This document shows positions 1 through 64,000 of a stretch of DNA of 64,000 nucleotides, one piece after another. The stretch is from the NCBI GenBank assembly GCA_951406725.2, contig OX597828.1:64542001-64606000 (forward strand). The letters run 5' to 3'. Source of the stretch: Octopus vulgaris. Taxonomy: Eukaryota. Both the position numbers and the translations under genes were made by a program. Positions within the stretch are counted from its first letter, which is position 1, and every line of letters starts with the position of its first letter. The notes under the pieces were generated by a model. The model made no database searches, had not been told where the DNA came from, and saw nothing but the letters and a program-made list of their open reading frames with translations.

Positions 1-85
1 TAAACCAGTGACCCCACCAATCTAGCCTGGTGAGGAGGGGTGCGAGAAACCTAGCAGGATCAAAAACAAGATATATATACATACA

Positions 86-142
<57 letters not shown>

Positions 143-259
143 CTTGGAGGATAAGAAGCGACGCGAGGCGTTCAGTCATATAATAACAATTTAACAAATA
201 AAACATATGCAAACATACATATATATATGTACATACCTACATCTATATGTATATATACA

Positions 260-303
<44 letters not shown>

Positions 304-335
304 TATGCGTGTATGTATATATATATATATGCGTG

Positions 336-371
<36 letters not shown>

Positions 372-375
<4 letters not shown>

Positions 376-700
376 TACAGGACACCGCAAATAAACGTAG
401 AACACAGCGAGAAACGAAAACATAAAAACAAACAAGGAAACGGACTTTTTTTAACAACAAAAAAACAGAGTACAAGACAAACAATACAAGGAATATTCCC
501 CTTCATCAGCTGCCTCTGGTTCGACTCAATGTGTGTTTCGAAGGTAAGGGCAGAACACGATCCGGCCGAAGCAATCCTTCCTGCAAAATGAATTAAATAA
601 AATTCTTTTGCAGAGGGGTAAAAAAAGAAAAAAGAACAAAACGTAAAAGCAATACAAATAAAAAACAGTACACATAAAGAATAAAAACAGGACAAGATGC
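372..700 (-). mobile_element. Non-autonomous Penelope-like/retrozyme-type terminal fragment between (TA)n tracts
   Basis: Ribozyme motif followed on the minus strand by a T-rich tail ending in GTCCTGTACTCAT(AT)n; a similar tail end occurs at ~39180 and ~62030. Confidence 0.5.
503..580 (-). ncRNA. Putative non-circularly permuted (pseudoknotted) hammerhead ribozyme, copy 1
   Basis: Minus strand reads GAAGG..TTCGGC..GTGT-T-CTGCC..CCTTC-GAA-ACAC..GTCGAA..GGCAG-CTGATGA. Pairings: GAAGG/CCTTC, TTCGGC/GTCGAA, GTGT/ACAC, CTGCC/GGCAG. Triplet is GUU. Confidence 0.7.
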
Positions 701-757
<57 letters not shown>

Positions 758-1221
758 AGCGTACATACATATGAATTTTAGTCCTTACGATGGTTTCCAT
801 ATTATTTTTAATCGACAGAAGTTATAAAGTGATTGAATGACAGAATGTTGTGTATGCACGACACTCTCGGCCCTTGAGTCACTTTGTGGCTCGTGTTCCT
901 TGACTTCTATTTCTCCTGTTTGTGCTACGAAGCCTATCTATCATTAGATGGACGTTTGTGCTGATAAGAGATCAGAGCAACAGAACCCAGCACAAGAAAT
1001 CACTGTTTACAATTTATTTCTTTTTTCGTTTTGCAGCGGAAACATCACAAATTATAACTGCGAGTTTCATGTTTCTCGTTTTGAATTATATGTGTGCACA
1101 TGTATGTGTGTGTGTATGTGTGTGTTTGTGAGTGTGTATGCATACACACACACACCTACACACACATGTATATAGATACATAGATACATACATATCTATA
1201 TACATACATATACATACACAG

Positions 1222-1278
<57 letters not shown>

Positions 1279-1667
1279 AATACATATATGTGTGTGTGTT
1301 TGTGTGTGTGATTGTATGTATGTATGTGTGTGTGTGTGCGTGTGTGCGTGTGTTTGTGGCCATCCATAAAGTCTCCGATTTCTACGAATGGTCACGTGAG
1401 TTGCCAGCTGGACTTTCATCTCATTAGTTTCAGTAAACAGTTTTGATGATGTTATCTGCTTCATTTTGGAGCCAGTGAACTGTGGAGATTCTGGTTCAAT
1501 ATCTGATGGGAACACAATCTGTGTCTTGATTTGGGGTGGGAAGGGAGGCCTTATTCGTTCCATTTTCTATTTAGAATTATGTCGCCTAAGACACACACAT
1601 ATACGCACACATACAGGCACATGCACACATACATACACATGCACTCACACTTGCACGCTCACACACA

Positions 1668-1703
<36 letters not shown>

Positions 1704-1824
1704 ATGTGTATATATATATATATATATTTGTACACATACATATGCGTATATATGTATATATATGTTTGTATACATCTGCTAGTGAATATTATATAAAGAG
1801 ATAGATATATGTACATACATGTAT

Positions 1825-1860
<36 letters not shown>

Positions 1861-1925
1861 CCTACATACACAAATTTAAAACAATGTTTTTGCATGTGTG
1901 TGAGTGTGTGTGTGAGTGTGTGTGC

Positions 1926-1958
<33 letters not shown>

Positions 1959-3571
1959 TGTGTGTGTGTGAATGTGTGTACTTCTATGTTACCAGCAACG
2001 TCGAACAATTTAACACACCACAATCTCCATTCCCAGTATCAACACATATTATTCCACCACGATGACCGCCATCGTCACCGCAGCTGCCATGATGCAACTA
2101 CCGTATCTCCGTAGCTGGCGCGCATTTAGCTTTGATCTTACCACCACCACTGAAATGATTATAGAAAGGAAACGTCAGTAGTACTGACAGTGTCAACTGT
2201 AGCATAGTATAGGTAGTTGTAGTGAGGGTGATGCTGGGCAAGTGTATTCGGCAAAGGCGTTGTTATTGTTAAGAGTGGTGGCGGTCGAGAGAAGCGTTTA
2301 ACGAATAAAGGTTACTCGAACATTCTTCCAGCTTATATCTTGAATTTTGATTCTAATTAGCTGAGGATTTTTTAATAAATTTAAAATAAAGTACTGGAAA
2401 CCAATTAATTTTGCAGTTTTGAGGGGAGGGACGTAAGTCGAATGTATCGACCCTGACTGGTACATTTTTAAAAATCTACTCCGAAAGGTTAAAAGGCAAA
2501 GGCGATTCGTTCGACTAAAATTCTTCAAGGCGGTGCCCCAGCATGGTCGCAATCTAGTGACTGAAACAAACAAAAGATAAAAGATAGAAGATATGGACGG
2601 ATGGATGTGAAACATGATATACGTGTGTGTGTTTGTTTATACATGTGTGTGGGGGAGTGCGTGTGCTTTCTCTGTATTTACCAGACGATATCGATCAATC
2701 AATGAGTATTGACAACGGACACTGTTGTGGATTATAGTATTTAATTAACATTTCATTAATTTATCCGTTAATACGCACGTTAATTAATTAAATCCAATCT
2801 CTGTAATTTACTTTATCCATTTTGACATCTAACTGAGTGAACATGTAATATGGTTGGGGGCGGGGTAGTCACAGTAGCACAAACATTTCAATAGCACTAA
2901 CGGTTCTTTGTTAATTAACAGATAACAGGATATGGGCTGGTGATGTTGTTTAGACCCCGCTACATGGACCGGTGCTAAGGAGGGTGGACTCGTGATCATA
3001 ATGTCGTGGGTTCTGTTCCTGGTGTGGCTTTTTGCTTTTCAGCAAGGAACTTCTTTTATGTTGCTCCATTTAAGTGAAGCGAAAATCAGTACAAGTTGTA
3101 AAAGCTGGGAGTTAACCATACGATGGGCCAGCGTTTCGTCCAGGAACAAATCTTGTATTCTCAGGGCATTAAACCTTAGAAATTGAGAGCAATGCCGGCC
3201 GTGTCTGAGGTTTTGAGACAGATTCTAGTAATTTATAAAATGTTAAAGTCAGTCCTCTTTCAGTAGACCTGTTGAGACTATTGTCTTTTATTTGGGCACT
3301 GTGTATCTTGGAATACATTATCTTATGTGTCCTTCATTATCGTTGTTATTGGTTAGCCCCGGATCTGCCCTGGTCCAAAAAAAAAACAGTGATCAATGAC
3401 ATGCTAGTAGTAACCAGTCACTATTTTGGCCAGCTGAGTGGACTGGAGCAACGTGAAATAAAGAGTCTTGCTCAAGGACATAATGCACCGCCGGGAACCG
3501 AACTCTTATTTCTGATCCGAATGACCTAACCACTAAGCCACCCGCCTTCTCATATTCTGCTGAAGTATATT

Positions 3572-3602
<31 letters not shown>

Positions 3603-4296
3603 TTTAAATACACATTTAAATACATGCACACAAATAGACGCATACAAATACACACATTTCCTTTCTCTTCCCCCTCTTTCCTTCTCTTCTACTCTCCTCT
3701 ATACTTTCTCTCTCCCCCTCGATCTCTCTCCTTTTCCCCCTGTCTTTCATTCCACCCTTATTTGCACGCTCCTTCTTAACTCACGTCTTAACCGCAATCC
3801 AAACCACAACTTAACTCCACATATGTACCCGTATCTCAGCATAACATACCCGTGATTCACCCTAAACCAAAGCTAATGCAACATTAAAATTTCGGCCAGT
3901 CACACCCTAAGCCAAACCCTAACCCTATTCCTCCCCGACACACCCGTATCAGGCCTTTACGACAGACATAATCTCCAACAAAAAAAACCACACACCCTTA
4001 ACCAACGCTAACCCAACCGTAACACCTCAAATAATAACGGAAGTTAATCAACTGTATCAACCACCCCATAACTAGAACTTTAACCCTAACTTTAACCAAT
4101 GCATCTACCCGCATCATACACTTAGCTTAACCATAACTGTATACCCCAAAGACGATATTCTCAGTTACTGCGCCTGGACACCTTTCTGTGTTGCTTAAGA
4201 TCCTCATATGTGCCGCGAGAATTATTATTGTTGTTGTTGTTGTTGCTGTTGTTGCTGTTGTTGCTGTTGTTGCTGTTGTTATTGTTGTTGTTGTTA

Positions 4297-4339
<43 letters not shown>

Positions 4340-5021
4340 GTAAGTCAGAAAATGTCAGATTAAAAGAAACATGAATGTCTTTAATATTTCTCATGTTGCG
4401 TGTGTATTCCTTCCTTTGGCGCAAAGTGCAATGCCCTCAACTGAATCTTTTTTTTCCCCATTTTCTTGCAGGAAAGAAATAATCCTTGTTTTTCATCTAT
4501 GTTAAAGTAGTGAGCTGGCAGAATAGTTAGTGCGTCGGACAAAATGCTTAGCGACATTTCATATCTTCCACCAAGATCTACTTATCCTTTCATACTCGAT
4601 AAAATACAGTCAAATACTGGTGTCGATATAATCAACTTAAACCGTCTTTTAAAAATTGCTAGCTTTGTGCAAAACAGAAAAACTACAACAACAAAAAAAG
4701 AAAAAGTATATGAACATGTCTTGTCTTGGCCCCTCGCCGATCGGTTACGAGGTGTGTCTGGGATATTTTTAGACTTGAAGTCAATCCCTCTCCTAAGGGA
4801 AGAAGGCCTACGCCAGAAAGAAGAGCTCTAGAAAGGCAAATTGGATGGCAAAAATCAACCTTGACCGTAGTGTGAGTATTATATTTATCGACCCCAAAAA
4901 AAATGAAAAGCAAAGTTGACCTCGGTGGGATTTGAACTCAGAGGGGAGGGAGCCGGGACGATTATCACAAAGCAATCTACCCGATGCGCTAACCATTCGG
5001 GCAACTGGCTATTCTCTTTGC

Positions 5022-5054
<33 letters not shown>

Positions 5055-5269
5055 CGAATATTATGTAAATTGAAAATTCCTAATTAGTAATTTGAGTTGG
5101 TAATTAACATCTCATTACCTCTAATGTCCCTGCCAATTTTATGAACAATGCCGGTCCCTCCTTCTCCACTGGCCCACAATCAGGTTAAGCCAAGGACGAA
5201 TCTGACTTCATAGAAAATATATCTCAACACTTGCATTGTATATATTCATTACATTCTTGTTATTTTATT

Positions 5270-5672
5270 CATTCACTTGTTTCAGTCATTTGACGGCAAC
5301 CATGCTGGAGCACCGCCTCTAGTCGAACAAATCTACTCCAGGACCTATTTTTTGTAAACCTAGTACTTATTCTATTGGTCTCTTTTGCCGAACCGCTAAG
5401 CTATGGAGACGTAAGCACACTAACATCGGTTGTCATGCGATGGTGGGGTGGAGGGACAAACACAGATACACAAACATATTTATGCATATATATATATAAA
5501 TACACACACACACACACACAACGGGCTTCTTTCAGTTTCCGTCTACCAAATCCACTCACAAGGCTTTTGTCGGCCCAAGGCTATAGTAGAAGACACTTGC
5601 CCAAAGTGCCACACAGTGGGACTGAACCCGGAACCATGTGTTTGGGAAGCAAGCTTCTTACGACACAACCAT
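5270..5672 (-). mobile_element. tRNA-derived SINE, family A (abundant octopus-type)
   Basis: Matches the copies at 38096, 39227 and 61052: tRNA-like head with GGTTCAGTCCC B-box, internal (CA)/(TA) tract and shared 3' part. Confidence 0.8.
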
Positions 5673-5681
5673 AAAAAGTGC

Positions 5682-5774
5682 TGCCCCGGGTGAGGATTGA
5701 ACTCACGACCTTCAGATGGCTCTAAGTTTCCTTTGATTATGAGACTAACGCGCTGCCTACTGCGCTACCGGGGT
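5682..5774 (-). tRNA. trnM-CAT: Elongator tRNA-Met (CAT) gene with a 20-nt intron at 37/38 (intron 5718-5737)
   Basis: Minus strand: ACCCCGGTAGCGCAGTAGGCAGCGCGTTAGTCTCATA-[ATCAAAGGAAACTTAGAGCC]-ATCTGAAGGTCGTGAGTTCAATCCTCACCCGGGGCA, followed a few nt later by TTTTT. The spliced 73 nt closely matches metazoan elongator tRNA-Met. The A1:C72 mismatch may mean it is a pseudogene. Confidence 0.9.
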
Positions 5775-5791
5775 GCTGATATATATATAAT

Positions 5792-5912
5792 TTTTAAACA
5801 AGAAATGTTGTTGTCAGTGACTTCGAAGTTTTAGCCAGCTAAGCCATCGTCCGATGATGGCTTAAGAGGCCGAAACTTCGATTTCCCTATCAAGAACATT
5901 CTTGTTTAAGAA
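5792..5912. repeat. Imperfect fold-back centred on a hammerhead-like core (Penelope-type inverted terminal piece)
   Basis: Arms AAACAAGAAATGTT...TCGAAGTTT..AAGCCATC / GATGGCTT..GAAACTTCGA...AACATTCTTGTTT; the right arm reads CCGATGA-TGGC..GCC-GAAAC. Confidence 0.55.
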
Positions 5913-7069
5913 TAATAAATTTGTATTCTACAAAAGTATAGAGTAAACCATCAGAGTAATGCGAAAGTGCTTTTATTATAACTGAAAATAAAACAAACAT
6001 TAATGTGTGTGTGTGGGGGGGTTGCTTTAGTAAAATTCTTATCAACACGGTTAGTGTGCCGCAACACGTTTCAGTGCCTAATTAGATGTGCCGCAGGCTG
6101 GTTAAGAAAGCTTGGAAAATCTGTCTCCCAGAGCGACACCCAGAGTGTTGCTCCTTTAAATATCCCTTAACCACAACTTAACAACGTCTTGACCAGAAAC
6201 TAACCCCTTTCTGCCTTGACTACATCTTAACCCTAACCCTGACCCTAACCCCTTTCACAGGAACTTCGTCGCATCTTGCCATCCACGTTCTCTGATTTGA
6301 AATCCTCTCTTTACTCCTTAACCCTAACGCCTAAACATTTTCTGTGGCCCTTAACCCCTTTCTTGTTTCCAACACAAAATGTGGGTGGGGCGGCGGTGGT
6401 GGTGGTGGTGGTCTGGGGATGGTTGTCACTGTGGCGATAATAATGATGGTAGTGCTAACGGTGATGATGATGGAAGAGGTAGTGGTGATGGTGGTGGTGT
6501 TAATGGCGATGGTACTGATAAGAGAGGTGATGGCTATGGTAGTAGTGGTAGTGGTAGATGTGGTAGTGCTAAGATGCTGGTGATAGTAGTGGCGGCGGCA
6601 GGGTGGTAGGGGTGGTGAGGTTGACAGAAAGGTCCATTGTTGTGAGAAACTAATTATGTGATCCTGACCACAACGAGAATTGAATCAACCATGTCAAAAG
6701 TGGTAACGTTTGCCCACAATGGTTCCGCTCCAGTGACTGACGGCAGCTTCCCCTCTTTCTTCCTCCCGCTTCTCCTCTCTTCTTCACCTCTCCCTGATGA
6801 TGAAAGGAGACGTGTGGGTGCTTAGAGGGAGGGACGAGCTTTGAGAGGAACACAGTGTCATGGGTGGGCGGAGGGTTGTTGTTGTTGGAGGAGGAGGGGT
6901 GGAGTATTGTTTGCGGCGCTCATCTTCCACGAACTTCACATATACACACACCCTCATATATCCATATGTCCATATGGGTAATGTTCATGCATGTGCGTAT
7001 ATATACATACATGCATACATACAAATATATGTACACATACATATATGCATACATACATACATACATACG

Positions 7070-7106
<37 letters not shown>

Positions 7107-7176
7107 ATATATACATTGTATACGAACGTATATGCAGGTACACACACACGTATATATATATATATGAATATATGCA

Positions 7177-7243
<67 letters not shown>

Positions 7244-7297
7244 ATACACACAGATGTATATCTTTCTCTCTATATATATCTCTCTATCTCTCTCTCG

Positions 7298-7360
<63 letters not shown>

Positions 7361-7607
7361 TGATAATATATACAGTTATATTATGAGAATTAAGTGTATT
7401 TATGCAAAATATATATATTTATAGACATACATTTATTCTTATGAAACATATTGTATTTATATACCATAATGCATACACACATACAACTTCACATATATAT
7501 ATATATATATATATATTCTACACTTCCATATATACCCAGATACACATGATCTCATGCTTTCGTCAATGAACCCCTATGATTCTCCCCAGTTATTCTCTCT
7601 CATACTA

Positions 7608-7657
<50 letters not shown>

Positions 7658-8039
7658 CTCGTCTCCCTTTGACACATTACTGACAAACGAGGTAGTAATT
7701 CCATGTGAGCCCATTAACGGATGCCTTCTATCTCCGGGTGTGATCCCACAATGACCAGACCCCTATCAGTAAATAAACGGTTATTAGGTTCAAACTGATA
7801 CGGCACGTGCGGAACTTCTCAGAAACTGACGACCAACACCCCACCTCACTCCGCATCCCTCCGATCCCCCGTTCCTTCCTGCCCCTCCCCCTCACCGAAG
7901 GTTGATACCCGACGCTTCACTTCATCTCGTTTATCCGTGTGTCTATCGTTATGTTTTGAACAGGACAAACAACAAACGCATTTGCGCGTGTATCCGGTTT
8001 ATGTACATAGCATATCTTTATGTGTGCGCGTGCGTGTGA

Positions 8040-8098
<59 letters not shown>

Positions 8099-8559
8099 AC
8101 TGAGTGGTTAAGGAGATCGCTTTGCAATCATGTGGTTTCCGGCTCAGACCCACTGCGCGTCACCTTGAGCAAATGTCTTCTAATGTAACTTCGGATCATC
8201 CAATTCCTTGCCAGTGAATTTGATAGACGGAAACTGTGTGGAAGTTCGTCGTGTGTGTGTGTGTGTCTCTATGGTTTTTCACCCCAACGATTGGCAGCCA
8301 ATGAATCGAATACGTTATGAAGATAAATCATCGAAAGATGTCAATGCTGGAGCGAGATTTGAACTCAAACGTTACGAGGTTGAGGTAAATAATGCGAGGC
8401 ATTACATGTAAGACGTTTCTTATTTAATACATTTCTCATTTAATTCAGTGTACATTTAATAATGTGTGCACTTCATGAGTTGCTCATTTAACACGCGACA
8501 CATATGTTCGAAAGAAATTCCTGTCAAATTTCAAGAGTGGTGGTGGTGGGGGGGGGAGC

Positions 8560-9250
8560 AAAACCAAATACTTCTTTGGTCTTAATTGATATATCTAATC
8601 AAGAGACTATTTTACCCTGATTATAACATAATCCCATCTATTTGGCAAAGTGTTGGTTCTTCAGGAGTAAAATTCTGCAGGTTTCGAAGTCAAGAAACAC
8701 TCAATGTCAGAATAATGTTTTTAGGGTGAAATCCTCCTATGTGGTGATACGGATTCTCCTTTTTCATTGGGCGCTAACCATTGTCGTTTCGTTGGATATA
8801 ATTACAGAGAGCCAACTTTTCATCACCTCTGATAACTCTCCCCAAGTAATGAGAGACAGAGGATAACTCTTTGATAAAGCTTAGAAGCAGACAAATAATG
8901 TGGAACCAAACTTAAATACTTTTCCTTGTTCACTTGAAGTGAATTGTTTTGCCAATTCTCGTGCAGTTTGCTTTTTAATTTCCTCAACTATGGTTTTCAG
9001 AAACACAATATTGATAGAATTTGGTCATTCAAATCGAGGGGAATCTGCAAGAAAAAAAGAAAAAATGCCAAACCATTGCTGGCATGTCCAAACATTTAAA
9101 CCTTCATTTCCATAGACAGAACGAATACTTGTAGCAGTTCCCATTGCTGGAGAATCTTTAAATCCATCAAACATGCAGTGTCTGATATAGATTTAGTCTA
9201 AACGTCTTCTAAGAGGTTAAAATCACCATGAATTAACTACTGTAGTATCA
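8560..9250 (-). pseudogene. Decayed mariner transposase relic
   Basis: Minus-strand translation gives HCMFDGFKDSPAMGTATSIRSVYGNEGLNVWTCQQWFG (HTH region) and GDEK...KRQWLAPNEK...GFHPK; stops and frameshifts present. Confidence 0.7.
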
Positions 9251-9369
9251 AGGGACCAGCAGAGAAAGAAGCAAAATTAGAATGTTTATTTTATTGTAAG
9301 AATTGAAAAGGGGATCCTCCAGGTGACAGGACTTTCTTTACCGGTCGGATATGACTTTGTCCATTAAGC

Positions 9370-9590
9370 CAATGAGCTGGCAGAATCATTAGCACGCCGG
9401 GAACACTACAAAGCGGCATTTCGTTTGTCTCTTTACGTTCTGGGATCAAATCCCAACGAGATTGACTTTGCCTTTCATCTTTTCAGGATCGATAAAATTA
9501 ATATCAGTTGAGTACTGGGGTCGATTGAATCGAATTATCTCCTCCTCTAAATTGCTAGCCTTGTTCCAAAATTTGAAACCAATATCTATA
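9370..9590 (+). mobile_element. SINE family B (GAGCTGGCAGAATCGTTAGCACG head; GCCTTTCATCCTTTCGGGGTCGATAAA core)
   Basis: Related copies or fragments at ~4510, 4830(-), 21680(-), 25140(-), 26630, 26886, 27115, 34200, 42430, 43140(-), 54860(-). From memory, the core resembles the Meta/MESC-type SINE domain. Confidence 0.7.
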
Positions 9591-9889
9591 TTACGGAGTG
9601 AGTACGAAACGAAATACATCTCAGTTCGAGACATCTCGCAATGACGTCAGTGTAAATCTAACGTCGTTGCTGTACATACAGATGATCCGATCTCTCCCTT
9701 TTTATACCCCAACCCCGTCCCCACTACTTAACCTCTAGTTAACCTCTTCTTGATCCTTCATGACCACCTCTCCCCACTATACCATAAATTAACACTGACT
9801 AATTAACCAAAAGTGATAATTGAAAAATCTCACCTCGGAAGTCTTTTGTTTTCTTTTTCCCCAGATATTTTTTTCCCATTCCTCGTATT

Positions 9890-10095
9890 CTGAATATTCA
9901 TAATCATGTTCTTTATTATCCAGGAAAGTCTTATAATCCGGCATTTTTTTTCATAATCCAACTTATTCTTCATAATTCGGCTCATTCTTCATATTTCCGG
10001 GAGATCCTTCATATTCTGGCTGATATCCAGCAGAATGTCAAAAATCCGAAGACTGACCATAATCCGTCGTATTCTTTATATTCCGGCATAATAAC
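9890..10095. repeat. Degenerate ~19-20-bp minisatellite (TTCATAATCCGG... unit)
   Basis: Recurrent cataatcc/catattc units at roughly 20-bp spacing. Confidence 0.55.
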
Positions 10096-11369
10096 GAACA
10101 AGAAGGAAAAGGCCACGTTTTCTATCTCTGGTTTTGCTCCTGTGTTGTGCTGTTATTTAGCACAAAGTCAGGCAGAATCGAGTTTATGATAAAAGACGTT
10201 CCAGTTGTCTCTTCTTTTATCCAATGAGCCATTCTGGCACTGTGTCTAAATCAGGAATCGTTGTTGTTGTTGTTAACACTTTTCATAACTTGTTTAGAAG
10301 AGGAAAGGCAGCGGCCATTACGACGGAGACTAACTTTTGTCTCAATATTTCCAACAGAATCACCTCCACTACAGTCACTCAAGAGTCAAAATAGTGATGT
10401 TAAAGCAGGAAACGGATGAAGTCTACAACTCAACAACAAAATAGATCACTCAATACTTTCTCCGTCTTCCAAGTTTCAAGAAAATAATCTTCAATATTTC
10501 CTAAACACTCTCAACAGAACCCAACCATGAGATTCGCGGGAACCTTCTCCATATAGAGGACTCAATTAGTGTAGATGATGTAGTATGGGCCACGCCGGGT
10601 GTTGTGTAATTAAATGAATGTCTCAATCTCCAGTTGATTATCAGGTCTTGAACATTTATATTCTTTCTAGTCTAGTGCCTTCTACCAAGACCGTTAAATC
10701 TGTCACCCACTTCGCTTCCCGGGCGAATCATTTCTCTGTTGAGTTCCAATTAGTCCTGAGTCTTTTTCTTCTAGCAAGTTCTTTCCTCGAACTGCTGCTC
10801 ATCGTCTTGTTTTCCTCTAGTCTATGATAGTTAGTCCTTTAAGCTTTCTATCAACCGACATCTTTCCCTTCTTGCAGTCCCTTACGCAACGGTGACCCTA
10901 AACTTTACTCGGGACAAAATCTTTGAAAACAAAAATGCTGCAGTGAAATCTTTATCAAATTACCCCCGACTACATATTTATATATTAATCAATTGTGAGA
11001 CTATCACAAAAAGTGCTTAATTATCAATGTGACGTGCAGCACGGCTGAACGTGAAACCGCGTAATTACGAAAGGTTCGCCCAAAACTGGTCAGTGACAAA
11101 CGTCAACACCTCTTCGCAGTATTTAGTTAGGGGATTTAACACACGCACTGTGTTCAGACCACACAACGGCCCCATATGCTTTTAGCATTTCGGAGTCAAT
11201 AGATTAATTACCAATCGAGTATTGATTACGAATAATTATCAATGTTAGTATGGATATTGTATAATTTGCGATATCCAAAGCGTGGAATTGTTTTCCAGGA
11301 GTTTTTGAGTTCAAGTTCCGTCCTAATCAATATTACTCTTTTCATGTCGTGTATTAACAAATGGATTAA

Positions 11370-11770
<401 letters not shown>

Positions 11771-12496
11771 ACATAAAAATACACAGCCCATAGACGCAGA
11801 AAAGAGAATCGACGACAACAACGGCATCAGCAACAATGTCGACATAAAGATGGATTACCCAACAACAATCAGTGGGACAAATTAGGAAACTGACCAACTG
11901 GACTGCAATAACCTTGCTGCCCCTTTTCTCTGTGTGATTGTAAGATTGGCCCTTATTTTCACATGTCACATCCAGTATAACAAAAAAGGGAGCTCGCCAT
12001 ATTGCAATAGAATAGGGCAGGGAAGAGAGGGACCTGGATTATATCTATATATATTATATTTGCATATATACATATACACACACATATATACATACACACA
12101 CACACATATACATATATATATACATACATCTCTCTCTCTCTCTACATATATATACACATATATATGTGTGTGTGTAATGACTATGCCAAGTCTTGCCTCA
12201 GTCAAGTACTAATTGTTTGTTAATGATAGATATGGATAATTTTATGTCTGTCACTTTTGTGTGGGGGTGGGTCGGGGGTGAGGGTGAGGGGCTGCATTTG
12301 TGTGTTTTGCGTTTGTATCGTCCTTATGTAGTTGTATGATTCTACATGTTTTATTCAAGAATACTCACGCGCTGTGTCTATATGTTTGTGCTTTTAGATA
12401 TGTATGAGTTTATAGGTGTGTGCGTGTATACATACATGCACATATATGTGTGTGTGTGTGTATGTATATATGTGTGTGTTTGTATGTGTGTGTATG

Positions 12497-12586
<90 letters not shown>

Positions 12587-13087
12587 GGTGTGTAAGTGCA
12601 TGTGTGATCTTTTTGGTTGTATGTGTATTTTGATGAACGTATCTGTTGGTTTGGTGATGTTTATGTTAATTATAGGAACGCCTATGAGTGAGGTACCGTT
12701 GAGATAGGGTATAGGCACACCCGGTGGGCTTCAGTGTTAGGAGAATGTGGAATCCAAGGAAACATACCGGAAATATGCTGGAATGACTGTAGGAGAGGAG
12801 GGCCATGGGAACGATCAGCGTGTGTGTGTGAATATGTGAATGTATGTGTACATCATAGGCGTGTGTGTGTGTGTACACCATATGCATGTGTGTATGTGTA
12901 CACAAAATGCATGTGTGTGTATGTGTACACCATATGCATGTGTGTGTGTACATCATATGCATGTGTGAATGGGTACACCAAATGCATGTGTGTGTATGTA
13001 TCTATTTAAACCACAAATAGTTTTCTGAACATTATATCACATAATATTCATGGCGACTTGCATAAACACAACATTAATTTAATTTGA

Positions 13088-14760
13088 GCTAGCAGAGTTA
13101 CCCGGCGTTGCCCGAGTTACATACAATTGAAGAATTAGACTTTTCTGTTATATTTTCTGTAATGAACTGGAATACCTATGTTTCGAATTTCATCAAAATT
13201 GCAGATAAGGGTTATTTCCCTCTTTACACACCCAAACAAAATTGTAATCGTGCCACATGTATCCCATACTACTGATTTTTATGCGCATATTCCAAAATTC
13301 CAGCCTTATAGAACCTGTTAAAAGGATTTTTCTCCTGAAAAATGGAGGTCATGGAGCTCTAAAATGTGAGAGTTAGCGCCCTTATTGGGGTTGGGCATCT
13401 CAATGTCAACCAGAGAAGTTTAATTACTGAGAATCTTTTTAACTTGGGTCTTACATTTATTGTTTGAATTTCTTTGAAATAGGAAATATATGTTCACTGG
13501 GTTTGTAAAAGAGAGTAAAGCTACAGGAAACCAAAAGACGAATGATCACAATAAGCAGTCAGCTACAGTACCCTAGTCGTTACCACTCCCTATGTAGTAT
13601 TCCTCACCATGCAGGTGAAAGGCACAGACGTAAGATGCATTACGAATCTATAGCAATTGGAAGGGTGTGACCCAACTGAACTAAACATTAACAACAGTAT
13701 GACGTGAGGGCTAAGGAGAAATGAAAGTTGGAGTTTGCAAATGACCACTATACTGATACGTAACTGGACAGAATAAATATACAATCTATAAATGTCTTTG
13801 AATAACCAGTCATTCATCTGGGAAGGCCTTGAACTCACTGTTACCATATGGGGACTATGTGTGACCCAGTGATAATAAAAAGACTGAAAGGAGATCTGCA
13901 ATCAAATAACTTTACTCAACACTTTGCAACTGAATCAGTGGAGGCAAAGATGTCACTCATTTACTTAACAATTTATGCACCATATTGCAGAAATCACAAT
14001 CTAAGTATATGTCAAAGTAAACTCTTACACTGTTGTACCATTGAATTACAAATAATGCTCATCTTCTATGCTCGGATGACCCCACAGCTTCCACGAGTAC
14101 AACTGTATTCGTCTTTGCTTAGATAAAATGACTAAATTGTGGGTGTTATGTCCCCATGAAGTGGTCTTTCTAACTTGTAAGATGAAATTTTATAAATATT
14201 ACTTCATTTGTATCTAATATCTATGGTTAAAATATCATCAACAGCAAAAATATATGAATTGTCATGGGGGTTGTGGCCCTTATGCATAGAATATAATTTC
14301 CAAATTTCGTAAAGATCCATTCAGTACTTTTGACTTAATTTTGGATCATAAAAGAAATTACTAAAATTTGGGAGTTAAGGCCCCCATTAGGGTGTCTTAG
14401 AATCCTCATGTGAAGTGGAAACTTTAAGAATACTTTTTGATGTGTGTCAGATACCCATTGTTGAAATTTCATCAACATCGAAAATTTATGAATTTTCATG
14501 GGGGGTTCTTCCTCCTTTAAGCCATCTGAAATTCAAACCAAACATACGGCATTATACCCGCCCTTATGCATTGAATCTAAGTTTCAAATATCATAAGGAT
14601 CCATTCAGTAATTTTGGTCCATGAAATTGTATGAAACACACAGCATTACCCTTCTCCTTAGGCTTCGATTTTGTGTTCTAAATTTCATTATAATCGGTGC
14701 AGCAGTTTTCGAATGTATAATACACGAACGCATGAAGACATTGTCTTTGATATAATAAAT
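13088..14760 (+). mobile_element. Non-autonomous Helitron/Helentron-like element
   Basis: Starts CTAGCAGAGTTACCCGGCGTTGCCCGAG and contains repeated AAATTTCATCAAAAT/AAATTTCATTATAATCGG motifs typical of such elements. Related pieces at ~18660, ~30650-31030 and ~40920-41900. Confidence 0.45.
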
Positions 14761-14806
14761 GCGAATGTACACATGTACATACATGTATATATATCCATTT
14801 TTATTC

Positions 14807-14838
<32 letters not shown>

Positions 14839-14884
14839 AATGGAGTTAACGCAGGTGTAAACAAGTATTTTTACTTTCGACACT

Positions 14885-16625
14885 TTCGGTTCATTTTGAA
14901 GGATCACAAACCAACTTTTTTACTAACCCATCATTAAGACTTATCTGCCCTTCTAGCTCTGACATCGGTATCCTTAGTAAAAATATACTAGATAAATATA
15001 TTCCTAATTTAATCAAAACATTAAAACTTAGTTTATGGACTAATTCATTTGAAGTAGTTGACTGGTTTAGGTCTATTAGGTGAGTACAAAGTTAGGTGAG
15101 TACAAAGTTTATCCAGTTTGATATTTCCGGCTTGCTCATAACAAAGTTGGTCTCACCCGAGAAGAAATTAATGTTGTGTTGGCAGCTAGAAGATCTATGA
15201 TTAAATTTGATGATAAGTTGTGGGTCCGTAAAGACACACCAGATAGTTTCGATATACCAATGGGAAGTTCTGATTCAGCACAGATAGCTGATTTGGTCTG
15301 TATATATATTTTTTGAAATGGCTGAAGAGTCCCTAACATTTATGGAGGTCTATATCGTGATGATTGTTTACTTTACCTCCAAAATGTTTCCAACCAAAAG
15401 GTACAAAAAGTTAAGAATAGTTTAGTTGATTTTTTCAGTAGAATGGGCTTAAAAATCGTTTTTGATGACGATCTGACGAAGGCCAACTTTTTAGATATTA
15501 CGCTTAATTTACACAGTGACTCTTACTTCCCATATCATAAACCGTTGACCAATCTTAAGTACATTAGCAAATTTACTAATCATCCTGGAGCAATTACTAA
15601 GAACTTAGTTAAAAATATTTCATTTAGATTATCTAAATTATCTGCTAATGTTGATATTTTCAATAATAACGCTGAATTCTATAACTCTGCCTTAATCAAA
15701 GCAGGTTATACAGAAAAAATTTTCTACATTGATTCTGCTCAGTCTAATTGTAAATTCAATAATGTAGATAAGATTTCTAGTCGTAAAAGAATTATTGATA
15801 ACAAACATAACTTACGCAACGATATAAAGCGAATGAAGGCAGATAACCCTTATTTAATCCCCTATTATCGATCTAAAAGTAAATATAACACCTTCAAAAG
15901 TAATTACGCTATGAATACTAGTAAAAATATTTGGTTAATAATTCCTTACGGGAGACAAATTAAATCTAATCTCCCACTGCTGTTTCGTCAAGCTATTGCT
16001 AGGAATTTTCCAAACAATTCTAGATATTACTCTATAATTAATTCACTTAAGGTTAGGATAGGTTTTTCCAAACACAAAATATCTCTTGCAGATTATATCT
16101 TCTCATAATAACAAACTGTTAAATATTAATACATTTACTAATACTAACATTAATTTAGCTAATACCATCCAACCCTCTAGAAATATTAATAACAAGGTTA
16201 TTGTATCTGAAGTCAATTCCAATAGAATTAAATTTATGTCAAGTAACTCTAAGATTAAAAATTCTATATACCAGTGTATAATCAGTACTCGTAATAAAGT
16301 ACGATTTTACATTGGAAGCACATCGTTAGAGTTATCTAAAAGAATTTCTATCCATTACTCAACATTTAGGGATAGAAATAAACGGAATAGTACCGGTCTC
16401 AGCAGACTGATTTGGGATTTAAAAGACCACAATGGACAATTTCATTTAGAATGGTTGATCATCTCAATTTCGATACCATATGACAAAGGCAAGAAACTCT
16501 GTCTTCTCTGCAATTCTGAGCTATTTTTCATTATTTTTTCTAAAAATACTCTAGTAAACACGGTTATAGAGCGAGCATACAGATGTAAGCATTGGCAAAA
16601 ACATACATTTAGTGCATATAAGTAG
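14885..16625 (+). pseudogene. Penelope-type RT plus GIY-YIG endonuclease (frameshifted; possibly Naiad-like clade)
   Basis: Motifs LKDHKP..RLICPSSSDIGILSK, FIQFDI, FDIPMGSSDSAQIADLV, GLYRDD, NFLDITLNL, YISKFTNHP, IYQC...FYIGST, CLLCNSE. Confidence 0.9.
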
Positions 16626-16826
16626 TCTCTATCATTATATATAATTTAAACTTTAATTTCCTTTATATTTAACATTCACTATTAATATCCCTACTCTTTC
16701 TGTTAGCTACTTATGACGTTATATCATATAACGTTTTTTTAAACAATATTAGTAGCGTTCTGTCTATCGCTATACAAATCCATCATTTTTTGCTAAAATG
16801 TCGTATTGACGAGTTTCGTTTTTTTC

Positions 16827-16912
16827 ACTTTCCCGAAGAGAAGATTGCATTGGTTATACCATTTATTCTTTTAAATAGTATCAGTGGAATTTTCGAAACA
16901 TGTGTCGAAAGT
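16827..16912 (+). ncRNA. Type I hammerhead ribozyme of the Penelope element (one core substitution)
   Basis: ACTTTC-CCGAAGA-GAAGATT...AATTTTC-GAAAC-ATGT-GTC-GAAAGT. Stem I is ACTTTC/GAAAGT; stem III is short and palindromic. Confidence 0.7.
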
Positions 16913-17100
16913 AAAAATACTTGTTTACACCTGCGTTACCTCCATTTTTATTCATATTATTCAAAATATTCAACGTAAACACGAAGTTTCTACCTTTATA
17001 AACAAGGAGTTACAACATCTCTACTTGTGAGATTTTTGCTGCCCTGGTAACTATTTATTTATTTTTCCGTGTTATTTGTTAACAAGGTAAAAATACACTC

Positions 17101-17215
<115 letters not shown>

Positions 17216-17468
17216 AAGGTAAATTGATAGATACAACTGAGTGGGCAAACAAAAATATGAGACAAAGCGTAAGGCTTTTTTATGTTGATTAGCCTGGTAC
17301 TTATTCTATTAGTTTCTTGTGGAAACCAGTAAGTTATGAGGATGTAAATAAACGAACAGCAGTTGTGAAACAGTGATGAGGGTGAAACACAGAAACAAAG
17401 TCACACACATACACTTAAATATATACATATATATACGATTGATTTCGTTAAGTTTGTGTCTACGAAAT

Positions 17469-17529
<61 letters not shown>

Positions 17530-18172
17530 TAAAAACGGTAAGATAACAAAAGAAAGAAAGAGACCTCAATATTTTGTAAATAGATGGTGTTGTGGATTTC
17601 CACTTCGGCATCTGAAACTCAGAGTTTTATCTTGACTATTGAGTGATTGCAACATATTATTTTATAGATATATATATATATGTATACACACACACACACA
17701 CACACACACACAAAGATAGATTGTATGGGCAAACAAAAATATGAGATACTGCCTAGCGGGTTTTTTATTTTGATAAGCCTGGTACTTATTCTATCAGTTT
17801 CTTCTTGTGAAACCAGTAAGTTATAGGGATGTAAATAAACGAACACCAGTTGGGAGGCAATAATGAGGGAGAAACACAAAGACACACACACAGACTTACA
17901 TATATACATACATATATATACGATTGATTTCTTTCAGTTTCTGTCTACAAAATCCACTGACAAGGCTTTGGTTGGTCTCAGGCAAGTAGAAGACACACCT
18001 TCCAAGTCACCACACAGTGGGACTGAACCCTGAACCATGTGTTTTGGAACGAAGTTTGTTACCACACAGCCGCACTTGCACCTATGTATGTGTGTGTGTG
18101 TATGGTTGTATATATGTATGCATGCGTATATGTGAATATATATGTGTACATATTACATGTACATCTATATAC

Positions 18173-18227
<55 letters not shown>

Positions 18228-18745
18228 TGTATACATATACAGCTATACACACTCACACACACGCACACACACACATACATAGATACAGGTGTGGCTGTGT
18301 AGTAACAAACTTCGTTCCAAAAAACACATGGTCCTGGGTTTAAATTTAAATTTAAAATAAGGGTGAGAAATTGAATATTAATTTGATTAATATGAATTGA
18401 AAACCAGTGGTGTAGCATATAAGACCATAGCGGATCTTCTTCTTGAAAAATGGATGTCCACTGTTAATGGTTCATCCCTCTTATATAATAGTTTGACTTT
18501 AATAGTTTCAGTATTAAAGTGAAAGTATCTGACTTTACAATAGAGAGATGTTTTTGTTTCACTTTTAACACGTAATACTGAAATAGTGGAGAAGATATGA
18601 TATTGCTCTGGGCTCGCTCTAGGCAAGAAGTTAAACATTTTTTTTTTGCCCATGACACTACATGGACCCTAAGTAAGGCATGTGTAAAATTTGAATGAAA
18701 TTGGTTGTGTAGTTCTCAAGTTTTAGGGATTCATAGTGGAGAAGG

Positions 18746-18800
<55 letters not shown>

Positions 18801-18930
18801 TAATTATGTACCATAGGTTTGTAATTATACTTTTGGAGATAATTATCTCAATAAAACTGCTGTCGAACACAAGGTATGAACTTCATGTGAAATTTAGTTT
18901 TACTGCGTTTATTCTGTGTGTCTTTGTGTG

Positions 18931-18980
<50 letters not shown>

Positions 18981-19053
18981 CGCGTATATATATATATGTA
19001 TATATATATGTATATATATATATATATATGTGTGTGTATATATATGTATGTAT

Positions 19054-19354
19054 ATCACCGTGATCACCGTGACCGACCAGGCTATCAGATGTTGCTACAC
19101 ATCGCTGGTCACAATGCGCTTCGCATTGTTTTAGCCTTCAAATGACGCCACCCCGCTGGCTAAGCGAGCAGGCCAACAGAAGAAAGAGAGAAAGTTGTGG
19201 CGAAAGAGAACAGCAGGGATCGCCACCACCCCCTGCCGGAGCCTCGTGGAGCTTTAGGTGTTATAAACACTCACAACGCCCGGTCTGGGGATCGAAACCG
19301 CGATCCTACAACCGCGAGTCCGCTGCCCTAACCACTGGGCCATTGCGCCTCCAC
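19054..19354 (-). mobile_element. tRNA-derived SINE, family C (tRNA-Arg-like head)
   Basis: Minus head GGAGGCGCAATGGCCCAGTGGTTAGGGCAGCGGACTCGCGG...GTTTCGATCCCC with A/B boxes. The 3' part recurs at ~23915-24010 (+). Confidence 0.75.
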
Positions 19355-19607
19355 TGTGTGTGTATACATGTGTGTGTATATATATGTGTATATATATGTG
19401 TGTGTATATATATGTGTATATATATATATATATGTGTGTGTGTATATATGTGTATATATATATATATATATGTGTGTGTATATATACATACTCATACGTC
19501 CATACATATACAGTTATATATATGCTTTCATAAACAAACATTATTATAATAGAAATATTATTATTTCTAAGTCTCCCTAAAGGAGACTACGGCAGCGGTA
19601 CTGGATA

Positions 19608-19712
19608 TTAATAGTTATCGCGAAGCTAATATGGCAGTCTATAAATATAGGACGAAAGCTGCTTTCGTCCTATATTTATGGACTGCCATATTAGCTTGGC
19701 GATAACTATTAA
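19608..19712. repeat. ~52-bp-arm inverted repeat
   Basis: TTAATAGTTATCG...GGACGAAAGC-T-GCTTTCGTCC...CGATAACTATTAA with few mismatches. Confidence 0.85.
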
Positions 19713-20203
19713 AATACATTATTATAATATAATATATTTAATTATATATTCATTACATAATATATCATATTATTATATTGTAGTCTTACGAAAGCCAATA
19801 TTTCCGATTTCATGACTTAAATGAGCAAAGTGGTGCAAAAAAAAAATGTGATATATTAGTTTTTCTAAATATAACACACCTCCTCCAGTACAGGGTACCC
19901 TTTTTACCTCCTTGGAGACACTCACGTACGTGCACACACGCACACACACACACACACACGCACACACACATATCTGTGAAGGTCAGTTGTTCTTTTTATT
20001 TCACTCTGACCGAGGGTTTCTCTTTTAAAACATATTTCAAGAGTCTTCTTTCTTTCCCATCTCTTTCCACCATGTTACTTCATGCAACCAATATATAAAA
20101 TGTAACAAAAGGGGACAAGAACATGTATATATGTATATATATATATATTTATATATATATATAAGTATATATATTTATATATGTATATATGTATATATAT
20201 AAG

Positions 20204-20238
<35 letters not shown>

Positions 20239-20346
20239 GTATATATATTTTCAAGTATTAGAAATAGCTTTAAAAAAGTTTTTAGCTATTTCTAATGAGT
20301 TCAGTATGCGGCGAAGTAATTTATTTACTAAGCCCTTTTATATATG

Positions 20347-20380
<34 letters not shown>

Positions 20381-20404
20381 ATTATGTATATATATATATA
20401 TGTA

Positions 20405-20467
<63 letters not shown>

Positions 20468-23400
20468 TTATATATATAGATATATACTTAAAAAGCAACA
20501 AATATATCACGAAAACTGTTATTCAGAGATTCACGTTCCTCTTTGACGAACAGGAACGTGAACTCTGGGTAACAATATTTTTTACTGCCTTTTAATAAAG
20601 CATATTACTCTACCTCTGGTATTCGAGTACTATTTTTTCCACCTTACTTCGCATTTATGTGATTACTCTGGTGTATATATATATATATATATACACGTGC
20701 ATTTATGCCGAACATATACAGAGAGAGAGGGAGAGAGGGAACGAGAAGAATAGAGGAAAATAGATAATGAGGGAGCAAGCTGGGGAGAGATATATTGTGC
20801 TGGAAGGGTGCAGTTGGGTTGTGGTGGGGCTGCAGTTGTGGATTACAGATACGAGAAAAGTGTTTGCGCTGGAGTGTTAAACAAATGTGTGCTAAAGCAT
20901 AAGGGTGAGATGCGGGTGGAAGATAGCTATAAATACGGTGTCGGCGGGGAGGCGAGTTTGATAAGGTGGGCAGGGTGTTTGGGGTAATAGGGTGAGAACT
21001 AGCTACTGTTGTTATCATTGCTATCGCATCATCATCGCCGTCACCATCCCATCACCCTCACCGCCGCCGCCGCCATCGTCATCGTCATCATCATCATTTT
21101 CATCATCATTTTCATCATCATTTCCATCATTGGGGCAATAAACGAGATTACGTAGTCACAAATCGAATAGATATAGCGGCCTGAAAGTATATGGTTGTAT
21201 GTTAAGATAGGGAGAACACATTAAGCAATGTTAGAAAGGAAGAAAAAAAAAACTGGATGATCACGGTTGGCGTGTGTTTGATTAGCGATTTGCTGGATCG
21301 GTGATGATTGGAGGTCGGGGTTGTGGAGTAAGCAACAGTGACAATATCAATAACAACAAGAACATCTGTTATAATGAAAACTGTTGCAACAACAAAGAGT
21401 AAATCACTACTGCACCAATAATAGCATGCTAGAAATGGCAGCCAAATCGCGTTCAACTCACACACCCGAGCACCCGAGGAAAGGATGCTGTTGACAAGGT
21501 GCTCCCTGTTTCCTCCGTTCCCTGGAAAATTATTGGAACAAGTAACAACAACAACGAAAACAACAGCAGCAAACTACAACAACAACAATAGCAAACTAAA
21601 ACCCCAAACTACAACAACCACGACAATGACAAACAATTCTTTTTTAATTTTGGCTCCGGAAGGGGCGGGTGAGGGGAACTGATTGCACTTTATTTATCGA
21701 CCTCGGAAGGATGAAACACAATGCTGAGCTCGGCGGCTTTTGAACTCAGAACGTCAAAAACTTGAAGAAATATCTCTAAGCAATTTGTCTAACGCGTTAA
21801 CGATTCTGCCATCAAACTAAAAAACGAAACTTGAAGAGTTGGCTACAACAACAACAATAGCAACATCAATGATAACACACGAAGTTGGAGCCACTGGCTG
21901 AGTGGTTAGAGGGTTGGGTAAAATGCTTTGTGGTTCTCTTTGCTTCGAGTTCAAATGACCCTGAAGTCAATTTGTTTTTTATCGTGTCATGTCCTTTCGT
22001 TTCCTTCTCGAAGACGGTGTTGTGAGATTTGAAGGAGAATTGGCTATTATTTCTAGCAGGTAATGTGACTATGTAGAGCCGCTCTAGTTGGTTCAGTACT
22101 AAAGAAGGTTATGCTGTAATGATAGCGGTGGAGGTGATGGTGGGGTGGCTATATGGGGAAGATGAGATGAGAGAGGGGGGGTTATATACTGCGGTGGTTT
22201 TGATGGTTTAAGGAGAAGGATGGGGTGGGGTAGAGATTCTGTTTTAGCGGCGGTGGCGGTGACGGTGGTTATTGTGTCATGAGTGTGATGGTGAGGGGTT
22301 AGAGAGAGAGAGAGAGAGAGAGAGATGTTACGTTCCAGTGTTGGCGGTGGGGCTGCAGCTTGCAGAGAGGCACTGATACGGGTTACGTTGTAATGGTAGC
22401 GGTAGGAGGCGGTAGGAGGCAGGAGAGAGAGAGAGAGTGAGGGAGGAAGAGGAAAATGTCTATTGACGGTGATGGTTCGTGTGATTGTGGAATATTTCGC
22501 TATTTTCTGGTTTTAATTTTTGTTTTTTGTCGAATATTTCCAGGCAGGAATGAAGCGGGTCGGAAGGGGGGAGGGCAGTTTGTTAAAAACGGTTTTTGCT
22601 TATTGTTTTTCATTTTCATAGTTTGTTCTTATTATATAATTTCTATTTCTACCCCTCACTCCACACCCCACCCGTCTTGTGTCAACCCACATCCGACTTC
22701 CGGTTGCTTACCGACAGCCATTTTACACATGGCTAACTGAGGTCACTCTCTCACCACCACCACCACCACCACCACCACCACCACCGTCACTGGCCTCTCA
22801 CCTCTGCCGCTGCCGCCATACATGCACCGCCACCGCCATCACCACCACCACCACTACTATTGCATTAACTACAACTACTACAACAACCATTTCTATCAAT
22901 ATTATCCCTGCTACTACTATTCATTATTGTACGAAAATACTACTAACATACTATTACTACTACTACTTGAAGAACAACAACAACAACTATTACTACTACA
23001 AGTACCCTTATAACCTTGTTCGTGTCACCTATCAAAAGTCCACCCACCCATCCATACACACAAACACACAGACACCCACGCACGCACGCACGCACAAACA
23101 GAACAACTGCCGCGATACACCATGGCCACCACCACAGCCTTTGCAGTATGCCTTCATCTCCATCTCCTCTTCAGCCTCCCCCTCCGTCACCCCTCCCCTC
23201 AATCACCCACCCTCCATCACCCCTCCACTCTATTACCCTTTCCCCTCTATCACCCCTCCTTCATCACCCCTCCCCTTGATCAACTTAAAATAAACGATCT
23301 TTAAACACAATTACAGTTGATTCTGAAGGAAAAGGGTGCTGCTCGTAGCCTTTGCCCCTTCAACTACGACTGCAGCATGTGACAGTGATGGTGGCTGTGG

Positions 23401-23681
23401 TAGCGGTGGTGGTGGAAGATAGAAGGGGATGGGAAGGGAGGGAGGGACGTTACTCGAGGTTAAGATGGTTAATGTCCAGGTTGAACTTTGCAAGGTCAAA
23501 CAGAGAGGTTCAAGGCGAAGCATTAAGAGGTAAGACGACCCCAACAAGTCATGTGTGTACACACACACACACACACACATTGGTACATACACACACACAC
23601 ACACCAAACACGCATATGTATATATATAATATATATGCACACACACACACAAACACACATTTATATATATATATATATATG

Positions 23682-23759
23682 TATAATCAAAATCAGCAAC
23701 AAGGATATCCAGAGGTAATGCATTATCTTTGGATATCCTTGTTGCTTATTTTGATTATA
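23682..23759. repeat. Palindrome made of the sequence immediately 3' of the 32080 hammerhead cleavage site
   Basis: The right arm TGCATTATCTTTGGATATCCTTGTTGCTTATTTTGAT matches 32164-32200. Confidence 0.8.
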
Positions 23760-23853
23760 ATCACCCCATTTTGAATTATATGGATAATACCATACCAAAT
23801 TCTGGTGCGTTTAACTTAAATACCATATTCAATTGAATCTAAATTTTACTGAA

Positions 23854-23914
<61 letters not shown>

Positions 23915-24029
23915 GTGGCGTCATTCGAAGGCTAAAACAATGCGAACGCATTGTGACCAGCGATGTGTTACAACATCTGATGGTCTGGTCGGTCACGTGA
24001 TCACGTGATATATAAACATATGTATATAT

Positions 24030-24898
24030 GGGTACAGGACGTCACCAACAGTAAGCAACATGAAATACGAAAACAAATGAGTTCAATAGGCAAACAACGA
24101 GAGAAGCATACAACATGCCACGTATCTCGAAGCGATCTTTCAGGCTTAGTTCATAACGCTTGATGTATTCAAAGCCAGGATACCGGACTATTATGAGAAA
24201 GAATGACAAACAAAAAAAGGAAGAACGTGGAGAAAAATAGAACAAGATCAACGCAGTTGTTTATGAAACCAAATTTACTGCAGTGCTCCAAGACAACATA
24301 ATTGAGATGAGAAATTACATCGATTTATACGAAGGCAATTTTAAAGACCGTTAGACAAACCACATTCTTTCAGGCACAATGAGAAAAATAAGGCCTCTAA
24401 GTTGGCCAGCTATGTATGGCATCTGAAAACCAAATACAATCAAGTGTAGAATTGTTGAGAAATCTGCGCCGTGTATAAATGGCTAAAAAGATGCAAATTA
24501 TGCTTTGCTGAAAAGATCACACATTCATTTTATGTCCAAGAATTTCCCCACACTATTTAATTCCAAATCCGAAATGTTTAGCAAATGTAAGTGTCCATGG
24601 ACAGATTTCTTTTGTCGAACTGGAGGCCACCACCCTTTCTGGATTGAGGAGCTTTCTTAATGACTTTGGCCTCCTTTCTCAGCTACATTAATTATATATT
24701 TTTTTTATTTTCTTACTTTTTTCTTTTCCTGTCGTTCTATTTTTTTTTCTTCGCGGTTTTTTCTTTTCGTTTTTTTTTTTCTCTCTCAACTGAACTTGAA
24801 AGGTTGCTTGCAGATAGATGGCATGTTATATAAATTTGCCGTTTTAATATATCTTGAAGCTTGAAACTATTATTAGATCTTTGTAATTGTGTATATTA

Positions 24899-24900
<2 letters not shown>
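24030..24900 (+). mobile_element. Decayed Penelope-like 3' fragment (GIY-YIG) with an upstream inverted terminal segment
   Basis: ~24250-24620 translates to NAVVYETK...RNYIDLYEGNFKDR*TNH..SFRH..KASKLASYVWHLK..KRCKLCFAEK. ~24110-24150 is an inverted homolog of ~24790-24830. Confidence 0.7.
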
Positions 24901-24968
<68 letters not shown>

Positions 24969-26821
24969 TATATATGTATGTATGTATGTAATCCAATGTA
25001 ATCCAAGGAAAAGTTAAGGTCAATACTGCCTGGCCTCAGTACCGTCACAGAACGCAAAGAACTGTAACAGAACGCAAGAACTGTAACTGTAACATAAGGA
25101 ATTCTGATGTTCTATCGATTTTATTAATTCTCCATCTTGGACTGATATTTCATTTGATTGGCACCGGAAGGATAAAAAGAGAAGTGGATACCTCGGTGAG
25201 GTATGAATTCAGAACGTAATGAGTCTGAACAAATAGCGCAAAGATTTTATCCAGCGCTCCAATGACTCGTCCAACACGTCTCCTTAACTGTCAGGAATCG
25301 AATCTATCCGTTTAGATTTCGATGTCACATTATATCTAAGCCCCTTCGTGTTTTTGACTTCATAAGGATACTATTCTAGAGAAACTTAAAATCGTTACAT
25401 TAAGTCAGTGGCTGGCAAACTGCAGCCCGCAGGACTTTCTGGATAGCATGCCTAACGAAAAATTACCTTGATTTCTTTTTAATTGTGCGGTCCACCTGAT
25501 AATGAGCCGTATCTTATGAGGCACACTTCTCGAAAAAGTTTGCACATATTTACATTAAGTGTAGAGTTGAATAGAGTCTCTAGAAGAGTCCCTAGAAGAT
25601 TGTGGTGCAGAGTGAAAAACGTTTATTTCTTGGTCAGACTTGTTCATTTTCACAAAGCTGTTTCTATGGCCGAATTTTGATTGATTGTATTGTTGGTTGG
25701 ATCTTTGCCTTCTTCAGACACTCTTTAGACAACCGATTCCACGTTTCAAATGTTCAAAAAAAAAAAGTATTCTATGTTTCCTTCAAACCTTTCTTTTTAT
25801 TCCTTAATCTTAAAATGTTGCAGTCTATTAGTTTTTGTTTTGTTGCTTCTAATTTTTCCATAAATCTCTGCTGCTTCGCTTTGTTAGATCAGAATGAATA
25901 TAAATTTTTTTTCTTTTGATTACCAACAAAATTGCAGAAAGTAACTAAGTTTGTACACGAAATAAATGAAAAAAAAATATAGGAATAAAACTTTGAAATT
26001 AATTGGTCAACTAATTAGTCCAGGCTACAGAATCATTAATTACAAATGTCGCTTTAGACAAACAGAAGGATCAACAAAACCAAGTTTATCCCCACACACA
26101 CACACACACCGAAGAAAACTTCTCAATTATTAATGAACCGAAATCGGTAATTCCTTTATCGCTGTATTGAACCCACCTACTCCAGCGTCTAGTTAAGAAA
26201 TAGTCTGATCGACACAGGTGAAAGATATGAAACAAATATGATTGATTTCAATGACTCTTATGACTCGTCACTGATAAGTTGTTGAGTGAAACCTCAAGTT
26301 TTTATATTGTTTGTTTTATCAAAGAAAAACTTGGCGGTTAAACATATTCTTTAATTCTTATCGAATTTCTTTCAAGCTTTTCATTTTTTTCTTTCTGGTT
26401 GCATGGAAACTAATTGTAGTGACTTGCAGGTGCGGGTTGCCATAATCAATCAGTAGATGCCCCCTACTCCAGGCAGTATCGATTTTACACTCTCGTTCTC
26501 CGGTTCACCCGCGGTTCTAGATTATCGCACAAATCCAATCGCTAAGTAAGCAACTGAATACAAGTCGTAGGAAATATTGTTATCATCATCCTTATCATTG
26601 TTGTTGTTGTTATTGCTGTTTTTGTTATTAACACACCGGGCGAAATGCTTTGCAGTAATTCGTCTACTGCTACGTTCTGAGTTCAAATTCCGCCGAGGTC
26701 GACTTTGCCTTTCATCCTTTCGGGGGTCAGTGAAATAACTACCACTTGTGTACTAGGTTCGGTATGATCGACTAGCCCCATCCCCTCAAATTCCAAGCAT
26801 TGTGCTTATAGTAGTAAGGGA

Positions 26822-26885
<64 letters not shown>

Positions 26886-26887
<2 letters not shown>

Positions 26888-27105
26888 GCGATGAGCTGGC
26901 AGAATCGTTAGCACGCTGGTCGAAATGCTTAGCGCTATTTCGCCTGTTGCTATGTTCTGAGTTCAATTTCCGCCAAGGTTGACTTAGCCTTTCATCCTTT
27001 CGGGGACGATAAACTAGGCTCCAGTTACGTACTGGGGTCAATGTAATCGACTGAGCTCTCCACCCAAATTTCAGGCCTTGTGCCTATAGTAGAGAAGATT
27101 ATTAT
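26886..27105 (+). mobile_element. SINE family B, near full length, in a tandem cluster (26630-27235) within (TTA)n
   Basis: Head GAGCTGGCAGAATCGTTAGCACG, B-box-like GAGTTCAATT, tail GTAGAGAAGATTATT. Confidence 0.75.
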
Positions 27106-27237
27106 CATCATTATTCCGCCGAGGTAGACTTTGCCTTTCATCTTTTCGGAGTCGATTAAATAAGTACCAGTTGCGCACTGGGGTCGATGTAATCGTCTTA
27201 ATCCCCCTCCCATTGTGGTAAAAGTTTGAAATCATCA

Positions 27238-27299
<62 letters not shown>

Positions 27300-27300
<1 letters not shown>

Positions 27301-28675
27301 GCTTATCTTTTGCTTTGTATTTGTACAAGTTGACTCCAAATCTCACCCAGGGACCTCAACAGAGAACAAGTTAGAAGTTCAAGTTGGCGTTATGCCTGGG
27401 GTGTCATATATTTGGTTTTGCACATAGTATTGTTCTTGACAATGTTTAAGAAAGCATAAGAAAATTATAAGTTTGATTTAAAATTTGAGATTACATACAG
27501 TATTTTACGCAGGATATAGGCAGTTCCCATGAGCACTATCTTTTGAATTTCTGCATTTTGGGGTGTCCTGGTATCTGAGCTAGGTAGGAATCAGCCCCTT
27601 TTGCTATCATTCCTAAGGCACCTATGACAATCGGTATTGTTTAAGTCTTCAGGTTCCACATTTCTATTTCAAGATCTTTATATTTGCTCAGTTTTTGGTA
27701 GGTCTTGACAGATACGTTTATATCAATTGGGACAGTCATATCAATGAGGAGGCATGGTTTTTGTCTGAAGTCTTTCAATATGATGTTTGGCCTATTTGCA
27801 TCTATCTTTCTATCAGTTTGAATGGTGAAGTGTAGCTCCATCATGCCTGTTGGGATACTCTGTAGGCGCAAGAAGACTGCACTTGGATACAACATGATCA
27901 ATGGTTTCATCTTGTTTACATACACGACATGTTGGGCAGCTGCCATTCTTTAATATGTTGACCTGGTAGCACCTTGTAGGTAGACATTGATCTTGGGCTG
28001 CTATCATCAACCCTTCTGTTTCTGATTCCAAGCCAGAAGCCACTAACCATTGATGGGTAAGGGCTTTGTCAACATCGGCATTATTAGCTCTCTTTGGGTA
28101 TTTGCAATTGAGAGGTTTTTCTTACCATTTACCAGTAAGAAGATCTAAGGTAGCAGTTTTGGCACGGGTTTTCATACGCTTAGCTTTTTCTGTGCTTGTT
28201 TCCAGTATGTCTAATTCTGAAGTTTGTTGTATTTGGAATTCATTTAGATATTCCTTTACCTGTTTTGTTACTGAATATGATTTCTTGTTTTCAAACAAGT
28301 TTTAACATCCGGTCATTAGCGTTTTTCATGTAGGTGTTTAGGCCAATTGTGGCAATCTTCATTATTAATTCCACGGCCACCCTCTTTTCTTGGCAAGTAG
28401 AGTCGTTCTATATCTGCCTTAAGGTGGAACATTCTATGTATTGTCAACAGTTTTCGTATTTTTCTGTCAAGATTACATATTTCAGTAATTGACCACTTAA
28501 TGATATTGAAACTGTAAGTCACGACCGGTATGGCTAAAGTATTGATCGCTTCGATCCTGATTTTTGCATTCAACTCTGTCTTGAGTATTGCCCTTACCCT
28601 GCGATAACAACCTCTTCTGATCCTTTCCCTCATCACTGAATGCTTGATTCCGTCCCCTTCAAATACCCCGTAGGT
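27300..28675 (-). mobile_element. R4/Dong-like RLE non-LTR retrotransposon, 5'-truncated and decayed
   Basis: YRRVRAILKTELNAK..AINTLAIPVVTYSF..RLYLPRKEGGRG; ETEGLMIAAQDQ; CRVC..ETIDHVVSKC knuckle; NRPNI..IDMTVP..KLSKYKDL endonuclease. Flanked by (TTA)n. Confidence 0.85.
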
Positions 28676-28839
28676 ATTATTATTATTATTATTTCTACTG
28701 TAGGCACAAGCCCTTGAACATTTTGTGGGGAAGGGGAGCTAGTCGATTCTGCAGCTCGCCGCCTTAATAATGATAATAATAATTTCTATTATAAATACAA
28801 GCCCTGAATTTTTTGTGGAGGGTGGGGTGTAGTCGATTA

Positions 28840-29269
28840 CAGATCGTCGCCGACTTACGACCGCAAATGGTTCCGACTGAATGGTCGTATGTCGGCCTAC
28901 ATACCTTTGTTTTATATTTTTACATTCTTAAAGTACATTCTCAGGTAAATGTCACGCACAGCATTCTGTATTATAGTATTATAATGGCGTTAGTCAAAAA
29001 TTTCGGAGTCTCAAGTAGTCGTCTTCTAAACAAATGAAGTCTTATAAACGAGGTTTCCTCGATGTCTCCGCAACAGAATGGTCATCCAACACAGTGGTGA
29101 TCGATAACCAAACTTAGGGGAAGCGTTTGTTATCTGACATCATCCATAGACGGGTTAATTAGTGAGAAATTAAACCCATTAGATTTCAACTGGACTATTT
29201 ATTATTGCTGCCGGGAGTTGGCGCTCCAATCTTCGTAAAGTCGATCGGTCGTAAGTCGACGACGACCTG
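28840..29269. mobile_element. pogo/Tigger-like MITE inserted into a family B SINE
   Basis: TIRs CAGATCGTCGCCGACTTACGACC / GGTCGTAAGTCGACGACGACCTG with TA on both sides; the SINE sequence resumes across the insertion. Confidence 0.75.
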
Positions 29270-31287
29270 TATATCGAACCTAGTGTTTCAATGGTACTCA
29301 ATTTATCGATCCCGAAAGGATGTAAGGCAAAGTCGACCTCGGCGACTCTCATTTGATGGAGTACTCTCGTTTTGTTGATAGCTTTACGGAACAGTAAACA
29401 ATCTGTTTGTCTGTCAAATACATGGTTCACGAATGGCCCGTCTACATGGACTAATCCTTAGGAAATAGCAGCTAAAAATGCTTCAGATTACACCTTACCG
29501 CTTTAAAAATGAACGACACATTAGTTTAATGTACTCCTCGATATACATAAGACAGGAAGATCATAGTTTTTCTTCCACACCCACTTTATCTCCCTCACTA
29601 ACTTTCACAATATGCCTCCTTCCACTCTCACCATCTTTGTCTCATCTAATCGCTCTTCTCTTTCACATCGTCCTCATTTTACTCCCTCTCACCTTCCGCT
29701 CACTCTTTTCTCTCTCTCCTCTCTCTTTCTTTCTCTCTCTCTCTCTCTCTCCCCTCACTTTCGCTTCTCTTCGCTCACTGTCACCACTTTTCTTTCTCGA
29801 AGTTCGTCAGATAATATTAAGCCCCGCCTACTCATTTAATCAATCTCAGTTTGTCTCCACCCTTTCTCTCACTCTCACTCTCTTTCTATCTCTTTCTTTT
29901 CTTCTTCTCCCTCTCTCACTCACTTTACCTCTCTTTCTCTCCCTGTTTTCTGATAACTCAAGTCTTATTTCATCTTTACTATCCTTCTTTTTAAATCTTC
30001 TCCCCCCTTCTCTTTCTCTCTCTCTCTCTCTCTTTGTATGTTAATCTGTCTACATCCTTTTCTTACTCTCTCATTCTCTCCAGCCCCTGTGTCTGTCTGT
30101 CTGTCTTTCTGTATCTCTTGTTCTTTCTCAATCTCTGAATCATTGTTACAAGGTTTTGTCTAAGGTTTATTTCTCTCTCTCATTCTCCGAGGGCATAAGG
30201 AAGGCGTGTCTGTATATGTGCGTGTGTGCGCGCGCGCATGTATGCCTGTGTGTATGAACCTAAACCAGTCACCGCCCTCTTTAACAATCGCTTACTATAC
30301 TTTCATTATTAAAGAACCACGCCCACTTTTACTCCGCCTTGCTTTCTCAGCTACAGGTAGTCTTTACTATCAAGCTCCTCCTCCTTCCTTCCATTTTGTC
30401 TTTCACTTAGCCTCCTCCCACTACTTAACTACTCTTACCCTCTCCTTGTTAGTATTAGTCTCCGCCTTCTCTCTTACTAAATCATGGTCTTCTCCTTTCA
30501 CATCCAACTACACTTTTCTTCTTCTCTACCTTTTTCAGTTAAGTACATCCAAATCTCATCCACCGCACCCTCACTACTACTACTCCAACCCACAGCATCA
30601 CTATTACAACAATTATAACTGCCACCGATGGTGTAGATTCCCATTATATCGGAATTTGTGAAATAAATTCCCCCCTTCAGCAAAAAAATGTGACGTGTGT
30701 CAGTATGTATGTGAGCTACCCTACCAGCTTTTATTTTCAAATTAAATTCCGAAATAATCGTAATCTACATACTGTGAATGGATTTTTCGAAAAATTCATT
30801 CAAAAATAGTCATTATCCCGAAACTTATGAGGAAATAAATACGACTCGTGTGAATTTTCTGAAAAAACTCCTCCCCACTCTTCGAAAAAAGAAATTTTAT
30901 TTCGCCACATATAAGAATCTACATCTATAACGTATTTGTAGAAAATTTCATTTAAAATTATCTAATTTTCTGGACTTATGAGGGAACAAAATCAGTGGGG
31001 CACATTTGTGTATGTAAGCCCTTTGCTATTACATATCTATATATCAGCTTGTTTCGCTTCACTTTTATTTTCCTATGTATCAATATCGTATACTTATATA
31101 ACTGTATGTTATATATAAACAAAGAACATACTTCTTTCGTTCGATTTGCATCAAATCGGGCAATAATGTGAATGAGATGGACTCAATTTTTCACTAGACA
31201 TAAACGAAAATAGGATGACGGTATATACTGTGTTTAGTAGCGAATACTAACTATATTAAAAATGCATCGTGGTGTGTGTCTGTGTGC

Positions 31288-31330
<43 letters not shown>

Positions 31331-31339
31331 CATACGTAC

Positions 31340-31411
<72 letters not shown>

Positions 31412-31503
31412 GTCCCTATTTCGTATACATTCGATCCTTCTTCCAAGAAATCTAATGCTCGTAGCTTAGTTTTTCTAATGCTCGTAGCTTAGTTTTTCCT
31501 GGA

Positions 31504-31576
31504 GGCTGGCCGGATCGGAGCGATCTCAAGATTAATCAGCCGAAATTGCTACGATGATCCGGTTCTTGACTGAAGA
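31504..31576 (+). ncRNA. Putative permuted hammerhead ribozyme, copy 2
   Basis: GGCTGG/TCAGCC (II), CCGGATC/GATCCGG (extra helix), AGCGAT/ATTGCT (III), AUC triplet with predicted cut after 31525, TCAAGA/TCTTGA (I), then CTGAAGA at 31570-31576. Confidence 0.75.
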
Positions 31577-32079
31577 TTGAGGGCTTTTTTGTATCGTCTT
31601 CTAAGTGTTTTGCGTTCTTGTCTCAGTTTGTATTTTTCTAAATATAATAATAATTATATATGTATATATATATATATTGATAATGAAGCAGGGGAAGTCT
31701 TATCAGTAAGGCTGATTATGATAGTCTGCTAGTGGGAGACCCTCTTAATTATCAGCCAAAATCTTGATTTTTTTATGACTATACGAACTAGAATGTCTGT
31801 CTACTCTCTCAGCCCTACCCCTAACAGATACTGCCCTCTGTTCTCTCAGCCTTAGGTATACAAGGGATTTAATAAACTAGTTTATAAATTAAAACTGACC
31901 CCATAAAGGCAAAAAATCAGTGGCAGGCAGAGCCTTCTTGATAATTTTAGTAATTTCTATGCTGAAGTAAAGACATGTTCTTTGTCTATCTCCTTAACAT
32001 TTTGGAGATTTTAAGTATAATTATACTAATGTTCTATACTATCTGTTCTAATTTAATTAGAATTAAATTCTATGTTTTT

Positions 32080-32168
32080 GTGCAGCTGAAGATTGCTCTA
32101 CATTTTAAATTGATGTAATGATTTCATTGTTCAATTAAATGGAGTTGCATGAAACGATCGTACTGCAT
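32080..32168 (+). ncRNA. Canonical type I hammerhead ribozyme with a long stem II
   Basis: TGCAG-CTGAAGA-TTGC...GCAT-GAAAC-GATC-GTA-CTGCA. Stem I is TGCAG/CTGCA; stem III is the palindrome ACGATCGT. Confidence 0.8.
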
Positions 32169-32209
32169 TACCTCTGGATATCCTTGTTGCTTATTTTGAT
32201 ATATATATA

Positions 32210-33877
32210 CACTACCGTCAGAAATTAATTAGCACCCTTGATTTTCTCTTCACTCAAGGTATTTGCTGTCACCTAGTGGCCATATCTCGAACTATTGCTT
32301 TGTTGTGAGTTCACTGTTGCGTAGAACGATGACGTAACTTTGTTTGCAGAGCAGTTTGAGAGTCTACAGCCTAATGATGTTGACATAGCAGTGCAACAAC
32401 AACTTGGAGTGCGGATGCAGACAAATCTTCCTTTGTTTAATAGATATAGGTAGCGCCTCGCAAGGACCGAAATCACACCGTACTAAGTTTTCTCATCGCG
32501 TAAGACGTTTTGAACAGCTCGTAGGTTAAATGATTTGTGTATTTGCAAGATTTTTTTTCCTCACAAATTCTCCTACACTCTGCTTGATGACGTCACTTCT
32601 GGTTCACAAAACTTTCTGTTATACATCAAATAAGGTGAGAAATTCTGCTTTCTTTCTTTTTTGTTTAATGAATAATAACTCATAGCAGTTTTGTTATAGC
32701 ATAACATTATTCAAATAAATAGTTTTAATGAAAATAACTGGTTTTTATCGTTCATTCCTAGATGGGCCCAAGACCTCGCATGACCTTGGAGAGACGGTAC
32801 GAGGCTCTCTTGTGGCGTGGGAAGCTGTCGGAGGCTGCAATAGCCAGAAAACTTGGTGTAGCCAGGCGCACAATTCAGTGCTTATTTAAGAAATACGAGG
32901 AAACCGGATCAGCAGCTGACAAAAAGGGTAGGGGACGGAAGAGGCTGACGACCCAGCGGGAGGACCGGATGCTGATCCGAAAGTCGCTGTACAACCGAAG
33001 GGCAACGAGCCAGCAACTGGCGGAGGAGATGCAAAAGATGACAGGGAAGCAGTTGTCTACAACCACCGTCAAGACCAGATTACTGGAAGCTGGTCTAAAA
33101 TCCTGTAGGGCCGCCCATAAGCCGCTCCTTACAGCCCAAAACTGGAAGAGGCGGATGCTCTGGGCCCGTGCCCACAAGACATGGACCGTGCAGCAGTGGT
33201 GGACAGTGATGTTCACTGACGAGTCGCGATTCAGTCTCGTCAGTGACAAGCTTGTCCATGTGCGACGCCGCAGGGGTGAGCGCTTCAACAAAGACTGCAT
33301 TGCTCTCACCATGAAGCATGGTGGGGGTGGTCTGATGGTGTGAGGGGCGTTCAGTTACAGTGGTGTTGGGCGGTTCTATGCCGTCGAAGGCAACATCAAC
33401 GCAGCAAAGTGCGTTGAGATAGTACGGGATACCTCTTTGGTGGCGAGGAGTACGTGCTCCAGCAGGACAACGTGCCTTCCCACACAGCCAAGCTCACAAC
33501 CGGTTTCTTCAAGGACCATGGGGTGACGGTCATGGACTGGCCTGGCCAGTCACCTGACCTGGCCAGTCACCTGACCTGAACCGACACAAGCTGTTTGGGG
33601 CACTTCTTGCTGCATGGAGGGCCATCCCTGCACAGTACCTGCAGGCACTCATAGACAGCATGCCGACCCGCGTAGCAGCTGTCATTGCTGCCAAAGGAGG
33701 AGCAACAAGATATTGACTCAATTTCACGATTAATAACAATTATGTGGTGTGCTGGGATATGTTTTAATAAATTTTTGATTATAAACGAGTTCGTTTCTGA
33801 TAATAAGTTAATTAAATTAAGAAAATGTAAGAAAATGTAGAAATTTGAGAAGTGCTAATTAATTTCCGACGCAAGTG
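32210..33877 (+). mobile_element. Full-length Tc1-family DNA transposon
   Basis: TIRs CACTACCGTCAGAAATTAATTAGCAC / GTGCTAATTAATTTCCGACGCAAGTG, TA on the right flank, transposase inside. Confidence 0.9.
32762..33716 (+). pseudogene. Tc1 transposase (premature stop at 33341-33343, frameshifts, deletion removing the catalytic E)
   Basis: HTH, GRKRLTT, VMFTDESRF, KHGGGGLMV*G, LQQDN.P.H, DWPGQSPDL(N), LIDSMPTRVAAVIAAKGGATRY*. Confidence 0.9.
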
Positions 33878-36599
33878 TATATTCAATGAGTAAAAGACAT
33901 AATAAATGCACAAACAAATGGGAAACATGCACACAAACGGTTGCCAATTCCTCCTCAGTTATTGGCCAGCGGCTCAATCGCAATTTTCCGCTTAGCCGAT
34001 AGCTTTGAATCCCATATTGGTGTGGCACCGAGAGCAAACGCCACCGGGAATTGCGGTACTGTCATGACTTTGATATTCATTTATCAATATGTCCTACTAT
34101 CGTTTATCTTTTTATTTTCAGATTTAATCAAATAACGAAGTAGGGTACTTTCTAATGTTTGTGCATTTACATCACATGTAATTTGGTCGTCCTGGTTTCA
34201 ATTTCTGACAGGGTAAATTTTGCTTTCATTCTTTTGAGATTGGTAAAATAAAGCACCAGTCAAATAGAGCCCAGTCTGGACGGTAGGTACTCTCTGCAAA
34301 GTACCTGGACTTGTACCGTTAACAAAATCTTTAGAGCGACAAACGTAGATGCTATACGGTATTTGCTCCACGCTTTTGAGTTCTGAATTTCCTATCCTGC
34401 TGAGGGATTTGGAATCAGATCAACAAATTTATCTTCCTTTATGTTGTGTTGGGGTTGATGAAATAAAACACCAGTCAAGTACTTTATTTGTCCTTCTCCA
34501 AAAATTGCTGGCTTTGTGCCTTTATTAAAAGCCATCATCATAATCATCATAATTTTCATTATCATTTTCTTATTCAAACTGATAACGTAAGAGAAAATCT
34601 GCTATTATTCTAGAAGAGTGAAGTCTCCCACTCTCCCCACTCTGGCCATTTCTATTTGTTCAATTATTTTTGGTGGGATGAGGTTAGGGAGAGAATCGTA
34701 GGTGATAGTCAGTTCAATGAATTTTATGATATTGCTGATGATCTTGCTGTTGTTGTTGTTGCTGATAATGTTGCTTTCGTCCTTATCTTCGCGTGTTTAT
34801 TTATTTATTTGTTTGATTTTTAAAAATATTTATTTATTTGACTGTTTTAACGTTGAATTGCTGACGGCGAAAAGACAACAACCACCACAATAACAACAAC
34901 AGCAACAATAATTAGCAAGAAGAAGAAGAAGAAGAAGAAGAAGAAAACAATGAGAAAATGGAAGAGGAAGATAGAAAAACCAGAAGAGAAACTGGAAATA
35001 GAAAATGGTTGCCAGTTAAATCTGTCAATTGTGATGATGACTTCCGTTTAAGTGATAAAACACCACCGAGTAATAGCCCAGAGAGGGAGAGAGAGGGAGA
35101 TAGAGAGAGAGAGAGAGAGAGGGAGAGGTGAGAAAGATGTTGTAACTGAGGGGGAAATATTGTGAAAAAAAGGTTGAGCAAATGAGAGAAAAATTGAACA
35201 AGGAAAAGAATATAAAGAGAATGAGAGAAAGAGAGAGAAAGTGAGAGTGAGGTGTATCTAAGAGGTAGAAAGAAGAAAGTATGAACGACTGAAAGAACGA
35301 GAGTAAGGAAGAGTATTTGAAAGGAGAGGAAGGGAAAGAGTGACTGAAAGTAGAAAGTGAGCAAGGAAATATTTAGAGAGAGGGAGAAAGTGAAAGAGGG
35401 GAAGAGAGAGGTAGAAAAGAAAAAGAAAGATAAGGAGATAATCAGAAAGAGAGAGGGAGAAAGAAAGCAAGAGGGGAAGAGAGAGAAAGGTACGTTTAAA
35501 GAAACCGATAGAGAAAAAGTGAAAAGACTGAGAGAGGAGAAAGGTGACATAGATTGTGTGTGAGGGTGGAGGGTGTATATAAAATGAGAGAGAGAAAAGA
35601 CTAGGATGTGATTGGTTAACAGAGATAACTTTTAGGGGGTAGGCGGGGGAGAGTTTTTTTTTTAAGGGCTGATAGGGACTGTCGAATGGTGGTGTAACGG
35701 TGGCGGTCTGTAGCGCTACGTGGGGCCTCTATAGACATCAATGTGTTCTACACACAGATGGCGCTCAGCAAAACACTTCGCCTCGGCTTTCATTGTTTCT
35801 GGAAGACATATTGGTCGACCACAGAGAAGCGAACGTATCTAAGTCCGGACAAAAATAGAGAGGGGCGCACAGCGGCACAGAAGGGTATCGTGGGAGTGGT
35901 GGTGGGGGTGGGGGTTGGGATGGGGAAAGGGTAGTGCGAAGCGGTATTAATTTTCGGACCAGGCGACAAGTAATGAGAGGAGGGTAGGGAAGTTGGTAGG
36001 GAGAAAGTAGTAGGTACACAAGTGTGTGTGTGTGTGTGTTTTAATGATTTCGAGGAAAGGTGATGTGAGATGAGAGCGAGAGATAAAGGTGTCGGCGATG
36101 GCGGGGCCGGGAGCGAGAGAAAGAGACAAGATGTAATAGATGAGAGAAGAGGAAGGGGAGAAGTGACAGGGTTTTAACAGGGTGCTGTGTGTGTGTGTGT
36201 GGGGGGGTGTTATCTATTTCTGTCAGTTGACTGCGGCTGTGCTGGGCTCTGCCTTGGTGGGTTTTACTCGAACACATCGACACCAGGTTTATTTTTTTAA
36301 GTCTGGTACTTATGCTATTAGTTTCTGATGCCGAACCGCTAGGTTACGAGAACGTAAACACACCAACACCGATTGTCAAGCGGTGGTCGAGGACGAACAC
36401 AGGCACACAGACACACACACAGATATATACATATAAATAAATATATATATACGACGGGCTTCTTTCAGTTTCCGTCCACCAAATCCACTCACAAAGTTTC
36501 GGTCGGCCCAGGACTATAGTAGAAGACACTCGCCTAAGGTGCTCCGCAGTGGGACTGAACCTGGAAGCAAGCCTCTTGCCACGTTTGAACCTACATGTA

Positions 36600-36674
<75 letters not shown>

Positions 36675-36878
36675 GTGCGCGTGTGTGTTTGTATGTGGGT
36701 GTATAGAGAAAGATAGACTGATAGGTATAGGGATATTGACTGATACATACATACACACACACACGTACATACATGAATGCATACATAAACACTCACAGAC
36801 ACAAACATATGCTCGCACATATATACACATGTATATACATACAGTATATTCATACAAATATACTGTGTTATATATATA

Positions 36879-37300
<422 letters not shown>

Positions 37301-37317
37301 ATATATATATATATTTA

Positions 37318-37391
<74 letters not shown>

Positions 37392-37457
37392 GGTCCCGGG
37401 TTGATTCGGGGTTAACCACAGTAAATAAGGTACTCAATACATAGCAGAGTAAAATTA

Positions 37458-37580
37458 ATTTATTATATAGAAGGAGCTTCTACAGGACTAGAACTGTTTC
37501 ATTCAAGAGAAATCTTCAGGCTTCCTGAAGATTTCTCTTGAATGAAACAGTTCTAGTCCTGTAGAAGCTCCTTCTATATA

Positions 37581-37586
<6 letters not shown>
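37458..37586. repeat. Perfect 63-bp-arm hairpin (3-nt spacer) containing a minimal hammerhead core
   Basis: The arms are exact reverse complements. The right arm reads CTGAAGA-TTTCTCTTGAAT-GAAAC-AGTTCTA-GTC. Confidence 0.85.
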
Positions 37587-37630
<44 letters not shown>

Positions 37631-38033
37631 TCGGACAGACAGAGGTCGGAGGTCGGAGTACAGTGTTCGTAGTAGTGGTTGTTGGGTGGTTGTCGTATTG
37701 GTAGTAGTGGGTGGTGGTGGTGATGGTGGTGGTGGTGAGGCGACTGTTGTGATGGTGATGGGGATAAAGTCGTCCTAGCTGGTGGCATCATTCTTGATGT
37801 TGGCGACCGTTAATTGATTCATCAGTGTAGTTGTGTCTAACGCTGGCGACGGCGGCGGCGATGATGGTGGTGGTGGTGGTGGTGTTTTGGCTGCCGCTAT
37901 TGTTGCTGCTGCTGCTTATGATGATGATGATGATGATGATGATGGTCCGGTTTTTAAGAAATCTAATTTTGTAAACAAATTCTGGAAGAAAGGAAGAAAG
38001 ATGTAAAAACAAAAAGAGTAAACAAACAGTGAC

Positions 38034-38079
<46 letters not shown>

Positions 38080-38095
38080 ACAGAACGTTTATGTA

Positions 38096-38313
38096 TACTC
38101 TTTACTCTTTTACTCTTTTACTTGTTTCAGTCATTTGACTGCGGCCATGCTGGAGCACCGCCTTTAGTCGAGCAAATCGACCCCGGGACTTATTCTTTGT
38201 AAGCCCAGTACTTATTCTATCGGTCTCTTTTGCCGAACCGCTAAGTAACGGGGACGTAAACACACCAGCATCGGTTGTCAAGCAATGCTAGGGGGACAAA
38301 CACAGACACACAA

Positions 38314-38390
<77 letters not shown>

Positions 38391-38555
38391 TACGACAGGC
38401 TTCTTTCAGTTTCCGTCTACCAAATCCACTCACAAGGCATTGGTCGGCCCGGGACTATAGCAGAAGACACTTGCCCAAGATGCCACGCAGTGGGACTGAA
38501 CCCGGAACCATGTGGTTGGTTAGCAAGCTACTTACCACACCGCCACTCCTGCGCC
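38096..38555 (-). mobile_element. SINE family A, full-length young copy
   Basis: Head GGCGCAGGAGTGGCGGTGTGGTAAG...GGTTCAGTCCC and a GAGTAAAA-type tandem tail; near-identical to 39227-39629. Confidence 0.85.
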
Positions 38556-38873
38556 TATGTTCTTTTATTCTTTTACTTGTTTCAGTCATTTGACTGCGGC
38601 CATGCTGGAGCACCGCCTTAAAAGTTTTTTTTTTAGTCGAAGAAATCGCCAGCAAAAGATTAATTCTTTGTAAGCTTAGTACTTATTCTATCGGCTTCTT
38701 GAGCCGAACCGCTAAGTTACGGGGACGTAAACGCACCAACATTGGTTGTCAAGCGATGGTGGTGGGGCCAAACACAGACACAAAGAACACTTACGCACGC
38801 ACACACACAAACTCACTTGGAAATGGATGCGTGGCGTTCAATCAAATAATAATATAATTCATATAGATATATG

Positions 38874-38931
<58 letters not shown>

Positions 38932-38945
38932 CACACATACACATA

Positions 38946-39190
38946 ATATATGAGTACAGGACGTCACCAACAGTAAACAACATGAAATACGAAAACAAAT
39001 AGTTCAATGCGCAAACAACGAGAGAAACAAATGGAAAACAAGACAGGTAACACAAAGCCGACAATTGATGAAGGGTCGCTCTTTATGTTACTTGTCCTGT
39101 TTTCCATTTGTTTCTCTCGTTGTTTGCGCATTGAACTATTTGTTTTCGTATTTCATGTTGTTTACTGTCGGTGACGTCCTGTACCCATAT
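38946..39190. repeat. ~110-bp-arm inverted repeat of the permuted-hammerhead element tail
   Basis: The right part GCCGACAATTGATGAAGGGTCG...GTCCTGTACCCATAT matches 61915-62040; the left arm is its reverse complement. Confidence 0.85.
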
Positions 39191-39226
39191 ATGCATAAGT
39201 ATATTATGTGTGTGTGTGTATATATA

Positions 39227-39629
39227 TACTCTTACTCTTTTACTCTTTTACTTGTTTCAGTCATTTGACTGCGGCCATGCTGGAGCACCGCCTTTAGTCG
39301 AGCAAATCGACCCCGGGACTTATTCTTTGTAAGCCCAGTACTTATTCTATCGGTCTCTTTTGCCGAACCGCTAAGTGACGGGGACGTAAACACACCAGCA
39401 TCGGTTGTCAAGCAATGCTAGGGGGACAAACACACAAACACACATATATATATAAATACATATATACGACAGGCTTCTTTCAGTTTCCGTCTACCAAATC
39501 CACTCACAAGGCATTGGTCGGCCCGGGGCTATAGCAGAAGACACTTGCCCAAGATGCCACGCAGTGGGACTGAACCCGGAGCCATGTGGTTGGTTAGCAA
39601 GCTACTTACCACGCAGCCACTCCTGCGCC
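39227..39629 (-). mobile_element. SINE family A, full-length young copy
   Basis: Same structure as 38096-38555. Confidence 0.85.
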
Positions 39630-39634
39630 TATGC

Positions 39635-39672
<38 letters not shown>

Positions 39673-39700
39673 TATATATTGTATTATTATTATTATTATT

Positions 39701-40255
39701 GAGTGAGAGAGCAGTGCATGCCATCAAAGTGACACTGGTGTAAAATATACGAGGCCCAATATACCCATCATGACTACCCGTCTGATAAGGGTACACCAGG
39801 CACATGCATCACAACCATATGTGCGCGACATGGTGATCTCATATCAAGATAAACAGCACATGACCTTGCAGGTGGGGCCCAGTTAGAATTTTCTTCAGGT
39901 TGAGTAGCCCATCCCGCTCAAAAGGTCCCTGAATAAGGGTTATTTAAGGATGTTGAAAGAACCACCCATGTTTCCAGAGGTGAATTATTCAAACCCCAAA
40001 GAATCCCTCTCAACACATGGCTATGATGCTCCCCCACTACTTCTGCTCGTGATCAGAGATGCACATATCGTCAGCCACTAAGGGACATGCTCAAGTGGTT
40101 AAGGTCAAACAACTGACAAGCAAATATGTGGTATTGAGCAGAATATTTGCTGTAGCCCATCTTTTATACCAAGACAAAACAATGTACATGATAACACTTC
40201 CAATCAATTAAGATCAGAAGCCATGAGAGCCACTGCCTGGTACTGCATCAGGGCA
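39701..40255. mobile_element. ~550-bp non-coding interspersed element inserted in (TTA)n
   Basis: An inverted, diverged second copy lies at ~52271-52790, also abutting (TAA)n. Confidence 0.7.
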
Positions 40256-40309
<54 letters not shown>

Positions 40310-40428
40310 GTATATATACACACAAATATACAAAAGGCTTCTTTCAGTTTCCGTTTACCAATCCACTCACAAAGCTATAATATAGCCCGTGGCTATAGTA
40401 TAGACACTTGCCCAAGGTGCCATATATA

Positions 40429-40484
<56 letters not shown>

Positions 40485-40509
40485 AATTAAACCGCACTTG
40501 TGTTTCTTA

Positions 40510-40545
<36 letters not shown>

Positions 40546-42348
40546 TGTTTGTATATTCGAGTGAGTGGACAAACGAAAGAAAAGCACTCATTTATTGGGA
40601 GTTACATGTATGGATCGTCGAACGACAAGGACGAGTGCTCAACATCGCATTGGGGGATAGAATTTGTCAATTTCTGTGTTAGGCTACCATTGGTCTATAT
40701 TTATTTACTTTATAATTATTAAAGCTGCAAAAACATCACAAAAATTTCACAAAAAACTGCTACTCGGTGTTTCACGTTAGTGGTACCGGAAGTAGTTACT
40801 CTGCCTCCAGTATTCAAATACTATTTTTTCCCCAACTTGTTTCACATTTATGTGCTTACTTTGGTATATATATATATATAGATAGATAGATATATAGATA
40901 TATATAGCGCACACACATTGGCTGAGTAACCCATCGTTGCCGAGTAATTTTCACAATAGAATGTCTTGGTGGACTATCGCAATAGCACACTCACGTAAGA
41001 TGGATTTTCTCTGTTCTGAGGGAGATTTTTCAAATGTTTCTTTCAGCACACCCTTGCAAATGATTGGGGGAAGCCTCATATGAAAAAGTAATTTTGAAAA
41101 CTTATGAAATTCCTTCAAACCTATTCAGACCCGGTTTTGACCAATACTTTTTCTTCTTCTTTTTTTCACTACGCACTTAAAACGATAGGAAAAAACTCGA
41201 AGGTTGAAAACAGAAAAAAGAAACTGAAAAATTTAGGAAGTTTCAATCCCCATTCCCTTTCTTTTCAAACAGAAAATTAAACGTAATTTAAAAACAATAT
41301 TGAAATGTTTTAGAATATTGTCATTAACCTCGCGCTCACCACATAAGTCCTAAAATTTTGGCTTCTTTTCCATTTTTTAAATTTATACTTTTAAAATAAG
41401 GACAGTCCGAATCTGCAAATTTGTTTCTGCTTATAATTTCAAAATAATTTTTAGACGTAAAGGTGATTTAAGGAAGATTTAGCAGTTGTTTCTAGTACAT
41501 CCCATAACAGCCTGGTACCTTCCTCGCTTCTTTATCATGTTTTGATATCTTTCAATATCACCCCCCCCCCCAGATTTTAAGGAACAATGATGCTGCGGTT
41601 CATTGCTGGGATATAAGCAACAGTAGCAAAACCTTTATTTAAATGTTTAACCCCCACCCCGCATCAAGCGTAGGGAGAGAGAGGGGAGAGAGATGGAGAG
41701 AGAGAGAGAGAGAGACAGCGAGATCTTTTCTGTCGCTATGACAAGTTTTGAAATTTTTAAATTAAGTGAAAATGTTCAAATTTGGTATATTGGTGTACTT
41801 TTTCACGATGGATCCGAGTTTATAATTCATTTTGTAAAGAAAAAAGAAAAATGTTACAGAGGTTTAAAATTCGTTCATTTCCACTCACTCAGAAAGCACT
41901 GTTACATATGTTTAACCTATTTCACTCCGATAACGGGTTACTCAGCATATGGAATCTTCGCTCGACACACTGTTTCAATAGCTGGGATATTTTAGAAACA
42001 GCTGTTAGAGACTATCTAAATCTTTTATTAGACAGCAAAATGAAATGCCCTTGTCAAGTCTTGCCGGACTGTTTGTCTTATACATTAACTTATACCTACC
42101 GGCTCAAGGGGAAGCCACTTCTAGCCGCTTTGGATAAGGCAGTTTCAAAGTTACACCTTCAACTGCGATTCGAACTGGAATTTTAGATGCATATCTATTG
42201 AAGCACTAAGAGCGCACACTTATTAGTTTGAATCACCCTGAGGGAGGAGGATGAGGCGATTCGGTGAAAGCCAATGGATCTATGGAGTGCGAAGAATTGG
42301 ATTCTTCCCTGAGCTCTCCTCACATGTGAGTTTTTCGCCAAAAACAAC

Positions 42349-42415
42349 ATGGGATCGCTTCCTCACCCACCCTATTCACCAAATTTAGCACCTGCAGACT
42401 TCCAATTTCTTTCAA
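42349..42415 (+). pseudogene. Tiny mariner transposase fragment
   Basis: LPHPPYSPNLAPADF corresponds to the mariner YSPDLAPxD motif. Confidence 0.6.
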
Positions 42416-43777
42416 ATTTAAGCATTGTCCGTTATTGTTTCGGATTTTTACGTTCTGAGTTCAAATCTCACCGAAGGGAGATTTACCTTTTAATTTCTTT
42501 TTCTTTGTCTTTTGAAGCTGATAAAATAAAAATCCAATCACGTGGTAGAATCGATATAATCGGATGCTCTTCTTCCCCAAATTTCTAAACCAAATCACTA
42601 TTTTTTACTAGTTTTCTTTTACATTATCACCAAAGTTTGTAGATGGAGGTAAAAATCTACTCCACCGACTGGGTAGCCCCCCCCCCCCACTACACCCAAC
42701 CACAATATCCCCTTCCCTCTCTTTGGTCCCTTGAATGAGAATCCATTTTGTTGCCTGGATTTTTGTAAGGTTCCTCCATCTGAACATAACTTCCTTACTT
42801 CATCTCCCCAACCATCGAACCATCAACGCTGTCATTTCTAATCTCACCAAACTATTAACAAAACACTATGGTAAAGAACTCAGCTTGCATCTCGAGAGCT
42901 GCGGGTTCGAGTCCTGTCACTGTCTGTTGATAACTTTTTCCCCGTCTTATAAGATTAATGATATCAAATCTTTCTGCTGCTTTCACGGCTAGACTCCATT
43001 CGAAATATTACCTTCTCGTCTGTATAAATAATACGATCAAGAAAAATATTTTATAATAAAGATAAGATGATGTGATCTTCACGACTTTCCCAGCAATAAG
43101 AAAAAAAAATGCCTCCTGCTTTATCTAGCTGTCTCCTGTATATTTTCTAATATATCGACCCCAATTGTTGACTGGTACGTGAGTTTATCGAATCCAGGAG
43201 GATACAGGATAAAGCCGACATCGGCGGGATTTGAAATCAGAGCTAAAGAGACGAAATTATACACCACAAGATATGAAGTTCGTTTCTTTACCAATCGTGG
43301 CAACAAGGAACCAAACAGTAATCATCTTAATGATTATAATGAGAATAAGAAGTATACATGCATCTGCGTGTGTGTGTGTGCGCACGCATACATACACACA
43401 TATACAAACACATACATAGATATATACGTGTGCATGTATTTGTGTGTGGTGTTGTGATAGTGTGTATCAGTGTGTGCGTGTGTGTGTGTCTGTGTATGCG
43501 TGTGATTGCATTGACGTTTTAGTATGTATGTGTATATCTTTTATTTCTTTTCTTTCGAACGATCTCCTCTTCCTTCTCTTTTCCATTCCCCACCTCCACA
43601 CACACACACACACACACACACCGCCAATCATCCTTATTTAACTTCTTCCCCCTGTCCCTCCTCTACCCTCAACCACCCATACATACCACCGACAATCCAC
43701 CCGTCATACCCACAATACTACCAGCACCCCACCTTCCTTCGCCTCTTTAACAGTTTCATTAAGTCTTCGCTCTGTAC

Positions 43778-43857
<80 letters not shown>

Positions 43858-43940
43858 GTCTGTTCCCGCTGCACGTGTCGCTGACCGCATTGCTTCGTTA
43901 AGGACTCTTCAACGGGACACAACTTAACAACACGGCCACA

Positions 43941-43977
<37 letters not shown>

Positions 43978-46838
43978 GTCTGTTTACATACATACCTTGC
44001 ATATACATTGACGAACACAAATACGTACACGCTCTCACATCCACACACACACATGTATGTGTTTATGTATGTATATATGTATGTATCTATGTATATCTAT
44101 CTATACCTATATATATATAGGTATAGACAGATAGATACATATATGCATATACATACATGTACATATATATATATATATACGTACACACACACACATATAT
44201 ATGTACATATTTGTATATGTCTTTGTGCGTGTGCACATAAATGCTTATACACACACACGTATACGTATTCATTTATGTGTCTACGTATATGTATGTATGT
44301 ATGTATGTATGTATCTATCTATCTATCTATCTATATCTATCTACCTATATATATATATATATACACACACACATATACTATTCTATCCATTTACTCACAC
44401 ATACCACTCCACCTCCACCCCCACTCCATCCCACAATCTACCCACATGCTGTGACGTCACTGGTTAATCAGTCTTGTTCCACCCCACTCGCTCTTCTTTT
44501 ATTTCTTTATCTCCTTAATAGTTCCGTTACCAATAATGTGTTCTTTAACTTGGCACCAACCCTCAAACTACACCCCGACCACTATTAACACTACCACCAT
44601 CATCACCATCATCACTACCACCATCACCATCATCACCACCACCACTATCTCAGGTCATCAGTAGTGGTTCGAACTGCACGTGATAGCAGCCAATACTCCC
44701 TCAAAGCACAGAGTACTTTCGTCTTGAGTAAGGATAAAATTATTAATGTATTCAAAGATAGATGATTAAACGCCATGGCCATGGGTGGAACGCCTGTGAT
44801 AATTGGCTCGCAGAATCCGACTGACCTGGGGCTACAGAACAACAATCACGATCAACTACACGAGCACCACTGCCATCGCCAATGGCAACAACAAGAACAA
44901 GACTGCAGCAATTATTACCACCATACTACAACAACAACTGCAATACTACCACCGAGACCCCCCCCACCCATCATCATCATCATCCTCCTCTTCCTCATCA
45001 TCATCACTATTAAGCACCACCATCACTATCGTTTATACAACCATATCAGCAGCGCCAACACCACCACCAATAACAACAACAACAACACTATCACTGTTAC
45101 CACATTAACAGCACCATTCACCCTAGCCCCCATCACACACCACACCAAGAGCAACACCACTACCATCATATTCATACCCGCCATTACCGCCACCACCACC
45201 AGTACTACTACTACTACTACTACTACTGCCATCATCGTCCTTACAACTCCATCAATACAACAAGGAAACAGACGCAAAACAAAAGCAGACGCAACAAAAT
45301 GATACGCACACTGACATAAGCACACACACACACACAGTGTGAACATGCGCATGCACACACAAGTTGAATTAAACGCAGAGGAAAGAACCCACATAGAGAA
45401 ATACCAAGATGCACGCACAAAAAACATACACACACATACATACACACGCATACATACACGCACACACGCGCGCACAATCAAGAACGTACAGAAACAAATA
45501 CATTCACTTAACACATACAGGCATCCACATACACACATATAACTGCATACAAACACAAAGGCAAACTCATACACGCACACACACACAAGCAAAACACCGA
45601 GGTAACATATGCACACATACACACATACACACGCACTGGCCCCCCACACACATTTAACCATACCCTCCTCCCTACACACACATTCACATCAAATACCTCC
45701 CACCGTCACCTACACTCTCCACCAACTACGCACCATGAAACTATTTTTCTTGCACAGCCCAATACAAAAGACTCTTAGCTGCCCGTCAGCTCGTTACACA
45801 CATCATGTCCCGTAACAATAGATGTAGTAGTAATAACACGTGCACAAAACATACACTTATATACCGCCTCCCCACCATATATATGCCTCAGTGTGTGCGT
45901 GCGCGCGCGCTTACTAATAGCTGGATAAAATACACATATTCACATTTGTGATAAACCTATAGTTTCACCATCACATGGTTCGTCAGGTAATACTTGATTA
46001 GCTTACGTGACTCTACCTTGTCATTTGTCGTTAAAATCACTGCTATACGCTCTATAGCTTTGTTTCAAAGTTCTAAACGTCGATTGACATCAGTTGATAT
46101 GATGATTATGGAATCTATGCGTTTATGTGCTTAAACTTGTGTAGAGGGAATAAAATTTTGAGTTTAAATTCAAAGGATGGGGATATTTTAAACTTTTTCT
46201 CTCGATCGCAGCCTTTTTTTCTGAATGCACACGCTCAAAATATTCTGGAGTAGATTCATAGCGATTTTTCTTTAAGGTCCACACACCATGATATACGATG
46301 CTTCGTATGTTTTCGTCTACTAAAGACAATCTGTTCCAATAAAGCTAACGTTCAGTGGAGAAGGAAACAGATATTTTTCAATTGTTATTAGTTATGCTGT
46401 CAGTGGATTATAATAGATACCATTGACTCTAATAATATTTATATTATACCATAATGGCTAGAGTGTTTGGTTCATGATTACATTGCCTTGGGTTCAATTC
46501 ATGGTCCGGGTGATGCGTTGTGTTCTTCAGCAAGACATTTCATTTCACGTTGTTCAATCCTTCTCAGCTGAAAATGAGCATTAGTCGATTAGCAGTGCTT
46601 CTCTCTTACTCTCTCTTTCACTCTTTTACTCTCTTTCTTCCTCTCTCTCTTTCTCCAGCAGTTGCCACCCGGATGTACCGTTGGATCAAAGGGAGGGATA
46701 ATCAAGAGTGTGTCTTTGTCAGCTCGCGATTACACAGGCACTTAAATTAGTCAACGGAAGCATGGTACAGGTTAGCAAGCCGTAGCTGCTTGCGAGTGAC
46801 GGCTGGGTTTTAATTGTTCATGTCTGAAACCCATTGGA

Positions 46839-46891
<53 letters not shown>

Positions 46892-47462
46892 ATATATGTA
46901 CACTGTTGCTCACCTTGTAAGTATGTATCTAAATTCTGTACGATTCTTTTACTCTTTCTTTTAGCCCCCCTCATACTTTCTTCTTTCTTTCCTCTTTTCT
47001 TTTCCTCGCTCCCCCCCTCTCACATTTCTTGGTCTTCTCTTTAATCTCCCTACTTTCCCTCGTTTATCTCCCATGTACCTTTCTTTATATCCCTTTGATT
47101 TTCTCTCTTTCTTGTTCTTCCCCTGATTCTTCAAACCCTCTGCCTCCTACCTCTCTCCTTTCCTTCCACGTGACCAGTTTTCGGCTGAGCATGATCTTTC
47201 TTTTTTGGCTCGACTGCCGGTCGTGAAGTATCTCTTATATTCCTGTCTCATGGCTTTCATCTCTTACGTTCATCTCCTATGTTCCTGCCTCAAGGCCTTC
47301 ACTCCACACACGCCAGCTCAACTTTATTCGTCTTCACTGGTCGAAAAGCCTGTTGTTATTTTCTTGCTTGTATTTGAAATTGTTCCGTCTATTTGTCTTT
47401 GTTATCGTACCCATTCGCTTGCTTTATCGCCCCAAATTTAATGCTCTTATCTTAGATTTTGG

Positions 47463-47536
47463 GGCCAGCCAGATTTGAACAGTCTCGAGTGTAACCGGCC
47501 GAAACTGTAAGGATGATCTGGAAACTTGACTGATGA
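47463..47536 (+). ncRNA. Putative permuted hammerhead ribozyme, copy 3 (GUC triplet)
   Basis: GGCC/GGCC (II), CCAGATT/GATCTGG (extra), ACAGT/ACTGT (III), GUC with predicted cut after 47484, TCGAGT/ACTTGA (I), then CTGATGA at 47530-47536. Confidence 0.75.
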
Positions 47537-48079
47537 GAGAGGGCTGCGAATAACCCATCTTTGTTTTTCCTTGTCCTTTTTGTTGTTTTTCTTGTCTGTC
47601 TTTGTATCATCTATCTGTCCGGATGTTTTATTGTCGTCTGTTGCGTACTTGTTCCATTTTTGTATGCGTGTATGTATGTATGTATGTATGTATGTATGTA
47701 TGTATGTATGTATGTATGTATGTACGTATGTATGTGTGTGTGTATATATGTATATATATATGTTTATGTGTGTGTGTGTATGTATTCATATATGTATATA
47801 TGTACTTTAACTTATGTATGTTAGCAAATAATGTAAAAATTGCCAAGGAAACCGAAAAAGGGAGTTTTATGAATGACGTCCTTGGATATTTGTTTTGCAT
47901 CTAGGTACAAAAGAATCCCTTGTTACTTTCGCCACTCGAAAGGGAGTGAACCAGTGATTAATTCATTAGAAACTTGTAACCAACGATGCACATTTTCACT
48001 GATTGTCACCTGAAACATTGCTTAAACAATTGGTTTCCTCTCTCAGTAAGAAAAGTTCCTCTTATTACTATTATTATTT

Positions 48080-48515
48080 TTGTCTCGGTTTGTTAGTCTT
48101 AATGGTTAGGTCATGGTAATTTGCTAATTTCTCTACACCTCCCATGTTGACTTTCTCGTCATTTGGGACCGTAAAGTCATTTACCAGGTACTTTATATTC
48201 CCTTTGCCTTCTACTACTAAACCAGGCCTTCTAGCTTCTATTACTGTCAGTCAGAATGTTAAAGTCCCACAACATCTTATAATTGCCTACTTTCTAGTAC
48301 TTTACTCGGTTTATGTTCATTTGTCAATATGGTTAAATCCTAGATTTCTGCATAACTCCCAGTGGATTATTCTTCCTGGGTTGTCATAGCTTCTCTTGTA
48401 TTCTTTCTGTGCCAGGATGCTACATTTACTATATGAGGGACATTACTTTCTTTGATGTACATGACCGACATTGAGATTCTAGCTGGTTTTTGTCCAATTA
48501 GTCCTCAATGCTCGA

Positions 48516-48520
<5 letters not shown>
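48080..48520 (-). mobile_element. R4/Dong-like RLE fragment
   Basis: KCSILAQKEYKRSYD..RIIHWELC..MLWDFNI..IEARRPGLVV..NDFTVPND; next to (TTA)n. Confidence 0.7.
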
Positions 48521-48591
<71 letters not shown>

Positions 48592-48597
48592 TTTATT

Positions 48598-48896
48598 ATG
48601 AGGGTGCATGGCTTAGCGGGGGTGTTGCACTCACGATCGCAAGATCGTGATTTCAATTCCTAGACCGGGTGGTGCGTTGTATTCTTGAGCAAAAAACATC
48701 ACCTCATGTTGTTCTACGATCATTTCAACACCTGACGCGTGGCACACCTGTGCACATGACTAGATATCGTCGATTTGATGGAGGGACAGGTGAGCTAATG
48801 TGCAACACGAACATTCAATCACTTTAAACAAACCATTTGTGCATGTCGTTCGGAGAAAGCTGAATACCCGTACGCCGTCTTCGACTGGAAAGTCCA

Positions 48897-48900
<4 letters not shown>
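48598..48900 (+). mobile_element. tRNA-derived SINE (another family) between (TTA)n tracts
   Basis: Head GGTGCATGGCTTAG...GATTTCAATTCCTAGACCGGG resembles the family C head; a related piece lies at ~46450-46580. Confidence 0.55.
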
Positions 48901-48987
<87 letters not shown>

Positions 48988-50303
48988 CTTTATACCAACT
49001 GACAAAGGTAAACCAAAATCTAAGTAGCGTAGGGTGCAGAGATGATAGCAACAGGATTTTCGCTTGGGATGGGGTCACATAACCATCAAGGAAAATAAGA
49101 GCGACCACCGAGACTCTCAAATCATACCAAAAACAAAAAGACAAAGACCAAAAAAAAAACGGAAGAATATTTTGGATACTGTTGTCCTGGAAGAACTTTG
49201 CTCATCGTTGAGATGTGTCTAGTCATTAGTCTGTTCAGTGAAATCTTACATAGCAACGAACAACAGAAATATAAACAGCAATAAAACCACTACCAACAAC
49301 AACAACAACAACACCAGCAACAACAACCATAATAAAACAATAACAACACAAATATTTTCTCGTTTTCGAAACTTGGACAAATTTGACAATGCAACCCTAG
49401 CCACGAAATAATTCTAGTCATAAATGTAGTTATGACTGCAACTAAAGCTATTATCAACATGGCTCATAATAAAAATCATAGCTACGACTTTAGTTACGAC
49501 CAAGGTAATAAACAATAATCATAGCGAACCAACGAAGGCGCCCATACATGGTCGCCTGTCTTGCTAGAAATATCAAACAAATATCACTCAAATCGGGCGT
49601 ACTAGACTCTTAAAAAGAAAAGCTATGATTGTGAGTGATGTGGTGGTACTTACGCTATATCTGACAAGGTAAAAAGACGAGATGGTCAAAGCTGTAACGC
49701 CTTTGATCATTAGTTTTGTTGGATCAGGGCTGAAAGGAGGCTGGTGATGGGGGGTGGGGGGCAAACTACGACAATGATAACAATAACAACAAGAACAGCG
49801 CAGATCATAACTTGAAGGCAAAAAGTAAAAACCGGTCGGTTGATGGAAATGAAAGCTGGATGAAGAGTTTCACACTTCAACAACCAATTATTGCCACAGA
49901 TAGGAGGACCCTTACTCTCTGAACTGCATAAGCATTACTATGGAAAAAAGAAAAAGAAATCTAAAGAATAAATAGTGAATTATAAAACGGTACCCTTATT
50001 TCATGTGTAAGGTCCTTCCGGCACAAATCAAGGGTAAAGGAAACGGGACGGGTGCGGTGGCGGTGTAAACAAGGCTCCCCCCACACCTTTATTGGTTATT
50101 TAGAATTTGTACTGATTGTCGGTATTGGACAACAATACACTTCTTTCTTCCTTCCTGTCTTTCTTTCCCTCTTTCTTTCTTTCTTTGTCTTTCTTCCTTC
50201 CTTTCTTTCCACGTCTTTCTTTCTGTCCGCATCACATCATCGTCGGGGAAGAATTATAGGCAACAACAATAACAATAACAACTACAACAATCAATCAATC
50301 AAT

Positions 50304-50349
<46 letters not shown>

Positions 50350-50402
50350 GCACACATATACGCACACATATACGCACACATGTATATACACACTATATAT
50401 AC

Positions 50403-50453
<51 letters not shown>

Positions 50454-50969
50454 AAACATTCATACAACTAAAGAAAGAAGGAAAACTTTAAAAACAAAAT
50501 TGAAAAGACAACCAAGAAAACTAGAAAGAGAGCGGAGGAAGAACAACGACAGAAAGAGAAGAAGAAAACTGAAAGAAAAACGAAGGAAAATGAAGGAAAC
50601 AAAGAATGAATGCAGAAAAGAACCAAAAAGGAAAATAATGAAGGAAGGAAGGCAGGAGGAAAGGAAGGAATGAAGGAAAGAAAGAGAAAAGAAGAAAAAG
50701 ATCAAAGGAACGAGATTGCAATTAGAAGGTAAGCGGTGATCATTCATCTAAACAACCGGAAGTAAACATTTCAATGTCTCTTATATATAACAGTGTCGTA
50801 ATAAATGAATAAATGAAAACTCAGAGACGCCATCTTCACGAGAGACAATAGTTAAGTTAGCTTCAATAAGTTAGTATACTTAATGTAGGAGACATTAAAA
50901 ATCGAGCAGTAATTATTATGATATTACGCGCACGCACATACACACACAGACGCGCACATTTATGTGTGT

Positions 50970-51010
<41 letters not shown>

Positions 51011-51092
51011 CTTTATTTTAAGCAGCAGAAAATTCAACAAAATTTTATGAGTGTGTTCATCAGACAGTTTTTGCTAGAATCTAGATTCTAGC

Positions 51093-51140
51093 AAAAACTG
51101 TCTGATGAACGGCAACGAGAAACTCAGAGTAACAGATTTT
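51093..51140 (+). ncRNA. Minimal type I hammerhead ribozyme within a fold-back (51012-51167)
   Basis: CTGT-CTGATGA-ACGGCAACGA-GAAAC-TCAGA-GTA-ACAG. The same family occurs at ~20510-20675 and ~40720-40865. Confidence 0.75.
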
Positions 51141-51233
51141 GTTGAATTTTCTGCTGCTTAAAATAAAGCATATTATACCACTGGTATTTGAGTACTCTTT
51201 TTCCACCTTGTTTCACATTTATGTGTTTACTCC

Positions 51234-51283
<50 letters not shown>

Positions 51284-51297
51284 TGTGTGTGTATATG

Positions 51298-51328
<31 letters not shown>

Positions 51329-52172
51329 AGTGTTATCCGGCGATTATAGTGCCTGTCAGAACATATGCATACAGTTATGTGCTTTGACTTCAGCAGTCGA
51401 GCATTTCAGCTCTTATTTCTAGCAACGTAGGTGTTTAAAACACCCTAGTTGTGTTTAGTGACAGTTATAGTTTTCCTTCTGGTTAAACATTGCACACGTC
51501 TGTTTATATTGATTTTATAGTCACACATACACACAGAGACATAAATGTATCTATCTGTACATACAAGCATGCACATACGCTGTTAGCCTCAATAAATACA
51601 GAAGAAAATATCAGTCATGTTTCGGTGTAATTATAACCTTTTCAGTGAAATATAGGTATCCCTGCATTTGCGAATGTAACCATCGAACAATCTCTTAGTG
51701 TATGTGCAAGAAGGTCCACTGTTTAGCCTTAAATTTAAACGGTGTAATTGTTTCAGGTTGATTCTATAAGCATTCTCCTAACTCCTAACTAGATCGATAA
51801 ACAAATTACCTGCAGGTGGTCGAGTGTACAAACTAATCTAGGTGCGTATATTTGGGATAGCTGTGTGGCGAAACGTTCGTCATCTTCTCCGACTGGAGAT
51901 TGCCAATTCAGATCAATTAGGCGGAATCTGCCATCGAAGCATATGAATTTGATATGAACAACACTTTTAATCCTGCTATATACATAAGTAATAATTTCTA
52001 AGACAGCAACAAATTCGGGGGAGAATTAAGAACCTCGATACTCGAATGATACTATATTTTATCGGCCCCAAAAGGATGAAAGTAAATTTCAGAGGGATTT
52101 GGACGCAAAATGCATACAGCTGGAACTAATACTGCATCAAGTCTATCAATCCCACATGAACAACAATAATAT

Positions 52173-52273
<101 letters not shown>

Positions 52274-52789
52274 GCTCAGAGGCGATACTAGGCAGTAGCT
52301 CTCATGTCTTCTTAACCGACTGGAAGTGTTAACTTGTGCATGTTTTTTTTGTCTTGGTATAAAAGATGAGCTACAGCAAATATTCTGCTCAATACCACAG
52401 ATCTTCCTGTTTAGTTAAGTGGCTGACGATGTGTGCGTTTCTGGTCATGAACGGGAGTAGTGGGAGAACATCATAGCCATGTGTGGAGAGGGATTCTTTG
52501 GGGTTTGAATAATCTACCCCAGGAAAACATCGGCGTTTCGTTCATCATCCTTAAACAACCCTTATTCAGTAAACTTCTGAGCAGCTTGGGCTACTCGACC
52601 TGAAGAAAATTCTAACTGGGCCTTAAGTGCAAGGTAATGCGCTGTTCATCCTGAGATGAGATCACCATGTCGCACACATATGTTTGTGGTGCATGTGCCT
52701 AGTGTACTCTTATCAGACGGGTAGTCATGATGGGTATACTGGGCTTCGTATATTTTCAACCCAGTGTCACTTTGATGCGTACTGTTCTA

Positions 52790-53130
52790 CCCACGAACAG
52801 GCAAGAAAGAAGGCAAAAAAATAGATAAATACAACCCTCTTAAGTACCAAATAGCCCCGCTATGGAAACTGAAGAAGGTGAAGATAATATCAATTATTGT
52901 TGGGCCCTTGGGAACAGTATCAGAAGACATCAAGTAAAATATAAAGGAAATTGGAATAGAGTGCCCAGTAGAACTGTTACAAAAGGTTTGCCTCCTTGGC
53001 ACGGCCAGAATAATCAGGAAAGTATTAGCTGAAAAAAAACCCCAATAGCATGGTACCGTAGGCCGCAGGTAGTAAGCCCGCTACGCAGGCAAGACTCCAG
53101 GAGCTCCAACAAAACCTGTGATAAAGAAAT
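52790..53130 (+). mobile_element. 3' end of an R4/Dong-like LINE with a (TAA)n tail
   Basis: KKIDKYNPLKYQIAPLWK..IIVGPLG..LLQKVCLLGTARIIRKVL. Confidence 0.7.
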
Positions 53131-53142
53131 AATAATAATAAT

Positions 53143-54840
53143 GATAATAATGAATGGCAAAGTGGAGGGCGAAACTGACAGAATATGGAAGAAGTTTAGG
53201 GGCAATAGAAATCAGGAGAGGCATCTTCCAAGGGGACTGACTGTCCCCACTGATCTTTGTATTGTACATGATATCACTAACGCTGATTTTGAGGAAAGCA
53301 AAAGCTGGGTGTGTATTCAAAAGCGTCAACAAAAAGTCAACCATTCGTTTTTCATGGATGAACTCAAACTTTATGGTCAAGATTAATCCCAAGTCAGTTC
53401 CATCGTTGATTCTGTGTATACCTTAGGTCTGAAAAAGTGTGTCTTAGTCTTGAAGAGAGGCAAAATTAAATGTATGCGTGAGCTAGCGACGCCGTCGGGG
53501 GAGGTTATGAAGCAAATAGAAGAGACGGGCTATAAGTACTTGAAGATATTGGAAATAGATAAATTGATGGAAAAAGAAATGACAGAAAAATTTAAGGTGG
53601 AGTACTTGCGCAGACTGAAACTGATCCTTAAGTCGAAATTAAATGGACAGAATAAGATTAAATCTATCAACATCAGGCGGTTTTACTCCTTAGATATGGA
53701 GCAGGGTAATCGCATGCACAGTAGACGAACTAAACAGCTTAGACAGAAAGACAAGGAAGTTACTGACCAGATATGAGATACTCCATCCAAAAAGTGACAC
53801 ATATACCAAGAAAAAGAAGGGGAAGAGGACTGATTGGATGCGAACACAGCATTAGAGCAGAAGCAAACAACGTAGCATGGTATGTAAAAAATGCTACAGA
53901 ACCGCTATCATTGGAAGTAAGAAGGTCGGGCTTGTGTAGGATGGAAGATTGCAAAGATAAAGCACTGTACAAGCACTTGTGAATGAATGAAACTGAAAAT
54001 AGGGGGATAAAGAAAAGAATGCATGGACGATTGATGTTGAAGATAATACAGACTGAAAAAAAGATGGCTATGGATGACTGAAAGTGATTTAAAACCGGAA
54101 ACGTAGGCTCTAATCTGTGCTGCCCAACAGCAACCATTAAGAAGAAAATTACATCAAATACAGAATAGAAAGTGATGAGTGCAGAATTTGGGGACAAAAT
54201 GGTGAAACCATATGCCACGTTACTAGTCAATGTACGCCACTAGTCCGGAAAGAACATAAGAGACGTCATGACAAAATAGCAAGGATTGTTCATTGGAACT
54301 TTGCAAGAAGTATGGACTTGACAGAGCAAATAAGTGGTACGAACATAAACCCGAATGCATCATCGAAAATGATAATGCAAAGATCCTATGGGATTTTATG
54401 ATTCAGTGCGACCATGAGATAGAGAATAGGAAACCAGCCATAGTGTTAATTGAGAAAGAAAGCAAACGATGTTGGATCATAGATATAGCATGCCCAGTTG
54501 ACAACAAGGTATGCGATAAAGAAGAAAGAAAAGTCACGAGATATAACAGGTTAGCTTGGGAGGTGAAGCAGTAGCGGTCGTTAAAAAAAGTTGTGGTAAT
54601 ACCAATAATTGTCGGAGCCCTGGGAGCAGTGAGTAAAAATCTTGAGAAGTACGTGGAACAAATAGTGACTGCAATAAGGGTGGAGCACTTGTAGAAACAG
54701 CACTGCTTGAAACAGCTTGAATACTCCGGAAGTTGCGCGAAAAATAAGAGGTGTTACCTTAGTTCACTGGTAGTGAACAGCTGACATCGTAGTATATCTC
54801 CAGCGTTAGAAGCTGTGCAAAGGCAATTATAGCAATAATA
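53143..54840 (+). mobile_element. R4/Dong-like RLE LINE, decayed (RT C-terminal half, knuckle, RLE)
   Basis: FQGD*LSP, NHSFFMDELKLY, YKYLKILE, YLRRLKLILKSKLNG, PRKRRGRGL, HWELCKKY..ILWDF..NRKPAIV..IIDIACP. Confidence 0.85.
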
Positions 54841-56516
54841 ATTTTTGAAAATACGGAGTTAGTTGATTACATCGACCTTAGTTCGTTAATCGTTCTTTAT
54901 TTTATTGACCCTGGAAGGATGACAAATAAAGTTAGCTTCGGCCAGATTTGAACTCAGAATGTAAGGCATTTTATTTAAGGCTCTATAACGGTTCTCCTAA
55001 TCCAGCGCCTTTATCATAAAATACCGTTAGTAGAATAAGATTTCATTTTAGCAATTCTATGGTCTATACTTTTTTATGTTATTAATTTCAGTCATGGGAA
55101 CACGACCATGCTGGGGCATTACGTCTATTTTGATTAGTAGATCATACTGACCTCAGTACTTATTTTATTGATTTCTATTTATCGACCGACTAAGTTACCT
55201 TATGAAGCAAAGAGACGCATGTCGACGCACTGATATTGTTAGTTCCAGATATTATTGTTCTACAACAATATTGTTTAGCCCCAGGTCAGTCCTGATCCAG
55301 CAGCCCTACAATCGATAGGGTTGCAACTGTGTTCATTCTGTTATTTACATCTTAGACTACATTATACATTGTTGTTGTCGTTTAATCCCGGATAAACTGA
55401 TTCAGTAGAACCATTGTGAAAGAATGTTCCAGCGATAACTGGTCTTTATTAATGCATAATATAACTAAGAGTACATTATCTAATGTGCCATTTCTTTTTC
55501 TGGTTGATTAATCTCAAGTTAATCCTTGATTCCGTCGATTAATCACCACTACATAATTCAGTCATGCATTTCTTTAAGACGAAAGAATGTATGGATTGAG
55601 GCACATTTGGCTGCTTTTTCTTGCTGCTCCAATTCCACTTGGAGGCTCCCATCCACTTAGAGAGGAATTTTATTTGTTTTGTTACTTAGTAGATGTTTTA
55701 ATTTCCCCGAATCGTGGTGTTTTAGTTGCTGCAGTTGTGTTGATGCTGGTTGAAGTAGTGATTTGGTGACTGCGAGGATTGTATTGTGTTGGTTGTAGTA
55801 TTCTTGTGGTAACTAGTGGTGTTGTGGTTGTTGGAGTGGTATAGTGCTGAGGGGACAGGTGAGTGTTGTAGTGTTAAGGTAGTTGTATTGCGGTATAATA
55901 GTATTGAACCACCACAACTCTACTACAGTCAAGACAATACAATCACAACCAACACAGCATCAATACAACCACAACAACACCTCAACCACAACAACACAAC
56001 ACAGTGAAAATAAATAGATGAAATCCCTTATATCAATCGTAGTCAGACTGCGGCCCGCGAGCATTCTAAATGGCTCGCCAAACAGAAAATTACCTTGACT
56101 GCTTTTAGTACTCCGACCCGTCTGATAAGGAGTTATGTTTCATGCAGACCGCTTCTGGGTAAAGGTTACTAATGACTGCTCTAAAAGTTAATGGAGCTTC
56201 GAAGTCACTTGCTAGAAAAAGCAGCAAGCCTGCATCAGTCTATACGTTCTTCCGACTCGAAGAAATGGCACGTTGAATAATGTAGTTGTAGATGTACTGT
56301 GATGGAATAAAGACAATGTGGTTAAGGTTAGAACGTGTTTGAGGATAGATGTAATAGATATTAACAAATGGTTGTGGAAAGATGGCTGGCTTTGCAACCA
56401 CTTGGTTTAAGGTTCAGTACCACTGTACAGCACCTGGTGCAAGTGTCTTTGTGTAAAGTTCCGGGCCAAATAAAACATTGAGTGAATTTGGTAGACAGAA
56501 ACTGAAAGAAGCACGT

Positions 56517-56596
<80 letters not shown>

Positions 56597-58215
56597 CCTA
56601 CCACCCGGTTTTGGTTGTTCTTTATGTCTGTAACTCAGCAGTTTAACAAAAGATATCGATAGAATAAGTATCAGAATTTGAAAACAAAATAAGTCCTGGG
56701 GTCAATTTGTTCGACTAAAACCCTTCAGGGCGGTGCCCCAGCATGGCCGCAGTCCAATGAATGAAACAAGTAAAAAAGAAAAAAGAATCTCCTCTTTCTT
56801 TTCGGTCGTAAACTTTTCTTCTTCCTTTCATCTCCTCCTCCTCCTCCTCCCGTGGACTTCCTCATACTTCCAAAGTTCCCCCACCTCCCATTTACATCAC
56901 CCTCCCACCAACACCACCACTCACTCCAGGCCACTTCTTCTCATGCTCTATTCACTTTACCCTCTCTCCCTCCCCTTCTTTCTCTCCTAATTACCTCAAA
57001 TACTAACAGTGGTCACGTGTGCTATCCAAAGCCGCCATACAGATCACGTGTCATCTCCACTCGACATGTTAACTTCACAAACCAATCGTTGCAATTTGTA
57101 AGGGTTATTGCTATACTTAAGGGACGGCGGTGTTGGTGGCCGTATTGTTTTTGTTGTTGTTGTTGTGGTGGTGGTGGTGGTGGTGGTGGTGGTGGTTTTA
57201 ATGGCGATGCTTATAGTATTGGTAATCGTGGCCATGGTGTGGATGCGAAGGAGGGCAGAGATGTTTATCGTTGAAGTAGTGACGGTTGTAGTGTTGAAGT
57301 GGTAGCTCTATTGTTTGGAGCTGAAGTGATGGTGGTTTGGGCGATGGTTGGTGCAGTGGTAGTTATTTCGGGGGTGGCGTGTGGGCTGGGGGGATACGTG
57401 AGGGTGGTGGCGTTGTTCGTTGAGGATTCCATGATGTCGCCAGTGTTTTGTTATTGTTGAACCCTAGGACAGCTCTAGTCAATCAGTTAGACTTATGATC
57501 TAAATTCCACCAGCCATGACCATCCTGTCTTAGTGTTGTGTGGGAGAACATTAGTTGATGCACTCTTTTCTTATTTAAGAGGGGAATCTGCGTATTGAGG
57601 GTGAGTTGGCTGCTATTTCTAACATTTTCAATCACCACAGAGAGAGAGACCTGTTTTATTATTGTTTAAGCTCAAAACAACTTTGATCGAGAAGACCAAT
57701 AATCAGTGGCATTCCAACCGTGACCATCCTTCTTTGATATATTTTATATTTCAGACAGTCTAAGACAAAACACATTATCTAATAACCTTTCATTTTGTTT
57801 GACATACAGCCTAATTTTAGGGAGATTTAGCTACTATTGTTAGCAGGTCACCTTTTTAAGGAATACACGGCTGTTTTCTGGTAGGTCCCTTGTTGCTGTT
57901 GTAGTGGTGGTGGTCGCCTTTGTTGTTGTTTATTTGTTCCTGTCTTTGTGGTTATGAAGTTAAGTTTTCGCGGTTAGCACAGTATTGCGGCTAACGTTGC
58001 ACGTAACGGAGATATATATATATATATATATATATATCAATCCATGCTTATATACATACAGACACACACCGCATGTATGTATGCATATATGTATAAGCAC
58101 TCACACATATCTGTAACTATGCTTTGATTGTACGTGTTGCTGTTCTTGATTGTGCTTGCGTGTGCACAGCGTGTGTTTGTATGCATGGTGCAAGCTATGT
58201 ATGCGATGTGGTACG

Positions 58216-58246
<31 letters not shown>

Positions 58247-59349
58247 TGCAAGCGCAGGTTGGGGGTCAACAAAGGACGAGGACTAAGTTACGATAGCACG
58301 GAACGTTACTATCAACACAATGAATTCATTTCGTTATTAGTGTACATCATTAGTGTTATATTTCAACCAATCAGCATGAGTTAATTACCCATTTGCTCAT
58401 TGGTCACGTGGCTGCCTCCAATTAACAATCTGCTTATTTATTTTTTCAATTAATGAACTGATATTTCAAAATAATAATAATAATAATAATAATAATTAAT
58501 AATAATAATCAATACAGACAAAATCAAGTCAACAGTCTTCACTCTGAACCCTAAACTCTTAACTACGACCCCTAAACGTAACCACAACCATAAGTCTAAC
58601 CCCTAACTCTCATTTAATTCATAAAAGATAAAGATGAAAAAAAAAACAGTGGTGGGGTGGTGGGGGTGTTGCAAGATTAGGGTCCAAAGGGAAAGAGTTG
58701 TGGTTTCTGTTGCACAAAAGATATGCGTTGGGGTGGGGTCTCGACAAAAAGGTTTTGGTGGTTGCGGTTCTGTATGTGAATGTGTGTGTGTAGGGCCAAG
58801 GGGTTGTTGTTTGGTGGTGGCGAAGGAAGTATCGTTATAGTCGTGTCTGTAATATTGGCTTGACATGTGTCCTTGTGGTTGCAGCGTAGTGGTATAGTTA
58901 AGAAATTTCTTCACAGTCATGGAATCATGGGTTCGATTCTGCTTCATGGAATCTTGGTCAGCTGCCTTTTAGTATCACATCGTTTCGAGTCAACACTTGA
59001 AGGTGAAAACGAGTTGCCAGAAATTGAGGAAATAAATTTCTCCTTTTCTAAAAGAAAAAAAAATACAGAAGCACAAAATGCTTCCAAAATGAAGAATTAC
59101 GTTAGAATAGTATCCTAAAGGAATATTTGCTTACATATATACATCACGGAATTTTGTCAATGAACAGGTCGCGGTCTCAAAGCGACAAAAATATTTTGGC
59201 AAATTAAATTTAAATGTTGAAGTGAATCTAACGGTTTTTGTGTGTTTCTTAAATGGCTTATAAACACCTTCCACGCTGCAATTGTTTTCGTTCCAACACG
59301 ATCTCAGATCAGGTCACTTGCTATGCAAGTACATCTCCGCAATATATAT

Positions 59350-59935
59350 ATATATACACAACCCATGTCACCAGAATATCTTCAACATTGCCAAAGCAAA
59401 CCTACCAATCATTGCCCAAAGTAATGAATTAAAAGACATAATCAAGGATCGAGCTATGGTGCTTAGTAAAAGACAGCCTAAAAACTTGAAAACATTACTA
59501 ACAAAGGCAAAATTTGACCTCAGCAACAAAGACCAAACATTCACGGTATCTAAATGCAATGATAGCCGATGTGGCACATGCCAATTCATACATACCGGTC
59601 AATATATAAACACAAAAACCGGGAAAATATTCACAAACGCGAATATGAACTGCAAAAGCAGAAATTTAATTTACTGCATCAAATGCCCAAATTGTGAAGA
59701 AATATATGTAGGTCAGACGGGAAACGCACTATTAGAACGCTCACGTGTACACCGGCAACAGATTAGAGACCCAGAGGTCCGTCAGATACCTTTGAGTAAC
59801 CACCTAGCAACATGTGGTCGGAAAATATATATAATATTTCCATTCTACAAATTACACAGCCCAAGTGAAATCGAGAGGAAAATCAGAGAAAAGAATTTTA
59901 TTGATAAATTCGAACCCAAGCTAAATAAGCAATAA
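59350..59935 (+). pseudogene. Penelope-like (Neptune-type) Zn-finger plus GIY-YIG endonuclease, 5'-truncated, open frame
   Basis: RQPKNLKTLL, CNDSRCGTC, NLIYCIKCPNCEEIYVGQTG, RSRVHRQQIRD, REKNFI..PKLN*. Confidence 0.85.
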
Positions 59936-60430
59936 TAATAATACTTAGAGGTATTACTTCCACTGCTACGACCATGACCACTAACAACAACAACAATACT
60001 AAAGGTGATCAAGACGAAGATAGCAGGAACATTATCTTATTTAGGGTTAAAAGTTCTATTGCCACCACCATCACCACTAGCAACAATAATTAAGGTGCTG
60101 ACAATGATGATGATGACAATTGAAATATAAAAATATAAAAATCTCTGACAAAGGATATTTACAACATTTCTAAAAATAACCCAACAATTGCTGCTTCGGC
60201 CAGGGTCAAGATACAGGACTCTTGACCTGTCCAACAAAGCGTGATGCCTAAACCAATCAGCTCAACCAACCAATCAGCTTAAGTAATTGAGTGATACTAC
60301 ACACTGATTGGTCAGAATACAGTTTGCAAAACCTAGCACTCTGGAGCCTACCCAGCTGTATTTATAGCACAGAATCACTCATCTTGCTACAGTCAAAAAT
60401 TGTGAAGCATGACTGTCAACACTACTACAT

Positions 60431-60473
60431 GAACCCGAAGATTGCAGAATTCAATGCATGAAAGTACTAGTTC
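60431..60473 (+). ncRNA. Minimal type I hammerhead in the 3' region of that Penelope element
   Basis: GAAC-CCGAAGA-TTGCA..TGCAT-GAAAG-TA-CTA-GTTC; palindromic AGTACT stem III. Confidence 0.65.
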
Positions 60474-60655
60474 AATCAGAATGAATATTTAACATTCTAC
60501 TATTTCATTTTATTTTATTCAATTATAATATATTATCTTATAATATATCATTATAAGATTGTAAATAAAACGTGAAAATCAGACAAGGTTGGAATTCTTT
60601 TTATTAATATATTCTTCTATACACAATCACACACACCCATATATATATATATATA

Positions 60656-60689
<34 letters not shown>

Positions 60690-61051
60690 TCTGTGATTAT
60701 AAATAGAGAAATATACTATGACAATATTTATTATACCGTTGGATATTCGTGTCTAATAACAGTTACTTCGCAGCTTAATAAATATATAAAAATAATTTAT
60801 TTTATCATATTTTGTATTAAATAATAAATTGCTTACATGTTCTGTATTAATGTATACATAATTCTTAAATTAAAGCAGTTTTAAATAAATGTAATTGGGC
60901 TTGTCCGTCAGGTTAAAAGAATCTCATATTCAAAATCTTTTATGTCGTGTATGCATACATACATTCTTTTACTTGTTTCAGCCATTTGACTGTGGCCATG
61001 CTGGAGCACCGCCTTTAATCGAGCAACTCGACCCCAGGACTTATTCTAGTA

Positions 61052-61466
61052 TACTCTTTACTCTTTTACTTGTTTCAGTCATTTGACTGCGGCCATGCTG
61101 GAGCACCGCCTTTAATCGAGCAACTCGACCCCAGGACTTATTCTTTTGTAAGCCCAGTACTTATTCTATCGGTCTCTTTTGCCGAATCGCTAAGTAACGG
61201 GGACATAAACACACCAGCATCGGTTATCAAGCAATGTTGGGGGGATAGACACATAAACATAAACATACACACACACACATACATACATATACATATATAT
61301 ATATATTCGACGGGATTCTTTCAGTTTTCGTCTACCAAATCCACTCACAAGGCTTTGGTCGGCCCGAGGCTATAGTAGAAGACACTAAGGTGCCACGCAG
61401 GTGGGACGGAACCCGGAACCATGTGGTTGGTAAACATGCTACTTACCACACAGCCACTCCTGCGCC
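61052..61466 (-). mobile_element. SINE family A, with a partial tandem duplicate at ~60963-61047
   Basis: Same structure as 38096-38555. Confidence 0.85.
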
Positions 61467-61595
61467 TATATATATATATATAAATTCAGTGTGTTGCGTT
61501 CCATTACTTGAGAAATGTAAAAATGTATAAACAAACGACGTACCTTATCGTGAATGTAAAAACGGATGTGAGACAAACAGAAAGTCCATAATTCT

Positions 61596-61676
61596 TCATC
61601 AGTCATCGACCAACGGTACTCTTCAGTTTCGCACCTTTAACGATAAAACCGATTGCTTCTCAACTGACTGGACGTC
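61596..61676 (-). ncRNA. Putative permuted hammerhead, copy 4 (degenerate)
   Basis: Minus strand: TCGGT-T-TTATCG..GGTGC-GAA-ACTGA..CGATGA-CTGATGA. Stems I and III are clear; II and the extra helix are eroded. Confidence 0.55.
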
Positions 61677-61852
61677 TTCTATCTCTCTCTTCTAGAAAAT
61701 ATTTCTCCCAGCGTTCGCTACTTTCCCCTCGTTCTGATCAAACGACCCTCCATGTTTGTTTTCGTTCGGTTTCATTGTATGTCTCCACTGTTCTGTTTTT
61801 GTTCCCAATTTTTACCGTCCGTAAATCCCAAATTATATTTTGGTATTTATGG

Positions 61853-61929
61853 GAGCAACTGTCTTCGAAGACTCATACTGTCATTGAATGCTCGAAATGA
61901 GGAGTAGATAGGCAGCCGACAACTGATGA
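61853..61929 (+). ncRNA. Putative permuted hammerhead, copy 5
   Basis: GAGCA/TGCTC (II), CTGTCT/AGATAG (extra), CTCAT/ATGAG (III), AUA triplet, (C)TGTC/GACA(A) (I), then CTGATGA at 61923-61929. Confidence 0.72.
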
Positions 61930-62417
61930 AGGGTCGTTCTTTGTGTTGCTTGTCCTGTTTTCCATTTGTTTCTCTCGTTGCTTGCGTATTTAACTCCTTT
62001 GTTTTCGTACTTCATGTTGTTTACGTCCTGTACCCATATATGCAAATATATACACTCACACACTCACACACACACACAGACACACACACACACACACTGA
62101 TGTATATCCCGCCTCTGCCTTTTTTTTTTTTTTTTCGATAAGCAAAGTCAGCCATTTCTTTCAAACTACTCCTACTACAGTTTCTCGCCACAGATCTCTT
62201 GTTATCTTCCTCTAAATGTAACTCCATCTTCCATTTCAGTAACAACTTGAAGTTGTTGGACGGCTTTGCAAAGTAATGGACGGCTTTGCAAAAAGAAAAA
62301 TGCGATCTAAAGACGTTCATTAATCATGTGACGCCATTACATAGACATAAGTTTATCGAGAGGATTTTATCTGGCCATTAGCAGACATCCTCTCATTCCC
62401 CCATCACCCTTGCTCGC

Positions 62418-62497
<80 letters not shown>

Positions 62498-62577
62498 ATC
62501 TGCATGTTTGTCTGTCTGTCTGTCTATATACATATGTGTGTGTATATGTGTGTGTGTATGTGTGCGCGTCCGAGGGC

Positions 62578-62611
<34 letters not shown>

Positions 62612-63950
62612 GCATATATTCATGCGTACAAGCATACATAGTCACACGCACGCACACACACGCGCGCGTATACACACACGTATCACCTCTACCGCCACGA
62701 CTACCACCACCTTAACACACCGTACAAACCACAAACATATTATAACCTGATCCTCACATCTTATCGGATATTTAACCCAATCTTCCCCTTTTACAGTCTC
62801 ACATTCACCAAAATTGATCTCGTTAAGTTGGGCCATAGTAAGGTGGAGGGGTAGGGAGGAGGGAGGGAAGTGCTTATGTATTTAGGGGTATGTAAATAGT
62901 TAGGTGGATCGAAGGGCGGTCGGTGGGTACTCGAGCCGTTAGGATGTTTTGTTAGATAACGGGTGTGTGGGTAAATTGTTTGTCTAGTTGTTAATCTCGC
63001 AGGACGAACGACGATCCCCTTATCTACCCATTCACCTAATTGACCATCAACTGATCTACCCATCAAATTATCTCCCTGGATATATTCTAGCATACAAATC
63101 AACCAACCCTTCTGACCTAAAAAAAAATAAACAAACAAATCTGCTGATCGATCAGTTTGATAAACCAACCTTCATTATCCTAATCAGATAGAACTTGATC
63201 AGCCACCCTGAAATGGCGTACCCACTATTTGAAGGGTTGCCTAGCCACCCGTCATACAACAACCATACCAGTCACTCGTTATCCATCTCACAACATTTCC
63301 TGTCAGCTAATAAACGCAATGGAAATTGCTGAGACAAGAAAGTATTTCGTTTCGTAGCGCCAAGGGTTTGAACAAACCATAAGATAGGCATCAAGTGAGT
63401 CGACATTGGAGTCTGGTTTCATATTCGTTTGTTTAAAATTTCACGAAATATCGAATTCTTCTAATCGAGGTGCAGACATGTTTGGATAGTCAACTCGTAA
63501 TTTTGTGCTTTCGAATCGAAACACAATGCGTGGAACCTTGAGAAGATGAAGGACTTGGATAAGGTTTACCCTAGCTTTCGGTCGAGTAATGTTTTGTGAG
63601 TAAAACGTAGTGAAAGGAAACTGTGGGAAAGCTTTTCAAAAACACGATATTTGTTTTAATGTAGCTGACTTAGCTCGTCGCACTGTTAAACACCACCACC
63701 TAGTCTTTTAGTGCCTTTGTTTATGTGGAATGTTTTTATTCTTGCCGAGTTGGTCGGTCACTTCTCTGAAGAATAATGAGCGACTGACTCCAACAAAATT
63801 TTATTAACGAGTATCAATGTATATATACATACATACATATGCGTATGTATATATACATATATATATATATGTGTATATATACATATATATACATGCATAT
63901 GTATATATACATATATACGTATGTATATTCATATATCGTAATACACACAC

Positions 63951-64000
<50 letters not shown>

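Follow-up and report, generated by a model that had tools for sequence, protein, structure and literature searches.

A candidate hammerhead ribozyme with its core opened between A9 and G10.1 in Penelope-like units of Octopus vulgaris and at the 3' ends of Naiad retroelements

In the hammerhead ribozyme, G12 and G8 catalyze the attack of the 2'-OH at H17, which leaves 2',3'-cyclic phosphate and 5'-OH ends. Eckert 2023 (PMC10085705) defined the blocks S, G, and C of the hammerhead and assumed that CUGANGA and its adjacent strands could not be interrupted. The S-G-C order of the blocks was published in that work as the non-circular type SGC, which cleaves; in ribozymes of types SGC and CSG, cleavage occurs at the predicted site, and the I-II helix is required. 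Type SGC is known from metatranscriptomes and not from the genomes of known organisms (PMC10085705), and type CSG is represented by two metagenome sequences. The hammerheads of Penelope-like elements (PLEs) and retrozymes are of the circularly permuted type I (CGS); their stem III is often minimal and palindromic, and such forms act as dimers (PMC4209133). Among PLEs, Naiads were described by Craig et al. 2021 (PMC8557442) as lacking canonical hammerheads; strings flagged there as 'HHR_core' and 'HHR_half_core' did not fit hammerhead descriptors, and the available text proposes no fold for them.

The window (i.e., the whole 64-kb stretch of O. vulgaris DNA that was analyzed) contains five copies of a motif with the strand order IIa-Xa-[IIIb-NUH-Ia]-[IIb-GAA-IIIa]-Xb-[Ib-CUGANGA]. 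An earlier note, made from the letters alone, had placed them at 503-580 (-), 31504-31576 (+), 47463-47536 (+), 61596-61676 (-), and 61853-61929 (+), and all five were confirmed: the pattern CGAAA-N24..27-CTGAWGA has exactly five matches in the window, each at a reported copy, compared with 0.06 on average and at most 2 in 100 dinucleotide shuffles of the window. A strict four-block descriptor recovers three of the five copies (A at 47463, B at 31504, and C at 503; null mean of 0.04). Each of the five copies comes from a different repeat family (A to E). The helix sequences proposed for them are correct, and the strand order is upheld by both anatomy and covariation; the claim that all five copies show one full order stands for A, B, C, and E, whereas in copy D a 5' truncation at the inverted junction with element E has removed IIa and Xa. 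The features are listed below.

46895..47660, + strand: near-complete family A unit (tail, GTAAGT at 46917, pyrimidine-rich body, motif, U-rich end, and then microsatellite)
47463..47536, + strand: core-opened hammerhead motif of family A, from pattern match, descriptor, and helix pairing
47463..47468, + strand: IIa, the putative stem II 5' strand from G10.1, pairing with 47495-47500
47469..47475, + strand: Xa, pairing with Xb at 47515-47521, named by analogy to helix 'I' of type SGC
47479..47490, + strand: block S (IIIb, 47479-47483; GUC with C17 at 47484; Ia, 47485-47490)
47495..47508, + strand: block G (IIb, 47495-47500; GAA, 47501-47503; IIIa, 47504-47508)
47515..47536, + strand: Xb (47515-47521), Ib (47524-47529), and CUGAUGA (47530-47536)
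47542..47546, + strand: GGCTG, which could pair with IIb as a 3' alternative (5-nt spacer) but lacks conservation among families
31504..31576, + strand: family B motif with AUC, predicted cut after 31525; element at about 31409-31677, 5'-truncated
503..580, - strand: family C motif with GUU, predicted cut after 554; element at about 310-696
61853..61929, + strand: family E motif with AUA, predicted cut after 61877; element at 61675-62044
61596..61666, - strand: family D motif, 5'-truncated; element at 61467-61666

Copy A carries the canonical GUC triplet that had been read in it, with C17 at 47484 and the predicted cut site on the 3' side of this nucleotide. Its CUGAUGA terminates at A9 with no stem II strand attached. 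The IIa/IIb pairing of copy A consists of four Watson-Crick pairs, one A.C mismatch, and a G-C pair, and the L180 copy of the same family has six Watson-Crick pairs. Helix X links the distal ends of stems I and II; only X and stem III are nested, and stems II and I each cross them. In the family B copy, stems II, III, and I are 6 bp each and X is about 9 bp. The stem I pairing proposed for copy E is present as a helix but has a C.A mismatch at its first pair, in contrast to the six Watson-Crick pairs of the family E majority. IIa and Xa, missing from copy D, are present in other family D copies (GCACC/GGTGC in L243). In-register matches of the motif are 69-79 nt long, and the spacings among 20 representatives are 19-26 nt from G10.1 to U16.1, 13-16 nt from the start of Ia to GAAA, and 24-27 nt from A15.1 to C3. 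Further family E fragments are located at 38927-39223 and 24017-24108 and include an inverted pair broken within the ribozyme. The family D (-) and family E (+) elements of 61467-62044 abut back to back at about 61670; this block has a 95% duplicate near the start of the same contig (L082), which does not count as an independent event.

The core strands CUGANGA, GAAA, and NUH, with the U16.1-A15.1 pair, are present in all 20 representatives, in which the triplets are GUC, GUU, GUA, AUC, and AUA. Among these 20 natural copies, which cover about 17 subfamilies and were chosen for good structural fit so that the counts lean towards the structure, 99 of 100 cells are paired in stem II formed with the 5' strand (pairs 1-5, registers fixed at the core), 96 of 100 in stem III (pairs 1-5), and 98 of 100 in stem I. 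Each helix position shows two to five pair types, and only G10.1-C11.1 and U16.1-A15.1 are invariant. In a MAFFT alignment (94 cells), in which row N is out of register at stem II, the 5' stem II is 98.9% paired with 37 double changes and a covariation of 0.83; none of 500 shuffles is as good, a count that is not a probability because the representatives are related and were selected for fit, and slid controls give 20-50%. Stems I and III were counted by script and helix X was only listed, since MAFFT left them out of register across families; X comprises 4-10 bp with a different complementary sequence in each family. Across seven families, matched strands pair better than strands permuted between families, with p = 1/5040 for stem II, 2/5040 for stem III, and 12/5040 for stem I. 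Family majorities chosen solely by the GAAA..CUGANGA anchor again yield the 5' stem II, so that biased choice of copies is no longer a concern for this stem. The covariation of the helices, as originally claimed, is thereby borne out for stems II, III, and I, and the motif possesses the structural hallmarks of the hammerhead class, i.e., the core strands, three covarying helices abutting the core, and a distal contact between stems I and II, here via X. Pseudoknot-free folding, which is unable to represent the proposed fold, returns other minimum-energy structures, so that misfolding is possible.

Type SGC (HRIMA-1 and variants) shares with the octopus motif the S-G-C order, a short stem I-II linker, the full CUGANGA/GAAA/NUH core, and an extra helix between the distal ends of stems I and II. 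In type SGC, the stem II and X strands directly follow CUGANGA, whereas both are at the 5' end of the octopus motif, in which X encloses stem III through two links. Type CSG has the same cyclic order as the octopus motif but differs in that block C is whole and the opening lies between IIIa and Xa. The motif resembles type SGC in build but fails to show the unbroken block C of that type (a stem II strand 0-2 nt 3' of CUGANGA) and is therefore not filed as SGC. The novelty of the wiring, which the earlier note had left to be checked, is partial: the S-G-C order is known, and the opening of the chain between A9 and G10.1, a link assumed to be unbreakable in the available text of Eckert 2023, is new, as is the host. 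In our literature search, with subscription papers and figures outside its range, no description emerged of this layout, of permuted hammerheads in Naiads, or of a natural or tested hammerhead without the A9-G10.1 link, and 'type-SGC' was met in the original paper only. The sole precedent found at A9-G10.1, in the accessible parts of the sources, is one inserted nucleotide (PMC4209133, PMC3705267). The order also separates the motif from Rfam hammerhead types I-III, which are cyclic (C-G-S), and no model matched it; a search of the window against Rfam gave no hammerhead at the gathering threshold, and none was matched around 47463 at E<=10, in agreement with the expectation that standard models would miss it.

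The window also contains hammerheads of ordinary wiring. A decayed PLE with RT and C-terminal GIY-YIG frames and no Pfam match, which we take to be Hydra-like by its motifs, is located at 15326-16912 (+), and a canonical type I hammerhead with the core CCGAAGA lies 3' of it at 16827-16912 (+). A GIY-YIG frame (PF01541) at 59264-60474 (+), Neptune-like and with a CxxC linker upstream, is followed at 60430-60474 (+) by a minimal type I hammerhead with a palindromic stem III and CCGAAGA. CCGAAGA replaces CUGANGA in otherwise canonical hammerheads of three unrelated PLE families (16833 and 60435 in the window; L014 and L033) and is possibly a tolerated U4C variant rather than decay. A tRNA match of 47 bits with a 21-nt insertion in the anticodon loop (5682-5774, -) and a fragment of a Tc1/mariner transposase (PF01498; 32762-33343, +) are also present.

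The retroelement context proposed earlier is borne out, in the form of TA-targeting, partly tandem Penelope-like units. In families A to E, the motif is separated by 100-150 nt from the 3' end of the element, which is constant and borders (TA)n or related microsatellites, and the elements show variable 5' truncation, short tails (30-40 nt), and inverted partners. All five families have the (TA)n target bias, the partial tandem or inverted structure, and the tail, features that are shared with Hydra and Neptune PLEs and are thus not diagnostic of Naiads. Full units are about 750-900 nt; at four distinct tandem loci, motifs of the same family are 868-903 nt apart, with units of about 890 nt. Units start with a donor-like GTAAGT or GTGAGT site, and in families A, B, and C a putative acceptor-like AG is immediately 5' of the motif. 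In family A, GTAAGT is at 46917 and an acceptor-like YAG at 47451-47455 is just upstream of the ribozyme; in family C, the AG of the acceptor-like site at 581-588 (-) is two bases before G10.1. An intron end likewise adjoins the ribozyme in Drosophila Penelope (PMC4209133).

The longest stop-free frame across the family B tandem unit has 194 codons, PLE protein queries gave no match inside a unit of families A to E, and no GIY-YIG, CxC, or RT ORF for these families was found in the units or flanks of 110 loci, where tblastn matched other PLE families only. One candidate parent, a Hydra-type endonuclease joined to a family E tail at L096, was rejected as a chimera: the 19 other fetched copies of this endonuclease end otherwise, running into a different 3' UTR or unrelated DNA. 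Endonuclease fragments near L012, L014, L029, L033, L050, L076, and L089 belong to other PLE families and were likewise rejected as parents. Families A to E are short non-autonomous Penelope-like units. In the available descriptions, other PLEs also have their type I or minimal hammerhead near the 3' end of the unit (PMC4209133, 10.64898/2026.07.22.740005), and PLE pseudo-LTR hammerheads and non-LTR retrozymes also form partial tandems and short non-autonomous units. The units are tandem and non-coding, as in the definition of non-LTR retrozymes (10.64898/2026.07.22.740005), but do not carry its type I ribozyme; the octopus motif further differs from the PLE type I hammerheads in being pseudoknotted and in having a full stem III.

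Naiads share the host clade, (TA)n targets, and the 3' UTR position with these units, and Naiad_Ovul, which was flagged as HHR_half_core, carries the motif. Inspection by eye of the terminal 400-600 nt covered 53 of the 54 published Naiad consensus sequences (PMC8557442 File_S5), and the wiring of the window was found at the 3' end of 10 of the 53, in seven families and five phyla: Bfor, 3_Chem, Amil, Aacu, Anas, 2_Movir, Plae, EuTe, Obim, and Ovul. Their hosts are a ctenophore, cnidarians, an acanthocephalan, a crustacean, and octopuses. Stem I of Bfor comprises just 2 bp, and there are two mismatches in Aacu. Thus, by this inspection, the earlier reading of a cephalopod retroelement ribozyme stands for the retroelement but not for restriction to cephalopods, since Naiads of other phyla carry the wiring. 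Six nematode Naiads (three Nbra, Hcon, Hpol, and Asuum) have an intact CSG layout by eye, a type represented so far by two metagenome sequences. Esco has X, III, and I without a clear stem II, and the spider Naiad Ptep is SGC-like without a resolved stem II; in Ptep, Smim, and some Dst ends, CUGANGA is straddled by an X-like helix, which hints at plain SGC layouts. Other conserved structured motifs, presumably twister-like, are present in the 3' UTRs of 14 bivalve and hemichordate Naiads, and in 21 of the 53 ends a complete motif is missing from the 400-600 nt inspected.

Within the octopus genome, a 20-mer from the Octopus Naiad consensus has 301 exact matches, compared with 0 for the control. 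L171 matches the ORF end and 3' UTR of Naiad_Obim by eye, and the motif lies at its end; its reading as a long decayed Naiad was rejected, because a side-by-side comparison shows the last ~320 nt of the ORF and the 3' UTR only. A genome search with the RT tail of L171 gave 121 matches, and a motif remnant is downstream in five of the eight RT-tail loci fetched (1.1-2.2 kb each). On contigs 1-5, at least 9 of 47 RT-tail matches are followed on the same strand by the exact 20-mer at a distance of 0.8-4.4 kb, a figure that includes two loci picked via the motif and that comes from checking 13 hand-picked positions of the 100 listed. In family N, the RT C-terminus, the 3' UTR, and the motif lie on the same strand, and the recovered part is the ORF end, without N-terminal domains; the 67-aa RT tail had no meaningful match in Pfam or PDB. 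The RT-linked loci L255 and L259 share GGCAGCTGA and a G-rich/AATAT context with family C of the window, a hint that family C may descend from a Naiad, and the short elements of the window families are probably derived from Naiads.

The motif is abundant in the 2.8-Gb genome. CGAAA-N24-CTGAWG has 11,972 matches, as against 1,284 for the reversed control, and CGAAA-N25-CTGAT has 7,421, as against 2,675; the excess over control of ~15,400 at just these two spacings indicates at least about 15,000 core-intact copies. Searches with the five window copies returned 3,076, 3,469, 3,234, 5,843, and 516 candidates, respectively. The full descriptor is satisfied by 9 of 36 copies of family A, 28 of 32 of B, 16 of 27 of C, and 10 of 33 of E, and many old copies are decayed. 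Twenty random 10-kb stretches, a sample too small for an estimate of copy number, contained one intact motif, three decayed or edge-cut matches, and one weak descriptor match that looks like chance.

The motif is likely a core-opened S-G-C hammerhead that cleaves itself after NUH and so processes the RNA of Naiads and probably of Naiad-derived elements. Judged by its sequence, it has a good probability of being catalytic, and it is likely the self-cleaving RNA whose absence from Naiads had been reported. In the proposed fold, stem III would stack under stem II, as in any hammerhead, and the short Ia-IIb linker together with helix X would clamp the distal ends of stems I and II in place of a loop-loop contact. 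A9 would be placed on G10.1-C11.1 through a sheared pair with G12, with no covalent link. CUGANGA is transcribed last, so that no cut could take place before the whole motif is made. A cut in each unit of a tandem transcript would then release RNAs of unit length (about 890 nt) that carry 5'-OH and 2',3'-cyclic phosphate ends and may be ligated or reverse transcribed by the RT/endonuclease of Naiads to give the partial tandems. Release of units for ligation or reverse transcription has been proposed as a model for PLEs (PMC4209133), and a similar model of unit-length RNA processing exists for retrozymes (10.64898/2026.07.22.740005).

That the 5' strand of stem II is detached from CUGANGA, as the earlier note proposed, is highly probable, and it is borne out by covariation on the 5' side and none on the 3' side. 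The competing reading is an ordinary type SGC in which the working stem II strand lies 3' of CUGANGA past a 1-5-nt insertion, with the 5' strand as a competitor or switch. It draws on the three to five pairs possible 3' of A9 in window copies A, B, C, and E and in families F, G, and H: families C, E, F, G, and H have a G-rich strand 1-2 nt after A9 that could form three to four pairs with IIb, and families A and B have GGCU 5 nt after A9. PLE hammerheads typically have one additional nucleotide between A9 and G10.1 (PMC4209133), and in window copy A the two stem II partners are of near-equal energy; GGCTG at 47542-47546, an alternative about as stable as the 5' strand, had been overlooked, and the advantage of the 5' strand here is just 0.6 kcal/mol. 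Nevertheless, the 3' alternative at spacer 1 has only 61% of cells paired and a covariation of 0.20, and 164 of 500 shuffles do as well; the strand is absent or limited to two pairs or fewer in A2, B2, B3, B5, and D. In family A, L018 and L023 (subfamily A2) have changed GGCC(A/G)G/CCGGCC to GGGCA/TGCCC on both sides, while the 3' alternative is unchanged. The 5' strand is the more stable partner of IIb in all 12 folded copies, and helix X directly follows it, as X follows IIa in types SGC and CSG. An ordinary SGC ribozyme is therefore improbable, and the covariation of the 5' stem II, its lack in the 3' alternative, and the position of X together describe the cyclic order of SGC and CSG opened between A9 and G10.1. 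That a single repeat family amplified a chance arrangement has next to no probability: copies within a family are not independent, but the helices are kept in at least seven families here and in seven Naiad families from five phyla, and the compensatory changes between families refute it.

For the core-opened hammerhead, two further readings concern its activity. The fold might be a binding or priming site for the RT/endonuclease, derived from a hammerhead, that cleaves with the help of protein or never, which is unlikely, although less so than the ordinary SGC. PLE hammerheads alone are often weak cleavers (PMC4209133), insertion in vitro does not require the hammerhead of Poseidon PAc (PMC11167929), and the core could be weakened by the A9-G10.1 break; moreover, the available part of the Poseidon study reports no RNA-seq ends at the PAc cut site (PMC11167929). 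Such a role sits poorly with catalytic nucleotides that are all invariant while the helices turn over, and with the intact CSG hammerhead at the same place in nematode Naiads. The motif at this place in other Naiads, if twister-like as we presume, also suggests selection for self-cleavage. The active form could alternatively be a dimer of two tandem copies or of two RNAs, given that the elements occur as partial tandems, that minimal PLE hammerheads function as dimers (PMC4209133), and that the two short X-III links constrain the monomer fold; it is very unlikely, as stem III is 5-7 bp and not palindromic, and the constant length and spacings of the motif suit an intramolecular fold.

Types SGC and CSG and the octopus layout represent one cyclic order with different openings, so that Naiads appear to vary in the point at which the rest of the element is inserted. 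On the sequence evidence, it is fairly likely that this is a seventh natural hammerhead layout, active, and the usual ribozyme of many Naiads in ctenophores, cnidarians, syndermatans, crustaceans, and cephalopods, with CSG as that of nematodes. The list of six hammerhead permutations regarded as complete in the available text rests on the assumption that CUGANGA and its stem II strand are inseparable, which would be broken here. If true, non-circularly permuted hammerheads would be a common feature of animal genomes (that of the octopus has >15,000 core-intact copies) and, known so far from anonymous metatranscriptome contigs, would gain a place in animal chromosomes, where their copy number is very high. 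A triply pseudoknotted ribozyme of 70-80 nt with its catalytic strand last would also offer a new scaffold for structural work and RNA engineering. The published view, as far as its text is available, that Naiads thrive without hammerheads has been used to argue that hammerheads may be mere parasites of PLEs; this view would be overturned, and the role of PLE ribozymes would become directly testable in a large clade. Every PLE clade may then rely on self-cleaving RNA.
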